Shown here piece after piece: positions 1-64,000 of a stretch of DNA of 64,000 nucleotides (positions within the stretch are counted from its first letter, which is position 1; each line of letters opens with the position of its first letter). The translations under genes were made by a program, and so were the position numbers. The DNA comes from a virus. The stretch covers positions 32,001 to 96,000 of the IMG/VR virus record IMGVR_UViG_3300005573_000062. One strand, given 5' to 3'. Under the pieces are notes generated by a model that had not been told where the DNA came from, ran no database searches, and saw only the letters and a list, made by a program, of their open reading frames with translations.

Positions 1-1
1 C

Positions 2-256
2 CAATCCCTTCCGGATTTTGTAATAGAAAATAAAAAACTTATTATTCAGGTTCAAGGCTGTTTTTGGCATAGGTGCCTAAAATGTTTTAAAAATAAATTC
101 TCTAAAGATGAATTACAAGAAGAGCGTTTAAGAGAAATAAAACAGGTTAAATTCTTCTCAAAACGGGGATACCGCACTTTATTTATTTGGGAACATGAAC
201 TTAGAAATCCAGAATACGTTAAATCTAAAATTCTAAATTTTATATCCCTTCATTGA
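2..256 (+). CDS. 5'-truncated Vsr/DUF559-like endonuclease
   Basis: Frame 2 is open from the window edge: ..LPDFVIENKKLIIQVQGCFWHRC...GYRTLFIWEHEL..stop. PDF, GCFWH and WE motifs are typical of Vsr-like nucleases. Not in the ORF track. Confidence 0.7.
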   Translation, partial: QSLPDFVIENKKLIIQVQGCFWHRCLKCFKNKFSKDELQEERLREIKQVKFFSKRGYRTLFIWEHELRNPEYVKSKILNFISLH

Positions 257-281
257 ACCCTCTTTCATTTTCATATATAAT
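253..281 (+). promoter_or_regulatory. sigma70-type promoter
   Basis: TTGAAC (253-258), 17 nt spacer, TATAAT (276-281), followed by an AGGAGG RBS. Confidence 0.75.
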
Positions 282-297
282 GTAGCTAGGAGGGCCT

Positions 298-834
298 ATG
301 AAATATTATTCAATTATGTTAAATATCTCAGAACATGAATCAGAAGAAGTCTTTTTCAATCAAAGATATAGTGCATATAAGTTTGCTGAAAGTTTGTTTA
401 CTGATAAGATAACTTTGATTAAAGAGCTAGAGGATGACACTAAATTAATTCTTCATCTTAAACTGAATGAAGTATATAAACAGAATGAAGAAATAGTTGG
501 TGAATATGACATAGTAGATACTCGATTAATAAAAATAGAGAAAGAAATACAAGAGGAGGTTAAAGAAGAAGGTAAACCTTACATTCCTTATAAAGAAACC
601 GAAAAAGAGGTAGAATTAAAACGAGGATTCGATGTATTTATAAATGATGAAGAGCCTGATTTTAGAATATTTCCTATTTTTGACAAATCGAAGGATTTTA
701 AGATTAAAAATGAATTTTTGATTAAAGAACCGATAGAGTTAAAAAATAATAGATATGGAACATCTAAAAAGGTTACTAAAGTTTATGCAAAGATAACAGT
801 GCATACAGTTATCGTCAAATGTATGGACGATTGA
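298..834 (+). CDS. hypothetical protein
   Basis: 178 aa ORF with promoter and AGGAGG RBS. Confidence 0.7.
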   Translation: MKYYSIMLNISEHESEEVFFNQRYSAYKFAESLFTDKITLIKELEDDTKLILHLKLNEVYKQNEEIVGEYDIVDTRLIKIEKEIQEEVKEEGKPYIPYKETEKEVELKRGFDVFINDEEPDFRIFPIFDKSKDFKIKNEFLIKEPIELKNNRYGTSKKVTKVYAKITVHTVIVKCMDD

Positions 835-855
835 TATATTATTTCGTTTTTATGT

Positions 856-1755
856 ATGGGTATCCCATCTCCAGTCACAAACATACATACTAAAAATTTA
901 GATATTTCTACAAGAGAGAAGAAGATAACTTGGGATCCTTCGAGTGATCTTACTGTAACATCATATAATATATATCGTTCAGAAGTGTCATATGGAGACT
1001 TCGAGAAGATAAATACTGATCCAATCACTGATTTATTTTATACTGATACAGTTCCTCTTACTGAAGTATATCCTTTTCAATGGTGGTATAAAGTTACTGC
1101 AGTAAATCCGGATGGGGAAAGTGATTTAGCCGCTACTTTTCCTTCAACAGATATAGATATCGATGCATTTATCAATCAGCCTTTTGACCCAGCGGTTCCT
1201 CAAGTATTGAGTGAACAAAATTTATTGAAACCGGATGATGGAACTCAATTTCAATATTTGAGATCTACTAAAATAAATCCAAGATGGTTTCTCGAGATTC
1301 GAAGAAGACATAAATGGTTGTTGGAAATGGGAGGAACGAAGGTATGGTTGTTGAAGAGGAAATATAGTGGACAGCTGTGTCCTAACTTTGATCAACTTAG
1401 AAATCAACATCGACAGATGGCAGTAGGAACAATCGATCCTTGCTATGGAACAAAATATCTAGGAGGATACCACACTCCTATCAATATAATGATCAGTTTT
1501 GTAAATCCGAAAGTAAGAAGCGTAAAGTTTAAAGAATATGGAATAGAAATAGACTATACTGCTACAAATTGGACTCTTTGGGAACCGAATCTTTTAGATC
1601 GAGACATTATTGTCAGAGTAGATAATGGTGAAAGATATGAGGCTTTAAATATAACTAGAACATCCTGGAGAGGAGTAATTCTAAGTCAACGCTTGGATTT
1701 AAGACTTATAGAACCCACGAGTATTCTATATAAAATTCCAGTCCCCCAACCATAA
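856..1755 (+). CDS. neck/head-closure protein with N-terminal fibronectin type III domain
   Basis: FN3 pattern (ITWDPS..YNIYRS..YKVTAVN..GES). The C-terminal part resembles myophage neck proteins (C..CYGT.Y.GGY, DIIVR..GERY). Lies upstream of the tail genes. Confidence 0.6.
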   Translation: MGIPSPVTNIHTKNLDISTREKKITWDPSSDLTVTSYNIYRSEVSYGDFEKINTDPITDLFYTDTVPLTEVYPFQWWYKVTAVNPDGESDLAATFPSTDIDIDAFINQPFDPAVPQVLSEQNLLKPDDGTQFQYLRSTKINPRWFLEIRRRHKWLLEMGGTKVWLLKRKYSGQLCPNFDQLRNQHRQMAVGTIDPCYGTKYLGGYHTPINIMISFVNPKVRSVKFKEYGIEIDYTATNWTLWEPNLLDRDIIVRVDNGERYEALNITRTSWRGVILSQRLDLRLIEPTSILYKIPVPQP

Positions 1756-1774
1756 TATAAAATTACTTTTTAAT
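1756..1774 (+). promoter_or_regulatory. candidate phage late promoter motif
   Basis: TATAAAATTACTTTTTAAT; one of 7 similar copies, each just upstream of a start codon. Confidence 0.55.
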
Positions 1775-1778
1775 TGCA

Positions 1779-2366
1779 ATGCCTTATTTAATACAGGAAC
1801 AAGATTCTAGAATCGGTCCTTATATACTTCAGAAGAAATTAAGAAGCGCATTTGTACTCAGTCTTAGAGAATCACTTAAAACAGATCCTCATTATACTTA
1901 TGTGAATATAATAAATTCAGACATGACTGATTTCTTGAATACAAAGGTAGAAATAACAGATACCTTTCCACTTGAATCTATCAAAATTCCTACTATTATT
2001 GTATCGAAATTTTCAGATAGAGGAAGTACTTTCTTTTTTGGAGATGATTTAATAGAAGAAAGTTCAACAACCAAAACTAGAGGAAACATTCTACTTGGCA
2101 CTATTGGAATAGATGTATTCGCTTTTAGTAGCATAGAAAGAGACGAAATCTGTGATAAAGTTTACTACTATCTAAGAGCGGTAAGAGACAAATTTGGATC
2201 TTTAGGAATAGAATTGAGAGATGTAAAAGTTGATCCTCCTTCAGAAACTGAATATGGTGGAAGAATACTCTACAAAGGAGGAATTTCAACTAATACAATA
2301 TCAGAATGGATAATAGTTGAAAATACAGGAGACAAGATTACTGACATTGAAACTAATTTAATATAA
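1779..2366 (+). CDS. tail terminator/completion protein
   Basis: Located immediately before the sheath gene; P.I.V and IDVFA.S..ERDEI.D pattern. Confidence 0.55.
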   Translation: MPYLIQEQDSRIGPYILQKKLRSAFVLSLRESLKTDPHYTYVNIINSDMTDFLNTKVEITDTFPLESIKIPTIIVSKFSDRGSTFFFGDDLIEESSTTKTRGNILLGTIGIDVFAFSSIERDEICDKVYYYLRAVRDKFGSLGIELRDVKVDPPSETEYGGRILYKGGISTNTISEWIIVENTGDKITDIETNLI

Positions 2367-2381
2367 AATTGCTTTTTTTAA
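2362..2381 (+). promoter_or_regulatory. candidate phage late promoter motif
   Basis: TATAAAATTGCTTTTTTTAA upstream of the sheath gene. Confidence 0.55.
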
Positions 2382-2408
2382 GACAAACACTATTAAAGAG
2401 GTGAAAAC

Positions 2409-3749
2409 ATGGCCGGACAAATAATACCAGGAGTTCAAGTCACATTAGTTCCTACTAATGAAAATTTAAACATTCCATTGAGCACAGCAGAAGTATGTTT
2501 TATCGGTACAGGTAAAACAACTATCTCTGTCGAAGATGAAGTTGTAACAAAAGGAAGTGGAGATCACGATAATTTAAATGTAGAATCAGAAAGAACCGTC
2601 TCCTCTCTAGCTAGCAAAATTTGGGATGAAAAACAAAATCAATACATATTAGACACTGATTATAAATTAGATTCAGAAAATCCAAATGCAGTCACCTGGA
2701 TAAGTGGAGGAAATGCTCCTACCGCTGGAACGAAATATACAGTTTCATATGAAATAGATAAAATTGATTCTGATTATGACTTTAAAAGTTTTTTTACTAT
2801 ATCAGATATAATCAAAGAATATGGTGAAATAAATACAACAAATACAATTTCTCTTGCTTCTTACCTATATTTTTTAAATGGTGGTAAAAAAATAAATGTA
2901 GTTCAGGTTAAACCTGTAAGTGGCAACATTACATACGCTGGTTTTACGAGTGCATTGGGAAAGTTAGCACTGAAAGAAGTTGACATAATCGTTCCTTTAT
3001 TTACAAATTCAACAGGGTTTGAAACTCTTTTTACTGATGTAAAAGCGCACGTCTATCAACTCTCGCAACCAAGTGAAGGAAAAAATAGAATAGCATTTGT
3101 ATGCCCACAAAATACGACGACATTCAATGGATATAAGACTCTTGGAACGAGTTTGGCCTCATCTAGAATGATTTTAACATATCCTCATACGATAAGTGTA
3201 AGCATAAATGGATCAGTATATAGTGTATCTGGAATGTATTTGAATGCTGCAATGTGCGGTATTCTTGGAGATACGGATACCAAATTGTCAGACCCTCTTA
3301 CTAGAAAAGAATTATTCGGGATATACGAGGTGCCAACAACACTTTTGAGATCTCAAATCGAAGAATTAATAACAAATGGAGTTCTAGTAGTTGAAACTTC
3401 TCCTCTTCAAACTATAAGAGTTGTTTATGGAATAACAACAGATACAACGTCAACAAATACAATCGAAATAAGTTTGGTTAGAATTGGAGATTTCTTTACT
3501 AAACTTTTGAAAAATATACTAGATAAAATGTTTATTGGAACCACTATTGAAAGTGGAACTTTTTCTTCAATAGAAGGAACTATAAGACAAATAGTTGAAT
3601 CTTTAGTAAAATCGAGAGTGCTTATTGGATCTTCAAATTTGTCGATTGCACGAGATTCTCAAAATCCAACTAAAATAAATATTTCGTTGAGAATTACTCC
3701 AGTCTATCCGCTTAACTACATAGACGTGAAATTCTCGATAGGATTATAA
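2409..3749 (+). CDS. contractile tail sheath protein
   Basis: N-terminal PGV, FIG, YG; C-terminal GITT..EIS.VRI.D and PVYPLNYI; contains an Ig-like insert. Confidence 0.9.
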   Translation: MAGQIIPGVQVTLVPTNENLNIPLSTAEVCFIGTGKTTISVEDEVVTKGSGDHDNLNVESERTVSSLASKIWDEKQNQYILDTDYKLDSENPNAVTWISGGNAPTAGTKYTVSYEIDKIDSDYDFKSFFTISDIIKEYGEINTTNTISLASYLYFLNGGKKINVVQVKPVSGNITYAGFTSALGKLALKEVDIIVPLFTNSTGFETLFTDVKAHVYQLSQPSEGKNRIAFVCPQNTTTFNGYKTLGTSLASSRMILTYPHTISVSINGSVYSVSGMYLNAAMCGILGDTDTKLSDPLTRKELFGIYEVPTTLLRSQIEELITNGVLVVETSPLQTIRVVYGITTDTTSTNTIEISLVRIGDFFTKLLKNILDKMFIGTTIESGTFSSIEGTIRQIVESLVKSRVLIGSSNLSIARDSQNPTKINISLRITPVYPLNYIDVKFSIGL

Positions 3750-3766
3750 AGGGAGGAATTTAAGTT

Positions 3767-4300
3767 ATGACAATACCACTAGCAGCTACTAGAGCAAAAT
3801 TACCAAGATCGATTGCAATTTTAGGAAGTTCTGAAATATCAACAATTGATTGGCTAAATGTAACGACATCTACGATCAATTCAGTTGTTCAAAATATGGC
3901 AAAAATTGGAGCAGTTCAAAAAATTTCGATAGATCAAAATATTGATCTGCATGAATGGAGAGAATTTGATCCAGATAATCAGGGACTTGTAGTTGAGTGG
4001 GCTCCTGGAAAAGAAACAATAAGTTTCACTCTTGAAGGCGTTATATTATACTCAGGAGATATTTTGGATCGCTTTGGGTTTGGGGTAGAATCTTTACTTG
4101 AAATGAAATTTCCTTTCGTTATACAAATAAAAGAAGATAGATATAAATCAGATTTTCAGACTATAGAATCTAGATCCACCTATTTGTTAGGATGCAGATT
4201 CAAGAAAAGACCTATAAGCATCGATATTGGAAGTGCAGACTTAATAAAACAGAGTTGCGATGGAAACGCTGCTAGATTAATAAGAACTGGTTGGTTTTAA
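3767..4300 (+). CDS. tail tube protein
   Basis: 177 aa gene after the sheath; IGAVQ.I, E..PG, PF.IQI.E and Y.GC.F pattern. Confidence 0.8.
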   Translation: MTIPLAATRAKLPRSIAILGSSEISTIDWLNVTTSTINSVVQNMAKIGAVQKISIDQNIDLHEWREFDPDNQGLVVEWAPGKETISFTLEGVILYSGDILDRFGFGVESLLEMKFPFVIQIKEDRYKSDFQTIESRSTYLLGCRFKKRPISIDIGSADLIKQSCDGNAARLIRTGWF

Positions 4301-4319
4301 AAGAAAAGGAGGTTGTTAA

Positions 4320-4715
4320 ATGGAACTTCAAGAATTAGCAGGATTAGGAAAGATAAGAAAAGAATTAACACTATTTAAAAATACAAAGTTAGTAATGCAT
4401 TCTTTGTCTGTTGAAGAACAGGAAGAAGTTTTAAAAGCATTAGCAGGCTCACCAGATGATTTGCTCTATAAAACATATAGATTACAAATTGAAACACTCG
4501 TAAGAGCAATAGAGCAATTGGGAAATGTGAAATTTTTCAACATCGAGGAAGGTCGCAAAGTTCTCATGTCTCTTCAAAAGGATTTTTTCAAACTTCTTTG
4601 GGACGAATACGAAAAATTAGAAAGTGAAAATAAAGATACTTTTGAGACCTTAAAAAAAAATTCGGAAATGACTACAGTCGCCTCATCTGGAAATACTGCA
4701 AAACATTCAAAATAA
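4320..4715 (+). CDS. tail assembly chaperone (gpG-like)
   Basis: Lies between tube and tape measure; AGGAGG RBS; ends just after an A-run slippery site. Confidence 0.8.
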   Translation: MELQELAGLGKIRKELTLFKNTKLVMHSLSVEEQEEVLKALAGSPDDLLYKTYRLQIETLVRAIEQLGNVKFFNIEEGRKVLMSLQKDFFKLLWDEYEKLESENKDTFETLKKNSEMTTVASSGNTAKHSK

Positions 4716-4963
4716 GACCCAAAGATTTAAAGTATATTCCTCAATCAGAAATTGAATGGGCCTTTTTTCATTTAGTTGAAGATCAAAAAGAAGAAATAGA
4801 CAAAATAAAAACATTTTTGAGAGTATTAAATCCTTCGATTGAGATGGATAATAATAACGAAAATTTAAATAAAATAGTTTATGAAAGTGAAAATTTTGAC
4901 GAGAAAATAAAAAATGAATATGGAGTGGGGTTCAACGAACTTCTAGAACAACTTGGAGAATAA
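4320..4963 (+). CDS. frameshifted tail assembly chaperone (gpGT-like), -1 shift at 4652-4661
   Basis: TTA AAA AAA AAT slippery run. The -1 frame stays open (KFGNDYSRLIWKYCKTFK...LLEQLGE) to TAA 4961-4963, which abuts the tape-measure ATG. Confidence 0.8.
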
Positions 4964-6748
4964 ATGGCAGAAGAAAAACCAGTAAATCCGGATAAATCTT
5001 CAATTCCAAATAATGATAAATTGAAAGAAGCAGAAGAGATTTATAAACGTATTGAAGCTGAAATAAAATCATCTGCAAGTACGTATAATGAATTAATGAA
5101 GTCATCCGAAAAATTTAAGGATTTACAAAAAGAGATAGTTGAATATTTTAAAGCAGGTAAAATAGATGTAGGAGTTTACGATAATCTTAAAAAAGACTTA
5201 GAAAAATCTAAAGAAGTATATAAAGAAATTGCAAAAGAAACACAAAGTACTTTCTCAAAAGTAATAGACGATACAGGCAGTTTAGCTAAAAAAGGGATAG
5301 ATGGAATTTTGGAAAAATTCGATCTATCAATGGAAACCTTAAATCTTCCAGGAATTATCTTAGCTATATTTCAAAATTTAGATGCTGCTAGAGTTATAGG
5401 TGGATTTGCAGGTGAAACAGCAAAAATTTTTGGTAAAATTGGGGATTCTGCTGGAAAAAATTTTGCAAATGAGTTTGGGAAAAGTATGACTCACGCTGGA
5501 GAAAGTACATCCATGACATTTAGATTTGTGACTGATCAACTTAGAGATCAATTAGCACAAGATTTTTTTAAGTTAGGATTACAAATACGAGGGGTAACAG
5601 GATCACAATTTGCAGCATTATCAAATGATTTAATAGTAGTTTCTCAAGCCTTTAAAATTCCATTAGATAATATAGCTAAATATACATTTGCATTTCAAGA
5701 TATTTTCAGAGTGAATACTGAGAGAGCAATGAAATCGATAAAAGATGTTATTACTAATGCATATACACTAGGGGTTGCTCCTGAAAGATTTTTAAATTTA
5801 ATAGCGAATCAAACAGAACAATTTAAATTACAAAGAATACAAATTTCTGAAGTAAGTGATACATATAGACGATTCTATCAAGGATTAGGATTAGGAGTTG
5901 AAGTAAGTGAGGAATTAACACAAAAAGTGGTATCTTCATTAGCACAACTTTCGTCAGGTAAACTTGCTGCATATATATCTCTGACAACAGGATTTACTGG
6001 TGAAGATCTAACAGATACAATGTTGGACTTTTATAGAGGGCAGGCCTCAGGACAGAATACTACAAATAGTCGTTTAGAACTAGTTCAAAATACTTTAAAA
6101 GTTCTTCAAGAAAAATTTCCTGAGATAACAAAAAATCAGTATGTAGGAGTAAAAGCTGTAATGGAAATATTTGGGATACAACAGATGGAAGTAGGTGTTA
6201 GATTATATGATGCTTTAAGTAAACAAATAAAAGGAATATCCTCAAATAATGATTTAATGAGTACTGTTAATGATATACTAACAGATACGCACAGTGCAGT
6301 AGAACAAGGATTAGGTTTAATTCTTAATGCTCTTAGTTGGCTTATACGACTTGCTCTAGGTGCTTATAATTTTTTTGTTGGTGAAATATCTGAGTCTTTT
6401 TTAACACCTTTAGAAACACAAATTCAAAAACAAAGTGCATTATTGGGTGCAAATTTCGAACCTTTAAAGATTGATAAACAAATGACAAGTAAAGGATTAA
6501 GTAAATTAGATGTAATAATGATTCAACAAGCAGAAACAAATAAACATCTAACTAATTTAACAGAAGTTACAAAAGCATCAGCTATAGCAACTACTTCATC
6601 TTTAACTGGATTACCAATGGGAGGAGGGGCACAGGCTGTAGCAGCTCAAGCTTCATTAATTAAACAGTTTGTGACATTAAAAGTTGATGTAGATCCAAGA
6701 TTAAAAGGATTTTTAGATTTTACTCAACAAAATTCAGCGACTGCATAA
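4964..6748 (+). CDS. tape measure protein
   Basis: 594 aa helical, Ala/Gly/Gln-rich protein directly after the chaperones. Confidence 0.75.
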   Translation: MAEEKPVNPDKSSIPNNDKLKEAEEIYKRIEAEIKSSASTYNELMKSSEKFKDLQKEIVEYFKAGKIDVGVYDNLKKDLEKSKEVYKEIAKETQSTFSKVIDDTGSLAKKGIDGILEKFDLSMETLNLPGIILAIFQNLDAARVIGGFAGETAKIFGKIGDSAGKNFANEFGKSMTHAGESTSMTFRFVTDQLRDQLAQDFFKLGLQIRGVTGSQFAALSNDLIVVSQAFKIPLDNIAKYTFAFQDIFRVNTERAMKSIKDVITNAYTLGVAPERFLNLIANQTEQFKLQRIQISEVSDTYRRFYQGLGLGVEVSEELTQKVVSSLAQLSSGKLAAYISLTTGFTGEDLTDTMLDFYRGQASGQNTTNSRLELVQNTLKVLQEKFPEITKNQYVGVKAVMEIFGIQQMEVGVRLYDALSKQIKGISSNNDLMSTVNDILTDTHSAVEQGLGLILNALSWLIRLALGAYNFFVGEISESFLTPLETQIQKQSALLGANFEPLKIDKQMTSKGLSKLDVIMIQQAETNKHLTNLTEVTKASAIATTSSLTGLPMGGGAQAVAAQASLIKQFVTLKVDVDPRLKGFLDFTQQNSATA

Positions 6749-6750
6749 TT

Positions 6751-8514
6751 ATGTCTAGATTAACTGTAGATCAGATCATTGATTTTAAAGTGTATATTAC
6801 TACTTGTTATCATGAAAGTGAATATACCCCTGAATTGATAGAGTGCCTTTCTCCATTTCTTATTAAAGAAGAAAAATTGGGATCCTATTTTTTTCTTACA
6901 TATCAAATAGATGATTATGTAACTGATTTTACAATTTCTAGAAATGTAACAGGAAATCCTGCTAGACTTTCAATATCAATTTTTCCAGAATCTATTAATT
7001 CCAAAATTACTTTTAGATATAATTTGAATGGGATAGAACTTCCTGTTTTCAGAAGAATGGATTTTATAGAAATTAAAGTTGCTTCTTCTTTTGTTAATCC
7101 CAATAAAATAGAAACTCAGTATGATAAAGATTTAAAATATGTATTATCAAATTCAAATGCAAAAAACAATTCTAAATATGACTATCTGTATAAAACTAGA
7201 TTTAGAGGATTTATCACCACGATAAATGAAAGTGATTCTGCAGATGATGGAATTAAATATAATTTAGATGGATTTTCTATTTTATATTATTTATCGATGA
7301 CTCCTTTTATTCAGAATCTAGCTCTTTTTACTGATACTTTTTTAGAAACCCAACGCATGCATCTTTTAGCTAATCAATACATTGTTCTGTATGGAGATTT
7401 ATTACAAAATCTTCAAGATACTATAAGTAGAGTTAAGTTGATGATGGAAGAAATATTTATGTGTTCTAGCACAATATATAAACAACTTAATTATTATAAA
7501 TCAGAAGGATTCGTAACAGATGAATACTACGTTGCTAACGTTGGATTTATAGATGTACAGAAAAAGAAATTGTCAGAATATTTAACAGATTCTAAAAAAA
7601 TCAAAGGGACACAGGCTCTTCTTATTCCTCTTGCGGAACTATATTGTAATATTAAGTCAGATGATTTATTATATAAGATATATAAATCGTATGTATTCGA
7701 TGTTGAAATCCAGTTTTCAGGAAGCAATAAAGATTTTATTTCTAATTATCTATATCTTTTACAAGTATTAAATAATTTTAAAGAAAACATCCAATATGTT
7801 TTATTTGAGAAAGGGGATGGAACAATAGTTTATGATAGAATTCGTATTGAACAACCTCCACTGGATACCCTCCATGAAGATTTATTTTTAAGATATTCTT
7901 ATCGAGAAACAGCAGATAATTATTATACTGAAGTATTGAGTACTCCAGGCACAGCATTAAAATTATTTGATGATTCCATACGAGAAGCCCTTTTCAAGAG
8001 TAGTGGATATGCTATAGATGAACTTAGACGTTTTGGGTATAGAAGACCTGAAGTTCAAACTAATCCAAATGTCAGTGATCCTATTGCTTTACAATATTAT
8101 TCTACTGTATATAAGATACAGAATAATTCTCAACTTTTAACTTTAGATATCCAGTATCCTTATTTAGCGAATATAAATATAGGAGACATGATATGGTTTA
8201 AAGGAAAAAATCTAACAGGATTTGTAACAGAAATAACAGAAAGTATCAATTTTGGTGGTAGAAGTGAAAGTAGAATATCTATGTCATTTTTAAGAAAAAC
8301 TAAAGTGATAGATCCTAAAAAGGATAAAGGAGAAATATCAGGATTTACTAAATTCGATAAGTTGAATATCGAAGATTCTTATGGTATAAAATATAATCTA
8401 TATATTGAAGATATACCCGAGTATCAATTTATAAGTGATTTTTACAAAGGAAAAATTAAAATTTTTAGTTTTCCGGAATATAGATACGAAAGACAACAGA
8501 TAATAAAAAGTTGA
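6751..8514 (+). CDS. baseplate hub protein
   Basis: Follows the tape measure; FRGFIT.I.E, RRFGYR and INIGD..GFVTEI.ES hub-like patterns. Confidence 0.65.
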   Translation: MSRLTVDQIIDFKVYITTCYHESEYTPELIECLSPFLIKEEKLGSYFFLTYQIDDYVTDFTISRNVTGNPARLSISIFPESINSKITFRYNLNGIELPVFRRMDFIEIKVASSFVNPNKIETQYDKDLKYVLSNSNAKNNSKYDYLYKTRFRGFITTINESDSADDGIKYNLDGFSILYYLSMTPFIQNLALFTDTFLETQRMHLLANQYIVLYGDLLQNLQDTISRVKLMMEEIFMCSSTIYKQLNYYKSEGFVTDEYYVANVGFIDVQKKKLSEYLTDSKKIKGTQALLIPLAELYCNIKSDDLLYKIYKSYVFDVEIQFSGSNKDFISNYLYLLQVLNNFKENIQYVLFEKGDGTIVYDRIRIEQPPLDTLHEDLFLRYSYRETADNYYTEVLSTPGTALKLFDDSIREALFKSSGYAIDELRRFGYRRPEVQTNPNVSDPIALQYYSTVYKIQNNSQLLTLDIQYPYLANINIGDMIWFKGKNLTGFVTEITESINFGGRSESRISMSFLRKTKVIDPKKDKGEISGFTKFDKLNIEDSYGIKYNLYIEDIPEYQFISDFYKGKIKIFSFPEYRYERQQIIKS

Positions 8515-8518
8515 CGGA

Positions 8519-8538
8519 TATAAAATAACTTTTTTAAT
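8519..8538 (+). promoter_or_regulatory. candidate phage late promoter motif
   Basis: TATAAAATAACTTTTTTAAT, 6 nt before the ATG at 8545. Confidence 0.55.
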
Positions 8539-8544
8539 AAGAAA

Positions 8545-9036
8545 ATGAGAGTATTTGATAAATTAACAGATTTAGCAACAAATAGATTTTCATCACTTAG
8601 ACTTGGTCAAGTAATAAATGATTTGGATGAAAATGGAATGTATTCAGTCCGATGGCTGGATACTGAAGCAGGAGGGCGAAGTAATATTTTTATAACATAT
8701 CCGTATTTTAATAATTCTACGAATCCTCCCTGGGGGATAGAGTGCGGAATTGAAAAAGGAACTATTGGAATATTTGGATTTTTAAGTGATAATCATGCAG
8801 TTCTATTGTCAACGATTATTTCGTGGATTAATAATTATAATGTTGGATTCGATAAAACTGGAAAAATAAAGAGTGGGGAAATAAGAATTACTAGTAAAAA
8901 TGGTGCTAAAGTTTATATGGATTTAGAAGGTAATTTGAAATTTTCTACTAAAAGACTATCAATAAATTTAAATGAAAAAGATGGACAAATAGAAATAAAC
9001 GGTCCTAAAGTTCTAGTTAATGGGAGAGAAATTTAA
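8545..9036 (+). CDS. baseplate central spike (gpV/gp5-like)
   Basis: N-terminal OB-fold-like region (LRLGQV..YSVRW), then GE.RI.S..GA and short beta repeats. Confidence 0.65.
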   Translation: MRVFDKLTDLATNRFSSLRLGQVINDLDENGMYSVRWLDTEAGGRSNIFITYPYFNNSTNPPWGIECGIEKGTIGIFGFLSDNHAVLLSTIISWINNYNVGFDKTGKIKSGEIRITSKNGAKVYMDLEGNLKFSTKRLSINLNEKDGQIEINGPKVLVNGREI

Positions 9037-9719
9037 TGGCTCAACTCGGATTTAAAAAAATTCCATTGATTTTTGTGTTTGATGCTCCTATAAAAAAAGG
9101 AAATTTCGTATCTAATGCTTTAAATTTCATAGGACAGGGACCTGACGTTTTTTTAATTAAAATGATAGCAAAGGTTCTAAAATTAGCAGATTTGAGTAAT
9201 AAAATAATACTGCCTCTTTTAGTAAATCCACAGAATTTGAATATTACAAAACAACCAAAAGTAATAACAACACTTACAAAAAAAGGACTTCTTGCACAAT
9301 ACTGGCCAGCTATTCCAGACACCGTTTCAATTTCTGGAACAGCTGCTAGTAATCAGTCCTTTATGATATTAAATCAATTTGATATGCTTACAAAAACAAT
9401 GGAAGACGGTGTAAGAAATCCTGTTATAATGCTGTATAAATTTGGATTAGGATCCTATAGAGGATATGTCGAAAATTTTAAAGTAGGGATAGATGCAACT
9501 CATCCTAATATTTTCAACTATACTTTTGACTTTAAATTTTTAGATAGAGAACACTTCAGAATGTTCTTATACGCAATTACAACTACATCATTGAATACAT
9601 TAATTCAAAATCCTGTTAAAGCAGTAAAGGATCAAATTTCAATGGGAGCTTCTGAAATAATGAGCAGTTCTAATATAACAGGAAGTAAAGGACTGTTAAG
9701 AAATAAATACAAACTATGA
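9036..9719 (+). CDS. baseplate tail-tube initiator-like protein
   Basis: L.VNPQNL.I, ISGT, YRGY.ENF, FNYTFDF tube-fold pattern. Confidence 0.55.
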   Translation: MAQLGFKKIPLIFVFDAPIKKGNFVSNALNFIGQGPDVFLIKMIAKVLKLADLSNKIILPLLVNPQNLNITKQPKVITTLTKKGLLAQYWPAIPDTVSISGTAASNQSFMILNQFDMLTKTMEDGVRNPVIMLYKFGLGSYRGYVENFKVGIDATHPNIFNYTFDFKFLDREHFRMFLYAITTTSLNTLIQNPVKAVKDQISMGASEIMSSSNITGSKGLLRNKYKL

Positions 9720-10141
9720 GTGACATTAATATAATACAAAACACAGAAACTTTAAATCAAGATGTGGATATTTCTTTTGATTTTTTTGGAAAAATAAATT
9801 TAATAGAAAATAAAGAAAAAATTAAACAATTTATTGGAAAATTTTTATCTACTGAAATAGGCACATCGAAAACTGATGAAAATTATGGAACATCTTTATC
9901 ATCTTTAATTGGAGATACTTTAGATGAATATTCATATGGATTAATACGACAAGAAGTAATAAATTCATTAGCATATGCAATAAATAAATATAATGACACT
10001 ACAGATAATGAAGATGAACAAATTGATAGTTTAGATTCAATAAATTTTTCAATGGATGAAAATGAACCTAGAAAAGTAAAAATAGATTTAAAGATTATTA
10101 TGAAAAGTGGAAGTTCAATTGAATTAGGAGTTAAAATATAA
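9716..10141 (+). CDS. baseplate wedge / sheath initiator (gp25-like)
   Basis: L.TEIG....YGT.L..LIG motif; precedes the J-like gene. Confidence 0.75.
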   Translation: MSDINIIQNTETLNQDVDISFDFFGKINLIENKEKIKQFIGKFLSTEIGTSKTDENYGTSLSSLIGDTLDEYSYGLIRQEVINSLAYAINKYNDTTDNEDEQIDSLDSINFSMDENEPRKVKIDLKIIMKSGSSIELGVKI

Positions 10142-10142
10142 T

Positions 10143-11603
10143 ATGTCAATAAATCCTAAAACAAAAGAAGATTTTATAGAATCGATGAAAAGTTTCATTG
10201 CTGATTATAATAGTAAGAATGGAACAAATATAGATATTCGGGATGGTACTGTTTTTAAAGATTTGATAATAGATAGCCCTTCAGTTGAATTTGAAAAAGT
10301 TTATAATGATATTACTTATGCTAGTAAATTATCTTCACTTGAATATTCAAATGAAATAGAAGATTCAGATTTAGATCTTATTGGACTTAACTATGGATTA
10401 ACAAGATTGGGATCTTCCATTTCAACGGTAGATGTTACATTTATAACAACATTCACTGAAGACGCTCCTCCTACTAATAATATAATAATAAATACCGGAG
10501 TTCAAGTTAAAGTTCCATCATCTGTAGGATCTCCAGAAATACAGTTCAAAACTATTGAATCAAAACAAATAGATTCATCTCGTCCGGACGACTATTTATA
10601 TACTGATTTTGATGGAACAATAAGATATGCAGTTACTGTAAAATGTGAATGTTTAACCCCAGGTTCTGTAGGAAATGTTCAAACTGGAGCGATAAAAGAA
10701 ATAATAACACCAATAGCTGGGATTGGAAAAGTTACTAATCCTTCTCCTGGAATAGGCGGTAGAGACGTTGAAAGTAATTCAGATTTTGCTAAAAGAATAA
10801 AAGGAAAGCTAAGTGGAAATTCTATTGGAACGGATTCTGGAATAAAAACACTCTTATATACAGACGAAAGAGTAAAAGATATTAATATTATAAGAGCAGG
10901 GGATTCAGACGCGATTAGAAATATATATGGAGGAGAAGTTGATGTCATCGTATTAAAGGAAGATAGACAAACATACAGTTTTCAGATCGAATATATAGAT
11001 CCTGATAAAAAAATATATTTTCCAATAAAGCCATATATAGATTCTCCCGATGAAGTAACAGTAACTGGTACACAATTGGGAAATCCACAACACAATTTTT
11101 CAGTTAATATTTACAAAGATAAAGGTATTTATAAAGATTCAATAAAAGATTCTTCTTATTTAACTTTTAATTCAAACGATTTACCTGATCTTAATAGTAT
11201 AGTTACAATTACATATCCATATGATAAATTAATAGTAGATCTTCAAGCGATTATAGATCAAAAAGAAAATCATATTATCGGATCTGATATTTTGATTAGA
11301 AAAGCATATAAAAAGAATGTTTTATTAACCTGTGAAGTCGAAATATATTCTGGTTATGATAAAAATAAGGTATCAGATAATATAAGTGATTCTTTGTCAT
11401 CGTATATACAAAATTTAAGTTTGGGGCAAAGAGTAGATTATTCGGATTTAATAAATGAACTTTCTAAAATTGATGGAGTAGATTCAATTACAATTGTTGG
11501 ACAAACATTTCCAATATATACAAAAAAGAATGAATATATTGTATTGAAGTCATTAGCTGTAAATATAGGAACTGAATTTTCTAAAACATATACATATGCT
11601 TAA
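10143..11603 (+). CDS. baseplate J-like protein
   Basis: LDLIG.NYGLTR, C...G..GNV..GAI, VTNP..G.GGRD.ES.SDF..R, G.VDV motifs. Confidence 0.9.
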   Translation: MSINPKTKEDFIESMKSFIADYNSKNGTNIDIRDGTVFKDLIIDSPSVEFEKVYNDITYASKLSSLEYSNEIEDSDLDLIGLNYGLTRLGSSISTVDVTFITTFTEDAPPTNNIIINTGVQVKVPSSVGSPEIQFKTIESKQIDSSRPDDYLYTDFDGTIRYAVTVKCECLTPGSVGNVQTGAIKEIITPIAGIGKVTNPSPGIGGRDVESNSDFAKRIKGKLSGNSIGTDSGIKTLLYTDERVKDINIIRAGDSDAIRNIYGGEVDVIVLKEDRQTYSFQIEYIDPDKKIYFPIKPYIDSPDEVTVTGTQLGNPQHNFSVNIYKDKGIYKDSIKDSSYLTFNSNDLPDLNSIVTITYPYDKLIVDLQAIIDQKENHIIGSDILIRKAYKKNVLLTCEVEIYSGYDKNKVSDNISDSLSSYIQNLSLGQRVDYSDLINELSKIDGVDSITIVGQTFPIYTKKNEYIVLKSLAVNIGTEFSKTYTYA

Positions 11604-12336
11604 TTTTATAACTAGATTTAATCGAAGAAAAATTCCATATAATAAAACAGAAATTAGAACTATCCCTAGTTCTGGACCTTATGTCATTAGACTAGAAGAG
11701 GTACCATTTAAAGAAGATCCTTCTTCGATTGACGTTGTACACAATATTCACTTCACAGAAATAACTACAAATAACCCACAATTAAATGAATTTTATGTGG
11801 ATTACACTTCAGCTTTTATATATTTTTCTTCTGAAAATGCAGGAAATCAAGTTACTATAAATTACAAAGGCATTGGAAGCTTGATAATGGCAGAAGATGT
11901 AAATGAATTACAGGACGCTGCACATACATTGGATGACCTTAAACTCGATAAGATAGTAGGAATAAATAATAATTTAATATTAATAGATTCAGATGGTAGC
12001 GCAATTAAAGATTCAAATGTTAATATTTCAGATTTAATTGTCACAGATCATAACTTATGGACGTCACAAAGAATTTATAATGAAATATATAAAATTAAAA
12101 AAATATATAAAGAAATCCCATCTGGAGATATTAATGGAACAAATCGAATATTTACATTACAACACACACCTATTATCGATAGTGAAAAAGTATATTTAAA
12201 TGGATTACTTTTAAAGTCTAAATCTTTATATCCTAGTGATTATGACTATGAAATCACAGATGTTACTATTAATTTTTCTAGCACAACTTTACCTAGAACA
12301 GGAGATAGCTTGATAGCGAGCTATGAATATATATGA
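11596..12336 (+). CDS. virion fibre/baseplate accessory protein (paralogue A1)
   Basis: Paralogue of the next gene; C-terminal E.PSG.ING.N..F.L...VYLNGL Ig-like domain. Confidence 0.6.
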   Translation: MLNFITRFNRRKIPYNKTEIRTIPSSGPYVIRLEEVPFKEDPSSIDVVHNIHFTEITTNNPQLNEFYVDYTSAFIYFSSENAGNQVTINYKGIGSLIMAEDVNELQDAAHTLDDLKLDKIVGINNNLILIDSDGSAIKDSNVNISDLIVTDHNLWTSQRIYNEIYKIKKIYKEIPSGDINGTNRIFTLQHTPIIDSEKVYLNGLLLKSKSLYPSDYDYEITDVTINFSSTTLPRTGDSLIASYEYI

Positions 12337-13034
12337 CTCCATTAAACTTCATTAAAAGATATCCAAGTAGAACTACTCCAATAGCTAAAAATGAGTACAG
12401 AATAGTGCCTTCTTCTTCTCCGTATGCTATTAGACTAGAAGAAGTTCCAGATAAAATACGAGAATTTTCTATCGACGGTTTTACTGTGGATACTGAAAAT
12501 CCTCCAGCTCCAAATAAATATTTTGTCGATTTAGATTTAGGAGTCGTATGGTTTAATTCTTATAACAGTGGTTCGAATGTAATTATTCATTATTGGGGCA
12601 CTGGAAGTATTGTAGCAGCTGAAGATGTAAACGATTTACAAGATGGAGTCACATATTTAGAAAATAGTTATGTTTCAAAAGTTATAGGAAATGAAAATAA
12701 TATTGTTTTATTAAATGATGAAGGTGGAATAAAAGGAAGTGAAAAGACATTTAATGACGACGGGATAACAGTAAATGATATTTGGTCAGCAAATAAAATA
12801 ATTCAAAGAGAAGTTTATGGAGAAAGACCTTCTGGAGAAATAAATGGGAGTAATATAATATTTGTTTTATTATATACGCCTATTGATGGAACAGAACGAA
12901 TATACCTGAATGGATTGAGACTAGAGAAGAACGAAGATTATACTTTAAACGAAAAAACTATAACGATGTCATACGCCCCTTCAATGGGGTCAAAAATAAT
13001 AGTTGATTATAAAAGGAGGTATTTAAATGGCTAG
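12333..13034 (+). CDS. virion fibre/baseplate accessory protein (paralogue A2)
   Basis: Shares PY.IRLEEVP, G.GS...AEDVN.LQD and the C-terminal domain with 11596-12336. Confidence 0.6.
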   Translation: MTPLNFIKRYPSRTTPIAKNEYRIVPSSSPYAIRLEEVPDKIREFSIDGFTVDTENPPAPNKYFVDLDLGVVWFNSYNSGSNVIIHYWGTGSIVAAEDVNDLQDGVTYLENSYVSKVIGNENNIVLLNDEGGIKGSEKTFNDDGITVNDIWSANKIIQREVYGERPSGEINGSNIIFVLLYTPIDGTERIYLNGLRLEKNEDYTLNEKTITMSYAPSMGSKIIVDYKRRYLNG

Positions 13035-14193
13035 AACACAAATTGACTTAGAAGTGCAATCTCTAGATCAATCTTTAAGTGGTTCTAAAATTAAAGACGG
13101 TGCTATTACTGATATTAAAATAGCATCAAATGCGAATATATCTACATCGAAATTAGCAGATGGAGCTAACTTTATATTAAAAAATGGAAGTGTTGCTTTT
13201 TCTGCTAATCAATCAATGGGAGGATATAAATTAACTAACTTAGCAGATGGTGTGAATTCAGGAGATGCTGTAAATAAATCACAGTTAGATGCTGTCACCT
13301 CGCTCATCCAGAGCATGGAGTGGTTATCCTCTGTATTATCTGTTGCTACTACTCCTCCAAGCAATCCTTCAACTGGAGATAGATATTTAATAAATGGAAC
13401 TGGACAGGGAGATTGGAGTGGACACGATAATCAAATAGCAGAATGGAGTGGAAGTTCTTGGACATATACGACTCCAACAACTGGAACATTTGTTAGTGCT
13501 GATAATGAACCTTCAAAATTGTATTTATTTGGTGGTTCAAGTTGGTCCGAAAAGTATTTTGAATCAACAACTGCATCTACTGGTTTAACGAAAGTTGGTT
13601 TTGATATAAGAGTAAATTCAACTCTTGCTGGTTCAGGATTGACTTTCGATTCTGGAATAATATCTGTTGGGGCAGGAACGGGTATTGTTGTTGATACAGA
13701 TAGTGTATCTGTTGATGTAGGTACTACTGCAAATAAAATAGTGCAGTTAGACAACAATGCTAAATTACCTGCTGTTGATGGTAGTCAGCTGATAAATATA
13801 AATGCAGCTACTCTCGATTCATTGGATTCAACTGACTTCTTGAGAACGAGCGCAAGTTCAGCAGTAAGTAGTGGATATACCCTCAGTATAAATAGTGGAG
13901 CTATACTAAATATACTTGGAACTTTACAATTAGGAGGAACAACTGTAACTGCTACTGCTGCTCAACTTAACGATCTTGGAACTATTGTGGTAAGAGAGAC
14001 CCCCAGCGGTCTTGTTAATGGTTCTAATACTGATTTTACATTAGCACACACTCCAAAATCAGGAACAGAAGAAGTATATCTGAACGGCTTACTCCAAGAT
14101 CCAACTAACGACTATACTATATCTACAAATACAATTACTTTCGTAGCAGCTCCTAAGACTGGAGATAAAATAAGAGTATCTTATAGATATTAA
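13027..14193 (+). CDS. tail fibre protein with DUF2793-like domain
   Basis: LTNLADG...DAVNKSQLD fibre motif; PP.NP.TGDRYLI..G.GDWSGHDNQIAEW; same C-terminal Ig-like domain. Confidence 0.7.
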   Translation: MARTQIDLEVQSLDQSLSGSKIKDGAITDIKIASNANISTSKLADGANFILKNGSVAFSANQSMGGYKLTNLADGVNSGDAVNKSQLDAVTSLIQSMEWLSSVLSVATTPPSNPSTGDRYLINGTGQGDWSGHDNQIAEWSGSSWTYTTPTTGTFVSADNEPSKLYLFGGSSWSEKYFESTTASTGLTKVGFDIRVNSTLAGSGLTFDSGIISVGAGTGIVVDTDSVSVDVGTTANKIVQLDNNAKLPAVDGSQLININAATLDSLDSTDFLRTSASSAVSSGYTLSINSGAILNILGTLQLGGTTVTATAAQLNDLGTIVVRETPSGLVNGSNTDFTLAHTPKSGTEEVYLNGLLQDPTNDYTISTNTITFVAAPKTGDKIRVSYRY

Positions 14194-14206
14194 TACGAGG
14201 TAAATC

Positions 14207-16945
14207 ATGGGTGGAACACAAATTAGAGGAGAACAGATATTAGATTCATCTATTACATCTGTAGATCTTCAAGATGGATCTATTATTCAATCAAAAATAG
14301 ATACATTGAGACCTGTTTCAAATAATAACAATACTATTAAAATAAAAGCTGGAATACTTAAGAAAAAAGATGGAACAGGAGCGATAAAATTCTCTGAAAC
14401 AAATACTTCAGCTTTTGATCCTGTTATTATAAGCGGTAATACAAGATATGATTTGGTAGGAATAGATACAACAGGAACTTTATCAATAATTAAAGGAACA
14501 GAAGGAAATCCAGGAAGTGTTCCACCCTATCCTCAAGATAAATTCATAGTAGCAGAAGTAAAAATAGATGAAACTAGTAATGTTATAATTTCTGATTCAG
14601 ATATTACAGATGTAAGAGCTTCTTTTGAAATAGACAATCCAAATTTTATCATACAAGGTGATACTTATATAAATATAAACGATACTGGGGATGGATATAT
14701 AAGTTTAGTTGAGGATGGAACTGAAGTTGTTAGAATAAACAATGGCAACGTCGGCATCGGGACGACGAGCCCGAATCAGAAATTAGATGTAGCTGGTTCT
14801 ATGAATCTTGGTGGTCATTTAATAATGCCAATAGGTGGATATAATATAAAATTAATTGGTAATAACAGTGGTTTGACTATTATAGGTGGCAATGCGTCAC
14901 ATACAGGAAGCAATATTGGTTTATACGGCTATCAACATGCATCTAATCCTAATATAATTACTTTTAATAGGGGAAATGGCTCAATATCAATTGAAGAAGC
15001 AAGATTTGATGCAAATGGGAATTTAGGAATTGGCACTGCTTCTCCTGGTGCTAAACTGGATGTAAATGGTAGCGGTTCTTTTAGCGGACAGATATACTCA
15101 AGCGGAACGGCAGGAAATTACTTTGCTGGTAATGTCGGCATCGGGACGACAAATCCTGCATATAAATTAGATGTTGTTGGTGATAGTAGGATAAGTGGAC
15201 AAGCAATAATAACAGGGACAGCGACAGTTCAAGGGAATGCTTTTTCCGTTGGTGGTTCTAACTTTGTTGTTAATGCCGGCAATGTCGGCATCGGGACGAC
15301 AAATCCTGCATATAAATTAGATGTTGTTGATAGTGTGAGAATTGGTAGTGGAGTTAGTGGAATTTATTTAACTAATGGACGTATTTGGAGTGAAAATAAT
15401 GCAATACAACTTGTAGGCAATAATGCTCCTGTATGGTTAGGAAATTCAGTAAATTCTCCTATTTTATCTATTGTATCTAATAACGTTGGGATTGGAACAA
15501 CTACCCCATCAGAAAAACTTGTTGTTGTAGGTAATATTAAATTAAGTGGTAATCTACTTTTAGGTGATGGTACCTCAGGTGATAAAATCTTAATAGCTAA
15601 CAATGCAGATACTAATAAACCTGCATTCAAATATAATGATACAACTAAAAAATGGCAGTATTCCAACGATGGTTCTACTTGGAATGACATAGGTTCAGGG
15701 AGTGGAGGTACTCCTGGAGGATCTAACGGACAAATTCAATATAACAACAATGGAGTATTTGGTGGTGCGTCTGCTCTTTACTACGATAGTGTTAATAATA
15801 GATTAGGTTTAGGTTTATCTAATCCAACTCATAAGTTTCATTTGACTTCAAGTGGAGATAATAAGGATATATTATTTATTCAAGAAACTACGGGTGGAGC
15901 TGGTAATACAGCTAATATTGCTTTCAAGACTAACCCTGGGACTGGAGATACGGATGCAGTAATGGGAAGAATAAAAGTCATAGATCAAGGTAGTTTTAAT
16001 GCAGATATGGCTTTTGAGGTAAAGGGAAATTCAACTAATGATCAAACTACAACTGAGGTTATGCGAATTACAAATGTGGGTCGTGTTGGTATAAAAACTG
16101 CAAGTCCTTCATATGATTTGCATGTAGCTGGTTCAGGTTATTTTAGTTCACTGTCTGCTAATAGTTTAGGAGCAACAAATTTAAATTTAACAAATCTGAG
16201 TTCAACTTGGTTTTATTTATCAAATAATACATTGACTTTAAGACCCACAAATCAATTTGTCAATAATTATTTAGTACTGGCAGCTGAATCTTCTTCAGCT
16301 ACAGCGGTTTTAAAGTTAACACAGAGTGCTTTTACGCGTGGTAATGATGCATATATAAGTTTGGACTCAGTTCTCACAATAAAAACTTCTCATTGGGGAG
16401 ATGTTGGTGCTCCTCCAGCCATGAGTTTTAATTTAGATACAACTTCATTTATTTACTTACGTAATGATCTGTATAGGGTTGGTATTTTTAATACTTCCCC
16501 AGTAGAAGCTTTGGATGTGATAGGAAATATTAAAACTGATTCTTCAGTTATTATTAACCCTACTCCAAATAATACAACAGCTTCAGGAACTCTTATAAAT
16601 GCCACTGCGGGTGAAAATCTAAGTGCTGGTGATATTTGTTATCTTAAATCAGATGGAAAGTATTGGAAAGCAAATGCCACTTCAAGTTCTACAATGCCTG
16701 CCTGTGTGATGGCTACACAAGCAATAAGTGCTAATACTACAGGTAAATTTTTAATTCAAGGTTATTGGAAAAATACCTCTTTAAGTTTAACGATAGGTGG
16801 TTTGATTTATATGTCAACAACTTCAGGTGGTATTACTCAGACTGCTCCAAATGCTACAGGAAATCAAATTCAAGTATTAGGATATGCTACTGCTTCAGAT
16901 ACTATTTATTTTAATCCGAACTTAATGTTGTTGGAGGTAGCATAA
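14207..16945 (+). CDS. long tail fibre with GNVGIGTTxP repeats
   Basis: About 8 (G)NVGIGTT.P..KL.V.G-type repeats, a PGGSNGQIQYN motif and a C-terminal AGENL.AGD..YL domain. Confidence 0.8.
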   Translation: MGGTQIRGEQILDSSITSVDLQDGSIIQSKIDTLRPVSNNNNTIKIKAGILKKKDGTGAIKFSETNTSAFDPVIISGNTRYDLVGIDTTGTLSIIKGTEGNPGSVPPYPQDKFIVAEVKIDETSNVIISDSDITDVRASFEIDNPNFIIQGDTYININDTGDGYISLVEDGTEVVRINNGNVGIGTTSPNQKLDVAGSMNLGGHLIMPIGGYNIKLIGNNSGLTIIGGNASHTGSNIGLYGYQHASNPNIITFNRGNGSISIEEARFDANGNLGIGTASPGAKLDVNGSGSFSGQIYSSGTAGNYFAGNVGIGTTNPAYKLDVVGDSRISGQAIITGTATVQGNAFSVGGSNFVVNAGNVGIGTTNPAYKLDVVDSVRIGSGVSGIYLTNGRIWSENNAIQLVGNNAPVWLGNSVNSPILSIVSNNVGIGTTTPSEKLVVVGNIKLSGNLLLGDGTSGDKILIANNADTNKPAFKYNDTTKKWQYSNDGSTWNDIGSGSGGTPGGSNGQIQYNNNGVFGGASALYYDSVNNRLGLGLSNPTHKFHLTSSGDNKDILFIQETTGGAGNTANIAFKTNPGTGDTDAVMGRIKVIDQGSFNADMAFEVKGNSTNDQTTTEVMRITNVGRVGIKTASPSYDLHVAGSGYFSSLSANSLGATNLNLTNLSSTWFYLSNNTLTLRPTNQFVNNYLVLAAESSSATAVLKLTQSAFTRGNDAYISLDSVLTIKTSHWGDVGAPPAMSFNLDTTSFIYLRNDLYRVGIFNTSPVEALDVIGNIKTDSSVIINPTPNNTTASGTLINATAGENLSAGDICYLKSDGKYWKANATSSSTMPACVMATQAISANTTGKFLIQGYWKNTSLSLTIGGLIYMSTTSGGITQTAPNATGNQIQVLGYATASDTIYFNPNLMLLEVA
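14750..15329 (+). repeat. direct repeats within the tail fibre gene
   Basis: GTCGGCATCGGGACGAC at 14750, 15134 and 15284; 49 bp identical at 15131-15179 and 15281-15329. Confidence 0.9.
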
Positions 16946-17958
16946 TGGCTATCTCTAAAATTGGTGGGGTATCTTTAAGTTCACTTTCTAAATTATTGGG
17001 TGTTCCATTATCAAGTATTACCAAAATTGGTGGATTTGATAAACAACCTTCTGTTTCTTATGAATGGGTAACTTATAACTGGGGAGGGAATTTAGGACAA
17101 TTTTGGGCTTGTTTTGAGCCTAACAGTAGGTATTTTTGGTGTTGTTCCCCAGGGACTACAGCTCTTAAAAAAGTAAATTATGATACTTTTCAAACGGTAT
17201 TAACTTATAATTTACCTTATACTGCAGAAATGGTATATGCGGGAGATTCAACTTATATATACGCAAAAAATTATAGTAATAATGTTTTTTTCAGAATTAA
17301 TAAATCAACAGGAGCAGTAACTACATTCAGTCAAGGAACTCCAGCTTATTTTTTAGTTGATAATTCATTAACATATATTTATTTAGATAGTAATATTACA
17401 GATAAAACAATAAAAGTTATATCAAAAGATACATTTTCTTTAGTTACTACAATAAATTTGAATGATTGGTACGGAGGATCTTTTGTATATGCTGGAGGAT
17501 ATATATGGGTTACAGGAGGGTCATCCCCTTCATATTTACGAAAAATAGATCCTTCAACTAATACTTTGGTAGCAACTTATACGATGCCATCGTCGTCATA
17601 TTCATCTACTATAAATAGAAGGAATGGATATTTGTATATACTTGGTTGGGGAGTTTCTGGAGTATATAAATTTGATATACAAAATTCCTCTGGGTCTGTA
17701 GAAGCAACAGGACCTTATAATTGGTTAGGTGGAACATTTTGGGAATTTGGAAATGATACTAATCCTATATTATGGTGTAGTAGAGCAAATACTTCAGCTA
17801 GTGTAATAGATTATTATGATTCTAATTCACATACTTTTGGGACTGTAACAACAGGAATAACAAGTAATCGTGTACAAGTTCAAAGTGTAAATAGCGATGG
17901 AGAAGTATTAGCATCTACAGATACAGGATATATTATTTTAAAAAGAAAAGTAATATAA
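16945..17958 (+). CDS. beta-propeller receptor-binding/fibre-tip protein
   Basis: N-terminal SKIGGV repeats; propeller blades (YIWV..KIDPSTNT.VAT). Confidence 0.6.
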   Translation: MAISKIGGVSLSSLSKLLGVPLSSITKIGGFDKQPSVSYEWVTYNWGGNLGQFWACFEPNSRYFWCCSPGTTALKKVNYDTFQTVLTYNLPYTAEMVYAGDSTYIYAKNYSNNVFFRINKSTGAVTTFSQGTPAYFLVDNSLTYIYLDSNITDKTIKVISKDTFSLVTTINLNDWYGGSFVYAGGYIWVTGGSSPSYLRKIDPSTNTLVATYTMPSSSYSSTINRRNGYLYILGWGVSGVYKFDIQNSSGSVEATGPYNWLGGTFWEFGNDTNPILWCSRANTSASVIDYYDSNSHTFGTVTTGITSNRVQVQSVNSDGEVLASTDTGYIILKRKVI

Positions 17959-17982
17959 ATATATTGTAAGGAGAAAAGTTAT

Positions 17983-18438
17983 ATGAAAATAAGAGTTGAT
18001 TCAAATGGAAATATTTTAGTAGTAGCAAGAGATAGTGAGACAGTAAGTGATTCTATAGCAATTCAAGATAATGAGGATTTATTACAGAATCCAGCTAAAT
18101 ATCAATATATAAATGGAACTTTGGTAAAAAGAAATTATGTTTCATTATCCACAAATAAAACAGATACTAATAACAACGGTATTCCTGATTGTTCAACAGG
18201 ATTAAATCATACTATTACTGCTACTTTTTATAATAGTGATGATACAATAGATACTACTGTTAATGGAACATTTAGTTTAATATTTTTAAACCAAGGCGGG
18301 CAGAGTAAAACTTACAGTATAACAATAACAAATGGAGTAGGAAGTATTGATTTGACTTCTGATTGGAGTGGAATTTATAGTATAATAGTTAATGATTCAA
18401 CGAGGTATTGTGGTGTGTTGTTTATAGAATTTATCTAA
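17983..18438 (+). CDS. fibre-associated protein (Ig-like C-terminus)
   Basis: AGGAG RBS; KYQYING.LV and Ig-like beta pattern; fibre context. Confidence 0.5.
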   Translation: MKIRVDSNGNILVVARDSETVSDSIAIQDNEDLLQNPAKYQYINGTLVKRNYVSLSTNKTDTNNNGIPDCSTGLNHTITATFYNSDDTIDTTVNGTFSLIFLNQGGQSKTYSITITNGVGSIDLTSDWSGIYSIIVNDSTRYCGVLFIEFI

Positions 18439-18456
18439 TAAAATTAAGGAGGTAAA

Positions 18457-18741
18457 ATGATACAATATTCATTTTCAAGAGTCGAGTTATTAAAAGATAG
18501 AACAACTAACAATGTAGTGGGTTTAATTACAGGAATGTCAGCTAATGATAGTGTTACGAATATGTCTTCCTATATAGATACCTCTTATAGTTTACCTACT
18601 CCTGTTGCATCATTAACGGATGATGAAATACGAAATATATGTTTGCAAATAGCTCAAGATAGTGGTTGGTATTCCATTTTGTATAATCAAATCCAATCTC
18701 TAAATAATCAACCAGTATCGACTTCAGTAACTGGAATATAA
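18457..18741 (+). CDS. small fibre-associated hypothetical protein
   Basis: AGGAGG RBS; shares a (S)L..PV.SL..DE segment with the next ORF. Confidence 0.55.
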   Translation: MIQYSFSRVELLKDRTTNNVVGLITGMSANDSVTNMSSYIDTSYSLPTPVASLTDDEIRNICLQIAQDSGWYSILYNQIQSLNNQPVSTSVTGI

Positions 18742-18752
18742 GGAGAAGAAAA

Positions 18753-19007
18753 ATGATAATAACTATAACTTTTACAGATAGTAAAGATGTTAATAATAAA
18801 ATAACCGGATTTACAGCTAATTTTTCAGCTACAGAAGACAGTTATACCTCAACTTCTTCTGTTAGTGTAACACTTAGCGCTCCTGTTGACTCATTGTCTA
18901 CCGATGAAAGAATAAAGGAATTGGATATGAATACAGTCATTAAATCGTTAAAAGACGATTTAGTAGTTAAAGGTGCAACCATAACTAAAATGACAATTTC
19001 TATATAA
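18753..19007 (+). CDS. small fibre-associated hypothetical protein
   Basis: AGGAG RBS; weakly paralogous to 18457-18741. Confidence 0.55.
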   Translation: MIITITFTDSKDVNNKITGFTANFSATEDSYTSTSSVSVTLSAPVDSLSTDERIKELDMNTVIKSLKDDLVVKGATITKMTISI

Positions 19008-19031
19008 ATAGAATAAGAATTAAGTAATATT

Positions 19032-19265
19032 ATGGAAAACAAAGAATTAAAAGATTTGTTAAAAGAAGCAAATAGTCAACTTCAATTAAAAGCTCGATTC
19101 TCATATAATATTAATGTATATATAAATTCAACTGGAAATGATGTAATAGAAATAAAAGAAGACATTTTTCCTACATGGTATTTTATTAGAGGAGATAAAA
19201 AGTATTGTAAAGAATTTTTAGAAGATATAGCAAAATTATGTGGTGTAGAAATTGAAATAAAATAA
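19032..19265 (+). CDS. hypothetical protein
   Basis: 77 aa ORF filling the operon. Confidence 0.55.
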   Translation: MENKELKDLLKEANSQLQLKARFSYNINVYINSTGNDVIEIKEDIFPTWYFIRGDKKYCKEFLEDIAKLCGVEIEIK

Positions 19266-19275
19266 GGAGAATATT

Positions 19276-19569
19276 ATGATAAAAAAGTTAGAAATGAAAC
19301 TAATAGAAATACTTATAAAAGCTAAAATTGGAGAATGGATAGCTAAATTATTTTCTAAGCTCAAAGGAAACAAAACTGAAATAGCTCTTGTCTTGTTTGT
19401 AATAATAAAGTTTTGTATCTATAGTAGTATAATTCCATCCCAATTTATTCCAGTTGCTAATAAAGTAGCAGAGTCACTTTATCCAATTATAGCAATATCT
19501 TTTGGTGATAAAGTAAGAAGATATTGGGAATCTCTAAAAAAAGTCGGAGATGAAATAATAAACAAGTAA
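19276..19569 (+). CDS. holin-like membrane protein
   Basis: 97 aa; LKGNKT followed by two hydrophobic segments and a charged C-terminus. Confidence 0.45.
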   Translation: MIKKLEMKLIEILIKAKIGEWIAKLFSKLKGNKTEIALVLFVIIKFCIYSSIIPSQFIPVANKVAESLYPIIAISFGDKVRRYWESLKKVGDEIINK

Positions 19570-19589
19570 TTTAAAATTGCTTTTTTATT
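19570..19589 (+). promoter_or_regulatory. candidate phage late promoter motif
   Basis: TTTAAAATTGCTTTTTTATT. Confidence 0.5.
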
Positions 19590-19608
19590 GAAAGTATTGG
19601 AGACAGAA

Positions 19609-20019
19609 ATGTCAAAATTTAATGAAACGATTAGAGGAATCGAGGATAGATTAGATCTTCTACAGGATAATATTCAAGCAATCAAAGATGATCTTAAGAT
19701 ACTCGATTCGATTTCTACAAAAATAGACGTTTTGACAGAACAAGTGAAAAGTCACGATATAATCTTAAATGGGAATGGGTCTGAAGGTTTAAAGTCAAAA
19801 ATTTCAAGGTTTGAAGAAATAATAAGCGTTTTGAAAGAAAAGATAGACAATATTGTCACTTTATTATTTGGAGACCTAAATAACGAAGGTATCAAATCAA
19901 AAATTAATCTTATAGATTTTAAGATAGGTCTCATATCTGCTATCGGCGGTGTAGCCGGTGCAGTAGCAGTCACGATAATGTCTGACACTATAGTTAATTT
20001 AATTAAAAAAATATTTTAA
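19609..20019 (+). CDS. coiled-coil protein with C-terminal transmembrane helix (lysis-associated?)
   Basis: ATG 19609 has a GGAG RBS (ORF track starts at TTG 19588); internal L.G...EG.KSKI repeat; hydrophobic C-terminal helix. Confidence 0.5.
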   Translation: MSKFNETIRGIEDRLDLLQDNIQAIKDDLKILDSISTKIDVLTEQVKSHDIILNGNGSEGLKSKISRFEEIISVLKEKIDNIVTLLFGDLNNEGIKSKINLIDFKIGLISAIGGVAGAVAVTIMSDTIVNLIKKIF

Positions 20020-20033
20020 TTTTAGGAAATACA

Positions 20034-21047
20034 ATGGGATATCCTTTTTATGGAGTATACCTATACAATACTCCATATGTATATTATGGGCCAGATGGAA
20101 TAATAACATCATTAACTCAGAATCTTTATTATCATATTAATGCTGATCCAACTATTTATACTTTTTATTGGGTTATTCCAGAGGATTTGATAGATCTATC
20201 TGTGGAAAATATAGAATGGAAGATATGGATTTCAGAAACCCCCTTTTTTCAAATCTACGATGAATATACAAAGGATACTCCTGGGGTTGTATATCACAAT
20301 CAGGGGCCGGTTAGAGGATTTGATATCGGTTTATTAAACGGGAATAGAGAGTATGAAGACAGAGTATTTTATGTTAAAATGTTAAATAGTATAGGGTTTG
20401 AAAGTGCAGCATTACAAGTGATCGTTCCCAAAGACTATACTGAAGAATTTGCTGAAAGATTATTACTGAATACCCCAGTTTCGAATATATATGATCGAGA
20501 CTTATTAAAACTGTCGATAGAACAAAGAACAAAAAAGTATTATGCAGTATTATTTAGAATGCTTGGAGAAAATTTCGATATTTTAAATATGGCGATTAGA
20601 AAAGCTATCTATGATACTTCTCTATACTTATGCACAGATGAAGTTTTATATGAAAATTTTGGAGCCCCTTTTGGATGGGAAAAACCAGAAGGAATGGATT
20701 TTTTATTGTATAGACATATAATTCAAGGAGTGTATGAAAGTGTTCAGTATCAAGGAACTCCTCAATCGATTATAGAAATAATAAAAAGATTTACAGGGGT
20801 ATCTCCCGATATAATTCCATATAGCAATCTAATAAATTTTATTTGTGTAGATAATCAGAGTGACGAAAAAGTTTCTTTTGTAAAAGATTCTATAGGAGAT
20901 TTATATATTATATCAAGAGCAGCAGCAGGATTTGGTATTAAAATAAAAGTTAATAATGATGGAAATTTCGTGATTGATATTCCTAGTTTAAAATATTTGT
21001 TAAATAAATTTATTCCTTGTCATATTTATTCAACGGTGAGAACATGA
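20034..21047 (+). CDS. baseplate wedge protein (P2 gpI-like)
   Basis: LYENFG..FG, YR..I and GT..SI...IKRFTG pattern. Confidence 0.6.
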   Translation: MGYPFYGVYLYNTPYVYYGPDGIITSLTQNLYYHINADPTIYTFYWVIPEDLIDLSVENIEWKIWISETPFFQIYDEYTKDTPGVVYHNQGPVRGFDIGLLNGNREYEDRVFYVKMLNSIGFESAALQVIVPKDYTEEFAERLLLNTPVSNIYDRDLLKLSIEQRTKKYYAVLFRMLGENFDILNMAIRKAIYDTSLYLCTDEVLYENFGAPFGWEKPEGMDFLLYRHIIQGVYESVQYQGTPQSIIEIIKRFTGVSPDIIPYSNLINFICVDNQSDEKVSFVKDSIGDLYIISRAAAGFGIKIKVNNDGNFVIDIPSLKYLLNKFIPCHIYSTVRT

Positions 21048-22807
21048 AAAAAGAAAATTGGCAAAACGGACAACCTATTATTACAAATGATCTAGTATGG
21101 GCTTCAGAATCAAAAGAAGAAGCTATAAAAGAAAGATTAACAGATTTTGTGTCTAAAGGGGTAGTAGACAACAGCCAACTAAATGGAGAATCTATTCCTT
21201 TTGAAATCTATAAAGACGACGATATCCACTTTACAGTTAAAACTGGGGTAGGATTTTCTTTAACTGGAGAAAGAATCTTAATAAATCAAAATACTCCATA
21301 TAATGAAAATAATCCAAATCATACATCAGATGATGGACATGGAAATCAGATTTCTACTCCTCAATCAACAGGAAATCAATATATTCCTATTTTAAATCAA
21401 CCTACAATATATGTATGGATAACATATTTAGAAACAACAAATTTAGAATCCCAGTGGATACGAGTAGCAGATGATGGACAAACTTTATTATATGTAAAAA
21501 AAGAGGATGGATATAAAATAGAACAAACAACTACTTCCACTCCTCCAGACAATAATAATTCTATTTTATTAGGAACGATAACAACAGATTCTCAAGGAAA
21601 AATAAGTACAATAGATTATTCATTGAGAGAAAAAGCTACTATAAATGCTAGAAAAGTATCTGGAAATATCGGAACAATCAATGATCGTCCTTCAACATAT
21701 CAGGGAAATGTCAATATACAGGATCATCTATACTCTATAGGTTCTGGAATTGTTACCCCTTTCAACCCACATGGGTTGTCAGCCCAAGACTTAGGAATTG
21801 AATTACCAGAAGGGAAAGAACATCAATCTAAATTTCACACATCTGGGATTTTTTCGAATGATCCCAATTCAACTTCATTTGCTTTATACGGAATAGCTAC
21901 TGTAGAAAGTGCAACAAATAAAGATATATTTAGAATAAAAGCATTGAGTAGTTATAAAAATGAAGGGGTTTTAATAAACGGAATTTATATAGATCCTAGT
22001 ATATTATATAATGATACTACTTTTACTTTTGATACCCAAAATGCTGGATTATATTTATTTGTTTTAGATTCTACTCAGAAAAAAATTATTATGCTTGGAC
22101 CTTATACTGGTGAAAATGATCCAAATTATTCAAATTCATTAAATAATATAAATTACTTACCTTTATGGCAAGTATGGTGGGTATCAAATCCAAATCCAGA
22201 AGATCAAAATAATTTTGATTTAGTGAATACTAAAGATTTAAGAGTATTTGGGAATACTTCTGAATATAATATCCAGGGGCATATAATCAATGGGTTATTA
22301 GAAGGAGCATCTTTTACTAATAGAAATACGACAATATATTATGCCAGAGTTATTGGAACCCAATCTAATAATCTATTCAATGTCGTCGGACAAGATATAT
22401 CGATAAAGATCGACAATGGTGGACAACAAAATTGGACTTTTGTTGGAAAAGGATCATTATCTATTGACGGAGTTATTTATCAGCTGAATTCAAATATAAC
22501 TGGATTATTAGCAGAAAAAACAAAAGACAACAAAATTAAATTATTAGCAAAAACTAAAATAGAAATAGTAGAAGGAAGTGCTTTACAAAATCTTGGATTT
22601 ACTTCAGGAACGATAGATAGCGGAGATCCGAAAGAAATAAAAAGTATCGGTGATTTAATACCTTCTAGTTTAGAAATATATTATAATCAATCTGATCCAG
22701 ATAAATTAGATTATTTAATTTTTTCGTCTAATAACAAAAGGTTTAAAGAACAAATAATATATGATTCTGAAGATAATATAATTGGAGTAACTAGTACACA
22801 AATATGA
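21044..22807 (+). CDS. baseplate/fibre attachment protein (paralogue B1)
   Basis: Start reassigned to ATG 21044 (MKKENWQNGQ). N-terminal ~300 aa is paralogous to 25847-27574; contains an NPHGL motif. Confidence 0.6.
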   Translation: MKKENWQNGQPIITNDLVWASESKEEAIKERLTDFVSKGVVDNSQLNGESIPFEIYKDDDIHFTVKTGVGFSLTGERILINQNTPYNENNPNHTSDDGHGNQISTPQSTGNQYIPILNQPTIYVWITYLETTNLESQWIRVADDGQTLLYVKKEDGYKIEQTTTSTPPDNNNSILLGTITTDSQGKISTIDYSLREKATINARKVSGNIGTINDRPSTYQGNVNIQDHLYSIGSGIVTPFNPHGLSAQDLGIELPEGKEHQSKFHTSGIFSNDPNSTSFALYGIATVESATNKDIFRIKALSSYKNEGVLINGIYIDPSILYNDTTFTFDTQNAGLYLFVLDSTQKKIIMLGPYTGENDPNYSNSLNNINYLPLWQVWWVSNPNPEDQNNFDLVNTKDLRVFGNTSEYNIQGHIINGLLEGASFTNRNTTIYYARVIGTQSNNLFNVVGQDISIKIDNGGQQNWTFVGKGSLSIDGVIYQLNSNITGLLAEKTKDNKIKLLAKTKIEIVEGSALQNLGFTSGTIDSGDPKEIKSIGDLIPSSLEIYYNQSDPDKLDYLIFSSNNKRFKEQIIYDSEDNIIGVTSTQI

Positions 22808-23571
22808 TTTTAAAGGTATTATATGTTATTTTAAAGAAAGCATTAACTAAGATAAATTGGATAATTGACAATCTTATAAATTATCATAGTATAACTATTA
22901 CTAGTAGTCAATCTTTTACTGTACCTGATGGTGTGGATACTCTCTATATAACTGCATGCGCTGGAGGGGCTGGGGGAACGGATGGAAATCCAAGTCCAGG
23001 AAATAAATTGGATGGAGGTGGTAGTGGAGCTTTTTGTGTAGATTATCCTATACAGGTATATCCAAATATGACATTAAATATTGTGATTGGTAATGGTGGT
23101 AGTGTTGGGGTGATAGGAGAACCTACATATATAAGATATGGAGATTCATCATCAACCAGTTATCTTTTATATTTAGGAGGAGGAGGAAATCCATCCTCAG
23201 GAGTTAAAACATACGGAGGAACTTTTTTAGGAGTAATAATACTTCCATCAAGTAATGGGGGGACTTATATTACTATGTCTTACCCAGATGATTCTATATT
23301 ATATCAGTATGGATTTCCTGGCGCAGGAGGAGGATCAGCAGGAGCAATTGGTACAAATTCTCCTGGAAAGTGTGGTAATCCTAATATTCCTAATTATGGA
23401 GATATGATTGGAGGATACCCATTTTTTTCGGATTTATCAGGGGCAGGAGGAATGGGAGCACTTAAAGAAGCAAATGGAACAACACACCCAGCACAACCTG
23501 GTAAAAATGGATTTATGAAAATAAAATATTTTACTAAGAAAAAAGCAAAGTTATTAGAAAAAATAATATGA
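22804..23571 (+). CDS. glycine-rich virion protein (paralogue C1)
   Basis: FTVPDGV...ITACAGGAGG..GGGSGA glycine-rich domain. Confidence 0.7.
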   Translation: MILKVLYVILKKALTKINWIIDNLINYHSITITSSQSFTVPDGVDTLYITACAGGAGGTDGNPSPGNKLDGGGSGAFCVDYPIQVYPNMTLNIVIGNGGSVGVIGEPTYIRYGDSSSTSYLLYLGGGGNPSSGVKTYGGTFLGVIILPSSNGGTYITMSYPDDSILYQYGFPGAGGGSAGAIGTNSPGKCGNPNIPNYGDMIGGYPFFSDLSGAGGMGALKEANGTTHPAQPGKNGFMKIKYFTKKKAKLLEKII

Positions 23572-24503
23572 ACTATTTTCTTATCAATTTAAGTCAAAAA
23601 ATTTTAAAAATAATCAAATTTTTAATTTCATTATTTTTTACTTCAACAACTAAACATGAATTGATTTTTTATCAAAGTGGATTTTTTAGAGTGCCTGATA
23701 ATGTAGATACAATATATATAACTGCTTGTGCTGGAGGAGGTTCTGGGGGTAGTTTATATAATGTAGCAGGAGGGTTGAGAGCATGTGGAGGAGGAGGTAG
23801 TGGAGCCTATTGCGTAAATTATCCACTTAAAGTTATTCCAGGTTCTGAAATAAGCATAATAGTCGGAGCAGGAGGAATAGCTCCTACTACAAGTAATGGA
23901 GGAAGTAATGGAGGAAATACATATATTGAAAATATCGCATTAAGAGGAGGAAGAGGCGGAAAATCAGATTCAGATGGTAGAGGAGGAGGAAATGGGGGAT
24001 TTGTTTGGAATTTCCCAGAAAGTCCAGGAGGGACAGCTGGGCATGACGGATCTGACGGAGGATTTTTATTTAATAAATCAACTTATTATCATTATAACTA
24101 TTTGAAATATTTAAGAGATACTTTATTTTTTACTTATTGTTTTCCTGGTGCTGGAGGAGGTGGAGGAGATTCATACGTAACTACTCAAGGAAAAGGAGGT
24201 AGGTGTGGAGATCCATCTTCTTATGATTTACCTTCTACTCCTACTTCTGGAGATTATCCTGGAGGAGAAATATGGCAGTATGCTATGTCAGGAGGTGGAG
24301 GAGCAAGTTCACCTTGGGGGAAAGGAGGAAAAGGAAGTGGTTTTAATTCAAATGGAAATTTAGTACCTCCTGAAAACGGTTCAGGATACGGTTCTGGAGG
24401 TGGAGGAGCCGCTATACCTGCCGGTTCAACATGGGGATATTCACAAAAAGGAGGTAATGGAGCTCCAGGATTTGTATATATCAAATATTATCAACCGATT
24501 TAG
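23568..24503 (+). CDS. glycine-rich virion protein (paralogue C2)
   Basis: Same domain; blocks of nucleotide identity with the next gene. Confidence 0.75.
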   Translation: MNYFLINLSQKILKIIKFLISLFFTSTTKHELIFYQSGFFRVPDNVDTIYITACAGGGSGGSLYNVAGGLRACGGGGSGAYCVNYPLKVIPGSEISIIVGAGGIAPTTSNGGSNGGNTYIENIALRGGRGGKSDSDGRGGGNGGFVWNFPESPGGTAGHDGSDGGFLFNKSTYYHYNYLKYLRDTLFFTYCFPGAGGGGGDSYVTTQGKGGRCGDPSSYDLPSTPTSGDYPGGEIWQYAMSGGGGASSPWGKGGKGSGFNSNGNLVPPENGSGYGSGGGGAAIPAGSTWGYSQKGGNGAPGFVYIKYYQPI

Positions 24504-24506
24504 ATT

Positions 24507-25433
24507 ATGAATTATTTTATATTAAGACTTAGTAGAAGGTTGTTAGAACTTTTAGAATCTATAACTTCATTATTTTTTACTTCGACAATCAAACATGAAT
24601 TGATTTTTTATCAAAGTGGATTTTTTAGGGTACCTGACAATGTAGATATAATATACGTAACGGCGATAGCAGGAGGAGGATCTGGATGTACTTTTATTAT
24701 GAGTGGCTACCATGGTGGTGGCGGAGGAGGAGGTAGTGGAGCGTATTGTGTAAATTATCCACTTAAAGTTATTCCAGGTTCTGAAATAAGTATAATAGTC
24801 GGGGCGGGAGGAACAGCTCCTGGAAGTACAGGAGGAAGTAATGGAGGTAATACCCAATGTGCAGGATTAATTCTTTTAGGAGGACAAGGAGGGCAACTAA
24901 GTACTAATCCAGAAGGAGGAAATGGAGGTTCAGTTTGGGATTTTCCAGGAGCTTCTGGAGGAAATTCAGGAAAAGATGGAGTTAATGGCGGATTTCTTTT
25001 TAATAAAACGTATACAGATAGTCACTATTATTCATTGTATCATTTAAAAGAATTTGAAGATCTTAATTTTTTTACTTATAGCTTTCCTGGTGCTGGAGGA
25101 GGTGGAGGATGGCCAGGTCCTGGAGGTTCATCTGGTTCAGGTGGTAAATGTGGAGATCCATCTTCTTATGATTTACCTTCTACTCCTACTTTTGGAGATT
25201 ACTCTGGAGGAATAGGTGGATCAGGAGGATATTCAGGAGGCGGAGGAGCAAGTTCTCCTTGGGGGCAAGGAGGAAAAGGTGGAGTTAATTATAACGAACC
25301 TGGAGGTTATCCTCCTGAAAATGGTTCAGGATATGGTTCTGGAGGGGGTGGGGCAGGAGTAGATAATTGGGGTACAACAGGAGGTAATGGAACTTCAGGA
25401 TTTGTATATATTAAGTATTATCAACCTAATTAA
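24507..25433 (+). CDS. glycine-rich virion protein (paralogue C3)
   Basis: Tandem duplicate of C2. Confidence 0.75.
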   Translation: MNYFILRLSRRLLELLESITSLFFTSTIKHELIFYQSGFFRVPDNVDIIYVTAIAGGGSGCTFIMSGYHGGGGGGGSGAYCVNYPLKVIPGSEISIIVGAGGTAPGSTGGSNGGNTQCAGLILLGGQGGQLSTNPEGGNGGSVWDFPGASGGNSGKDGVNGGFLFNKTYTDSHYYSLYHLKEFEDLNFFTYSFPGAGGGGGWPGPGGSSGSGGKCGDPSSYDLPSTPTFGDYSGGIGGSGGYSGGGGASSPWGQGGKGGVNYNEPGGYPPENGSGYGSGGGGAGVDNWGTTGGNGTSGFVYIKYYQPN

Positions 25434-25442
25434 GGAGTTAAT

Positions 25443-25850
25443 ATGTCAAATTATGCAATAATAAAAGATAATAGAGTAATAAACGTAATAGTAGCAGATC
25501 AATTATTTATCAATAAATGGCTTCCTATGAGTGGTTTTGATTTAGCGATATTACAGGATAAAGAAAAAGGACATATTGGACAATTATATAAAGATAATAA
25601 ATTTTATGAATTATACACAGTAAAAGAAGATTTTTCAAGTCAAATAGATGGAAATAAAAATATCTTCACTCTTTCAAAAATACCAATGAAAGATTATGAA
25701 ATTCCAGGAGGTAAAGAAGATATAAATGTAATACTAAATGATAAAAATATAGACTTTAATTACGAAAATAATAGTATTATTTTATCTACTACCCCACAAA
25801 AAGAAGATATATTAATAGTTTTTTATAAGACAGTACGAGAAATAATATGA
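25443..25850 (+). CDS. fibre assembly/accessory protein
   Basis: MSNYAII....V.NVIVAD..F start typical of genes following Gly-rich fibres; C-terminal Ig-like domain. Confidence 0.6.
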   Translation: MSNYAIIKDNRVINVIVADQLFINKWLPMSGFDLAILQDKEKGHIGQLYKDNKFYELYTVKEDFSSQIDGNKNIFTLSKIPMKDYEIPGGKEDINVILNDKNIDFNYENNSIILSTTPQKEDILIVFYKTVREII

Positions 25851-27574
25851 AAAAAGAAAATTGGCAAAATGAACAACCAGTTTTAACTAACGATTTAACA
25901 TGGGCTTCAGAGTCTAAAGAAGAGGCTATTAAAGAAAGAACTATTGACTTTTTTCAGAGTGGAGTAATTAAAAATTATTTAAATGAATTCGTATTTGGAG
26001 TAAATTCAGAAGATCCAACTTCATTAGATGTAAAGACCGGAGTAGCATACAACAAGGACGGAGAAAGAATAATAATAGATACTCTTATACAATATAATCC
26101 AGACGCTCCTAATACATATTCTCCTGATGGACTTGGAGGATTTGTATTAACACCTCAATCAACTGGATCATTAAAAATACCGATAACAGCAAATAAATAT
26201 ACTTATATATTTATCTCTTATTTAGAAACAACAGATCCTAGTGTATATGTACTTCAATACGAAACGTCGAAAAGATTGTATACTAAACATTTAGACGGGT
26301 ATATAATAACTAAAGTAGAAAGTGATACAATTGTTCAAGATCCTTATTCTTCACTAGGAATAGGTGATAGTTATATCTGTTTAGGTTATGTTTATCGAGA
26401 AACAGGACAAAATTTAATTCCTACTAATTTCAACTATCAAAATAAAAAATATTTAATTCCTCAATCTGGATTAATTTCATTAAATAACGTTAAAAGCGAT
26501 AAAAGTGATAGAACTACTACATATGATTATAGTCAAACAATTTCTATAAATGATCATGTTAAAGCAGTCGGTTCTGGAACTATAACTCCTAATAATCCTC
26601 ATGGACTGACTTTAAATGACATCGGATTAGAGGTTGAAGTGCTTTCTAATCATGAGCAAGTATTTCATCAAACACAATTTTATAACGCATTAGGAATACC
26701 GACGGATAGTTTAGAAGTTTATGTTAATTACGTTAGTACTAGAACTGATGAGCTATATGTTAGAGAAATAGAAAAGGGGGATTATGTCTCAATAAATGGA
26801 AATCGAATAAGTAATCAGGATATTGATTCTGAAACACAAATATTATTATATAATGGTAGTGTATTACTATCATCTGGAAAATACATTGTTTATTTAGATT
26901 CAATAGATAAAAAAATTAAATTAGCGAGTGATGCAGATAATACAAATAAAAATTATATAGTAATATACAAAGAGATAACTACTCTTTTAAATGTTTCTCC
27001 ATTAAATGTCTTAGATGATCCTAATAACTTAAAATTGTATGAAGTTTATTTTTCTCAGACTAAAGACTATTCTAATATCGACGAAGTGCAAGGTTCTCCG
27101 GCAAATGGTTTATCCAACTTTTTATATAAAATAGATTTTAGAAAATTCAAGTTGACAAATTATTTTTCTTCTCCAACCTGGCTTAAATTTACTAAAACAT
27201 TTATTGATTTCAAAACTCAAACACAATTATATACTACTAAATCAAAATTAATGACACTTCCTCCTGGAACTTTTCTTCATTCAATTAAAATAAAACCAAG
27301 GGTTCCAATGATTACATCACCTAATCAGTCTGGGAATCCTTCTAATTTATCAATTGGAACAGATACTTCAAAAAATGAATTTACAATAGACTATGATATA
27401 AATGTTGCAGAATCAGATTCTAATTATCAACTTACAAATTTAAATCGTATTTACTCTAATAATTCATTCGATATTTATGCACATTTAACTGTATTAAATC
27501 CTCCAAGTCAAGGATTAAATACTCTCTTTCGAGGTGAGGTAGATATATGGATTTTAGTCAGTTCAACTTTATAA
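25847..27574 (+). CDS. baseplate/fibre attachment protein (paralogue B2)
   Basis: MKKENWQNEQP..TNDL.WASESKEEAIKER shared with B1. Confidence 0.6.
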   Translation: MKKENWQNEQPVLTNDLTWASESKEEAIKERTIDFFQSGVIKNYLNEFVFGVNSEDPTSLDVKTGVAYNKDGERIIIDTLIQYNPDAPNTYSPDGLGGFVLTPQSTGSLKIPITANKYTYIFISYLETTDPSVYVLQYETSKRLYTKHLDGYIITKVESDTIVQDPYSSLGIGDSYICLGYVYRETGQNLIPTNFNYQNKKYLIPQSGLISLNNVKSDKSDRTTTYDYSQTISINDHVKAVGSGTITPNNPHGLTLNDIGLEVEVLSNHEQVFHQTQFYNALGIPTDSLEVYVNYVSTRTDELYVREIEKGDYVSINGNRISNQDIDSETQILLYNGSVLLSSGKYIVYLDSIDKKIKLASDADNTNKNYIVIYKEITTLLNVSPLNVLDDPNNLKLYEVYFSQTKDYSNIDEVQGSPANGLSNFLYKIDFRKFKLTNYFSSPTWLKFTKTFIDFKTQTQLYTTKSKLMTLPPGTFLHSIKIKPRVPMITSPNQSGNPSNLSIGTDTSKNEFTIDYDINVAESDSNYQLTNLNRIYSNNSFDIYAHLTVLNPPSQGLNTLFRGEVDIWILVSSTL

Positions 27575-28506
27575 ATCGATTAAAATCAATTTATTATAAA
27601 CTTTTTCCTTCTAAAATAAAACTTTATCCTTCATCCTATCATATTTTATCTAATTATTATGATTCCTTTAATCTACAGATAAAAGAAGCATGGAAATACA
27701 CCAGAGGGACTGGAGTTAAAGTCGCGATTCTTGATACTGGAATAGATTTTAATCATTCAGATTTAAAAAGTGGAGTAATAAAAGTACAGGATATAACAAC
27801 AGATAGAAATCCATTAGATCGTGTAGGGCATGGAACTCACGTTGCAGGAATAATAGGAGCCAGAGGAAAGATGACTGGAGTTGCTCCAGATTGTGAATTA
27901 TATTCGATTAAGGTGTTAAATGATCAAGGGTCGGGTACAGATGAGTGGTTATATCAAGGAATTCTATCAGCTATAGATTTGAAAGTTAATATTATAAACA
28001 TGTCACTGGGAAGTACAATATACAATCCTAGGGTTGAAAGTGCAATAAAAAAAGCATACGACCAAGGAATAATACTTATTGCAGCAGCAGGTAATGACGG
28101 ATATGTAGGAAATGGGGTTGATACTATAGGATACCCAGCTAAGTTCGACGAAGTAATAGCAGTAGGAGCAATTGATCCAAATGGGAACAGAGCGTCTTTC
28201 TCTTCAGTCGGGAAAGAACTAGATATTTGTACTTTTGGAACCAATATCACAAGTACCTGGCCGAACAATTTATATGTTAAACTTTCAGGAACCTCGATGG
28301 CCTGTCCTTTTATAACTGGGGTTGCAGCACTAATCTATTCTTCTCACAACATTCTACGTATATCGAAACATGAAATTCAGAATACTCACGAAATGCTAGA
28401 CCACTTAAAACGTCATTGTATCGACCTCGGCCCTCAAGGGATAGATGAATTATACGGAAATGGAGCACTCAATCTAGCAGATCCAGATTCCTTCTTTAAA
28501 GACTGA
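27547..28506 (+). CDS. subtilisin-like serine protease (peptidase S8)
   Basis: Complete triad: ILDTG, HGTHVAG, SGTSMACP; oxyanion AAAGN. Confidence 0.93.
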   Translation: MDFSQFNFINRLKSIYYKLFPSKIKLYPSSYHILSNYYDSFNLQIKEAWKYTRGTGVKVAILDTGIDFNHSDLKSGVIKVQDITTDRNPLDRVGHGTHVAGIIGARGKMTGVAPDCELYSIKVLNDQGSGTDEWLYQGILSAIDLKVNIINMSLGSTIYNPRVESAIKKAYDQGIILIAAAGNDGYVGNGVDTIGYPAKFDEVIAVGAIDPNGNRASFSSVGKELDICTFGTNITSTWPNNLYVKLSGTSMACPFITGVAALIYSSHNILRISKHEIQNTHEMLDHLKRHCIDLGPQGIDELYGNGALNLADPDSFFKD

Positions 28507-28814
28507 TCATAATATTCTTTTTACATACTCCTAGGATTAACCCGTCACACCCAGATTAATTTTTGTTTTAAATTAATATTCTTTTATTATTTTTAAGTTT
28601 TATCTTAACCGGACATAATTCTTCAAATTGAGGACTAATCGCGCGTCGCCCGAAAAATCGCGGGGTTCAAAAGTGTCAAAAGGCCGTACACTCACAACCT
28701 TAGTTGGTTGTGAGTGGGAGGCTCGAATAGGAAGTGCCTTTTTTTTAAGGCAGTATCCAGGCTAAAGTAGGGGTATTTTAGTTAGATATATATTATATAA
28801 TATAGATTAGATAT

Positions 28815-29397
28815 TTATTTATTATTACTATTATTATTGATATATTTTTTTATATCAGTAGTATTTATATATTTATCTATATTAATAATAGAAATACTTT
28901 TTTTATTATGTTTATCTTTAATATTTCTATTAACGCGTACACGCGTATAATATATATTAGGGAGGTTTCCGAGTGAAAAACTCGGAGAAATGAAGACAGA
29001 TGATTGGGTTTTCATGTAGTTCAGGTATCCTTTTGATCCAGCAAGTTGATTTATGTTTGTTTTGATCGAGTATTTTCTGTTCATTTCAGTTCTCTACTTT
29101 TGATTTTTTTGAGAAGATTGTATTGGGTCTCCGATTACTAGACTGGGGGTCAAGATTCCAGATCTTGGCTAGTCGTCTAGGAAGAATCATAGGGGTATTA
29201 ACTTTGATTCGTTTAACTTCACGCAATAAGCGCTCTTCGAGATAACCGTAATCCTCGGCCACGGAATAAAACCACGCTTCCTGGGTATTAGCCGTTATCA
29301 TGAAATGCAATCTATCTGGGTTTTACACCTTTATCCTGCTTTTTGAGCAGTTGCCCAACAACTCGGGTTTTGGATTATAATTGGGAGAGTTCAGCAT
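28815..29397 (-). pseudogene. possible interrupted HTH/initiator-like gene
   Basis: ATG 29397 is in frame with ORF 29086-29310 but has an internal TAA (29325-29323). HTH-like RRLAKIWNLDPQS segment; adjacent N/I/K-rich ORF 28815-29084. Confidence 0.25.
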
Positions 29398-29622
29398 CCT
29401 AACTTCTTGATACCTATCCTCCTACAATTTTCTCAAAATTCTCTTTTCTGTACTTCCGGCGGAGAGAATTGAACCGTCTTAATTTTATAAGCAATATTAT
29501 ATTAAGATTTTAAAATTTATTCAACGACATTTTAAAATAGTCCCAGGATTAACCGGGCACTGCAGGCTTAACTTTTTTATGTTCTATATATAAATTCATT
29601 AAATTGCTATTTTTCGCTTAGA

Positions 29623-29651
29623 TTGAATGATTTTAAATTCTTTTATATAAT
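29623..29651 (+). promoter_or_regulatory. sigma70-type promoter (near-leaderless)
   Basis: TTGAAT-17-TATAAT, ATG 8 nt downstream, no RBS. Confidence 0.75.
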
Positions 29652-29659
29652 AAACAAAA

Positions 29660-30064
29660 ATGAGCAAGTATTTCGGCTTAATAAATCCAAAAAGATATTA
29701 TCATCTTCTGGGTCTCAAGACTGGTCTTTCTGAAGAAAAGATACAGGAGATCTTCGAGGCTCTGGTTGATCTGATTGATCAGGAATTCAATACTTCAGGA
29801 TATGCATACATTCCAAAGATCGCATTGCTTCGAAGGAAGGTACGACACAAAAGAGTCATGAAGGCTGGGTATTACCCGAGTTTTAACGAGCCAGAGGTAG
29901 ATCCCGAGACCGGCGCACTTAGACCGAAAATGAAATATTTTGAGGAACGGGTATACCCAGAGCGGGTTAGAGTCTGGGTAAGATGGAGCAACCCTTTTAT
30001 TGCTAGGTTGGTTCCGAAGCCTAAAGGATATAAACATAATGCAAAACGACATCAAAATTGTTAA
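29660..30064 (+). CDS. HU/IHF-like DNA-binding protein with extended arm
   Basis: KTGLS......FEAL.D.I.......G...IP helix/strand pattern and a basic arm. Confidence 0.6.
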   Translation: MSKYFGLINPKRYYHLLGLKTGLSEEKIQEIFEALVDLIDQEFNTSGYAYIPKIALLRRKVRHKRVMKAGYYPSFNEPEVDPETGALRPKMKYFEERVYPERVRVWVRWSNPFIARLVPKPKGYKHNAKRHQNC

Positions 30065-31478
30065 AATGTCAATTAAGGACAAGGTATATATTGATATCCG
30101 GGAGAACCGTGAATTGTACAACACTCTTAGTGTTCTCGGGATCTCTCCTAACCCTCTTTTCTATCTACGAAAAAAAATAGCTTCGCTAGCTAATGAACCT
30201 CAATACCTTTTCTCAGTAATGTCGAACCCTGAACAAACTTTTTTGGCTTTCTATCGAGGATTGCTTCCTAGAATAATAGAAACTCTGCAAGAAAGAAATA
30301 TTCCGTTTGAAATACTGGATTACCGGGTAAAAGGAGAGTCTATCAACATCTTTATTAAACCTTCTGTCAATCTTTTCGACTATCAAAGCAGAGCATTAGA
30401 GAAACTATCTAAATTAGAAAATGCAATTCTTGTATCTGAATGCGGTTCAGGAAAAACAGTAATGGGAGTAGCTTTAATAAGCACATTTAAAGTATCAACC
30501 TTAATTATTGTGCCAACTCTTCAAATTCAACAACAATGGAAAACTTCGCTGATAAAAATGACGGATATAAAAAGAAAAGATATAGGGATGATAGGACAGG
30601 GGATATCTAATCTTTCTAAAATAACTATTTCTACTTATCAAAGTTTGGAAAGGATGGAACCGAAGCAATTAGAAGAATTAAATGCTAAATTTGGATGCTT
30701 GATTGTAGACGAGGCCCATCGGGTATCTGCCAGGATTCTTTGTGAAGTAGCTAACAAATCTCCTGCTTTCTATCGTTTTGGATTTACTGCAACGCCACAA
30801 AGAAAAGATCAAAAAGACATACTTATATTTAATTCAATCAGCCATAATATTATCGACGTTAAATCTGAAGAACTACAAAAAGCAGGACGTCTAATTATTC
30901 CTTCTGTCAGATTTGTTAAAATAAATACAGGAATCCAGATTACTGAGTGTTATCGTTGGAATGGAGCTGAGAAGGTTGTTGAGAAAGATTGGACTACTTT
31001 ATTTACTAGACTGACCGAGTCTACAACTAGAACAAACATTATTTTGGACAATATAGAAAAAACAGTTTTAGAAAATCACATATGTTTAGTATTAACGAAT
31101 CGTAAAGCTTATTGCGAATATTTATCTAGAAAGTTAAATGAAAGAGGAATATCTTCAAATTACATAAATGGGCACATTGCAAAAAGCGATCGAGAAGCAA
31201 TTTTAAAGAATATGGGATCTAAAATAAAAGTTTTATTTTCTACATACCAATTGGCGAGTGAAGGGCTGGATGTTCCAATTCTTTCTTGCCTGCATCTTAT
31301 TTCGCCAACTTCCAACGAGAACTTAGTCAAACAGGCATCAGGGAGAGTTCGTAGAGCAATCGAAGGCAAGAAAGCTTTAATAATAGATTATGTAGATGAG
31401 GATAGCAAAGAATTATTTAATATGTATAAGCTCAGACGACGTTATTACAAAAAATTTGGATTTGTCATTGAAAATTAA
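30039..31478 (+). CDS. superfamily 2 helicase (UvsW/XPB-like)
   Basis: YQ, CGSGKT, DEAH, TAT, EGLDVP, QASGRVRR; likely start ATG 30039. Confidence 0.9.
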   Translation: MQNDIKIVKMSIKDKVYIDIRENRELYNTLSVLGISPNPLFYLRKKIASLANEPQYLFSVMSNPEQTFLAFYRGLLPRIIETLQERNIPFEILDYRVKGESINIFIKPSVNLFDYQSRALEKLSKLENAILVSECGSGKTVMGVALISTFKVSTLIIVPTLQIQQQWKTSLIKMTDIKRKDIGMIGQGISNLSKITISTYQSLERMEPKQLEELNAKFGCLIVDEAHRVSARILCEVANKSPAFYRFGFTATPQRKDQKDILIFNSISHNIIDVKSEELQKAGRLIIPSVRFVKINTGIQITECYRWNGAEKVVEKDWTTLFTRLTESTTRTNIILDNIEKTVLENHICLVLTNRKAYCEYLSRKLNERGISSNYINGHIAKSDREAILKNMGSKIKVLFSTYQLASEGLDVPILSCLHLISPTSNENLVKQASGRVRRAIEGKKALIIDYVDEDSKELFNMYKLRRRYYKKFGFVIEN

Positions 31479-31496
31479 TTGAAATTCATATATAAT
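31468..31496 (+). promoter_or_regulatory. sigma70-type promoter
   Basis: TTGAAA-17-TATAAT, then AGGAGG. Confidence 0.75.
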
Positions 31497-31518
31497 ATCA
31501 AAGATAGTAGGAGGTTCA

Positions 31519-31767
31519 ATGGATGTAACGATAATAAAACATGGGGTTCCAATAAAAATAGAAGTAACGGAGAAAGAGTATCTAGACATATTGAGAAAGT
31601 GGATCAGTCTTGTGATATACAATATCAATAATATTCTAAGTCTTATCCCTGTGGATTGGTCTCCTGAACTAAGATCAGAAATAATAAGTAAAGCTATTAA
31701 ACCGTTTCACTATTTTTTACAAGAGGAATTAGAGAGACAATATGACGTCAACAAAACACTTCTTTGA
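31519..31767 (+). CDS. hypothetical protein
   Basis: Promoter and RBS present. Confidence 0.7.
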   Translation: MDVTIIKHGVPIKIEVTEKEYLDILRKWISLVIYNINNILSLIPVDWSPELRSEIISKAIKPFHYFLQEELERQYDVNKTLL

Positions 31768-32518
31768 TTTACGTTCAGTCAGAAAAATCAACGTCAATGA
31801 AAAAGTCATTGAATGTGAAGTTGAATGTGAAAAATGCCAGTATTTAAAATTATGCAATGAAATTTCTACTGAAAAATTTCAATATAAATTATTTTCTAAA
31901 ACATTTGGAAGTTACTTGATTAAAAATAACGTCATATTTCCTGTTATTAAAGAAGATCAGAAAACAACTGAATTGATGTATAAAATGTTATTAAAAATTT
32001 ACATTTCAACTAATTATAATGAAAATGTTAATTCTTATACTCTTTCTAAGTTCTTGGAAATTTCTGTTTATTCTGTTAGACAATTGATAGAGAAGTTGAA
32101 TAAATATATGGATACATCTAAAAATCGTTTTATTTACTCTTTTAATAAAGAGTGCGGCACTTTTGTGAAGCTTTATATCACTGAATTCAATAAACGGTTT
32201 AGTCATCCTCCTTTAGTTTCTGCGGTCGACGCTAATTTATTTATTCCATTAGTTAAAGATTATTCTCCTTTATTGTTAGAAAAGATAATCCAGGCCTTCT
32301 TTAATTCTACTGATCCTTTTGTGATTAATAGCGGTTTTTCTTTGAAGTCGTTATATTATAGGTTTAATTATTATCTTATTAAAGCCAACGCAGAAGTTTT
32401 ATCTAAAATGTCTCCAGAAAAAATAAATGAATATTTAGAAGGCAAACGAAATGGAAGATGGACTGGCACCGAAGAATGGGCTAAACCTTACGAAGAAGCG
32501 CTTAAAAAGATGCTATGA
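31742..32518 (+). CDS. putative replication initiator/replisome organiser
   Basis: Cys cluster, HTH-like YTLSKFLEISVYSVRQLIEKL; directly upstream of DnaC-DnaB-DnaG. Confidence 0.45.
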   Translation: MTSTKHFFDLRSVRKINVNEKVIECEVECEKCQYLKLCNEISTEKFQYKLFSKTFGSYLIKNNVIFPVIKEDQKTTELMYKMLLKIYISTNYNENVNSYTLSKFLEISVYSVRQLIEKLNKYMDTSKNRFIYSFNKECGTFVKLYITEFNKRFSHPPLVSAVDANLFIPLVKDYSPLLLEKIIQAFFNSTDPFVINSGFSLKSLYYRFNYYLIKANAEVLSKMSPEKINEYLEGKRNGRWTGTEEWAKPYEEALKKML

Positions 32519-33177
32519 ATAAAAAAGATTTTTTTGAAACTCTTAAAAAAGAGTTATTAAATTCGTGCACAACATGTGGGCATACTGGGTGGATAAATCA
32601 ATCAACGATGTGTCAGTGTTTGAAAAAATTAGATCGATATTGCACACTCGACGAGTCTGGGATAGCACGAGAATTCTGGGATATTGATATTGAGAAATGG
32701 AACGGTTCTCCTTTAGTCAAAGATTCTTTTATCAGCATTTACAATAACATTCATAGTATGTATGACAACAATCGTAGTTTTCTTATGATTGGAGATCCTT
32801 CTATTGATAAAACCTTTCTCGGAATGTGTTTACTCATCAAACTTTTTGATTTAAATCATTCAATATTTTATAGTTCCATGATGGATTTTTCTAAGATCAT
32901 TAAAGATCGAATATCAAGTACTATAACAGGAGAAAGTTTTAGTGAAAATTATCTTTTTAAAGATGTTTTATGTATAGATGAGATAGGTCGAGAATATACT
33001 CCTCCAACTGGAAATAATTTTTTAATTGCAGAATTTGGTTCGTTGCTGTCCAATAGATATAAAAATAGAAGGCCGACTATTTTAATTAGTGATTTTGATG
33101 AGAGTTTTTTAAATCAAAAATATAACAATATTATTCCAGTTTCTCTTAGAACGTCATTGACTATAATTAATTTATGA
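32515..33177 (+). CDS. DnaC/IstB-like helicase loader
   Basis: Zn motif CTTC..CQC, degenerate Walker A GDPSIDKT, LCIDEIGRE, RY...RPTILIS. Confidence 0.8.
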   Translation: MNKKDFFETLKKELLNSCTTCGHTGWINQSTMCQCLKKLDRYCTLDESGIAREFWDIDIEKWNGSPLVKDSFISIYNNIHSMYDNNRSFLMIGDPSIDKTFLGMCLLIKLFDLNHSIFYSSMMDFSKIIKDRISSTITGESFSENYLFKDVLCIDEIGREYTPPTGNNFLIAEFGSLLSNRYKNRRPTILISDFDESFLNQKYNNIIPVSLRTSLTIINL

Positions 33178-34616
33178 TTGAAGCTATTGAAAAAAAATTT
33201 TTATTATGTATATGTAGAGATCCTGAAAAAATACTCAAGGCGTATGCAGAGGTTCCTTTTAATACTTTACCTACTTCTGAGGGTCGATTTTTTTATGAAA
33301 AAATAATAGATCATTTTAATCAATATAAGACTCTTCCGACGAAAACAGTATTTAAAGTTTGGATTTCTAAGCTTGAGGATGTGGAATTTAAAAGTTCTTT
33401 GATCGCATATTTTGAATCTTTTTCTACGACTACAATTCAGGATGGTGAATTTCAATTTTATGTGGACTCTCTTAAAAAAAATAAAATATATAATGACGCT
33501 TTAGATACTATAGAAAGATTTTCTAATACGATAGAAAAAGATAAAATTGTAGATCAGATTAATGATCTTCAAAATGAATTATCTAGAATAGGATCATCTT
33601 CAAATAAAAAAGTAGATTATTACAATTTATCTGAGAACGTTAATGATCAAATACGATCTTTTCATTGCTCGACTGAAACAAATAAAGGAATCCCAACTCC
33701 TATTGAAGCACTAAATAATGCAATCGGAGGATTAAAACCTGCTCAACTTAATATTATTGCAGGGGTATCTGGTTCTGGAAAGTCCATCTTTCTATTAAAT
33801 TTTTCTGAGTATGCATATCGTTTGGGTTATAATGTTGCATATTTTACTATTGAAATGTCATATCAGGATTGTTTGAATCGCTATCATTCTTTGATAACAC
33901 AGTTTCCAGCTAATTCAATTTTGCACTCAACTCTTTCAGATGAGGATAAGAGATTATTTTATCACAAATTATACGATTATCATATAATAGATAAAGGATC
34001 TAAAAAGAAGTTAAATGAAATTTTTAAAAAAGATTTGACAGAACTTGGGATTTCTCCTACTGAGGAAGAAATTAAGATATATGGAAATGAGGCTAAAAAG
34101 TATTCAATAAATAGATTATTTGAGCATGTTAAAGATTTAACTTTTAGACCTAACAAATTTTTTATAATCGATGCTATGTTTGGTTTGTCTGCATATCATT
34201 TAAAAAGTCATATAAATAATTTATCTAGAAAAGGGAATGTTGATTTAATAGTAGTAGATTATTTGAATCTGATGAATTCTGGATTGAGAGGACTGCAGGA
34301 TTGGGAAGATGCTAAACATGTTTCTAGAGCTTTAAAAACTATAGCTAGAGAATTTAATCTTCCTGTTTTAACTGCAGTTCAATTGAATAATGCAACAAAA
34401 GGCGAAAAGATAACTCAGAATGATGTTAGATATAGCAAAGCAATTAATGAAAACGCAGATAATGTTATAGCCTTTAAGAGAAACGACAAGGATGAACTTC
34501 TCAATATAATAAGATTAGAATTGATTAAGCATAGACATGGTAAGTCTGAAATTATTACAGTCAAAGAAGATTTTAATAGGATATCAATACAGGACGTTAA
34601 AATCAATGGACATTAA
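33174..34616 (+). CDS. dnaB: replicative DNA helicase
   Basis: GVSGSGKS, FTIEMS, VVDYLNLM, SRALK.IARE, TAVQLN, K.RHG. Confidence 0.9.
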   Translation: MIEAIEKKFLLCICRDPEKILKAYAEVPFNTLPTSEGRFFYEKIIDHFNQYKTLPTKTVFKVWISKLEDVEFKSSLIAYFESFSTTTIQDGEFQFYVDSLKKNKIYNDALDTIERFSNTIEKDKIVDQINDLQNELSRIGSSSNKKVDYYNLSENVNDQIRSFHCSTETNKGIPTPIEALNNAIGGLKPAQLNIIAGVSGSGKSIFLLNFSEYAYRLGYNVAYFTIEMSYQDCLNRYHSLITQFPANSILHSTLSDEDKRLFYHKLYDYHIIDKGSKKKLNEIFKKDLTELGISPTEEEIKIYGNEAKKYSINRLFEHVKDLTFRPNKFFIIDAMFGLSAYHLKSHINNLSRKGNVDLIVVDYLNLMNSGLRGLQDWEDAKHVSRALKTIAREFNLPVLTAVQLNNATKGEKITQNDVRYSKAINENADNVIAFKRNDKDELLNIIRLELIKHRHGKSEIITVKEDFNRISIQDVKINGH

Positions 34617-35565
34617 AGGAATATTAAAATCATATAATATCGAGATAAGCGGAGAAAGAGAATTTGACTATGATTGTTTTTGTCCATTTCATCCAGATGA
34701 TCATAGTTCTTTTTCAATACATAAAACAAAAGGCATTTGGTTGTGTAGAGCTGGGTGTGGTAGTGGAAATATTCGTCAATTTATAATGAGAATGGATAAA
34801 TGTTCCAAGGAGGAAGCAGATAAAAAGATAGAAAAATTTTCAAATAAAGTAGATAATATAGTAGAAAGAATTCGATCAAAAAGACAATTAACTTTTATTC
34901 CAACCGTTTTCGATCATCCTGTTGTGAAATTGCCAGATGAATTTATTCCATTTGAAAATATTCTAGAACCTACTCCATATCATAATTATATAAATGCTAG
35001 GATTGGTTTAGATACTGCAGTTAGATTTGGTTTAGGATATTGCCCTACTGGATTTTTTAAACATAGAATAATAATTCCAATAACTTTTGATAAAAAGATA
35101 ATAGGTTTCAGTGGAAGAAGTTTATATCATACTGGTGTTCGATATATGTTGTCTTATAGATTTCCTTCTAATTCTAGTTTATTTTGTTATGATGAACCCA
35201 CAGATGGCACTGCTTATTTATCTGAATCAATATTTGATACCCTTACTTTATATCGTTGGGGTTTTTCTTCTGTATATGCAACATTTGGAGCTCGTATTTC
35301 TTATAATCACATTTTGTTATTGATACGAAAAGGAGTCAAACATTTAAAAATATTGTTTCACAATGATAAAGCTGGAATTGCTGGGGTTCAAAATGCTCTT
35401 CCTCTTTTAAAAGTTCATTTTTTAGTGGAGATAGGGATTCTTCCTTTGGATAGAGATATAAATGAAATGACATCTGATGAATTTAGTAGCATACAGTGGA
35501 AGAAAGTTAACGATAAAGTAAATAAGGTCAAAAGGAGATTGCAATGGAAACGAAACCAAAGCTGA
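34606..35565 (+). CDS. dnaG: DNA primase (CHC2 zinc finger + TOPRIM)
   Basis: CPFHPD..SF...C..GC; RIIIPI..GFSGR; ESIFD; likely start ATG 34606. Confidence 0.85.
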   Translation: MDIKGILKSYNIEISGEREFDYDCFCPFHPDDHSSFSIHKTKGIWLCRAGCGSGNIRQFIMRMDKCSKEEADKKIEKFSNKVDNIVERIRSKRQLTFIPTVFDHPVVKLPDEFIPFENILEPTPYHNYINARIGLDTAVRFGLGYCPTGFFKHRIIIPITFDKKIIGFSGRSLYHTGVRYMLSYRFPSNSSLFCYDEPTDGTAYLSESIFDTLTLYRWGFSSVYATFGARISYNHILLLIRKGVKHLKILFHNDKAGIAGVQNALPLLKVHFLVEIGILPLDRDINEMTSDEFSSIQWKKVNDKVNKVKRRLQWKRNQS

Positions 35566-36308
35566 GAATTTCAGCTAGTGCGATTAATGATTTTAAGAGA
35601 TGTCCATATTCGTTTAAATTAGGTTATATCGATAAAGTCAGACCTGTTTTTACTGATAATGTTTATACTGCATTTGGAAAAGCGATTCATTCTACCATCC
35701 AAGAATTCGTGGATACAACTGACAAGGATTTTAAAGTGTTGGAAGAGTTATATAAGAAAAATTTTGAAAACAATAGAAAATTATTAAAACGTACTTCTGA
35801 CATTGACAAATACGGAGAGTTTTTTGAAAAAGGATTAAAACATTTAAATACATATTATGAATATGAAGTGTTAAGTAACCGATATAAATATTTGTCTTTA
35901 AATGAAAAGAAGTTGACTGTTGATTTTCAAGATTTCATAGTTGTTGGTGTTATAGATCGTCTATATAGAAAAAATAACCAAATTGTTTTATTGGATTTTA
36001 AGACTGGGGCCAAATTTCCTACTCAAGAGGATTTAGATTCCAATGTTCAATTAACTATGTATTCTTTTCTGTTACACAAAAATTATGATTATATTCCTAC
36101 AGAATCTCGATTATTTTTTCTGGAGTCTAATTTAGTTATGAAGACGGTCCGGACTTTTGAAGATCTTTTAAAATTTGAGAAATATCTGATTGATTTTTAT
36201 AATACTGTGATCAATATGAAAGAGTGGGCATTTGATTCTACTAAATGTTTTTGGTGTGCTTTTTCTAAGAATTGTGATAAATGTGTAGAAAAAATTAAAA
36301 TTTTGTAA
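35544..36308 (+). CDS. Cas4/RecB-like PD-(D/E)XK exonuclease
   Basis: CP, G.AIH, GVIDR, DFKTG, QL..Y and C-terminal CFWC.....C (Fe-S ligands). Confidence 0.85.
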   Translation: METKPKLRISASAINDFKRCPYSFKLGYIDKVRPVFTDNVYTAFGKAIHSTIQEFVDTTDKDFKVLEELYKKNFENNRKLLKRTSDIDKYGEFFEKGLKHLNTYYEYEVLSNRYKYLSLNEKKLTVDFQDFIVVGVIDRLYRKNNQIVLLDFKTGAKFPTQEDLDSNVQLTMYSFLLHKNYDYIPTESRLFFLESNLVMKTVRTFEDLLKFEKYLIDFYNTVINMKEWAFDSTKCFWCAFSKNCDKCVEKIKIL

Positions 36309-36314
36309 TATCGA

Positions 36315-36343
36315 TTGAACGAATTGTGGATTTTTTATATAAT
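36315..36343 (+). promoter_or_regulatory. sigma70-type promoter
   Basis: TTGAAC-17-TATAAT. Confidence 0.7.
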
Positions 36344-36412
36344 AATAAACAGAACTATGTTGAAAAGTTTTTAGACGCAAATTGTAGTTTAGTAAAAGAA
36401 AGGAGGAAATAG

Positions 36413-37072
36413 ATGAGAGTAAAAGAGGACTTAAGGCCCCAGAAGTTATATCCTGAAGAGGGGAAAACACATTATGGGGTCATAACAGAGTATAAGTATC
36501 AAACCTTTTCATCTAGAGCTACTGGAAAACCTTTAAAAGGTTTACGTATTATGATCAGACCAAATGATCCTAAATATACTTCAGTTACTGCTTTTGGATG
36601 GATAGGAGAAGACGAACAAGGTCTTTATATATACAAGGGGTCTAGATTAGAAGAATGGATAAAAAGAATTTTAAATGTTCCAGATCTATCTAATATTCGT
36701 TTAGATTCTATTATTGGAGCACCTTGTTTATTTACAGTTAAGTTTACCCAAGGCGAAAACCCTGAAACTCATGCAGTGAGGCAATTTTGCAACGTCAGTG
36801 ATATAATGTCATTACCTAACAACATTCCAGTTATGCCTACTATACCAACAGGAGTTAATCAGTCTTCTACTCCTGACATGAATGTATATTATCCAGGAAC
36901 ACCAGCTCATCAGAACGTTGTTAATCCTGCTGTGCATACGGGTTCTCCGGTTAAACCTAATATTCCTGTTGCTCAAGTACCTCAGACCCCCCAAGTTCAG
37001 AGTCCTGTCCCAACTGGAATTCCTGTAAAAAATAAGGTTTCTGATGCTTTAAATGATGGAGATTTATTATGA
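36413..37072 (+). CDS. putative single-stranded DNA-binding protein
   Basis: OB-like N-terminal domain, Pro/Gln-rich linker, acidic-hydrophobic end (DGDLL); next to recombination genes. Confidence 0.55.
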   Translation: MRVKEDLRPQKLYPEEGKTHYGVITEYKYQTFSSRATGKPLKGLRIMIRPNDPKYTSVTAFGWIGEDEQGLYIYKGSRLEEWIKRILNVPDLSNIRLDSIIGAPCLFTVKFTQGENPETHAVRQFCNVSDIMSLPNNIPVMPTIPTGVNQSSTPDMNVYYPGTPAHQNVVNPAVHTGSPVKPNIPVAQVPQTPQVQSPVPTGIPVKNKVSDALNDGDLL

Positions 37073-37569
37073 CAGCTGAAGAACGAAAAGATAGATTAAA
37101 CGAAATCTCTAAGTATACGGTTTCCATACCTTCAAATCCAGATACACAAGGTTACACTGCTTTGTTTCAAATACTAAGTGCCTTGTCGAGTTATTATGAT
37201 AGGGTTTGTAGTATCCTTAGAGAAGGGATAGAGGATAAATTCAGAGTTGAGAAACAAATAGCATTGGCCAGAGAAGAGTATGAGAATGAAAAAAATGCAA
37301 TGTTATTAAAAGATGAAATTAGAATACTAAAATCATCTGAACTTCGTGTTGCTGCTGTAGACGTTCAACTTGTTAATAAAAGGAAGAAAATAACTCAACA
37401 TGAAATAGATCTGCAGGAAGTACAGACCTTTATTAACGAGGTTAGTCTCGTTTTTGAAGGGATAAAAGATAAGATACGAACGATAAAAAGACAGATCGAA
37501 ATTGGAGTTCTGATGAACGGCATCGGAGAAATAGGAAAAAGTGATATAGATAAAAAAATAAGAATATAG
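37069..37569 (+). CDS. UvsY-like recombination mediator
   Basis: Helical coiled-coil protein between SSB and RecA. Confidence 0.4.
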   Translation: MTAEERKDRLNEISKYTVSIPSNPDTQGYTALFQILSALSSYYDRVCSILREGIEDKFRVEKQIALAREEYENEKNAMLLKDEIRILKSSELRVAAVDVQLVNKRKKITQHEIDLQEVQTFINEVSLVFEGIKDKIRTIKRQIEIGVLMNGIGEIGKSDIDKKIRI

Positions 37570-37570
37570 T

Positions 37571-37604
37571 CCCCCTATTCGGGGGTCTTAATTGGCCCCC
37601 GAAT
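37571..37604 (+). promoter_or_regulatory. GC-rich alternative hairpins upstream of recA
   Basis: CCCCC-TATTC-GGGGG-TCTTAATTGG-CCCCC-GAAT. Confidence 0.55.
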
Positions 37605-37619
37605 CAACAAGAGATCAAT

Positions 37620-38594
37620 ATGGAAAAACACGACTTGAAAAAGTTATCTGAATATATAAAAGAAAAATACGGCGAAGATACATTAATTTTACCAGGAACT
37701 AAGCATGAATTCTATTCAACTGGATCAATTGGTTTAGATATTGCGATAGGTGGTGGTCTTCCAAAAGGTAGAATATGTGATTATTATGGACTTCCTAGTG
37801 CAGGTAAAAGTATGCTTTCTTTATCTGCGATTGCTCAGGTTCAAAAGAATAATGGTGTTTGTGCTTATATCGATGCTGAAAATGCTTTTGATGAACGTTG
37901 GGCGAAAGTTTTGGGTGTAGATTTAAGTCCAGAAAGATTAATACGTATAAATCCATCACACGGAGAGCAAGTATTTGATTTGACAGAAGAGTTTATAAAA
38001 TGCGGAATAGACTTAATTGTCATTGATTCGACTGCTGCTTTGATTCCTTTGGAATTAGTTGAAAGGTCAATGGAAGATGCTTCATTAATAGGATTACAAG
38101 CTAGGTTAATTTCAAAAGGGCTTCAAAAAATAACTCCTTTGGTTTCTAAAGCTAAATCGATAGTCTTGTTCGTTAACCAGGTGAGAAAAAACATCGGTGG
38201 GAATCCTTATTTGAGAGAAGAGGAAAGTCCCACCGGTGGTTTAGCTTTGGGATTTTATTCTTCAGTCAGAATTAAAATCACTAGAAAAGAACCGATAAAA
38301 GAGAAAGATATTTTATTGGGACATCGAATACACTGTCTGGTCAAGAAGAATAAAATTTCTCCTCCTTTAAAGGAAGCTACTTTTGATCTTTATTATGATA
38401 AAGGAATCGACAATATTTCAGAACTTTTTGATGCTGCAATCAATCTAGGTATTATTGTTAGACCTCCCGATAGTATAAAATATCACTATGGGGATGTAGT
38501 TTTAAAGGGTCAGGAAAAAGTTAAAGAGTGGATAAAAGGCGATCCAAAAGTTCAGGAAGAATTAATTCAAAAAATAACATCTCTATTAAAATGA
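37620..38594 (+). CDS. recA: recombinase RecA
   Basis: STGSIGLDIAIGGGLPKGRI, GLPSAGKS, IDAENA, VIDS, QARL, FVNQVR, TGGLAL.FYSSVR, KNK. Confidence 0.95.
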   Translation: MEKHDLKKLSEYIKEKYGEDTLILPGTKHEFYSTGSIGLDIAIGGGLPKGRICDYYGLPSAGKSMLSLSAIAQVQKNNGVCAYIDAENAFDERWAKVLGVDLSPERLIRINPSHGEQVFDLTEEFIKCGIDLIVIDSTAALIPLELVERSMEDASLIGLQARLISKGLQKITPLVSKAKSIVLFVNQVRKNIGGNPYLREEESPTGGLALGFYSSVRIKITRKEPIKEKDILLGHRIHCLVKKNKISPPLKEATFDLYYDKGIDNISELFDAAINLGIIVRPPDSIKYHYGDVVLKGQEKVKEWIKGDPKVQEELIQKITSLLK

Positions 38595-39100
38595 AAAAAG
38601 ATACATGGTATGTTTTAGAATTCGAAGGTTATAATTACGACAATTTAGCTATAATATATAGAATTTTGTCTGAAAAATTCGGTTCGGAAAATATATTCTA
38701 TAAAACAGTTGACGCAAAAGTGTTAAATAATAAGAAAAGAACTTTTGTTACTAAGAAAATTCCAATCATTTCTAATTATATGTTTATTCGTAGTGATAAT
38801 CCTATTCAGATATTCGATAAAGTAAAAAAGTTATTTGCTAGAGTTAATATGTTAAAGAAAGTAGGAAGTGAAGAATATCAGGAAATATCGGATGAAGAAA
38901 TTAATAACATGAAATGTGATTTTAAAGAGGAATCACGTATTTGGAAAAGAAATGATTTAGTTAAAATTATAACAGGTCCATATTCTGATTTTATAGGTAC
39001 AATTATATCAGTTAAAAAAGATTCAATTAAAGTTAAACTTATTATATTTGACAAAGAATTTAAAATTGTTTTTCCTAAAACAGACGTTGAATTAATATGA
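38591..39100 (+). CDS. NusG-family transcription elongation factor
   Basis: WYVL, PIISNYMFI (NGN domain); KOW VKIITGPYSDFIGTI; likely start ATG 38591. Confidence 0.8.
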   Translation: MKKDTWYVLEFEGYNYDNLAIIYRILSEKFGSENIFYKTVDAKVLNNKKRTFVTKKIPIISNYMFIRSDNPIQIFDKVKKLFARVNMLKKVGSEEYQEISDEEINNMKCDFKEESRIWKRNDLVKIITGPYSDFIGTIISVKKDSIKVKLIIFDKEFKIVFPKTDVELI

Positions 39101-39957
39101 TAAAAGAAATTCATTTAACTAATTTTCAAAGCCATAAAGATACGATTTTAGAACTTCATGAAAATTTGAATGTTATAATTGGATCTTCAAATTCCGGAAA
39201 AAGTTCGATTGTTAGAGCTTTGAAATTTATCTTATTTGGAAAATGGGATCCTTCTTTTATTAAAGACGGTGAAAGTATTTCTAAAGTTTCAATTGTTTTA
39301 GATAATGGATATGCGATAGAAAGAGTAAAAGGAAATAAAAAGAATGAATTAAATATTATTTTTAATGGAACAACTAAGAAATATTCTGGATTCGGATCTA
39401 CTGTTCCTCCTGAAGTAATAAAGATTATAGGTATAGTTCCATTGAATCTGTTAGATAAGGAAGAATTTTTAAATATTGCCGAACAGCACGATTCAATCTT
39501 TCTTTTAACTGAAGGTGGTTCTTTTAGAGCCAAGATATTGAGTAGTATATCTGGATTACATATATTAGATATGATTATAAAAGATTTAAATTCGGAGATA
39601 CGAAATATATCTACTGAGATAAATCGTTTAAAAGATGAAATAGATAAATTTCAAAAAAGGATAGATGATATAAAAGCAAAAGAATTGTTTTTTAATGATA
39701 TTCCTTTATTAAAAAAGCGGATAGATGAACAAAATGAGTTTAGAAGAAATAAAGATATATTTGTTAATCTTAAATATAAGGTTGATGAATATAATTCGAG
39801 AGTGAACGCTAGAAATAATTTATCTAATGAATTAGAAAAATTTAATATAGAAGCGTTGGAAAAGGAATTAGATAAAGCATTATTAGAAATACAAGTATGC
39901 CCAACCTGTGGAAATAATATAAAGGAGGAAAATCTAAAATTCATAAAAAAATCATGA
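39097..39957 (+). CDS. SbcC/Rad50 ATPase, N-terminal half
   Basis: NFQSH, GSSNSGKSS, Q-loop, coiled coil ending in a CPTC zinc hook. Confidence 0.85.
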   Translation: MIKEIHLTNFQSHKDTILELHENLNVIIGSSNSGKSSIVRALKFILFGKWDPSFIKDGESISKVSIVLDNGYAIERVKGNKKNELNIIFNGTTKKYSGFGSTVPPEVIKIIGIVPLNLLDKEEFLNIAEQHDSIFLLTEGGSFRAKILSSISGLHILDMIIKDLNSEIRNISTEINRLKDEIDKFQKRIDDIKAKELFFNDIPLLKKRIDEQNEFRRNKDIFVNLKYKVDEYNSRVNARNNLSNELEKFNIEALEKELDKALLEIQVCPTCGNNIKEENLKFIKKS

Positions 39958-40193
39958 AAAGCCATAATATTACAATTAAATACCCGATACATGAAGTAAT
40001 AGAAAGTTTTGTGGTTGATCGACGAAAGAATACTCTTATTCTATCGTTTCCATGTCAAAAGGTAAAAGAAATATATGTTAATAATAGGATAACAAATTCA
40101 TATGGATTTGTTTCGCCTAATAAAATCATTTTGCCTTTGAAAAGTAAAATTAATTCAGTAGTCATTGTGAAATACCAAATTAAACATGTATAA
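39954..40193 (+). CDS. small beta-rich protein (Ig-like, virion-type)
   Basis: 79 aa; NTLIL..P....EIYVN....Y....NKIIL....VVIVKY pattern resembles the fibre C-terminal domains. Confidence 0.45.
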   Translation: MKSHNITIKYPIHEVIESFVVDRRKNTLILSFPCQKVKEIYVNNRITNSYGFVSPNKIILPLKSKINSVVIVKYQIKHV

Positions 40194-41118
40194 TTTTCTT
40201 TATTTTACAGATTTGCACGCAGATGACGGCAATAACATATTTAATCGAATTGATGATTTCGGTGCTACTACTCTTGCTAAATTAGAAGAGTTGACTTTTA
40301 AAGCTAATGAATTAAATTGTGACATATACTGCGGTGGGGATTTAATTAATAATCCATATTTAAGTCATAGCTATATTAATAAAATAATAAAAATTCTTTC
40401 CAATTTTGATAATACTTTTTATTTAGTTCCAGGAAATCATGATATTTTAGGTAGGAATATTGATTCAGTGAATGAAACAACCATTGGTATTTTTGAAAAG
40501 TCTACAAGTTTTAGATTTAAATTATTAAGGATCGGTTATTTCGAAAGAGAAGGTTTCTATCTTATGAGTAATCCTTATAATGAAGATATTAAAGTTGGTG
40601 ATTTTTCTGACATTTCAAATTTTAAATTTCCAGTCATTTTAGTAGATCATAATATGATAATTCCAGTCGATATGCCCTTTGAAGGGTTAAAGACAGATTT
40701 ATTATCTGGATATTTTAGAAGAGGGAGTTTAGTTTTATGTGGTCATTGGCATAGCCCTTTTCATAAGAAATATGATAATGTTGAATTTGTCAATATCGGT
40801 TCTGCGGGAAGATTAAATAGAAAATTAGATCAAAGAAATCCTCAATATATGATTGTAACTCTAGATTCTGGCAAATATAGTTATGATATTGTAAATTTTT
40901 CATGTGCTAAGTTATACAACGAAGTATTCAGACAAGACGATTCAGTACATATTAAATTAGAAGAATTGAATTTAAATAAGTATATTTCTGAGAATATTAA
41001 TACATCTGATTTAATATCCATAGTAAAAACAGTGGGTGAGGATAAAAAGATAGATAATGATATTATCGAAGAATTAATTAAAAAAATAGAGTTTTTTCAG
41101 TCGAAATGCAAAGTTTAA
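40186..41118 (+). CDS. SbcD/Mre11 nuclease
   Basis: TDLH, GGD, PGNHD, H, GHWH, N.GS..R. Confidence 0.88.
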   Translation: MYNFLYFTDLHADDGNNIFNRIDDFGATTLAKLEELTFKANELNCDIYCGGDLINNPYLSHSYINKIIKILSNFDNTFYLVPGNHDILGRNIDSVNETTIGIFEKSTSFRFKLLRIGYFEREGFYLMSNPYNEDIKVGDFSDISNFKFPVILVDHNMIIPVDMPFEGLKTDLLSGYFRRGSLVLCGHWHSPFHKKYDNVEFVNIGSAGRLNRKLDQRNPQYMIVTLDSGKYSYDIVNFSCAKLYNEVFRQDDSVHIKLEELNLNKYISENINTSDLISIVKTVGEDKKIDNDIIEELIKKIEFFQSKCKV

Positions 41119-41972
41119 ATACTATGAAAACAAAGACAAATGATATTGAAACATTGTTAGAGTCTTTTAAGAAAAGTGTAACTAAATATAATGATTTAAA
41201 ATCAAAAATAGAATTGCTGAACGATTTTATTTCTAAAGAAAAAGTAAAGATAAAAGAAGAGTTATCAAAATTAGGTATAGAAGATAGTAAAAAACTAGAA
41301 TTAAAAATCAATGAATTAAATGAAAAAATACTGAATGATGTCGATTTTTTATCTCTTAGGGCTAAATATGATGATTTGATTAGGGAACAAAATAAATTAT
41401 TTGGTGAAATGAATACTTATAATACTTTAAAAAAAGAAAAAGAAAATAAAACAATAGAATTGAAAAAAAGATTAGAAAAAGTTGAAAAGATGATAGCTTT
41501 TGTTATAAATTTAAATGAAGTTATAAAAGTTAAATTAATAGGTTATATTGAAGAAGTTGTGACTAGATCACTTAATCAGATCTTTAAAGTTGATCATTTT
41601 AAATTTAGAATTTCATTCGATACCCATGGTTCTACTCCTATTTCTAATTTTTATTTGATAGAAAATGGGATAGAAAAAGATGTTATTAATTCTTTTGGTG
41701 GAGGGGTAGCAGACATTGTCGGAATTGTTCTTAGGCTTGTTCTTTTGGAATTACAATATCCTAAAAATACAGCGCCGATTGTTTTAGATGAAACTGGCAA
41801 ATTTATTTCTAACGATTATCAAGCTAGTTTTTCTGACTTTTTAAAGAATTGGTCTATGACTTTTAAACGACAAATTATTATTATATCACATAAAACTGAA
41901 GTTATAGGATTTAGTGATAGAATTATTGAAATAAAGAAAGAGAAACATTCGTTTCCTATAATAAAAAAATGA
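41106..41972 (+). CDS. SbcC/Rad50 ATPase, C-terminal half
   Basis: Coiled coil, then signature-like FGGG, Walker B IVLDE and H-loop IISH. Confidence 0.85.
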   Translation: MQSLNTMKTKTNDIETLLESFKKSVTKYNDLKSKIELLNDFISKEKVKIKEELSKLGIEDSKKLELKINELNEKILNDVDFLSLRAKYDDLIREQNKLFGEMNTYNTLKKEKENKTIELKKRLEKVEKMIAFVINLNEVIKVKLIGYIEEVVTRSLNQIFKVDHFKFRISFDTHGSTPISNFYLIENGIEKDVINSFGGGVADIVGIVLRLVLLELQYPKNTAPIVLDETGKFISNDYQASFSDFLKNWSMTFKRQIIIISHKTEVIGFSDRIIEIKKEKHSFPIIKK

Positions 41973-41991
41973 TATAACATACCTTTTAAAT
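41973..41991 (+). promoter_or_regulatory. candidate phage late promoter motif
   Basis: TATAACATACCTTTTAAAT just before the ATG at 41995. Confidence 0.5.
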
Positions 41992-41994
41992 TAG

Positions 41995-42822
41995 ATGAAA
42001 AAGTTAAGAGCTCGTCATCTTGCTATCTTTGATCTTCATATTCCTCATCATGTTCATTTAGAAGAAGTTTATAAATTTATAAGATGGTATAAACCAACAG
42101 ATTTGATAATAGGTGGGGATTTTTTAAATTTAGAATGGGCAAGTCATTGGAATGCTCCTGATTTTCCTATTATTGGATTAAGTAAATTATCTAATTGGTT
42201 AAAAGAAGAGTTCGAGACTGGAAAAGAAATTTTAAATACACTTAGAAAAGTATCGAATAAAGATGTTGTTATCTATTATATTCCTGGAAACCATGAAAAT
42301 TGGTTAAGACAGATGGTAACAAAATATCCAAGTCTTTTGGATAATGTTCACTTAATGAATGTAGATGATATTAATTCAGAAACTGATTTTTCTAGCTATT
42401 CTAAGCAGTTTTTAGCTTTGCTATTAAATTCAGTCCTAGAATTATATAAATTTAAGATAAAAGTGCTTCCTCTTGACGTTCCACTTTATCTTAATAGAAT
42501 ATATTACATTCACGGTCATCAAGTTAGGGGAATGAATCCGGCTAAAAATGCAGTTGAAAAATTTAAAAAAACAATCGTTTTTGGACACTTTCATACTCAT
42601 TCTATTTATACTTCTACAAGTTTGATAGATAGCAAAGAGATACATCAGGGGATTTGTGTCCCGTGTTTATCAAATTTAGATCCAGGATACATCAGTTCTT
42701 TAGCTAACAACTGGCTAAATGGATTTTATATTGCTAATTGTTATGATGACTATTTTGTTTCAAATGTTATTCCTATTATTAATGGAAAAGTAAGTTTATT
42801 AAATGGAAACTTATTAAGTTAA
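41995..42822 (+). CDS. calcineurin-like metallophosphoesterase
   Basis: DLH, GGD, GNHE, HG, GHFH. Confidence 0.85.
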   Translation: MKKLRARHLAIFDLHIPHHVHLEEVYKFIRWYKPTDLIIGGDFLNLEWASHWNAPDFPIIGLSKLSNWLKEEFETGKEILNTLRKVSNKDVVIYYIPGNHENWLRQMVTKYPSLLDNVHLMNVDDINSETDFSSYSKQFLALLLNSVLELYKFKIKVLPLDVPLYLNRIYYIHGHQVRGMNPAKNAVEKFKKTIVFGHFHTHSIYTSTSLIDSKEIHQGICVPCLSNLDPGYISSLANNWLNGFYIANCYDDYFVSNVIPIINGKVSLLNGNLLS

Positions 42823-42832
42823 GGAGTTTTGT

Positions 42833-43792
42833 ATGAATATTGAAGAAATCATAAAAAAGATGATACAGGATGAATTTTCAGAAATCGATTGGACTGAATC
42901 AACTGAGAAAATAGAAAAAGATCTCATAGATTCAGTTTCTAAAAAAATTGAGATGTATCCAGAAATGAAGAATACTAATATTAAAGAAATAGTTCAAAGA
43001 TATGTCAAACAAATTGTATCTGAATTGGAGAAAATGGATCAATCTACAATCTTAAGATTGTTTAACAATTTTGTATACGATATTCAGAATTACGAACATT
43101 TGCCTTATTCATTAGATCCTAATGAACAATTTGAATCTCTTTTTGATTTATTTTACAAACAATTTAATAATAATAAAATTTTAGAATACAAAGATGAGTT
43201 GAAAAAATATTATCTAAATTTAATGGAAGAATCTCCTGTAGTATCTGAAGTTAAAAATATACTAAAGGATACAGAAGATCTCAAAGATTTCTTAATTTCA
43301 TCATTACATGACGAATTAGCTAATGATACAGAGGCTTTAGATATAAAATACGACGATGATAAAGATGTAGTAATAAATAAATTATATAAATATTTAAAAA
43401 CGACAGAATTTTACAAAACATTAATTTCTAATTTTGGAATAACTGATGAATATCTCTATGAGTTTTTAGATTTAATATATCTTGATGTATTGAAACGATT
43501 AGGAATTCCTAACGAAAATGTACAAAAAACACTTTCTAAGAAAGATGTTAGAGATAGAGCAGCAAAATTATTTCAAAGATATATGGAAATGATTCAAGAT
43601 CCAACTGCAGATAAAAAAGAATTGAATAAGCTTTTAACTCAATATAAATCTCTTATTTCAGAAGCTTCATTTAAATGTTTACTTGTTATGAAAGCAATTA
43701 TTGATGATGATTTAGATCATTCTTTTTTTAAACTTTCAAAAGAAGGTCAGATCGAAGTTATGTATTTAATTAAAAAAGCATTTCTACAATAA
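42833..43792 (+). CDS. acidic helical hypothetical protein
   Basis: 319 aa ORF with AGGAG RBS. Confidence 0.7.
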   Translation: MNIEEIIKKMIQDEFSEIDWTESTEKIEKDLIDSVSKKIEMYPEMKNTNIKEIVQRYVKQIVSELEKMDQSTILRLFNNFVYDIQNYEHLPYSLDPNEQFESLFDLFYKQFNNNKILEYKDELKKYYLNLMEESPVVSEVKNILKDTEDLKDFLISSLHDELANDTEALDIKYDDDKDVVINKLYKYLKTTEFYKTLISNFGITDEYLYEFLDLIYLDVLKRLGIPNENVQKTLSKKDVRDRAAKLFQRYMEMIQDPTADKKELNKLLTQYKSLISEASFKCLLVMKAIIDDDLDHSFFKLSKEGQIEVMYLIKKAFLQ

Positions 43793-43803
43793 ATATATTT
43801 TCA

Positions 43804-43832
43804 TTGAATAATTCTAAGAATTTATATATAAT
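43804..43832 (+). promoter_or_regulatory. sigma70-type promoter (leaderless)
   Basis: TTGAAT-17-TATAAT, ATG 7 nt downstream. Confidence 0.75.
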
Positions 43833-43839
43833 ATATTAG

Positions 43840-44394
43840 ATGACAAAGTATAAAGTTATTTTAGCAGATCCACCTTGGCTATATAACGATAAAGGAAGTA
43901 ACAAGCATCCTGGAGCCCCTAGAAAATATGATTGTTTGAATATAAATGAACTTCAATCTTTGTCGATGGATTTAATAGCTGATGACAATTGTGTCTTATT
44001 TTTATGGTCAACGATGCCTATGCTCCCCAATGCTATAAGAGTAGTAGAATCCTGGGGTTTTAAGTATAAAACTATCGGTTTTGTTTGGGTTAAACGTAAT
44101 AAGAAGAAAAAAGATGGGTGGTTTTATGGGATGGGTAATTGGACGAGATCTAATCCGGAAGTTGTAATTTTGGCAGTTAAAGGTAAGCCTAAAAGAGTTT
44201 CAGCTGCTGTTCATAGTATTATAGAAGCCCCAGTAAGAATTCATAGTCAAAAGCCAGATGAGTTATATGAACGTATAGAGAAGTTATGTGGGGATGTTCC
44301 TAGAATTGAATTGTTTGCTAGAAAAAGACGGGAAGGATGGGATAGCATGGGGTATGAAATAGACGGGAAAGATATTAGAGAAATTCTAAAGTAA
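43840..44394 (+). CDS. MT-A70 family N6-adenine methyltransferase
   Basis: ADPPW, LFLW, WGF.YKT..FVWVK, HSQKP, IELFAR. Confidence 0.92.
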   Translation: MTKYKVILADPPWLYNDKGSNKHPGAPRKYDCLNINELQSLSMDLIADDNCVLFLWSTMPMLPNAIRVVESWGFKYKTIGFVWVKRNKKKKDGWFYGMGNWTRSNPEVVILAVKGKPKRVSAAVHSIIEAPVRIHSQKPDELYERIEKLCGDVPRIELFARKRREGWDSMGYEIDGKDIREILK

Positions 44395-44405
44395 GGAGAA
44401 TTAAC

Positions 44406-44810
44406 ATGGAAAATCAAGAAATTCTTTATTCATCTGTTACTTCTGATGATGAAAAATTAATAGATACGTTATTTTCTACTTTTAATAGATTTAGATTCAT
44501 CGAAAAGGAGCATCTTTTTATTGTATATAGTCATAAATCGTTTAAAGATCATATAAAAATAGTTAAAATTCCTTCATATCTTAGTCTTTTTTTACCTAAA
44601 AAGATTGCTATTATAATAGATAAAGAAAATTGGGGCTATTTAGATAAGAATGCTAAACTAGCTCTTTTATTTTCTGTCTTTCTTAGAATAACTCCAGGCA
44701 AAAAAGAGCAATATAAATTAATTCCTCCAGATTTAAAAGGTTTTAAAGAAGCTCTTAAACTTTTCGGTATAGATAATGAGAAAGCGAATGAAGTGTTTAA
44801 AACGATATGA
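44406..44810 (+). CDS. phage metallopeptidase-like protein, lacking HExxH
   Basis: I.ID...W..L......LL and PD..GF......FG pattern, but no metal-binding His/Glu. Confidence 0.35.
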   Translation: MENQEILYSSVTSDDEKLIDTLFSTFNRFRFIEKEHLFIVYSHKSFKDHIKIVKIPSYLSLFLPKKIAIIIDKENWGYLDKNAKLALLFSVFLRITPGKKEQYKLIPPDLKGFKEALKLFGIDNEKANEVFKTI

Positions 44811-47065
44811 AAAAAGTGTTGGATGGCTATTTTGATTCAGACTACGTATATTTAATTCAAAAGGATATAGTTGGTAAGTATGAAGAAAAGATTCCTTTTG
44901 ATTGGTATTTTTATTCAGACTATTCTTTTATTGAATACATATTGAAAAATTCAAGTGTAGATTCTTTTAAAAAAGCTTTTAATATATCTAAAATCATTGT
45001 AAAAAAGCCATATTGTCAAATTTTTATTCCATACGAAAATTCCAAAAGTTTAATATCTACAATTGAAAGATATGGATTTAAAACATATGAGGGAGAAGTT
45101 GATCCAATTAAACGTTATATTATCGATTCAGAAGATTGTCAAATATCTGATGAATATAAAATATTATATTTTGATATAGAAACAGATGATAGACCAAATG
45201 CAGATAATAGTACCGATATTATTGTAGGTTCTAAATCAATTCTTAGTATTTCTGGATATTGTTCGGAAACGGATTATTTTACTATTTGTGAGGATAGCGA
45301 AATAGAAGTTCTTAGAAAAGCATTGGAAAAATTTAAAGAGTATGATATTATCGTTGGTTGGAATTCTAAGAGTTTTGACTTACCTTATATTATTAATAGA
45401 TTGAATTTTTATAAATCAAAAGGATTAGATATTGTTAAAGAAGTTAAGTTTGATTGGCATAGAATTATACATGTAGACTTAATGTGGAGATTTAAACATG
45501 TATATCAGCATAATTCAGTTCTTACTTCTTTTAGTTTAAAGAGGGTTTCTGAATATTTTAAAGTAGGAGCAAAATTAGATTTAAATAATAGAAAGATTTA
45601 TGATCTATTTATTAATGATAGAGAACTTTTAATGAAGTACAATCTTCAGGATTGTCGTTTGTTGTATGAACTTGAAAGTAAGTTAGGCATTATTCAGCAT
45701 ATGATTAGCATGGCTATTTTTTGTAAAACTTTTTTATCTGATTTTTATATCACTGAGTTATTGAATAACATTTCATTAATATATTCAAACAAATATAATA
45801 TTAGATTGGAAACTAAAAAATTTATTAATGAAAAGAAGGAAGAGTATGTAGGAGGGTATGTTTTAGATCCAGTTTCCGGTCTTCATCGAAATGTCTATAT
45901 CTTTGATTTTCAATCTCTTTATCCGAATATCATACGAACTTGGAATGTTTCTCCTGACACGCTTTTGAATGAATCGAATGGAGATTGTATAAAAAGTTGT
46001 TTAGATGGGGTATTTTTCAAGAAAGATAAAATGGGATTACTCCCGTCGATAGAAACATATCTTTTGAATTTGAGAAATGAATATAAAGAAAAGAAAAAAG
46101 CACTTAAAAAAGAAGGCAAGGAAAATTCAGTTGATTATTCTGTAGCAGATAGAAATGAAAAAATTATAAAAGAACTAGCAAATTCAGTGTATGGGGCTAC
46201 AGCAAACAATAGATCTAGATTCTTTGATCTTAGATTAGCTGAATCAATTACATTAGCTGGTCAAACATTAATTAAATTTGCTAAAAAATTTTTTACAGAT
46301 TTAGGATTCGTTGTTGTTTCTGGGGATACAGATTCTATTATGGTTTCTCTTAAAGATGGGTCAGACTATAAATTTTTATTAGATAAATTTCACGCTGAAT
46401 TGGACAAATTTTTATTTTCAACTTATAATACTTTGAATCCTACCACTCGTTTTAAATATGAAAAACGATTTGATAAATTTATTGTTATTAAGAAAAAAAA
46501 TTATGTGGGTAGAGTAATAGATGATGGATCTCCATGCGATACAATTTACGCTAAAGGGTTAGAGTTGATTAAGAAAGATACGATAAAATATACTAGAGAA
46601 AGATTGTCAGAATTGATAAAGAATTTATTATACACTGATAATCCATTAGATTTCTATGTTAAATATATAGAAGACGAATGGGAAAAGATAAATACGATTA
46701 ATGTAAATCCAGAAGATATAGTAATAACTAAGAAGATTTCTAAAGATTTTTCTGAATATAAATCTCTTCCTATGCAGGTTAAAATTGCTAAAAAAGTCTG
46801 GAATTCTAACAATAAAGATTTTTTTATCGGAATGGACTTTCAATATGTGATTAAAGATTCTCTAGACAAAGAGAATAAAGCTATCTGGGTAGGTGAATTT
46901 GATGGTAAATTCGATAGAAATTATTATTGGGAACACCTTATTTATCCACCTTTTAGGAGAATTTTAGAGGTCGTATTTCCATCGTATCAATGGGATAAGT
47001 ATGAACATGGTAAATATTGGATTAAACCGAGTCGTTCCAGAAAAAAGGCATTGAAAAAAAGTTAA
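44807..47065 (+). CDS. family B DNA polymerase
   Basis: Exo FDIETD, GWN...FD, YN..D; pol DFQSLYP, K...NSVYG, GDTDS, KKNY. Confidence 0.95.
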   Translation: MKKVLDGYFDSDYVYLIQKDIVGKYEEKIPFDWYFYSDYSFIEYILKNSSVDSFKKAFNISKIIVKKPYCQIFIPYENSKSLISTIERYGFKTYEGEVDPIKRYIIDSEDCQISDEYKILYFDIETDDRPNADNSTDIIVGSKSILSISGYCSETDYFTICEDSEIEVLRKALEKFKEYDIIVGWNSKSFDLPYIINRLNFYKSKGLDIVKEVKFDWHRIIHVDLMWRFKHVYQHNSVLTSFSLKRVSEYFKVGAKLDLNNRKIYDLFINDRELLMKYNLQDCRLLYELESKLGIIQHMISMAIFCKTFLSDFYITELLNNISLIYSNKYNIRLETKKFINEKKEEYVGGYVLDPVSGLHRNVYIFDFQSLYPNIIRTWNVSPDTLLNESNGDCIKSCLDGVFFKKDKMGLLPSIETYLLNLRNEYKEKKKALKKEGKENSVDYSVADRNEKIIKELANSVYGATANNRSRFFDLRLAESITLAGQTLIKFAKKFFTDLGFVVVSGDTDSIMVSLKDGSDYKFLLDKFHAELDKFLFSTYNTLNPTTRFKYEKRFDKFIVIKKKNYVGRVIDDGSPCDTIYAKGLELIKKDTIKYTRERLSELIKNLLYTDNPLDFYVKYIEDEWEKINTINVNPEDIVITKKISKDFSEYKSLPMQVKIAKKVWNSNNKDFFIGMDFQYVIKDSLDKENKAIWVGEFDGKFDRNYYWEHLIYPPFRRILEVVFPSYQWDKYEHGKYWIKPSRSRKKALKKS

Positions 47066-47079
47066 AAACGTTATATAAT
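47051..47079 (+). promoter_or_regulatory. sigma70-type promoter of the nucleotide-modification operon
   Basis: TTGAAA-17-TATAAT, ATG 8 nt downstream. Confidence 0.75.
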
Positions 47080-47087
47080 ATAAACAT

Positions 47088-47783
47088 ATGAGAGAGTGTA
47101 TAAGATGTGGGAAAAGTATTCCTAGTATTCCTGGAGTAGATAAATGTATAAGTTGTTATAATAAATCGAGAGATTTTAAAAAATTAAAAATTTCTGAATA
47201 CTTCGGTATGTTTCCTTTGGATTTTGGTTGGAGTTTTTATTTGACACCTGAGGAATATTCTTTAATTCCAGAAACGAGATCTCTAGGAATGTATTTTAAA
47301 CCTTTTGTTTATGAGATATTAAATAAAATAGAAAAGAAAAATAAAATAGTAAAATTTTTTAAAGATATTGTTTTTAAATATAGTGAAATATCTACTTGTA
47401 ATAGAAGAAAGGTTGGAGCAATTATTACCATTAATGATCGAATAATTTCAACTGGGACGAATGGTAGTGTATCAGGACTGCCTCATTGTGATGAAGATGG
47501 GTGTTTAATAGAGGACAATCATTGTGTTAGGACTGTTCATGCTGAAATTAATGCAATATTAAATTGTGCAAATCTTGGAATTTCATTAAAAGATTCAATA
47601 TTATATTCTACTGATTTTCCTTGTTTTAGATGTATATCTGCTATTGGCAATTCAGTTATTAAGTCAGTTGTCTATTTTAGAGACTACAAGGATAAATATA
47701 ATAAAAAGATTTTATCTGGAATATCACATAGGATAAATTTTTATTATTTCGATGGTAATCTCATTAGGAGGAATAATGGATAG
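47088..47783 (+). CDS. dCMP deaminase with N-terminal Zn ribbon
   Basis: STC.RRKVGA, TG.NG, HAEINA, PCFRC. Confidence 0.9.
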   Translation: MRECIRCGKSIPSIPGVDKCISCYNKSRDFKKLKISEYFGMFPLDFGWSFYLTPEEYSLIPETRSLGMYFKPFVYEILNKIEKKNKIVKFFKDIVFKYSEISTCNRRKVGAIITINDRIISTGTNGSVSGLPHCDEDGCLIEDNHCVRTVHAEINAILNCANLGISLKDSILYSTDFPCFRCISAIGNSVIKSVVYFRDYKDKYNKKILSGISHRINFYYFDGNLIRRNNG

Positions 47784-48039
47784 ATATAATATACCGAAAG
47801 GAAATAGTAATTTGAGTGAAATCCTTGGGTTGTTGAATACTAACGATTTCTATTTTCATATAACGTTAACGGCTCTCATTGAGCTATTAAAAGAAAAGAA
47901 AGGGCCGGACGGTAATCCTTTGATTACTGAGGAAGAAATAGAAATTAAAATCAAAGACGTTAGAGATAGAACAATGAATCAATTGAAAATAATTTCACCA
48001 GCAGCTGGAAAGATAATAACTGATAAGGAGATAAAATGA
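47776..48039 (+). CDS. hypothetical protein
   Basis: AGGAGG before ATG 47776. Confidence 0.65.
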   Translation: MDRYNIPKGNSNLSEILGLLNTNDFYFHITLTALIELLKEKKGPDGNPLITEEEIEIKIKDVRDRTMNQLKIISPAAGKIITDKEIK

Positions 48040-48434
48040 AAAAACTAATAGTAATAAGTATATTATTGATAGCATCTGCAGTAAAAGCAGAGATGTTTTC
48101 AAACCTGCAACCTGCATCATTTAGGGATGTTCAGCATGGAGTATGGTATTTTGGTGGTACTACTAATGTGTATAAATATAAAGTAGTATCACTTGATGTT
48201 GGTCTGATTAAAAATTCAGAGATCCAGGAGAATCTATTTCCAATTGGCGGTATCATGTTTTATGGAAGAGAATTTCTTGCAAATAATCCCAAATTAGCTA
48301 AATTGTCAGAAAGCATAGATTTTGACAAGAATCTACTTAAATATATTAACATTGGATTTTGGGGTGGAAAGAATTTTAACGTTAGTAAATGGATGTGGGG
48401 ATTCTACTTTGGATTCAGAATTGAAATTAAATAA
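48036..48434 (+). CDS. secreted beta-strand protein (outer-membrane-like)
   Basis: Signal peptide MKKLIVISILLIASAVKA; terminal amphipathic aromatic strand WGFYFGFRIEI. Confidence 0.6.
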   Translation: MKKLIVISILLIASAVKAEMFSNLQPASFRDVQHGVWYFGGTTNVYKYKVVSLDVGLIKNSEIQENLFPIGGIMFYGREFLANNPKLAKLSESIDFDKNLLKYINIGFWGGKNFNVSKWMWGFYFGFRIEIK

Positions 48435-48772
48435 TGGAGAATAATATGGATATAGATAATACTCAAGCTAAATTAAAGGAATGGAGATCAAAAAATTTTA
48501 AGGAAATAACAGATCAACAACAATTGATGGGAATAATGGAAGAAGTAGGAGAGTTATCACACGCTATGCTTAAGTGGAAACAAGGGATCAGAGGATATGA
48601 TAAAAAAAGAGCATATGAAGAAATGCAGGATGCTATTGGAGATATGATTATATTTGCGATGGGATTGTGTGATGTTTATGGATGGAAGATGTCTGATATA
48701 ATTAAAAAGACTTCTGATTATGTTTTGACTAGGGATTGGAATAAAAATAAAATAGACGGGCATAATAAATGA
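48434..48772 (+). CDS. MazG-like nucleotide pyrophosphohydrolase
   Basis: EEVGEL...DAIGD. Confidence 0.88.
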   Translation: MENNMDIDNTQAKLKEWRSKNFKEITDQQQLMGIMEEVGELSHAMLKWKQGIRGYDKKRAYEEMQDAIGDMIIFAMGLCDVYGWKMSDIIKKTSDYVLTRDWNKNKIDGHNK

Positions 48773-50043
48773 CAATTATCGATACTATTATAATTGGGGC
48801 AGGGCCTACTGGATTGAGTGCCGCTTATCAACTAAATAAGTTAGGCAAAGATTTTGTTCTATTCGAAAGAACTAATAAAATTGGTGGATTATGCGGCACT
48901 TTTGGGGATAGTATTATATTTGATAAAACTTCTCATATATTTTTTTCTAAAGATCCTGAGATTCTAAAATTAGTTAATGTTTTTGATCTTAATATATATA
49001 ATAGAAGAGCAGTTGTTAACGTTAATAAATATTTAATTCCTTTCCCTGTTCAAAATAATATTGGGTCCTTTCCAGATGAAATAAAAATTCAGATTTTAAA
49101 AGAAGTGTGTAGTTTAAAAAATAAGAAATCAAACAATTATAAAGATCATTTAATAAATACTTTTGGGAAAACTTTATTTTCAACTGTATTAAAAGATTAT
49201 AATAGTAAAGTTTGGAACTATGATTTATCTAAAATGGGGACATACTGGTTTGACGGTAGAATATGTTTGTTGACGATGGAGCAAATATTAAATTCAATGA
49301 TTAATAAGAAATCTTGGGGTCCTAATAGTATATTTTATTATCCAGTAGGATCTTTTTTTAATAGACTTTTTACTCCTCTTATAAAAGATATACCATCTGA
49401 TCGAATATTATTTAATACAGTAATAACTAATATTGATCTCGTAAATAAGAAAGTAGTAGTTAATAATAAACATGAATTTAAATATAATAATTTAATATCT
49501 ACGATGCCTTTAGTTTCTCTTTGTAAAATGTTAAAACTAAAATGTGATTTTCCTTATACTGATGTCATAAATGATGCTATTAGTGTAAAATTGGATTCCC
49601 CAGTCGATCATAAATTTCATTGGATGTACTATTCAAATCCTAAATTTCCTTATTATCGAATTTTTAATTTATCTTCAGTCAATACTTCAATATCTAACAC
49701 TGAATTACGATTTTTATGTGAAATCTCTTTTAAAGACAATTCTGTTCCATCACATAATGTTGAGGCTTTGTTAGGTCAAATTTTATATGATTTTGGTATT
49801 ATGCAACCTTATGAAGTTAAGATTGTTAATTCTTATCATGTTAAGTATGCTTATCCTATTCCAATAATAGGTTTAGAGAAAAGAGTTAAAAAGATTCTTG
49901 ATTTTCTGGATTCTAAGAATATTTATTCAAGAGGAAGATTTGGTGCATGGAGTTATAAGTATGGCAACACTGACCATGCTATTAGATACGGTTTAGATGT
50001 TGCTAATAGAATCGCAGAAAACAAAAAGGAGTCATTAGTATGA
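48769..50043 (+). CDS. FAD-dependent UDP-galactopyranose mutase-like enzyme (eukaryote-type motifs)
   Basis: GAGPTGL, H.FFS, P.QNN, YN.KVW, WGPN..F.YP, PYYR, YAYP.P, GRFGAW.Y..GN.DH. Confidence 0.75.
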   Translation: MTIIDTIIIGAGPTGLSAAYQLNKLGKDFVLFERTNKIGGLCGTFGDSIIFDKTSHIFFSKDPEILKLVNVFDLNIYNRRAVVNVNKYLIPFPVQNNIGSFPDEIKIQILKEVCSLKNKKSNNYKDHLINTFGKTLFSTVLKDYNSKVWNYDLSKMGTYWFDGRICLLTMEQILNSMINKKSWGPNSIFYYPVGSFFNRLFTPLIKDIPSDRILFNTVITNIDLVNKKVVVNNKHEFKYNNLISTMPLVSLCKMLKLKCDFPYTDVINDAISVKLDSPVDHKFHWMYYSNPKFPYYRIFNLSSVNTSISNTELRFLCEISFKDNSVPSHNVEALLGQILYDFGIMQPYEVKIVNSYHVKYAYPIPIIGLEKRVKKILDFLDSKNIYSRGRFGAWSYKYGNTDHAIRYGLDVANRIAENKKESLV

Positions 50044-51161
50044 GAGTGGGATATTCTTTTTGGGGAATATTTTCTGAAGTAAACGTTGATATGCCATCGA
50101 CCATAAATTCATACGTTCCTTGGATTATTCTTGGATTGCTTGAAAAAAAGTGTAAAGTATATCCTCTTCAAATCAATTTAGATGAACACTTTAGTAGAAA
50201 ATTTAATAAAAAGATAAATTTTACATATTTATATGATTCATACTCTATCGAAAAAGTATATAAGCATCTTTTTGAAAATTCTACAATCATTCCTGGAATA
50301 TCACTTCCAGATTTAGATTTAGTGATAATAGATTGGAGATGGCCGATTCCAGGAAGAAATACTGAAAAAGATAGAAAATTTCCTGATTTTACTCCAGATT
50401 TAGTTCGGCAGAATGAGATTTTGGAACATTATTCAAAAAGAAATACACAAATAATAGTGCTAGATCTTGATCATAAAGTTACAATAGAAGATGAAAAGAA
50501 ATGGGAGTTTCACATCATAGAACCTGCTATTCAGCCTAAAAATCAATATATAAAAAGGGTTTCATCTGTTTTGCCTTATAAATTTTTTAAAATATATTAT
50601 CAGGGAATGAAAGATAGAAATTCTTTGATAACATATGTTGGAAACAATTATGAAAGAGAAAGAGCTATTAATGAATATATTTATCCAATATCGACAAAAG
50701 ATAGATTTAAAAATAAAATAACTTTTTATGGAAATTGGATAAAATATGATAAAGTATATAAAGAGTTAATAACTAAATGGCCTTATTTTAATTATTTAGG
50801 TAAGGTAACAAAAGAAGATTATTTATATGTATATGGGAAAAGTTATACTACTCCATTGCTAGCTAAAGATAGTTATTATAAGTATGGTTTTATGACCCCT
50901 AGGCAGATTGAATCTGTATTGTATGGGTGTATTCCTGTTGGTTTTTCTGAGCATTTAGGTATTGATAAATTTATTCCAAAGAAATTTATTGTTAAAGATT
51001 ATAATGAGTATATTAATCTTTTAAATGAGTTATTATCTGTAACGGAAAGAGACTATAATAATTATCTTCATTCTTTTGAAGACTTTTTTCATATGTATGA
51101 TTATAAAAAGTTTGCAGATTTGTTACTAAAATTATGTGAGGAGGCTCCGTGCCTCTTATAA
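50040..51161 (+). CDS. GT-B glycosyltransferase (putative DNA glycosyltransferase)
   Basis: YVGN.YER, FYGNW, Y.GKV, FMTPR.IES..YGCIP, resembling the C-terminal motif of T4 beta-glucosyltransferase-like enzymes. Confidence 0.7.
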   Translation: MRVGYSFWGIFSEVNVDMPSTINSYVPWIILGLLEKKCKVYPLQINLDEHFSRKFNKKINFTYLYDSYSIEKVYKHLFENSTIIPGISLPDLDLVIIDWRWPIPGRNTEKDRKFPDFTPDLVRQNEILEHYSKRNTQIIVLDLDHKVTIEDEKKWEFHIIEPAIQPKNQYIKRVSSVLPYKFFKIYYQGMKDRNSLITYVGNNYERERAINEYIYPISTKDRFKNKITFYGNWIKYDKVYKELITKWPYFNYLGKVTKEDYLYVYGKSYTTPLLAKDSYYKYGFMTPRQIESVLYGCIPVGFSEHLGIDKFIPKKFIVKDYNEYINLLNELLSVTERDYNNYLHSFEDFFHMYDYKKFADLLLKLCEEAPCLL

Positions 51162-51685
51162 TTTTTGATTCTTATGATTGTGCAGGGAAAACGACTTTAC
51201 TTAATGAATTTATTAAAAAGACAAAGTACCCTATATCTGAATCGTTTTTAAATCAAAGACCGAAATTCAAGAACCCCGATGAGAATTATCTCTGGTCGAA
51301 AGCATGGCACTATGGTATTCTTGGAATTCTTAAATCCTGTGATATTAATTTAGTAGTCGATCGGTTTATAATGTCTGAATATTGTTATTCTATTGTTCTT
51401 AGAGGTTATAAAATTGATTACTTTGATGATTATATTAAAGAACTAAAAAAATGTAAAACCAGAGTGACCTGGGTTTACCCGACACTAAATAATAGTAATT
51501 GGTTAAAGGAGCTTAAAAGAAGATATACTGATAAAAAAGAGGATTATATAAGTTTTAATAAGTTATTATCAGTGAAGAAAATGTATGATTCATTATTTCG
51601 CAGTTTTTCTTTAACTAAAATTAAGATTAATACTATGGAATCTATAGATAAGTGTATTGATAGATTAACAGGAGAGTTGTCATGA
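51149..51685 (+). CDS. deoxynucleoside monophosphate kinase
   Basis: P-loop D.YDCAGKTT, VVDRF..SEY.Y. Confidence 0.8.
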   Translation: MPLIIFDSYDCAGKTTLLNEFIKKTKYPISESFLNQRPKFKNPDENYLWSKAWHYGILGILKSCDINLVVDRFIMSEYCYSIVLRGYKIDYFDDYIKELKKCKTRVTWVYPTLNNSNWLKELKRRYTDKKEDYISFNKLLSVKKMYDSLFRSFSLTKIKINTMESIDKCIDRLTGELS

Positions 51686-52395
51686 AGATAATAAAGTTGG
51701 AAGAAATTGATATTAATAAATATACTAATTTTTCTTGGGATTTGCAAACTGATTTATTGAAATACGAGGATGACCTGATTTCTAAGGATGCTGCTTGCAT
51801 AGAAATGAGTAAATATAAATTTTCAGATTCCCGAGTACTTAATTTTTTGACTCTTACTTCTTTGCCTTTTTATACTAGAGAAGATGATATTCATTCTTCT
51901 ATTCTATCCCTTCTGTGGGGATTTACTAAATGTTCTAAATGTGACACTACTGTAAAAAGATACACAGGTATTACGGGGAATCTAAAACCGAAATTTCTAT
52001 TTATAGGAGAGGCTCCAGGGGTAGGAGATGGGGAAAAATCTATAATGGATAGAACACTAGTATATGGTCCGACATCTCATTTAGTTCGTCAGACTCTATT
52101 AGAACTTGGACTTATACAGTATAGTGCATTTACGAATTTATTAAAATGTTCTTTACCTAACAACAGACCAGGATATGCGAATGAATATTCTAATTGTCTT
52201 TATTTTCTTCAAAATGAAATAAATGCGCTAAATCCGAAAGTAGTTATTCTTTTCGGATCTCGAGTAAATACTTATTTATCTAAACATTTAACAGTTCCTT
52301 TTATTAAAATAAATCATCCGACCTATTATATTTATGAACATAAAGAGCATTTATTTAAAGAAGAATTAAATGCTAAAATAATTAAATATCGTTAA
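51682..52395 (+). CDS. uracil-DNA glycosylase family 4-like protein
   Basis: CSKC, FIGEAPG, TNLLKC, NR, C...L..EI..LNP, HP. Confidence 0.85.
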   Translation: MKIIKLEEIDINKYTNFSWDLQTDLLKYEDDLISKDAACIEMSKYKFSDSRVLNFLTLTSLPFYTREDDIHSSILSLLWGFTKCSKCDTTVKRYTGITGNLKPKFLFIGEAPGVGDGEKSIMDRTLVYGPTSHLVRQTLLELGLIQYSAFTNLLKCSLPNNRPGYANEYSNCLYFLQNEINALNPKVVILFGSRVNTYLSKHLTVPFIKINHPTYYIYEHKEHLFKEELNAKIIKYR

Positions 52396-52409
52396 CATTT
52401 GGAGGAACA

Positions 52410-53324
52410 ATGATTGAATATTTAAGTGTTGATAGAATTAATCATATAATACAAGGGTATAACATAAATGATGTTTTTTTAAAACTAGCAGAACATATAC
52501 TTAGCAAAGGTAAAAAAGTTTCTCCTCGTGGTATAAATACATTAGAAGTTAGTCCTCTTATGACTATTATAGAAAAACCTTCTGATAATATTATTTTATT
52601 TAAAGAGAGAAAGTTGAATAGATTATTTTCAGCAATGGAATTATGTTGGATTTTAAGTGGGGATGAGGATCCATGGATTATTGAATATTTAAAAACTTTA
52701 AATAATTATACTGATGAATTTGAAGGAAAAAGGTATCTAATGGGAGCGTATGGTCCTAGGATAAGAAAGTATACAGCAATTGATCCTATTACCAAAAAAG
52801 TGGATACTATTGATCAGTTGAAATATGTTGTAGATAAACTGTCAACGGATAAAGATAGTAGACAGGCTATTATAGTTATTTGGAATCCCACAGCAGACAC
52901 AAGGAAAAATAAGGATATTCCCTGTACAAATCTTATGAAATTTTCAATTAGGGATAACAAACTTAATATGACAGTATTTATGAGAAGCAATGATTTATAT
53001 CGTGGAAGTTGTTATGATTTTTTTAATTTTACTTCTATTCAATGTCTTTTAGCAGGTATTTTAAATGTTCAAATCGGAACTTACTATCATATTGCCGATA
53101 GTCATCATATCTATGAGTCAGACATTTCAAAGATTGAAAATATTTTAAAAAATTCAGATACTATAAAAACAGATTTTCCTGAAATAATTAATTCTGAAAG
53201 ATATATATCTATTGATGAATTAGATGCTGATCTAAAAGGTAGAAATGCTCCTTTGATACATAATAAATATATATCTAATCTTTATAGGTGGGTCGATGAA
53301 AATAAGAAAAAGAATTTGCTTTAA
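52410..53324 (+). CDS. thymidylate synthase homologue, dCMP hydroxymethylase-type
   Basis: AYGPR, DSRQA, DIPC, MRSND......YD (Asp at the position of ThyA Asn177), S.HIYE. Confidence 0.85.
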   Translation: MIEYLSVDRINHIIQGYNINDVFLKLAEHILSKGKKVSPRGINTLEVSPLMTIIEKPSDNIILFKERKLNRLFSAMELCWILSGDEDPWIIEYLKTLNNYTDEFEGKRYLMGAYGPRIRKYTAIDPITKKVDTIDQLKYVVDKLSTDKDSRQAIIVIWNPTADTRKNKDIPCTNLMKFSIRDNKLNMTVFMRSNDLYRGSCYDFFNFTSIQCLLAGILNVQIGTYYHIADSHHIYESDISKIENILKNSDTIKTDFPEIINSERYISIDELDADLKGRNAPLIHNKYISNLYRWVDENKKKNLL

Positions 53325-53484
53325 CTGTGGGAAAGTTAAAAGTATTAAATATTTTACTTCTGATTTTAGAATTTGTAATACTTGTTTGAAAGAAAAACTT
53401 GAGTATTCAATCAATCAAGTCAAAGAAAAGAGTAATGACATCTTGAGATATAACATAGCTTTTTTTAAGAGGAAATTGAAATGA
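53296..53484 (+). CDS. small Zn-ribbon protein
   Basis: CFNC...CNTC. Confidence 0.55.
   Translation: MKIRKRICFNCGKVKSIKYFTSDFRICNTCLKEKLEYSINQVKEKSNDILRYNIAFFKRKLK
53449..53468 (+). promoter_or_regulatory. candidate phage late promoter motif
   Basis: TATAACATAGCTTTTTTTAA upstream of the ATG at 53481. Confidence 0.5.
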
Positions 53485-53795
53485 AAAAGCTTTTCGATTC
53501 AGCTAAAAAATATATAACCGAAAAAGATTTTGATTATTATCAAGACTATTTGCAACTTAGAAAAATGTTATATGAATTAATTGTTGAATTTAAGTATGAG
53601 TTGAAAAATCAAAATATTTCTTTAGTAGAAATTGCAGATATAAATACAATTTTAAAGGATTTTGATTCATACGTAGAAAGTATTGTTAAACACTCTCCAG
53701 ATAATGAAAATGAGTTAGAAAATTATTTAGTTGAAAGATTAAAACATCTTTTTGGAGTAGAAAAATTTGATATTAATTTTGAAATAAAAAAATAA
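53481..53795 (+). CDS. hypothetical protein
   Basis: 104 aa ORF with GAGG RBS. Confidence 0.65.
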   Translation: MKKLFDSAKKYITEKDFDYYQDYLQLRKMLYELIVEFKYELKNQNISLVEIADINTILKDFDSYVESIVKHSPDNENELENYLVERLKHLFGVEKFDINFEIKK

Positions 53796-53837
53796 CTGTG
53801 TACATAGTGTTGTAAAATTTGATATAATTTTAGAAAG

Positions 53838-54248
53838 ATGATCATAAAAGACTGGGATAATCACCTCCAATATCTAGTTAGGAAATTTTTTGAGTCTCCT
53901 TTAGATGACGCAACACTTAAGGAATACCTATTTAAAAAACACCAAATCGACGATACTGAAGAAAAAGACGAAAAAGTTAGAAAGCTTAAAATCATTTTTC
54001 ATCTTTTGCACAATAATTTTTTCGCTCCTCAAGAAACTAAAGTATTGTCGCTATATCTAGGATGGATGAATGATCGTTGGATCAAACCTAGAAAAATATC
54101 TGATATTGCTAAAATAATGGGTATTAGTCAGGCGGTTACTTACAACTATTTTATGAATGCAGTTAAGAAGTTAAGGAAGTATTTCTCGGTCGAAAATAAT
54201 AGGGAGGACTATTATGGTAATAAAAGAAGCCGAAAAGGTTCCGTTTGA
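53838..54248 (+). CDS. sigma70 region-4-like HTH protein
   Basis: E.KVL.LY.G...KISDIAKIMGISQ..TY.....AVKKLR. Confidence 0.75.
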   Translation: MIIKDWDNHLQYLVRKFFESPLDDATLKEYLFKKHQIDDTEEKDEKVRKLKIIFHLLHNNFFAPQETKVLSLYLGWMNDRWIKPRKISDIAKIMGISQAVTYNYFMNAVKKLRKYFSVENNREDYYGNKRSRKGSV

Positions 54249-55881
54249 GACATTTCAGTTAGCTAAAAAGTATATAAAAGGAGATCCAGAAGGAAGTTAC
54301 GAAAAATTTTTAGATATAAGATCTGCTATTTATGAAGCTACAAATGAAGCGATTTCTGATCTGATAAGTAATAAAGGAATATATGTAGATAGAAAAAAAT
54401 TATCAGATTTTGATGAATTTTTAAGAGATTTTATTTCTAATTCTCCAAATGATCCATCACAACTCGATTCTTATATTGATGATAAAATTTTTAAATATTT
54501 GACTTCGACTATTGGTACTTCAAAAAGGAGAGTAACAAAAGAAAAGAAACCAGTTGTCGAAGAGGTTGAGAAAAAACCGGTTGAAGAAAAAGAAGTTGCC
54601 AAAAAAGTTAGAGAAAAAGGAATAGATCCTTATGAAGTGGAAACTCGAAAAATAATAAAAGATATAAGAGATGGAGTGAATTACGATGAAAACCTTTCCA
54701 AATTATTTGAAATGTATATAGATATGATTAAAAATATTGTATATAAGCATCCAGGCTTAGTTGAATTTTCAGCAAGAGAATCTGAAGGATATAAAAAAGA
54801 AAAGATACCTGGTTCTGTTTATATCGATCCTAAGATAGAAGACATTATTGCAGAAGCAATCGATCCATTTATGAAAGCGATTAAAGATTTTGATTTAGAA
54901 GGAGACACGAAATTTTCTACTTTTTTATATACCTATGTTGATCAATATTTTAAGAATTTGTATACTACTAAACAAATTTCAAAACTGCGCCAAGAAGGTG
55001 AGTTTGATTTTGTTTTAACTCGTGATACCGGAAAAATAGATAAATTAGAAGATTATAATTCAGCGAAATTAATAGGATTCAATATTGAGGAAAGTAAAAT
55101 AATAGATAGCACTGGGAAAGAATATATTGAAAATAAGGATTATAAGTTTGATGGTACAGAGATAGAATGGATTGGAGATTCTCCTAAAGAAGGAAATGAA
55201 TATCAAATTTTTATTGAAACATCTAAACCATACAAAGAGATTAGCTTATCTTCTCCTCTATCAGAGGATGAAGAATCTGAATCAACTTTAGAAGAAACTA
55301 TTCCTGAATCTTCTGTAGATATTTTAAAATTATTAGAATCCGAAGCTGATAAGATAAGAGAACAATATGCTCAGTCTGTTGGGTATGATTTAAGTGAAGA
55401 AGATAAAGACATGGGAGATCTAATAAATAAAATATGGGTGGCGATACGCGCCGAAGAGGAAGACAAAAAAAGAAGATTAGAGGACAAAGAAATTAAGGAT
55501 ATAATTTTGAAAATGATAGAAAATTCTACTGGAATAGCAATTAGTGATCTTGATTTAGAAGATACAGAAGAAAAAATTTTATATGATAAATTAGTATCGG
55601 CTGTTGATGAAATTTATAACTATCTTGTAAAAGAAAAATTAACGATTACTGATGCTAAAAAGAAAATGACTTTTTTTGATTTAATACAAGATTACGATGA
55701 AGGAACAGCTAGAAGGATAATGATGGATAGGTTTGGAGTTATTCCTTCTACCCTGACAGAGTGGCTAAGTAGGCATGTGAATCCTAGTATCGCTAAAGTG
55801 CTAGGGATAGAATTTAATACCCCAGATGGTAAATTATCATCTGAACATTTATACCAATTAATAAAAACTCAAGCTAAATAA
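54214..55881 (+). CDS. large sigma-factor-like protein (regions 2-3) with Ig-like insertion
   Basis: L...Y..MI..IV, EDII.EA...FMKAIKDFD....KFSTFLY (region 2); ISL.SPL.ED....TLEETI (region 3). Confidence 0.65.
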   Translation: MVIKEAEKVPFETFQLAKKYIKGDPEGSYEKFLDIRSAIYEATNEAISDLISNKGIYVDRKKLSDFDEFLRDFISNSPNDPSQLDSYIDDKIFKYLTSTIGTSKRRVTKEKKPVVEEVEKKPVEEKEVAKKVREKGIDPYEVETRKIIKDIRDGVNYDENLSKLFEMYIDMIKNIVYKHPGLVEFSARESEGYKKEKIPGSVYIDPKIEDIIAEAIDPFMKAIKDFDLEGDTKFSTFLYTYVDQYFKNLYTTKQISKLRQEGEFDFVLTRDTGKIDKLEDYNSAKLIGFNIEESKIIDSTGKEYIENKDYKFDGTEIEWIGDSPKEGNEYQIFIETSKPYKEISLSSPLSEDEESESTLEETIPESSVDILKLLESEADKIREQYAQSVGYDLSEEDKDMGDLINKIWVAIRAEEEDKKRRLEDKEIKDIILKMIENSTGIAISDLDLEDTEEKILYDKLVSAVDEIYNYLVKEKLTITDAKKKMTFFDLIQDYDEGTARRIMMDRFGVIPSTLTEWLSRHVNPSIAKVLGIEFNTPDGKLSSEHLYQLIKTQAK

Positions 55882-55883
55882 AT

Positions 55884-56561
55884 ATGGATCAGAAAATTAA
55901 AAATGAGATTTTTCTTTTACCTTCTGATGTTCAGTATGACATAAATGCTTGGATAGTTGAAGGACACAAACCTGCTAAGATAGACGAATTACTTCACAAC
56001 AAATGGGAATCAAAGATTGGCACTTTCCCTTCGAAAAGTCAACTTTATAAATATATCGCATGGTTTAAAAATTCAGAGGAAGGCAAAAAAATAAAACAAG
56101 AATTCGAAGTATCCATTACAGATGAAGAATCGACCGAGATGTTAAAAAAATTGAAAAATGATACGATATCGATTGGAGATAAAAAGAAGATTCTTCAGTT
56201 ATTAATACATAAATCAATGTTAAGAATTAAGAAAATAGAAACGATACAGGATCAATCTCTTATACCTGCCATGGAAAATTGTTTGATTAAACATCAATCT
56301 GAAATAAGAGAATTTATTGAGTTGTTAGCTGAGCTTGATAAAGAAATGGCCCCGGAGAAAGAAGTAATTGTAAATATAATAGATACTCGACTTCTTCCTA
56401 TTATACATGCTTTTTATCGTGTAGTTCAAACTGTGGTTCCTGAAAAGTTAGAAACAATTAAAGTTAGATTAAAAGAAGAACTTCAAAAAATATTTTCATC
56501 CGACCGGAATTCAATAATCGAACAAAAACTTCTGGAGAATGATAATGTTAAAAAAGATTAA
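55884..56561 (+). CDS. HTH protein, Mu gp27/DUF3486-like (possible small terminase)
   Basis: I..LP.DV...I......G.....I...L......S.S.LY.Y N-terminus, then helices. Confidence 0.4.
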   Translation: MDQKIKNEIFLLPSDVQYDINAWIVEGHKPAKIDELLHNKWESKIGTFPSKSQLYKYIAWFKNSEEGKKIKQEFEVSITDEESTEMLKKLKNDTISIGDKKKILQLLIHKSMLRIKKIETIQDQSLIPAMENCLIKHQSEIREFIELLAELDKEMAPEKEVIVNIIDTRLLPIIHAFYRVVQTVVPEKLETIKVRLKEELQKIFSSDRNSIIEQKLLENDNVKKD

Positions 56562-56805
56562 ATTCTTTTTTCATATATTATCTTTTTTTAAAGATTTGCT
56601 TCCCATTTTAAAGGATAAATCTGAGGTCATCCTTAAGATTAAAGTAGATAATAGTATACATATTATAGACTATTCTATTAATCGAGAAAATGTTTTATCG
56701 TCTTTGAAATTTCTTCCGGGGTCTGAGTTGCCTAATAGTTTTAAAGTAGATTTTATTAAAACTTTTGGAAGAATTGCATCGAAATCAAATTTGAAATCTC
56801 AGTAA
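56539..56805 (+). CDS. hypothetical protein
   Basis: 88 aa ORF with GGAG RBS. Confidence 0.55.
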   Translation: MIMLKKIKFFFHILSFFKDLLPILKDKSEVILKIKVDNSIHIIDYSINRENVLSSLKFLPGSELPNSFKVDFIKTFGRIASKSNLKSQ

Positions 56806-56823
56806 TATAACATTACTTTTAAT
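56806..56823 (+). promoter_or_regulatory. candidate phage late promoter motif
   Basis: TATAACATTACTTTTAAT followed by AGGAGG. Confidence 0.55.
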
Positions 56824-56836
56824 ATTAGGAGGGCGG

Positions 56837-57139
56837 ATGTATCATCTTGTTGATGTTTTAGGCAGTTTTGGAGATAGTAAATCTCATTATATTGAGGAAG
56901 CATACGAAGTTATCAGATTAGCATATCCTTATAAAAAATTTACAGTTAAGAAGATACACCAAATAGTTAAAAAATATTTAGATTACGGATTGCTGAAAAA
57001 AGAAAAGGATGATTTATTTAAAGGTTATTTTAAAGTGACAATTACAAAGAAAGGATTAGAAGCGCTAGAATATTATAGAAACGGGCAAGGTTATAAGAAA
57101 TTAGAAGAGGGAGTTCTTAAAAATCCTATTGGAGGATAA
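56837..57139 (+). CDS. winged-helix DNA-binding protein
   Basis: GLLKK...V.ITKKG.EAL wing motif (PadR/MarR-like). Confidence 0.6.
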   Translation: MYHLVDVLGSFGDSKSHYIEEAYEVIRLAYPYKKFTVKKIHQIVKKYLDYGLLKKEKDDLFKGYFKVTITKKGLEALEYYRNGQGYKKLEEGVLKNPIGG

Positions 57140-57141
57140 CG

Positions 57142-57777
57142 ATGGATCTATTATCAAGTCTTTTTAACGACGAAATAAATAACGAAGTTAGCAATGAAAC
57201 GGTGATTGAGAAATATGCTAAAAGGCATTCTTCAAATATAGAAAAAGAGGAACCTGGGACTATTCAAGATTTGCTTATACAAATGAAAGAAGAATTTTTA
57301 AATGGTCTTTCTAATGACAATCTTGCCCAACTTTATACTGAAATTAAATTAAGTAAAGAGGATAAAAGCGTTTCATTGAATTTTAAAGAAGAATATGATA
57401 AAGCAATAGAAGAGACAAATAAGAATAGAGCCAAAATTATAGACTATATTGTTAAAAACATGCCAGAAGAAAGACTCGGGAAAACTGCTTCTATATCTCC
57501 TTTGTGGACAGTTTCTAGGGTTAACGGTCAAGATGTTATAGTTCGACTTTATGGAGATCCTTTTGAGACGGTTGAGGATCCAAATGATTATTCAATGAAA
57601 TTATTGACTAATCTGGGGATTCTTAATCAAGGGGATATGGTTGAAACTGCTAGCTTAAATGGAGAATTTGTAGGAATTTGTAATTCTTTTAGTCCTTATA
57701 TACTAGTTAAGTCTTCAACTCAATTCGAGAGAATTAGACCTTCTGAAATAATTAGGATTTATGGAAAAGCTGATTAA
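57142..57777 (+). CDS. hypothetical protein
   Basis: 211 aa ORF with GGAGG RBS. Confidence 0.7.
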   Translation: MDLLSSLFNDEINNEVSNETVIEKYAKRHSSNIEKEEPGTIQDLLIQMKEEFLNGLSNDNLAQLYTEIKLSKEDKSVSLNFKEEYDKAIEETNKNRAKIIDYIVKNMPEERLGKTASISPLWTVSRVNGQDVIVRLYGDPFETVEDPNDYSMKLLTNLGILNQGDMVETASLNGEFVGICNSFSPYILVKSSTQFERIRPSEIIRIYGKAD

Positions 57778-59467
57778 ACTTTTCAACAATTTTAGAAGTG
57801 CTTTAATAGAAGATCTTCGAGATTCTTATAATAATTCTGAAGCTAATTTTGATAAATCTGAAGAAGCTCTTAAAGAGTTACAAGCATTAACTATTTCATC
57901 TAGGCGTCCTAAACTTTACGATGAAGTTATAGATGCATTAGTTGAGTCTATTAAGGGTGAATTCAATGAATTGAAGGGAGACGTTATAAAATATTTAGGT
58001 AGAGAGAACAGAAATAAAGAAGGTTATGTAAACGGAATAAATTCTTCGTTAGATAAGATGTATAACGTATTTAAAGACTTTATTAAAGGAGCAGAACCCG
58101 GACGTATTTTATTAGACTATTTTTCTCTTATAGATCCTATCGAAAGAAAAGATGAGTCTTCTTTGGCTGAGTTTTGTAATTTTGTATATAAAGTAGACAA
58201 CGAACTAGCAGAAATAGAAAAGAGTATTCTTGAATTTTCGAAAGAAACAGTAGATGTGGATTTTCTTAATTTAATAGGAAAAAAAATAGAAGGAGTTGAA
58301 TTAGATATTGAGAATGAAATAAAATATTCTCATATTCCTAATTTTTCTATTATGTTAGAAGAACGTAGAAGAGGAGGTTTTAATCCTACGGAGTATCTGA
58401 TAAATGCTTTATCGATAGTTAGGAGAATTGTAGGTACTTTCTTTTCGACTAATCTAATAGATAGTTTGGAAACGTCTGAGGATGTTGAGAAATTTTTAAA
58501 TCTTTTTTTAAATGATCTTTTAAAAATTCAAAAAATTTTTAATGAATTAACTAAGTATTGTAAACCTATAGATTTAACAGCTGATAATAAAATTAATATG
58601 ATAAAAAAATCTTTACACAATTTAAGCGAGTATTTTAAAACTAAAGAACATTTTAAAGGAAATTCTTCGATAGATGAACTTAAAAAGTCTTTAGAAAAAA
58701 TAAATAATTATTTGACATTTGATAAAAAATCAGAATTAACAACAGATCCTTTTATAGAAGCACGCAACGCTTTGGAAGACGTCATTTCTAAACTTAAATA
58801 TTCCGATGACTTCATTGACAAAAGTCTATTTTCGACTTTATCTATACTAAACGATTTAGTTAAAGAAAAGTCTAGTAAAACTTCTCAGAATTTGGATTCA
58901 CCCCAACACCAGATTCCAGCAGTATATCGTACGCCAGATCAAGATTTCACTAAGAATACAAAAGATTTTGGAGAGATTCAAAACTATACTGCAACGTATC
59001 CAGAGAAGATAAGTAAATTAAAATCTAATTTGAGTTGTACTAAATTAGGAAACAATACTTTTTATTATAAAGATACTGGAAATAATAGGAAATTAGTTAG
59101 ACTACTAGCTGATACTTCTTTTGAAAAGCCGACAAATATATATCTAGTTAATAAAGATGATGAAATTGAAGAGACAAATATACTAATAGAGAAGCCTGAA
59201 GAAAATGAATATATAGTTAACGTTGATAAGATTGATGAATACTTAGATAATCCATATTGTTTAAATGTTGTACTTAAACCGATTAGAATTATAAACGCTA
59301 AGCAATTATATTTTAATGATGTAAATGTTCAGGAATATAATAAGAGAAAAGTACTTTCTAATCATGGAGAAGTTATTAGTGAATCTCCGGATGGTTATTA
59401 TGTAAGAACGCCTGAAGCAGATTATAATATTTATGTTCACAAAGTGGATGTAATCAAAGAGGAATGA
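57761..59467 (+). CDS. large helical hypothetical protein
   Basis: 568 aa ORF, translationally coupled. Confidence 0.7.
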   Translation: MEKLIKLFNNFRSALIEDLRDSYNNSEANFDKSEEALKELQALTISSRRPKLYDEVIDALVESIKGEFNELKGDVIKYLGRENRNKEGYVNGINSSLDKMYNVFKDFIKGAEPGRILLDYFSLIDPIERKDESSLAEFCNFVYKVDNELAEIEKSILEFSKETVDVDFLNLIGKKIEGVELDIENEIKYSHIPNFSIMLEERRRGGFNPTEYLINALSIVRRIVGTFFSTNLIDSLETSEDVEKFLNLFLNDLLKIQKIFNELTKYCKPIDLTADNKINMIKKSLHNLSEYFKTKEHFKGNSSIDELKKSLEKINNYLTFDKKSELTTDPFIEARNALEDVISKLKYSDDFIDKSLFSTLSILNDLVKEKSSKTSQNLDSPQHQIPAVYRTPDQDFTKNTKDFGEIQNYTATYPEKISKLKSNLSCTKLGNNTFYYKDTGNNRKLVRLLADTSFEKPTNIYLVNKDDEIEETNILIEKPEENEYIVNVDKIDEYLDNPYCLNVVLKPIRIINAKQLYFNDVNVQEYNKRKVLSNHGEVISESPDGYYVRTPEADYNIYVHKVDVIKEE

Positions 59468-61485
59468 TAGGAGAGATTATGTATAAATTAAATGATTTTT
59501 TAAATTCTTTATCAATTGAAAAAGTATCTAAATATTTCAATGTTAATTACTCTAATGGAAAAATAGAGAAAATAGGTATTGGTAGAAGGGATGGGGAAGC
59601 CTGGGTAGTACAAGAATTTGATGTATATGAATTTGAATTAGACCCAAAAGTTAAAAAAATTTTGGAAGATGAAAAAATAGATGTCGATGAAAAACTTAAA
59701 AAGATAAAGAATAGAATAATTGAATTATATGATGATAAAAAAGAGATGGATATAAAGGAAGTTGATTGGGATAAACCTAAATGGGACGAAAAGGAAATAT
59801 CTGAATGGGTTGATGAGCAACTTGAAGAATTAAAAGAAGGAAAAGAAATACAGGGAGATATTGAACTTAAAGAATTATTTGCTAAACCAAAAATATCTAT
59901 TAAATCTTTTCTTGATCCTAAGAAAATAGAAGATCTAAAAAAAGAGATAAAAGAATTTAATGATTATCATATTTTAAAAACAATTAATAATTTTTCAGAA
60001 GAGGATAAATCTGAGTTAAGAAATTCTTTTACAGATGATGAAAAGAAAAAAGCTATTGAAAATGCTTTGAATAATGGTAGTATATATGAAGCTTCTGATT
60101 TAGCTGATTTTTTTGGAATGGATCAAAAAGAAGCAGGAGATATAATATCAGATGCTTTAGTTTCTAATTTTGATTGGTATAATGAAGAACCTATATATAT
60201 TGTATGGATGTATAATAGAAATCCATATATCTTTAGAGGTATACTTAAAAAAATTCCTATTGATAAAAAAGACTTAGAAGAAATTTTATACAATGGTTAT
60301 GAACAAGCTATTCATGATAATAATTTTGTATCTGATGCTGAAAAATTAGCTAAAGAAATGGGATTACTTGATATCTTTAAAAAGAAATTTATAGAAAAGA
60401 ATTCTAGTCAAAAAATATCTATTAAATCTGAAACACTTTATGTTTCAGAAGATAATACTGAGGTCAAAAAACCAATAGACTTTAATATTACAGACGATGT
60501 TAATTCTCCTGAAGAGATTAAAACAAAAGAAGGGAAGATATATAAGAAAGTTAAAAAAGAAGCTAATTTAGATTCAGATTTAACTATAAAGAGAATAGAA
60601 TTGCAGAGTATTGAAAATTCATCTTCCTATATCGATAAAATTATAAAAGAGTATGATAATAAAAACATAAGAGAAAGAATAAAAATTATTCAAGAAATAG
60701 GAAAGTTGTTAGATACACCTAAAAGAATTCCAGAATTGGAATCAAAGCTTAATAGAATAGAAGAAAAAGCAGAGTATGCAGTAAGAGTAGCAAATCAAAG
60801 ATTTCCTGAATGGGAAAAAGAATTTAAAGAAAATAACCTTGTATTCTCTTTGCCTTATTCTGAATACTTTGGATTGAAAGATGAATGGATAAATGAAAGA
60901 TTACAAAATTATATTAATAACAAAAATATCGAAGGTATATTACATCTTATATCTGTATTTAGATTGAATATAGATATTGATGAATTTAATGACTTAATAC
61001 AAAAAAATATAGAAAATCCAGCTACTGCTTATTTTTATGCTAAATTGTTAATAACACAGAAAAATAAAGATATTAAAGATATTTCTGATAATGTAATAAA
61101 AGCAATAGCACAAGATTTAGGAGCTGCGTATTCTTTTGCTACATTTATAATAGAATCGTTAAAAAGGTCAGTTGAAGAAATTCCGCAAGATTTAATAAAA
61201 GCAATAGCACAGGATTCGAAATTCGCTTATTCGTTTTCAGTTGTTTTAATTGAAAATCCAAATATATCAATTAAAGATATTCCAGAAGATATAGTAAAGG
61301 TAGTAGCTCAGGATCCAGAATCTTCTTATAAATTTGCAGTGTTTTCAAAATATAATAAGAAAGACGTTCCAGAAATTATTATCAAAACCGTGTTGAATTC
61401 AGAATATAAAGATAAATATTTGAATTTTTTAAAGCAACACAATCTACCTTTACCTGAAATGAGTGAAAAAAAAGATGGAAAATAA
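59464..61485 (+). CDS. large acidic modular protein with C-terminal ~33-aa helical repeats
   Basis: Repeats of (D/E)IP.D.IKAIAQD...AY.F; two KISIKS linkers. Confidence 0.7.
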   Translation: MIGEIMYKLNDFLNSLSIEKVSKYFNVNYSNGKIEKIGIGRRDGEAWVVQEFDVYEFELDPKVKKILEDEKIDVDEKLKKIKNRIIELYDDKKEMDIKEVDWDKPKWDEKEISEWVDEQLEELKEGKEIQGDIELKELFAKPKISIKSFLDPKKIEDLKKEIKEFNDYHILKTINNFSEEDKSELRNSFTDDEKKKAIENALNNGSIYEASDLADFFGMDQKEAGDIISDALVSNFDWYNEEPIYIVWMYNRNPYIFRGILKKIPIDKKDLEEILYNGYEQAIHDNNFVSDAEKLAKEMGLLDIFKKKFIEKNSSQKISIKSETLYVSEDNTEVKKPIDFNITDDVNSPEEIKTKEGKIYKKVKKEANLDSDLTIKRIELQSIENSSSYIDKIIKEYDNKNIRERIKIIQEIGKLLDTPKRIPELESKLNRIEEKAEYAVRVANQRFPEWEKEFKENNLVFSLPYSEYFGLKDEWINERLQNYINNKNIEGILHLISVFRLNIDIDEFNDLIQKNIENPATAYFYAKLLITQKNKDIKDISDNVIKAIAQDLGAAYSFATFIIESLKRSVEEIPQDLIKAIAQDSKFAYSFSVVLIENPNISIKDIPEDIVKVVAQDPESSYKFAVFSKYNKKDVPEIIIKTVLNSEYKDKYLNFLKQHNLPLPEMSEKKDGK

Positions 61486-62365
61486 TATTGTTTTTATCGA
61501 TACTTCTGATTCACTTAAAACGATTATTCTTAATTTTTTAAATGATAAATCTGTCCTTGAGCTTTTTGAGAAATATGAAGTTGATCATAGTATAATTAGT
61601 CATTTAATTGTTGTTGAAAAAGCAAAGAATAATCTATATGCAGAAACAGACTTTAAAAGAGGAATAATTTATTTTAATCCTAAGTTCGTTGTAAATGCAA
61701 CGGCTTCTTTAATTGAAGAAGTTTTCTTTCATGAGTTAGTCCATTATATAAGATATATTACTGGAAATTCAGAGATAAAAGACAATGATAGTCGGTTCGG
61801 CAAAGAAGAGTTAGAAGTACTGAAAGAGGATGTTAATAGACTTAGAAATAATGGATATGATAACGATGCAATAATAAAATATCTTAAGGAAAGATACAAC
61901 TTCGCTATTCCTGATGAGGTTATACAGGAAATAATATCTCCTCCTATAGTTGATTCTGGAACAAACGTTGGGAATCCTCCTCATATATATCCATCTTGTT
62001 TAGAAGATTTTACGGTTATTTCAATGCCTTTAGGACTTTTTGCATATTATCAGAAAGAAGGAGTTAGTGATGAAGCAATTCGCTATTTTGAAAAATTTAT
62101 TAATAGATTACTTGATGCTTTTACTATTCTTGAAGACTCTTGTTTTCCTAACGAAAAGAGTTTAATAAAAGAATGGATAGATGAATTGAGAAATTTTAAA
62201 ATAGACACCGATAATTATACTAATCAGATAAATGATTTATTAGAGAATCTTTTAAAATTTTTAAATGCTTTTAAATCTTTGGATTCTAGACTTGGATATC
62301 TCTCATATCAAATTAAAAATCTAAATTCATCAATTGAAAGATTAACGGGGAAAATCAATGAATAA
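61463..62365 (+). CDS. zincin-like metallopeptidase domain protein
   Basis: A.TD...I..N followed by FFHELVHY (HExxH). Confidence 0.6.
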   Translation: MKKKMENNIVFIDTSDSLKTIILNFLNDKSVLELFEKYEVDHSIISHLIVVEKAKNNLYAETDFKRGIIYFNPKFVVNATASLIEEVFFHELVHYIRYITGNSEIKDNDSRFGKEELEVLKEDVNRLRNNGYDNDAIIKYLKERYNFAIPDEVIQEIISPPIVDSGTNVGNPPHIYPSCLEDFTVISMPLGLFAYYQKEGVSDEAIRYFEKFINRLLDAFTILEDSCFPNEKSLIKEWIDELRNFKIDTDNYTNQINDLLENLLKFLNAFKSLDSRLGYLSYQIKNLNSSIERLTGKINE

Positions 62366-63065
62366 TTTTTTTGTAAAATCTCTTTTTTCTGAACCTCTAG
62401 ACATCAACAGAACAAAAACAAATGACATGCTAGAGAGTCCAGGAGAAGAGGGGGCCCCTCAGGAGTTTACTAGATTTCAGAATCCAGAGTATTCGTTATT
62501 AGTCTCTATTTCGCCCGAAAGATCTTATGGAAGTGAAGGAAAGCCTCCTAAAGGTATCTATTGGCTAAATGAGGTTTTATATAACCTATTAAATGCGAAG
62601 GAGAAACCTGAAGAAGATAAACCGATTGACATTCCTAATTCTATTCCTCCGAGTGATTGGGATAATCCCGGTCATGATCCATATAAGAGATCAATGAATT
62701 ATATCATATATGATAATAAAGTTTATCTGGGTGTGTCCAGTACACTCCAGGCATTAAATAAGATAGCAGAATTAAATCCTGTTTTCTTAGGAGAATTTAA
62801 AATAATTAATTCTAAAACTAAAAGAGAGATCTATGTTGAGTGCTCAAAAATAAATCGGGGTCTTCTCATATCAGCCCGGATAGATCCGTTACTAGAAACA
62901 ACAATGGAAACACGTTGGAATGCTGACGAAACAGACGACCCCGATTCAGCGTATCCTCATAAGTGGTTTACAGTAACCGAGGTTCCTTCTGACCCGATTA
63001 AAGAAATTCTAAAAAGGATGGGATTTGAACATGAAGATAAAAAAGAAATTGAAAAAGAAAAGTAG
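62358..63065 (+). CDS. hypothetical protein
   Basis: 235 aa ORF. Confidence 0.65.
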   Translation: MNNFFVKSLFSEPLDINRTKTNDMLESPGEEGAPQEFTRFQNPEYSLLVSISPERSYGSEGKPPKGIYWLNEVLYNLLNAKEKPEEDKPIDIPNSIPPSDWDNPGHDPYKRSMNYIIYDNKVYLGVSSTLQALNKIAELNPVFLGEFKIINSKTKREIYVECSKINRGLLISARIDPLLETTMETRWNADETDDPDSAYPHKWFTVTEVPSDPIKEILKRMGFEHEDKKEIEKEK

Positions 63066-63080
63066 AATTGTAGTTGATAT

Positions 63081-63302
63081 TTGGGGGTGCTGGTACCTAA
63101 TGAAATGAAGATGATCGATCTGATAGATTTGTTGTCTAATGAAACAGATTTAGATCTTCCTCATGTCTACGATTTGGCGAAAGAGATTTTTCAAATTTTA
63201 GAAGAACATGAAATCGTTGAATCTAAGAATATTCTAAAAAATAGATTCAACATTCCAGATGAACTTTTAGGTAGAATATTAAATTTAAAGAGAGGTCCAT
63301 AA
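63081..63302 (+). CDS. hypothetical protein (start uncertain)
   Basis: Short ORF ending in the terminator stem. Confidence 0.5.
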   Translation: MGVLVPNEMKMIDLIDLLSNETDLDLPHVYDLAKEIFQILEEHEIVESKNILKNRFNIPDELLGRILNLKRGP

Positions 63303-63368
63303 CCTCCTGATAATTTCGATTATCAGGGTTAAAATTCATCCGTTATGGACCCCCTTTTTTTTTTTTTT
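63294..63368 (+). terminator. intrinsic terminator with nested hairpin between convergent genes
   Basis: Outer stem GGTCCATAAC/GTTATGGACC, inner stem CCTGATAAT-TTCG-ATTATCAGG, then a long T run. Confidence 0.7.
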
Positions 63369-63684
63369 AGTATCCCTTTCTCCATTTTTCTCTTTCTAAT
63401 TCAAATATTTTTTCTTTTAATCTTTCGTTCTCTTTTTTTAATTCTTCACTAGCCACTCTTCTTAATAACATTCCTTCTGGATTACAAGTATTAAAAATTC
63501 TACCGTCCTTTGCGTCTAAAGTAAACCCAGGTCCAGATGAGTTTTCTGGTTTGGCCCAACCTACAGTTGAACCGTTTTTATCTAATACCTTGTATTCTCC
63601 CCATGATTCTTTAATTATATAGCCAAGTAGATTTCCATACTTGTCTCTTACTTGTCTTTCATTTGGATCACTTTCCCATGACAT
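63367..63684 (-). CDS. hypothetical protein
   Basis: AGGAG RBS; two D..G..(L/V)G beta repeats and a C-terminal coiled coil. Confidence 0.7.
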   Translation of the reverse strand: MSWESDPNERQVRDKYGNLLGYIIKESWGEYKVLDKNGSTVGWAKPENSSGPGFTLDAKDGRIFNTCNPEGMLLRRVASEELKKENERLKEKIFELEREKWRKGY

Positions 63685-63694
63685 AATGTCCTCC

Positions 63695-64000
63695 TTATAT
63701 CGGTGGATATAATAATCTTCTTATTTCCATGATATTCATTCGTGATACCCCAGAATTATTTCCGTTCCAAATCAATTCTTCTGATTCTTTTTTTCTTTTT
63801 TCGTCCATAATTGATCCTATTTTTTCATGAGAATAAGAATCTAATGAATTTAGCAAGTTTTCTTTATCTATAAATTTCATACTTATATAGTGTCTTTCAA
63901 GTATCATTGCTAAAAATAAAGCTTCGTCTTTATCATTAATATCTGATACTCTTTTTGGTAGTTCTTTGAATTCTATATATTTTGCTTTATATAAATGATC
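63695..64000 (-). CDS. hypothetical protein, truncated by the window edge
   Basis: The frame of ORF 63695-63907 stays open to position 64000. Confidence 0.6.
   Translation of the reverse strand, partial: DHLYKAKYIEFKELPKRVSDINDKDEALFLAMILERHYISMKFIDKENLLNSLDSYSHEKIGSIMDEKRKKESEELIWNGNNSGVSRMNIMEIRRLLYPPI

Follow-up and report, generated by a model that had tools for sequence, protein, structure and literature searches.

The stretch of DNA analysed here (the window; 64,000 nucleotides) comes from an uncultured, contractile-tailed phage whose record is 71% complete. Downstream of its gene for a family B DNA polymerase lie nine tightly packed plus-strand genes, with neighbours overlapping by 1 to 32 nt or separated by gaps of at most 22 nt. 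Seven of them had been named in an earlier note, which described an operon of dCMP deaminase, MazG, flavoenzyme, GT-B glycosyltransferase, kinase, family-4 uracil-DNA glycosylase (UDG) and TS homologue beside PolB. Open reading frames and family or structure matches agree with that description, the matches for MazG, the kinase and the UDG being weak or below cut-off. Two small open reading frames (ORFs) inside the block were left out of that gene list. The features are as follows.

44807..47065, + strand: family B DNA polymerase (PolB), 752 aa, directly upstream of the block; motifs FDFQSLYPNI and SGDTDS read by eye in the translation
47051..47079, + strand: promoter-like site TTGAAA-17-TATAAT, 11 of 12 consensus matches, the top + strand site within 46500-54300
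47088..47783, + strand: dCMP deaminase with an N-terminal extension of ~85 aa (PF00383 1.2e-17, residues 98-197; phrog_174 2.6e-37)
47752..48039, + strand: ORF of 95 aa, no Pfam or PHROG match
48036..48434, + strand: ORF of 132 aa, N-terminus hydrophobic and signal-peptide-like by eye, no Pfam, PHROG or NCBIfam match
48434..48772, + strand: MazG-like nucleotide pyrophosphohydrolase (phrog_715 1.1e-7; Pfam MazG and MazG-like below cut-off, 0.003-0.005)
48769..50043, + strand: flavin-dependent UDP-galactopyranose mutase (UGM) homologue of the long 'eukaryote-type' class (T. cruzi UGM match)
50040..51161, + strand: GT-B glycosyltransferase of an unnamed T4-BGT-like family, predicted DNA hmC furanosyltransferase (fold, profile, neighbourhood)
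51149..51685, + strand: P-loop nucleotide kinase, predicted hm-dCMP kinase (weak matches: phrog_761 3e-8; TIGR00041 5.6e-7, below cut-off)
51682..52395, + strand: family-4-like UDG (PF03167 2.2e-11; NF040953 2.7e-16 and TIGR00758 1.4e-14, both below curated cut-offs)
52410..53324, + strand: predicted TS-fold dCMP hydroxymethylase (PF00303 1.9e-30)

The earlier note had placed one promoter at 47051. A consensus match does stand there, but the region holds 60 promoter-like sites against 53.0 (s.d. 7.6) in shuffles; because this is no excess, we treat the site as a consensus match and not as evidence for a single promoter.

The flavoenzyme matches the family models NAD_binding_8 (7e-13) and Amino_oxidase (3e-10), and its residues 6-415 align with T. 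cruzi UGM (TcUGM; PDB 4dsg) over the full length with an E value of 4.3e-45. A. fumigatus UGM also matches (1.3e-38), whereas bacterial Glf entries match residues 3-156 only. Nine of the ten active-site residues named for TcUGM (PMC4192007) are identical: H56, R164, N186, Y287, R297, Y362, R390, Y396 and N400 correspond to His62, Arg176, Asn201, Tyr317, Arg327, Tyr395, Arg423, Tyr429 and Asn433, and Val63 is replaced by Ile. The same columns are invariant across 13 aligned relatives (alignment A4). The nearest relatives are uncharacterised bacterial proteins with 30-34% identity, labelled protoporphyrinogen oxidase or FAD oxidoreductase at source, with 216 bits against 157 bits for eukaryotic UGMs. 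The histidine loop reads T-S-H, against the G-G-H of eukaryotic UGMs (PMC3624792). The earlier assignment as UGM-like stands, with bacterial rather than fungal or trypanosomatid proteins as the nearest relatives, and the end-to-end TcUGM alignment speaks against a grouping with unrelated oxidases, an outcome that the earlier note had set as refuting.

The adjacent glycosyltransferase (GT), whose gene overlaps that of the mutase by 4 nt, has no family match in Pfam, PHROGs or NCBIfam. Its AF2 model (pLDDT 81.5) adopts a GT-B fold, for which VIA-align ranked T4 BGT (1nzd) first (Z 20.8, r.m.s.d. 3.6, 301 residues), tied with BshA, TarM, PimA and others within 1 Z unit; Foldseek ranked T4 BGT fourth (2.2e-9). 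Profile comparison with T4 BGT by hhalign gave an E value of 1.9e-5 and a probability of 78% over 187 columns, in the donor-binding half only. Judged by model and profile, the enzyme resembles T4 BGT, but it is a member of a separate, unnamed family. We predict that it transfers a furanose onto hmC, with DNA as the acceptor.

At positions 126/143/146/167/169/177 (E. coli ThyA numbering), the TS homologue carries R/D/C/S/D/D, identical to T4 gp42; that is, it combines L143D and N177D with C146, a retained D169 and R126/S167. The meaning of these positions is taken from sections 24 and 28 of PMC13326640 and from PMC5175136. Position 169 is Asn in the 5-hydroxy-dCMP synthases RB69 gp48 and RL38J1 gp216, and position 177 is Asn in the dUMP hydroxymethylase SPO1 gp29; neither signature, D169N or N177, is present in the window's protein, in line with the T4-like TS-fold dCMP hydroxymethylase proposed before. 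Its best PDB match is the CMP hydroxymethylase MilA of mildiomycin biosynthesis (5b6d, 5jnh; 4.7e-25), which likewise has Asp at 143 and 177. The two differ at the residues that govern ribo versus deoxyribo preference (PMC5175136): Ser167 and Arg126, which the window's protein shares with T4 gp42 and E. coli ThyA, are replaced in MilA by Ala and Lys.

We scanned 10 viral, 80 metagenome (many short) and 80 bacterial-genome loci (mostly Actinomycetes) containing the GT family. The GT has a TS homologue as a neighbour in 8 of 10 viral, 19 of 80 metagenome and 74 of 80 bacterial-genome loci, and a hydroxymethylase-type one wherever the flank suffices. Signatures at 143/146/169/177 were DCDD in seven viral loci and ECDD in one; DCDD in 17 metagenome loci, with one VCDD and one cut; and DCDD in all 74 bacterial-genome loci. 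Thus 99 of 101 neighbouring TS homologues have the cytosine-hydroxymethylase signature, the others being one variant and the cut sequence, and neither D169N nor a retained N177 was found among these 101 (one of them cut). A kinase homologous to the window's flanks the GT in every viral locus, and a UDG homologue with 39% identity lies in the same cassette of locus L011.

Mutase genes are a frequent part of this neighbourhood, which recurs widely in phage and metagenome loci, as the earlier note had suggested checking. With GLF and RGP HMMs built from three sequences each, a mutase is present in 37 of the 81 distinct loci from viruses and metagenomes (15 Glf, 20 RGP and 2 of the window's type). 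Among those in which each flank of the GT extends to 2.5 kb or more, the share is 23 of 29; Pfam identifies GLF in L002, L010 and L011 and RGP in L005, L006 and L008. The commonest gene order is mutase-kinase-GT. These sequence comparisons indicate that Glf, plant-type RGP and the window's type are interchangeable beside this GT family. Since RGP proteins are assigned to glycosyltransferase family GT75 as well, their role as mutases in phages is an assumption. Because none of the 80 bacterial-genome loci carries a mutase, and none of the long-flank phage-type loci L059, L094, L102 and L118 does, the GT family has no obligatory link to furanose sugars. As far as sequence can decide, it is the comparative evidence, TS signatures and mutase linkage across loci, that decides how the block is read.

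We consider it probable that the block encodes a T4-style pathway of cytosine replacement and glycosylation with a furanose donor, each enzyme activity being a prediction. The MazG-like enzyme, by its likeness to T4 gp56, would clear dCTP to dCMP, which the TS homologue would hydroxymethylate; the P-loop kinase, followed by host NDP kinase, would convert hm-dCMP to hm-dCTP for incorporation into DNA by the adjacent PolB. The dCMP deaminase would turn part of the dCMP into dUMP for thymidylate. The flavin mutase would convert host UDP-galactopyranose to UDP-galactofuranose, and the BGT-like enzyme would attach the furanose to duplex DNA, at the hydroxymethyl groups of its 5hmC residues; from this DNA the family-4 UDG would probably exclude uracil. 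If so, furanosyl-5hmC would protect the phage genome against host nucleases, as a variant of T4 sugar camouflage. The interpretation of the earlier note, furanose-glycosylated hydroxymethylcytosine, is supported, and those of its refuting outcomes that could be tested all came out in its favour.

The sugar is probably a five-membered ring, namely galactofuranose, its identity and anomeric form being predicted. In a quick tree without bootstrap, the window's GT and two 80%-identical relatives are sister to the Glf-linked GTs (SH-aLRT 93), which favours galactofuranose; 18 of 19 RGP-linked GTs fall within one starred 40-row clade that has no Glf-linked row. It is unlikely, though the best placed of the alternatives, that the 5hmC of the DNA bears another sugar, with the flavoenzyme taking a different UDP-sugar (UDP-L-arabinopyranose or UDP-GalNAc, for example), or with the GT using a pyranose while the mutase serves otherwise. 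The divergent histidine loop, the uncharacterised status of the closest relatives and the RGP-type proteins of sister phage lineages, whose known members work on UDP-L-arabinose, would fit such a sugar. Against it stand the conservation of every TcUGM residue named as binding sugar or phosphate (PMC4192007), the clustering of the GT with Glf-linked and not RGP-linked enzymes, and the overlap of the mutase and GT genes.

It is improbable that mutase and GT modify a host surface glycan or virion protein and lie among nucleotide-metabolism genes by chance. Cell-surface glycans are the usual destination of UGM products, an Agrobacterium phage UGM is interpreted as surface-directed in PMC6630229, and a UGM of this type occurs on viral contigs L021, L022, L023 and L027, where its surroundings lack a TS or a GT of the window's families. 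However, the two genes sit within a translationally coupled block between kinase, UDG, TS and MazG genes, the GT is BGT-like in profile and fold, and the kinase and the hydroxymethylase-type TS homologue accompany the GT family in the proportions given above (all viral loci for the kinase).

We regard as very unlikely a modified base of another kind, whether the 5-hydroxycytosine of RB69, DLP3 and RL38JI or the 5-hydroxymethyluracil of SPO1. In favour of such a base, tblastn places SPO1 gp29 and further proteins with a dUMP hydroxymethylase annotation (30-38% identity) among the most similar in phages, and a dCMP deaminase heads the operon, but position 177 is the cytosine-type Asp and not the Asn of SPO1 gp29, and position 169 is Asp where section 28 of PMC13326640 gives Asn for all tested 5hodCMP synthases. 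We give equally little credence to a GT acting on a free hydroxymethyl-pyrimidine nucleotide or nucleoside, as the small-molecule-like chromosomal cassettes of actinomycetes may do. A Micromonospora GT homologue (L149) does lie among genes for an SDR epimerase, a carbamoyltransferase, a methyltransferase, APH-type kinases and a histidine phosphatase, with no replication genes near it. The phage block, however, adjoins PolB and has a kinase that enables a triphosphate route, and the known hmC and 5hoC glycosylations of phages are all on DNA (PMC13326640). The deoxyribose-type R126/S167 pair, moreover, is present in 72 of 74 TS homologues, actinomycete ones included.

In T4, glucosyl-5hmC is made by the dCTPase gp56, the dCMP hydroxymethylase gp42, the dNMP kinase gp1, the dCMP deaminase Cd, and alpha- and beta-glucosyltransferases. 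The window's block has the same logic and set of roles, a TS homologue with the gp42 signature and a GT-B enzyme like BGT in profile and fold, and in both phages the genes adjoin that for DNA polymerase. Unlike that of T4, it includes a gene for a sugar-nucleotide mutase, which points to a furanose in place of UDP-glucose as the donated sugar. Further differences are a predicted dCTP clearance by a MazG-like rather than gp56-type enzyme, a kinase that is (weakly) thymidylate-kinase-like, a GT of a separate family only 15-16% identical to BGT, and the inclusion of a family-4 UDG.

The earlier statement that no UGM-fed DNA glycosylation was known is out of date: section 28 of Lee et al. (NAR 2026; PMC13326640) proposes Glf-fed galactosylation of 5-hydroxycytosine in Rhizobium phage RL38JI/Pootjesviridae. 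There too a phage UDP-galactopyranose mutase is proposed to feed DNA glycosylation, and the genes for kinase, GT and TS homologue lie side by side. The RL38JI TS homologue, however, is D169N and makes 5-hydroxycytosine, whereas the window's keeps D169; its mutase, a short Glf of bacterial type, is encoded far away from the GT gene; and hhalign finds no resemblance between its GT, gp215, and the profile of the window's family (probability 0.2). RB69 and DLP3, as described in PMC13326640, also place a furanose on a C5-modified cytosine from a cluster adjoining the polymerase gene, but their arabinofuranose is ether-linked to 5hoC, and section 27 derives UDP-Araf from ribulose 5-phosphate via isomerase, kinase/uridylyltransferase and phosphatase, with no mutase; hhalign shows no relationship of RB69 ORF050 or ORF052 to the window's GT. 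With the eukaryotic UGMs (T. cruzi 4dsg; A. fumigatus 3uka/3ute), the phage mutase shares full-length homology and the FAD-binding GxGxxG, but it is about 60-85 residues shorter, is phage-encoded beside DNA-metabolism genes and stands closer in sequence to many uncharacterised proteins of bacteria. This eukaryote-type mutase is the new element of the cassette.

Nine + strand ORFs come straight after PolB, a family B DNA polymerase of 752 aa (called from motifs spotted by eye only). They overlap by 1–32 nt or lie no more than 22 nt apart, so their tight packing is real, and the tightly coupled operon that the earlier note placed beside PolB stands where it was reported (47051–53324). The seven genes named in it held up to different degrees: the dCMP deaminase, the UDG and the thymidylate synthase (TS) homologue score above Pfam thresholds, whereas the MazG-like protein (Pfam 17–18 bits against cut-offs of 22–27; phrog_715, 1.1e-7) and the kinase match their families weakly. 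Two further ORFs of the block, of 95 and 132 aa, were absent from that list and had no match in family searches. The features used here are as follows.

43840–44394, + strand: MT-A70-family DNA methyltransferase (PF05063, 1.4e-30; phrog_359, 2.4e-77), two genes upstream of PolB
44807–47065: PolB
47088–47350, + strand: N-terminal extension (~85 residues) of the dCMP deaminase, with two CxxC pairs (CIRC...CISC), zinc-ribbon-like; the Pfam domain starts at residue 98
48036–48434, + strand: ORF of 132 aa, within the nucleotide-metabolism block and overlapping its neighbours; its N-terminus, MKKLIVISILLIASAVKA, resembles a signal peptide
48434–48772, + strand: MazG-like protein
48769–50043, + strand: flavoenzyme, the candidate mutase
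50040–51161, + strand: glycosyltransferase (GT)
51149–51685, + strand: kinase
51682–52395, + strand: family-4-like UDG (PF03167, 2.2e-11, above the cut-off)
52410–53324, + strand: TS homologue

The promoter said to head the operon is TTGAAA-17-TATAAT at 47051–47079, which with 11 of 12 matches is the best + strand site in 46500–54300; this AT-rich region holds 60 promoter-like sites compared with 53.0 (s.d. 7.6) in shuffles, however, and the site is therefore a consensus match only. The UDG scores under the curated cut-offs of NF040953 and TIGR00758; by eye it has the GEAPG and HPT motifs and four cysteines, which we take to be those of family 4. BLASTP likeness of the kinase to RL38J1 gp214 (E 0.16) and RB69 ORF045 (E 0.010) was confined to the P-loop. 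The window (bases 32001–96000 of the 126,098-base source record) also carries a tail sheath gene and replicative helicases, and its G+C content is ~28–30%. We found no second TS or ThyX in the record, which is estimated to be 71% complete, so this does not amount to a true absence. To judge from the MT-A70-family gene, adenine methylation of the kind that T4 carries out with Dam is also probable in this phage.

We aligned the TS homologue (PF00303, 1.9e-30) with E. coli ThyA, T4 gp42, RB69 gp48, RL38J1 gp216 and SPO1 gp29. The catalytic Cys146 is invariant across the TS-homologue alignments, and residues D143, C146, D169 and D177 (E. coli numbering; DCDD below) are the same as in T4 gp42. Asp at position 143 is found in the window protein and in T4 gp42, as is Asp at position 177, where E. 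coli ThyA and SPO1 gp29 have Asn; position 169 is Asn in RB69 gp48 and RL38J1 gp216 and Asp in the window protein, from which the D169N signature of 5-hydroxy-dCMP synthases is absent. According to Lee et al. (PMC13326640), Asp replacing Asn177 confers cytosine specificity, an acidic residue at the Leu143 position accompanies non-methyl products, and Asn at the Asp169 position marks all 5-hydroxy-dCMP synthases tested. The closest relative of solved structure is the CMP hydroxymethylase MilA (4.7e-25), which has Ala and Lys at the positions of Ser167 and Arg126, whereas the window protein has Ser167 and Arg126; Zhao et al. (PMC5175136) show that the choice between ribo and deoxyribo substrates is set by these two residues. 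The DCDD set shared with T4 gp42 and the deoxyribose-type Ser167/Arg126 pair lead us to predict that the enzyme converts dCMP to 5-hydroxymethyl-dCMP.

The candidate mutase has a FAD-binding GxGxxG Rossmann motif (IIGAGPTG, residues 8–15; NAD_binding_8, 7.2e-13). Residues 6–415 match chain positions 12–451 of the Trypanosoma cruzi UDP-galactopyranose mutase (TcUGM; PDB 4dsg) at 4.3e-45, and the Aspergillus fumigatus UGM matches at 1.3e-38; structures of Glf, the short bacterial UGM, align to the FAD-binding N-terminus only (first ~155 residues). We read active-site counterparts off the printed alignment with 4dsg (chain index = residue + 3). The set given in PMC4192007, His62, Val63, Arg176, Asn201, Tyr317, Arg327, Tyr395, Arg423, Tyr429 and Asn433, corresponds to H56, I57, R164, N186, Y287, R297, Y362, R390, Y396 and N400, so that nine of ten residues are identical and Val63 becomes Ile. 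The same nine are invariant in an alignment of 13 relatives. A Gly-Gly-His histidine loop is called unique to, or typical of, eukaryotic UGMs in PMC3624792; in the window protein the loop is T54-S55-H56, with the His retained and both Gly absent, and the consensus of the bacterial relatives shows GGH. A database search returned two close homologues (75% and 72% identity) and several hundred bacterial proteins of ~450 aa at 27–34% identity, whose source labels, where there are any, are generic (for example, protoporphyrinogen oxidase or FAD-dependent oxidoreductase). The full-length match to TcUGM and the nine invariant residues place the protein in the long UGM class, in a lineage that is bacterial and unstudied, and UDP-Galp/UDP-Galf activity is predicted. 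The fungal/trypanosomatid motif series claimed for it is thus upheld in its overall match and active-site residues, but not in its histidine loop or its lineage.

By tblastn over 50,697 GenBank phage records, the mutase was found in three unannotated faecal contigs only (24% identity), and the GT in none. Four IMG/VR viral contigs (L021, L022, L023 and L027) encode full-length long-class UGM homologues at 26–28% identity, with neither a TS homologue nor a GT of the window's family within 8 kb of the UGM, and we therefore rejected the long-class UGM as a marker of DNA modification in itself; it evidently occurs in phages in other settings too.

Pfam, PHROGs and NCBIfam searches gave no match for the 373-aa GT, and phmmer against PDB chains returned nothing. 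Its AlphaFold2 model, based on six aligned sequences (pLDDT 81.5, pTM 0.84), has a GT-B fold; 734 of 998 chains aligned to it by VIA-align reached Z ≥ 8, and all among the matches listed are GT-B enzymes. The top match is T4 β-glucosyltransferase (BGT; 1nzd, Z 20.8, rmsd 3.6 over 301 residues, 15% identity), with several other GT-B enzymes within one Z unit of it, and Foldseek ranks T4 BGT fourth (2.2e-9). An hhalign comparison of the GT family with T4 BGT (probability 77.9%, E 1.9e-5, 187 columns) covers the C-terminal donor-binding half only. Arg195, Arg269 and Glu272 of T4 BGT, which we take to be UDP-binding, align with R206, R288 and E291 of the GT, all invariant in the family. Kinship to the GTs of 5-hydroxycytosine systems (RL38J1 gp215, RB69 ORF050 and ORF052) was undetectable (hhalign probability 0.2 each).

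Comparative evidence is the strongest part of the case. A word-indexed protein search had made the GT family look rare, with six relatives; DNA-pattern scans overturned this, locating it in 10 viral loci, 328 metagenome stretches (80 kept) and 106 bacterial-genome stretches (80 kept), the last mainly from Actinomycetes. All 170 loci were translated in six frames and searched with HMMs built from sequences gathered in the analysis, the seeds being Pfam-confirmed for Glf in L002, L010 and L011 and for RGP, a plant-type GT75 mutase, in L005, L006 and L008. Most viral loci pair the GT with a TS homologue, as do 19 of 80 metagenome loci (many of these contigs being 1–3 kb long) and 74 of the 80 from genomes. 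Signatures of these neighbouring homologues were DCDD in seven viral cases and ECDD in one; DCDD in 17 metagenome cases, with one VCDD and one cut off; and DCDD in all 74 genome cases. None of them, viral, metagenome or genome, has D169N or a retained N177, and R126/S167 is present in 8/8, 17/19 and 72/74, respectively.

Among the distinct viral and metagenome loci (81 after removal of nine duplicates), 37 have a pyranose–furanose mutase: Glf in 15, RGP in 20 and the window's type in two (L046 and L047, with GTs 80% identical to that of the window). Where at least 2.5 kb flanks the GT on both sides, the proportion is 23 of 29; the six long-flank loci that lack a mutase are two of actinomycete kind (L122, L123) and four phage-like ones (L059, L094, L102, L118). 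Genes mostly run mutase, kinase, GT, followed by TS and/or deaminase. The mutase, GT, kinase and TS neighbourhood does recur, with TS in 8 of 10 viral loci and a mutase in these 37 of 81. Our own HMMs found no mutase in the 80 bacterial-genome GT loci kept.

An RGP lies on the + strand of L004 (own RGP HMM). The Glf domain of L010:11094–13151 (+) is fused to ~335 more residues without a Pfam match (685 aa in total). In L071 and in L075, two GT paralogues stand beside Glf, a possible sign that some phages di-glycosylate. A family-4-like UDG accompanies the mutase–GT cassette in the window and in eight of the 81 distinct related loci, often between kinase and mutase:

L011:7764–8507: UDG of a related locus
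L046–L048, L062, L074, L103, L111: further related loci with a UDG

We placed the GTs in a quick tree of 84 rows with SH-aLRT support only, leaving out segments under 300 aa and exact duplicates; of the 80 genome loci, 72 were set aside and seven of the remaining eight entered the tree. Of the RGP-linked GTs, 18 of 19 fall in one 40-row clade (support 99), from which Glf-linked rows are absent; the Glf-linked L002 and L048 form the sister group of the window GT together with those of L046 and L047 (support 93). Our interpretation is that a single gene slot has been filled by three mutase families, with GT clades tracking mutase type; in the window's lineage, Glf would have been swapped for a long-class UGM catalysing the same reaction. 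On this reading galactofuranose is the favoured sugar for the window, with arabinofuranose or some other furanose favoured for the RGP-linked clade. Three interchangeable families in one slot make a clean natural experiment in which donor specificity is assignable to GT clades.

For UDP-galactopyranose supply, the same record offers one candidate gene outside the window:

L019:880–1842, − strand (~5772–6734 of the record): 320-aa NAD-dependent (SDR) epimerase/dehydratase, best solved match UDP-glucose 4-epimerase 4zrm (7.8e-15)

Its product could supply the mutase, judging by this match; it is separated from the operon by ~75 kb and has an amidase-like gene as neighbour, and we discount it as evidence because it is too far off in both sequence and position.

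The GT homologues on actinomycete chromosomes (L126–L205, many genera) are distant (24–29% identical to the window's), and where a TS homologue with the full dCMP-hydroxymethylase signature is present (74 of 80 loci) it is always on the same strand. One example is from a Micromonospora sp. chromosome:

L149:2356–10756: SDR epimerase, TS homologue, carbamoyltransferase (PF02543/PF16861), GT, P-loop kinase, methyltransferase, APH kinase, histidine phosphatase, APH kinase

Such an arrangement may be a nucleoside natural-product cluster, a DNA-modification cassette or a prophage remnant.

The observation behind the furanose-glycosylated 5-hydroxymethylcytosine (5hmC) pathway proposed in the earlier note is confirmed, and its reading is supported computationally by the TS signature, the UGM residues, the GT-B fold and the locus linkage. 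Tentatively, and with slightly less than even confidence in the whole, we propose that the phage DNA carries galactofuranosyl-5hmC, an undescribed base; that its maker belongs to a large, unnamed BGT-like GT family specialised in phages for furanose donors; and that the donor was acquired three separate times, through bacterial Glf, plant-type RGP/GT75 and, in the window's lineage, a eukaryote-type UGM. On that view the chromosomal branch, which dozens of actinomycete genera carry together with a carbamoyltransferase and an enzyme of the dCMP-hydroxymethylase type, would indicate an unrecognised cellular chemistry of 5-hydroxymethyl-deoxycytidine. Coating cytosines with sugar is one of the main means by which phages evade restriction enzymes, CRISPR nucleases and defences based on DNA glycosylases, and it is a force behind the evolution of type IV restriction systems. 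Furanosyl-5hmC, if real, would add a new base to DNA, with a resistance and sensitivity profile of its own, and the widespread GT family would give a new tool for site-selective 5hmC labelling.

The pathway logic of the block is that of T4. To our knowledge, furanose on phage DNA has so far been shown solely as arabinofuranose on 5-hydroxycytosine. In PMC13326640, the arabinofuranose donor of RB69 and DLP3 is made from ribulose 5-phosphate, and Glf is proposed to feed galactosylation of 5-hydroxycytosine in Rhizobium phage RL38JI (Lee et al. 2026), which makes the earlier note's remark that it knew of no UGM-fed DNA glycosylation outdated. A second GT in Enterococcus phages is a matter of speculation in Duerkop 2016. 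In the literature searched, no paper linked a UGM to 5hmC or RGP to phages or described the GT family; none was relevant to hydroxymethylcytosine together with a carbamoyltransferase, a GT and thymidylate synthase, or to an arabinopyranose mutase in a bacteriophage; and Lee et al. 2026 was the sole relevant paper on galactofuranose with hydroxymethylcytosine or on furanose hypermodification by phage GTs. What sets the window apart from these systems is that its slot holds a third mutase, of the eukaryote type.

Follow-up and report, generated by a model that had tools for sequence, protein, structure and literature searches.

P0001, a phage protein of 555 aa (54214..55881, + strand), is a member of the sigma-70 family that carries, directly after its region 2, a beta domain of about 75 residues homologous to a domain of the phage's own tail sheath. 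All positions refer to the window, the whole stretch of 64,000 nucleotides that was analyzed. We modestly favor the interpretation that P0001 is a divergent phage sigma-70-family factor that recruited a virion beta module as a solvent-exposed module for protein docking or spacing.

P0001 is a divergent sigma-70-family protein

P0001 matched phrog_351 'RNA polymerase sigma factor' (E 5e-5) and Pfam Sigma70_r2 (E 3e-4), the latter at 20.9 bits, below the 24-bit cut-off; the relative P0008 scored 27.2 bits, above the cut-off. TIGR02937 gave no match for P0001. Profiles built from the family reached solved sigma factors. Sigma factors made up 59 of the 60 matches listed for the family profile (A3) against the PDB, with Taq SigA the best at E 9e-6, and a profile of short relatives (A2) matched Staphylococcus aureus SigA at E 6e-11. 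The P0001-side profile (A1) was joined to A2 by hhalign at 97.7%. A profile of the five close homologs returned only a chance antibody match from the PDB (E 0.79).

Sigma domain 2 (regions 1.2-2.4) was assigned to residues 139-258 (54628..54987, + strand) from profile and fold matches. All 50 rows listed in the VIA structure comparison were sigma chains, with Z of 7.4-11.1 and an rmsd of about 3 Å over 90-95 residues. Superposition of E. coli sigma-70 residues 111..446 on model residues 139..253 gave Z 9.4 and an rmsd of 3.2 Å over 93 residues. In an unbiased comparison with 48,161 solved chains, ranks 1-22 went to sigma chains or a sigma-derived scaffold, and the top BFVD match for P0001 was the sigma factor of Lactobacillus phage 521B. 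Foldseek against the PDB found nothing at E ≤ 1e-3 with either model. The whole-protein model is poor (pLDDT 56, pTM 0.26); within it, sigma domain 2 comprises two helical blocks with pLDDT of 64-79, separated by a loop (residues 176-214) below 50. Profile matches to solved sigmas and the fold (Z 8-11) establish that the region-2 motif noted before the insert in the initial annotation is real, and P0001 belongs to the sigma-70 family.

The N-terminal 100 residues (54214..54513, + strand) form an all-helical domain in the model (pLDDT 68-92) and have no Pfam match at E ≤ 0.1. A stand-alone paralog of this domain is encoded upstream by a 104-aa ORF (53481..53795, + strand; 22/83 residues identical, BLASTP E 4e-7), which is kept in the related loci L001 and L002. 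The domain is joined to sigma domain 2 by a Lys/Glu-rich linker (residues 101-138; 54514..54627, + strand) that is predicted to be disordered (pLDDT 26-47) and varies in length between homologs. A 136-aa ORF (53838..54248, + strand) overlaps the start of the P0001 gene by 35 nt and encodes a sigma region-4-like helix-turn-helix (HTH). Its product matches TIGR02937 (E 5e-3, profile positions 93-164) and phrog_351 (E 1e-4), and it is the sole PF04545 signal of the genome, at 13.5 bits. The phage comes from a hot spring.

The separate region-4-like gene just upstream, the lack of a Pfam Sigma70_r4 match in P0001 and the only partial retention of the region 2.3 aromatics (KFSTFLYTYVDQ in the family vs KFSTYATWWIRQ in primary sigmas) might suggest that P0001 is not a working initiation factor. 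It would instead be a sigma-derived polymerase binder that opposes the host sigma by decoy or inhibition, and promoters would be read by other proteins such as the 136-aa ORF product. We consider this very unlikely: residues Q244 and N248 of the 2.4 helix, both invariant, together with the conserved C-terminal HTH, fit a DNA-reading sigma, and the short relatives show a complete two-domain sigma layout.

The inserted domain is homologous to a domain of the tail sheath

The tail sheath protein P0002 (446 aa; 2409..3749, + strand) is identified by phrog_2839 'tail sheath' (E 7e-33). Its matches to Phage_sheath_1 (E 3e-6, 27.5 bits) and Phage_sheath_1C (E 3e-4, 21.2 bits) both fall below the cut-offs; many of its 21 homologs carry precomputed PF04984 or PF17482 assignments. 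The sheath has an outer beta domain at residues 37-119 (2517..2765, + strand; DUF4815, 27.5-29.2 bits), which is also present in the aligned sheath homologs. The inserted beta domain of P0001 spans residues 262-336 (54997..55221, + strand), with seven predicted strands (pLDDT 59-81).

BLASTP aligned P0001 residues 294-338 with sheath residues 69-118 (18/50 identical, 30.4 bits, E 1e-4 for a single comparison), and the Smith-Waterman alignment was wider, pairing sigma residues 265-338 with sheath residues 43-118 at a score of 79. Both programs located the aligned stretches of the two inserts where the initial annotation had placed them by eye. When the sheath was shuffled (mean 41.6, sd 6.2), none of 1000 permutations reached 79, and when the sigma was shuffled, 1/1000 did; shuffles of the inserts alone (mean 30.3, sd 5.8) reached the score in 0/2000 cases. 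Comparison of a sigma-insert profile (5 sequences) with a sheath-insert profile (16 sequences) by hhalign gave a probability of 94.4% and P 8.7e-8 over 67 columns.

Two profile libraries led to the same pairing. On Pfam DUF4815 (PF16075), the sheath piece fell on profile positions 276-344 (E 4e-7, 29.2 bits) and the sigma piece on positions 280-341 (E 5e-3, 15.7 bits). Both scores are under the 30-bit cut-off, which a single sub-domain cannot reach since the pieces cover the same 65-70 of the 570 profile positions. Both pieces were also matched by phrog_877 (E 1e-7 for the sheath, 9e-4 for the sigma). When the entire record of 126,098 nt was scanned in six frames, DUF4815-like sequence appeared at exactly two places, the sigma insert and the sheath domain; the two copies are 34-36% identical. 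With three independent statistics and both profile libraries in agreement, a chance or compositional match was ruled out. The beta domain of P0001 and that of the phage's own tail sheath are homologous.

Many virion proteins share the beta module

In the model, the insert consists of seven strands and a short helix, with the first strand beginning at residue 263. Pfam contained no Ig-family match to the insert, which the initial annotation had labeled Ig-like. Structural neighbors in the Atlas had TM scores of 0.59-0.68 for the sigma insert and 0.64-0.76 for the sheath domain, the latter being Baseplate_J+DUF4815, Gp37 and sheath proteins. Across the two queries (TM 0.59-0.76), the neighbors share the same family sets, namely DUF4815, Baseplate_J, Gp37 and sheath. 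An Atlas search by features with the sigma insert gave no usable match. In the unbiased search of solved chains, 10 of the 50 rows listed were phage or contractile-injection tail parts, aligned on P0001 residues 261-345 (Z 5.4-6.4), and BFVD returned virion proteins over 74-90 columns. The structural neighbors thus point to a shared fold of the sigma insert and the sheath domain.

Individual neighbors come from several parts of the virion. Residues 265-335 of CBA120 TSP4 resemble the insert with Z 6.4 and an rmsd of 2.5 Å over 65 residues, and a phi812 baseplate chain is structurally similar at 25% identity. A 238-aa protein of Bacillus phage CP-51 shows 27% identity and an rmsd of 2.7 Å over 78 columns. 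Further fold neighbors are the P1 tail-baseplate, the DT57C neck and the baseplate of a Streptomyces contractile injection system. As a module, the beta domain recurs widely among virion proteins, its carriers being sheath, baseplate J, Gp37, neck/adaptor and FliD-like proteins. The label 'tail-sheath-type' that had been attached to the insert is correct in that the phage's own sheath carries the domain, but it is too narrow, as baseplate, neck and FliD-like proteins have it too. These carriers of the DUF4815/phrog_877 module are all extracellular structural proteins, whereas P0001 is a transcription factor that works in the cytoplasm. The P0001 copy is acidic, with a net charge of -5 to -11.

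Insertion site and the C-terminal half

At the insertion point, residues 446/447 of E. coli sigma-70 coincide with residues 253/254 of the model, and the beta domain begins no more than about 5 residues past the end of the region 2.4 helix. The insert is followed by an acidic disordered linker (residues 337-366; 55222..55311, + strand; pLDDT 30-39 in both models; net charge -4 to -9) that is possibly region-3.2-like. Next come a helical module (residues 367-478; 55312..55647, + strand; model pLDDT 73-92), of which residues 397-478 are weakly sigma-3-like, and a sigma-4-like C-terminal HTH (residues 479-530; 55648..55803, + strand).

The C-terminus is homologous to that of the short relatives (hhalign 97.7%), whose profile HMMER aligns with SigA as far as region 4.1 and the first helix of the HTH. 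Sigma-4 ranges fell on the C-terminal HTH in 4 of the 50 VIA rows (Z 4.4-4.9), and the same HTH matched CENP-B_N HTH at 21.3 bits. No sigma was among the matches when a profile of the C-terminal half alone was run against the PDB. For the helical module, which is largely absent from the short relatives, VIA placed E. coli sigma-70 residues 453..503 on residues 397-478 (Z 5.3, rmsd 1.8 Å over 51 residues). Sigma-3 ranges fell on these residues in 26/50 VIA rows and 5/50 rows of the unbiased search, with Z of 4.6-5.3, a level that by the tool's own statement is common for helical bundles and lies within the chance range. The helical half after the linker thus shows weak sigma-3-like and sigma-4-like matches. 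An insert between regions 2 and 3 had been proposed; the position directly after region 2 holds, but region 3 on the other side is weak (Z 4.6-5.3, with no Pfam Sigma70_r3 match at E ≤ 10 in P0001).

These observations also bear on an alternative arrangement, in which the beta domain stands in for sigma domain 3. The order would then be sigma-2, beta domain, a region-3.2-like acidic finger and a sigma-4 with a helical insertion, and the module would bridge sigma-2 to the linker and lie against the spacer DNA or the surface of beta-prime. Alignments via the short relatives do give the segment immediately behind the insert a resemblance to region 3.2. On S. aureus SigA, the profile of the short relatives has regions 3.0-3.1 deleted, and their 'P-L-S-I ... 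E-I-I-D-F-I' stretch aligns with region 3.2. Both hhalign and MAFFT put P0001 residues 341-350, right after the insert, on that stretch, so that the linker start aligns with what HMMER places on region 3.2 of SigA. The post-insert stretch of 30 residues is acidic and disordered, like region 3.2. The absence of a Sigma70_r3 match points the same way, as does the model, in which no flexible linker separates the sigma-3-like helices from the HTH. Against this arrangement stands the superposition of residues 397-478 on the sigma-3 domains of E. coli, Thermus, Synechococcus and S. aureus sigmas with an rmsd of 1.8-2.6 Å over 50-54 residues, a counterargument tempered by Z values common for helical bundles and by three alignment programs giving three different registers for residues 366-450. 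We judge replacement of sigma-3 to be unlikely, though it deserves consideration.

Relatives, distribution and selection

Relatives of P0001 are few. An exhaustive HMMER search over 1.84 billion representatives gave six matches at E ≤ 1e-3, and a word-indexed search returned four relatives only; a second one, queried with the short relatives, recovered just two of their own four members. With the whole protein, tblastn against 50,697 phage records found none at E ≤ 1e-3, and scans of IMG/VR and of metagenome contigs with profile A1 gave no relative. The loci L001 and L002 were found in the scan with P0003. Six insert-bearing sequences are known, all of them metagenomic.

The initial annotation had raised the question of whether homologs retain the insert, and all five close relatives do: it is full length in 5/5 homologs at 58-72% identity, with 30 invariant residues. 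It is absent from distant relatives of 178-287 aa (P0008, P0010, P0011 and the sigmas in L008 and L009). At the same site, P0009 has a different, unrelated insert, an HTH-like duplicate, so the loop after region 2.4 was seen in three states: without insert, with the beta domain and with the HTH-like duplicate. The C-terminal HTH is 81-97% identical between homologs, with dN/dS of 0.05-0.09.

For the insert, three pairwise comparisons gave dN/dS of 0.27, 0.51 and 0.10, the last for L001 vs L002. Sigma-2 values in two window comparisons were 0.13 and 0.14, below the 0.27 and 0.51 of the insert. The insert thus exceeds sigma-2 in 2/3 comparisons, a pattern also expected of a tolerated passenger domain that itself has no function and occupies a site open to insertions, as the unrelated insert of P0009 would suggest. 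We find this explanation distinctly unlikely, given that every close homolog keeps the insert at full length with its invariant residues, that dN/dS is well under 1 and drops to 0.10, and that a dS of 0.6-1.0 between insert-bearing homologs indicates persistence of the beta domain over a long divergence.

Origin of the insert and a possible link to tails

Capture from the phage's own sheath gene had been proposed as the origin of the insert. Among the 23 other proteins compared, the own sheath P0002 was indeed the best scorer (mean Smith-Waterman 77.8), but a FliD-like protein was close behind (74.6). The beta-domain tree (19 rows, 87 columns) left 9 of its 16 inner branches open and had long branches; it was calculated after setting aside sheath homologs with nested insertions (P0014, P0015, P0017, P0022-P0025, P0029 and P0030), the fragments P0018, P0026 and P0031, and five of the eight P0007 repeats. 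In AU tests, a clade of sigma with own sheath obtained p 0.19 and sigma alone p 0.37, and the former value neither favors nor rejects such a clade. Capture from the own sheath stays a candidate origin. The inserts of P0003 and P0004 gained nothing in score when compared with the sheath P0012 in place of P0002. The low identity of the two copies and the lack of concerted evolution ruled out that the insert is a recent duplicate of the sheath domain.

The domain homology and the rank of the own sheath are also the only points in favor of the insert binding assembling tails or sheath subunits, by which the sigma would be sequestered, packaged or coupled to tail assembly. We hold this to be highly improbable. 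The module is a general decoration of virion proteins rather than a sheath-specific interface, and contractile sheaths polymerize by way of the N- and C-terminal core arms, while outer domains play no part in this. A sheath core is missing from the sigma, its insert shares only 34-36% identity with the sheath copy, and the comparison of P0003 and P0004 with P0012 and P0002 gave no sign of concerted evolution. We likewise attach very little weight to a sensor role of the beta domain, by which late transcription would be linked to the assembly of virions, or to the factor riding the tail into the next host. As a sensor, the sigma's copy would be bound by free sheath, neck or baseplate proteins, or by a partner of the tail-surface module, giving an on/off switch. 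Such a switch would be the phage counterpart of the flagellar FlgM/sigma-28 assembly checkpoint.

Proposed role of the beta domain

Our preferred reading remains that the module serves docking or spacing on a working sigma factor. P0001 most likely steers host RNA polymerase to phage promoters. Its proposed architecture comprises a lineage-specific helical N-domain, a linker, sigma-2, the beta domain of about 75 residues, a 30-residue acidic linker, a helical module and a sigma-4-like HTH. An RNAP beta-subunit gene was not found in the record, which is estimated to be 71% complete, so a phage polymerase might be missed; the search for a T7-type RNAP was run without a working control. A candidate promoter word, TATATAAT, was dropped, with 27 occurrences found vs 20.8 expected and 27 reached in 8/100 shuffles.

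The beta domain was probably recruited into the sigma long ago and then held by purifying selection. Since the module is apparently itself an insertion with both ends close together in the sheath, it could have entered the sigma-2/sigma-3 junction loop without breaking the sigma. On the holoenzyme, this junction presumably faces outward, close to the beta-prime clamp and to where the -10 element ends upstream. With an exposed junction and an acidic domain, protein docking or spacing would be more likely than DNA reading. The beta domain would then provide the sigma with one more contact, made either with polymerase or with a regulator of phage or host origin.

Comparison with known sigma factors

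Few transcription proteins are as conserved and as well understood as sigma factors, and to our knowledge whole foreign domains within them are rare. P0001 resembles the small, two-domain (ECF-like) phage sigmas in its sigma-2 matches to SigB, SigW, sigma-E and RpoS (Z 8-11) and in having a C-terminal HTH; its relatives in L008 and L009 are ordinary phage sigmas of 178-208 aa. At 555 aa, however, it is two to three times as long as these, the extra parts being the N-terminal domain, the beta domain after region 2.4, the long acidic linker and the helical module.

P0001 is also similar to the T4 late sigma gp55 in being very divergent and recognizable mainly by sigma-2. Chain F of 7d7d, the T4 gp45-dependent activation complex, which we take to be gp55, superposed on residues 140-254 with Z 8.9 and an rmsd of 2.9 Å over 94 residues. 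In T4, gp55 works with the gp45 sliding clamp and with gp33, a separate flap-binding partner; similarly, a small region-4-related protein is encoded near P0001. Unlike P0001, gp55 has neither an inserted beta domain nor a C-terminal HTH.

Other sigmas carry added domains elsewhere. The non-conserved region (NCR) of sigma-70 is a lineage-specific insertion between regions 1.2 and 2.1. ECF41 sigmas reportedly have a fused regulatory domain at the C-terminus (PMC3426412). P0001 is comparable to the NCR and the ECF41 fusions in that a whole folded domain is placed on the sigma surface with the core fold intact. It differs from both in its site, since the added domain follows region 2.4 whereas theirs precede 2.1 or lie C-terminally, and in that the insert is an all-beta module common to virion proteins. 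Full-text literature searches, whose coverage leaves most subscription journals outside, returned no report of a foreign domain at the sigma-2/sigma-3 junction, or of one common with virion proteins.

The loop after region 2.4 takes large inserts, which makes it useful for sigma engineering. If the beta domain contacts the holoenzyme or a regulator, it would represent a new surface for phage control of bacterial polymerase, and a case of a structural-protein module reused in gene regulation.

Sigma-70 family membership of P0001

Both open reading frames named in the initial annotation were recovered at their positions: the 555-aa sigma-like protein (P0001; 54214-55881, + strand) and the phage's own 446-aa tail sheath protein (P0002; 2409-3749, + strand). 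P0001 is a sigma-70 family member by its sigma-2 domain, and the region 2 proposed to lie ahead of its insert is borne out by sequence profiles and by the fold of residues 139-255. Residues 208-253 score 20.9 bits against Pfam Sigma70_r2, slightly under the cut-off, and phrog_351 ‘RNA polymerase sigma factor’ matches with an E-value of 5e-5. The family is very small. A search of 5.8 billion clustered proteins returned four close relatives (58-68% identity), and six proteins reached E <= 1e-3 when 1.84 billion representatives were searched exhaustively with HMMER. Of the six, four are short and sigma-like (P0008, P0010 and P0011, 241-287 aa; P0009, 404 aa), and P0008 passes the Sigma70_r2 cut-off. 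When a profile of long (P0001-type) and short members was compared with the sequences of solved structures, 59 of the 60 matches listed were sigma factors, the best being Taq SigA (E 9e-6), spanning regions 1.2 to 2.4. The short members alone reached S. aureus SigA from region 2 into region 4 (E 6e-11), and profile alignment of long versus short members gave 97.7% probability over P0001 136-552.

The AlphaFold model of whole P0001 is poor overall (pLDDT 56), and the alignments used are shallow (5-10 sequences). In a second-look alignment, each of the 50 best rows matches model residues 139-255 to sigma domain 2 (Z 7.4-11.1, rmsd ~3 Å over 90-95 residues), and the 22 top-ranked chains of an unbiased search among 48,161 solved chains do the same. 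The top match among predicted viral structures (BFVD) was the sigma factor of Lactobacillus phage 521B (E 1.4e-3). Two further IMG/VR contigs encode ordinary small phage sigmas of 208 aa (L008, 2968-3594) and 178 aa (L009, 2944-3480), which have no insert and share the region 2.2-2.3 motif FDPSK-VKF-T with the P0001 family. These small proteins connect the P0001 family to the common phage two-domain sigmas.

A beta domain inserted after region 2.4

Structure superposition places model residues 253/254 at E. coli sigma-70 446/447, close to the end of region 2.4. In the AlphaFold model the 2.4 helix continues to residue 260 and strand 1 of the beta domain begins at 263; the domain (262-336) comprises seven strands and one short helix, with pLDDT 59-81. 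The 2.4 helix runs directly into a short linker in the short relatives and in the 178- and 208-aa phage sigmas. Since these proteins are without the beta domain, it is an insertion relative to them. P0009 is different: what it carries at this site after region 2.4 (residues ~125-255) looks, in the alignment of long and short members, like a duplicate of the protein's C-terminal HTH segment, and the site has the look of an insertion hot-spot.

The resemblance of this insert to the outer beta domain of the sheath, first seen by eye, held up in shuffling statistics, BLASTP, profiles and hhalign. Smith-Waterman alignment of P0001 265-338 with P0002 43-118 scored 79, which was attained by 0/1000 shuffles of the sheath, 1/1000 of the sigma protein and 0/2000 of the inserts alone. 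A single BLASTP comparison aligned P0001 294-338 with P0002 69-118 (18/50 identical, E 1e-4). Both excised pieces match phrog_877 and Pfam DUF4815, the sheath piece at positions 276-344 (29.2 bits) and the sigma piece at positions 280-341 (15.7 bits), where the cut-off of 30 bits is set for the 570-position model. In hhalign, the sigma-insert profile (5 sequences) matched the sheath-insert profile (16 sequences) with 94.4% probability (P 8.7e-8, 67 columns). A six-frame scan of the whole 126,098-nt virus record located DUF4815-like sequence only in the P0001 and P0002 genes. These comparisons show that the similarity is real homology and not composition.

The beta domain is not peculiar to sheaths, and the label ‘tail-sheath-type’ was too narrow, as the module is also found in baseplate, neck, tail and FliD-like proteins. 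By structure, the Atlas places the sigma insert beside DUF4815, FliD_N+DUF4815, Gp37-family and Baseplate_J proteins, the baseplate-wedge tail-fibre-network protein PF25691 and one sheath cluster, with a TM by query of 0.59-0.68 across 70-78 residues. For the sheath insert, the neighbouring clusters are Baseplate_J+DUF4815, Gp37, SU10 adaptor and sheath (TM 0.64-0.76). Among solved structures, 12 of the 50 best rows fall on residues 256-345, and 10 of these are phage or contractile-injection parts (Z 5.4-6.4): CBA120 TSP4, the cyanophage A4 and P-SCSP1u portal-tail complexes, the phi812 baseplate, the Moo19 tail, the P1 tail-baseplate, a Klebsiella KP1 baseplate/sheath interface chain, the DT57C neck and a Streptomyces injection-system baseplate. 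A tblastn search of isolated phages with the insert gave weak matches only, in 12 records (best E 7e-3). Several of them lie in a 238-aa product of SPO1-like Bacillus phages, a ‘virion structural protein’ whose gene stands between those for the major head protein and the sheath; BFVD returned this protein from CP-51 (27% identity, rmsd 2.7 Å over 78 columns). A flagellar-cap-like protein of 1202 aa (P0007; FliD_N E 3e-16) contains eight units of the module, indicating that it is also used in non-phage extracellular filaments. All 16 aligned sheath homologues have the domain, itself inserted between the N-terminal arm and the core. Homologues P0014, P0015 and P0022-P0025 have extra domains of 90-110 residues nested in it; thus, the beta module itself accepts insertions.

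Origin of the insert

Capture from the phage's own sheath gene, as the initial annotation had it, would be one possible origin. Across 23 other fetched proteins (all but the nine sigma-family ones), the own sheath gave the sigma inserts their highest mean Smith-Waterman score (77.8), followed by P0007 (74.6), the nearest sheath relative P0012 (70.2) and P0016 (67.6), the remainder falling below 50; A+T-driven composition in common could raise the own-sheath score. A maximum-likelihood tree built from 19 copies of the domain is poorly resolved; it separates sigma from sheath copies at weak support. Constraining the sigma and own-sheath lineage to one clade cost 9.1 log-likelihood units, and this clade was not rejected (p-AU 0.19). 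By Smith-Waterman, the inserts of two close P0001 relatives (P0003 and P0004) match P0012 no better than they match P0002, so there is no ongoing exchange. The capture is old, and the comparisons name no donor.

Two readings of the C-terminal half

The insert is followed by an acidic stretch (337-366, net -4 to -9) that is disordered in both models. A separate model of residues 337-555, from ten sequences, is good (pLDDT 79, pTM 0.69) and shows a compact helical body. One of two readings, based on structure, would make residues 397-478 sigma domain 3 and the HTH end sigma domain 4. Residues 397-478 superpose on E. coli sigma-70 453..503 with Z 5.3 (rmsd 1.8 Å over 51 residues), where ~5 is in the chance range for helical bundles. 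Sigma-3 accounts for 26 of the 50 best rows in one alignment and 5 of the 50 best in the unbiased search (Z near 5), and the HTH end falls on sigma domain 4 in 4 of the 50 best rows of the unbiased search (Z 4.4-4.9), both again in that chance range. By this structural reading, ~140 residues would lie between positions separated by six residues in sigma-70, and the earlier placement of the insert between regions 2 and 3 would be right.

The other reading, based on sequence, would put the beta domain at sigma-3's place, with helices 390-450 as a further insertion. HMMER alignment of the short relatives to SigA deletes regions 3.0-3.1 and sets the post-2.4 stretch on region 3.2, and P0001 341-350 is aligned to this region-3.2-like stretch by hhalign and MAFFT. 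A rival view of the beta domain, that it substitutes for sigma-3, belongs here. Pfam r3 and r4 have no match in P0001, and the C-terminal half, profiled on its own, matched no sigma in the PDB. Both domains are therefore tentative assignments, the HTH (sigma-4) being better supported than sigma-3. Of the earlier placement, region 2 before the insert stands, and region 3 after it is a candidate.

Conservation and genome context

The insert is retained at full length in 5/5 close homologues, and 30 of its positions are invariant among the four at 58-68% identity. Pairwise dN/dS among the window and two loci with close homologues (L001 and L002) was 0.27, 0.51 and 0.10 for the insert, 0.13, 0.14 and 0.11 for sigma-2 and 0.05-0.09 for the HTH. 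That the insert is a tolerated passenger is one rival explanation.

Directly upstream of P0001 lie a 104-aa ORF (53481-53795), a stand-alone paralogue of the P0001 N-terminal domain (E 4e-7), and a 136-aa ORF (53838-54248) with a sigma region-4-like HTH, whose end overlaps the P0001 start by 35 nt. The same three-gene order occurs in L001 and L002. The two ORFs may form a second, split sigma-like unit, or be a partner or regulator of P0001. The P0001 gene is the only Sigma70_r2 signal in the 126,098-nt record, and the 136-aa ORF the only, weak, Sigma70_r4 signal; the RNAP beta subunit had no match in this record, estimated to be 71% complete.

Elsewhere in the window, TTCATATATAAT-like words at 274, 31489, 36336, 43825 and near 53815 stand 20-40 nt ahead of gene starts, and are possible promoters for the host sigma or for P0001. 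The 8-mer TATATAAT is not enriched across the window (27 found versus 20.8 expected). A short G+C-rich intergenic stretch in this A+T-rich genome (37570-37619) holds, by eye, two mutually exclusive hairpins using one run of five G, which could be a terminator or attenuator.

Proposed function

In the portions of the literature reached by our search, we saw no sigma factor described as carrying a virion domain, whether DUF4815-type or other, no co-mention of ‘sigma factor’ and DUF4815, and no mention of DUF4815 in work on transcription. We propose that P0001 would work as a sigma factor, redirecting the host polymerase; as a rival, it would be a sigma-derived decoy. On the holoenzyme, the sigma-2/sigma-3 junction faces outward, adjoining the upstream edge of the -10 element and the beta-prime clamp. 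A natively inserted module with adjacent ends would suit a loop at this junction. The net charge of the beta domain (-5 to -11) argues against direct DNA binding. Coupling to the tail, as first suggested, has the homology of the sigma and sheath inserts as its one point in favour. Our best guess is that the beta domain would act as an exposed docking or spacing module. As a working sigma, P0001 would most resemble the small phage two-domain sigmas or T4 gp55 in its mode of action. Three additions set it apart from them, the beta domain being the striking one.
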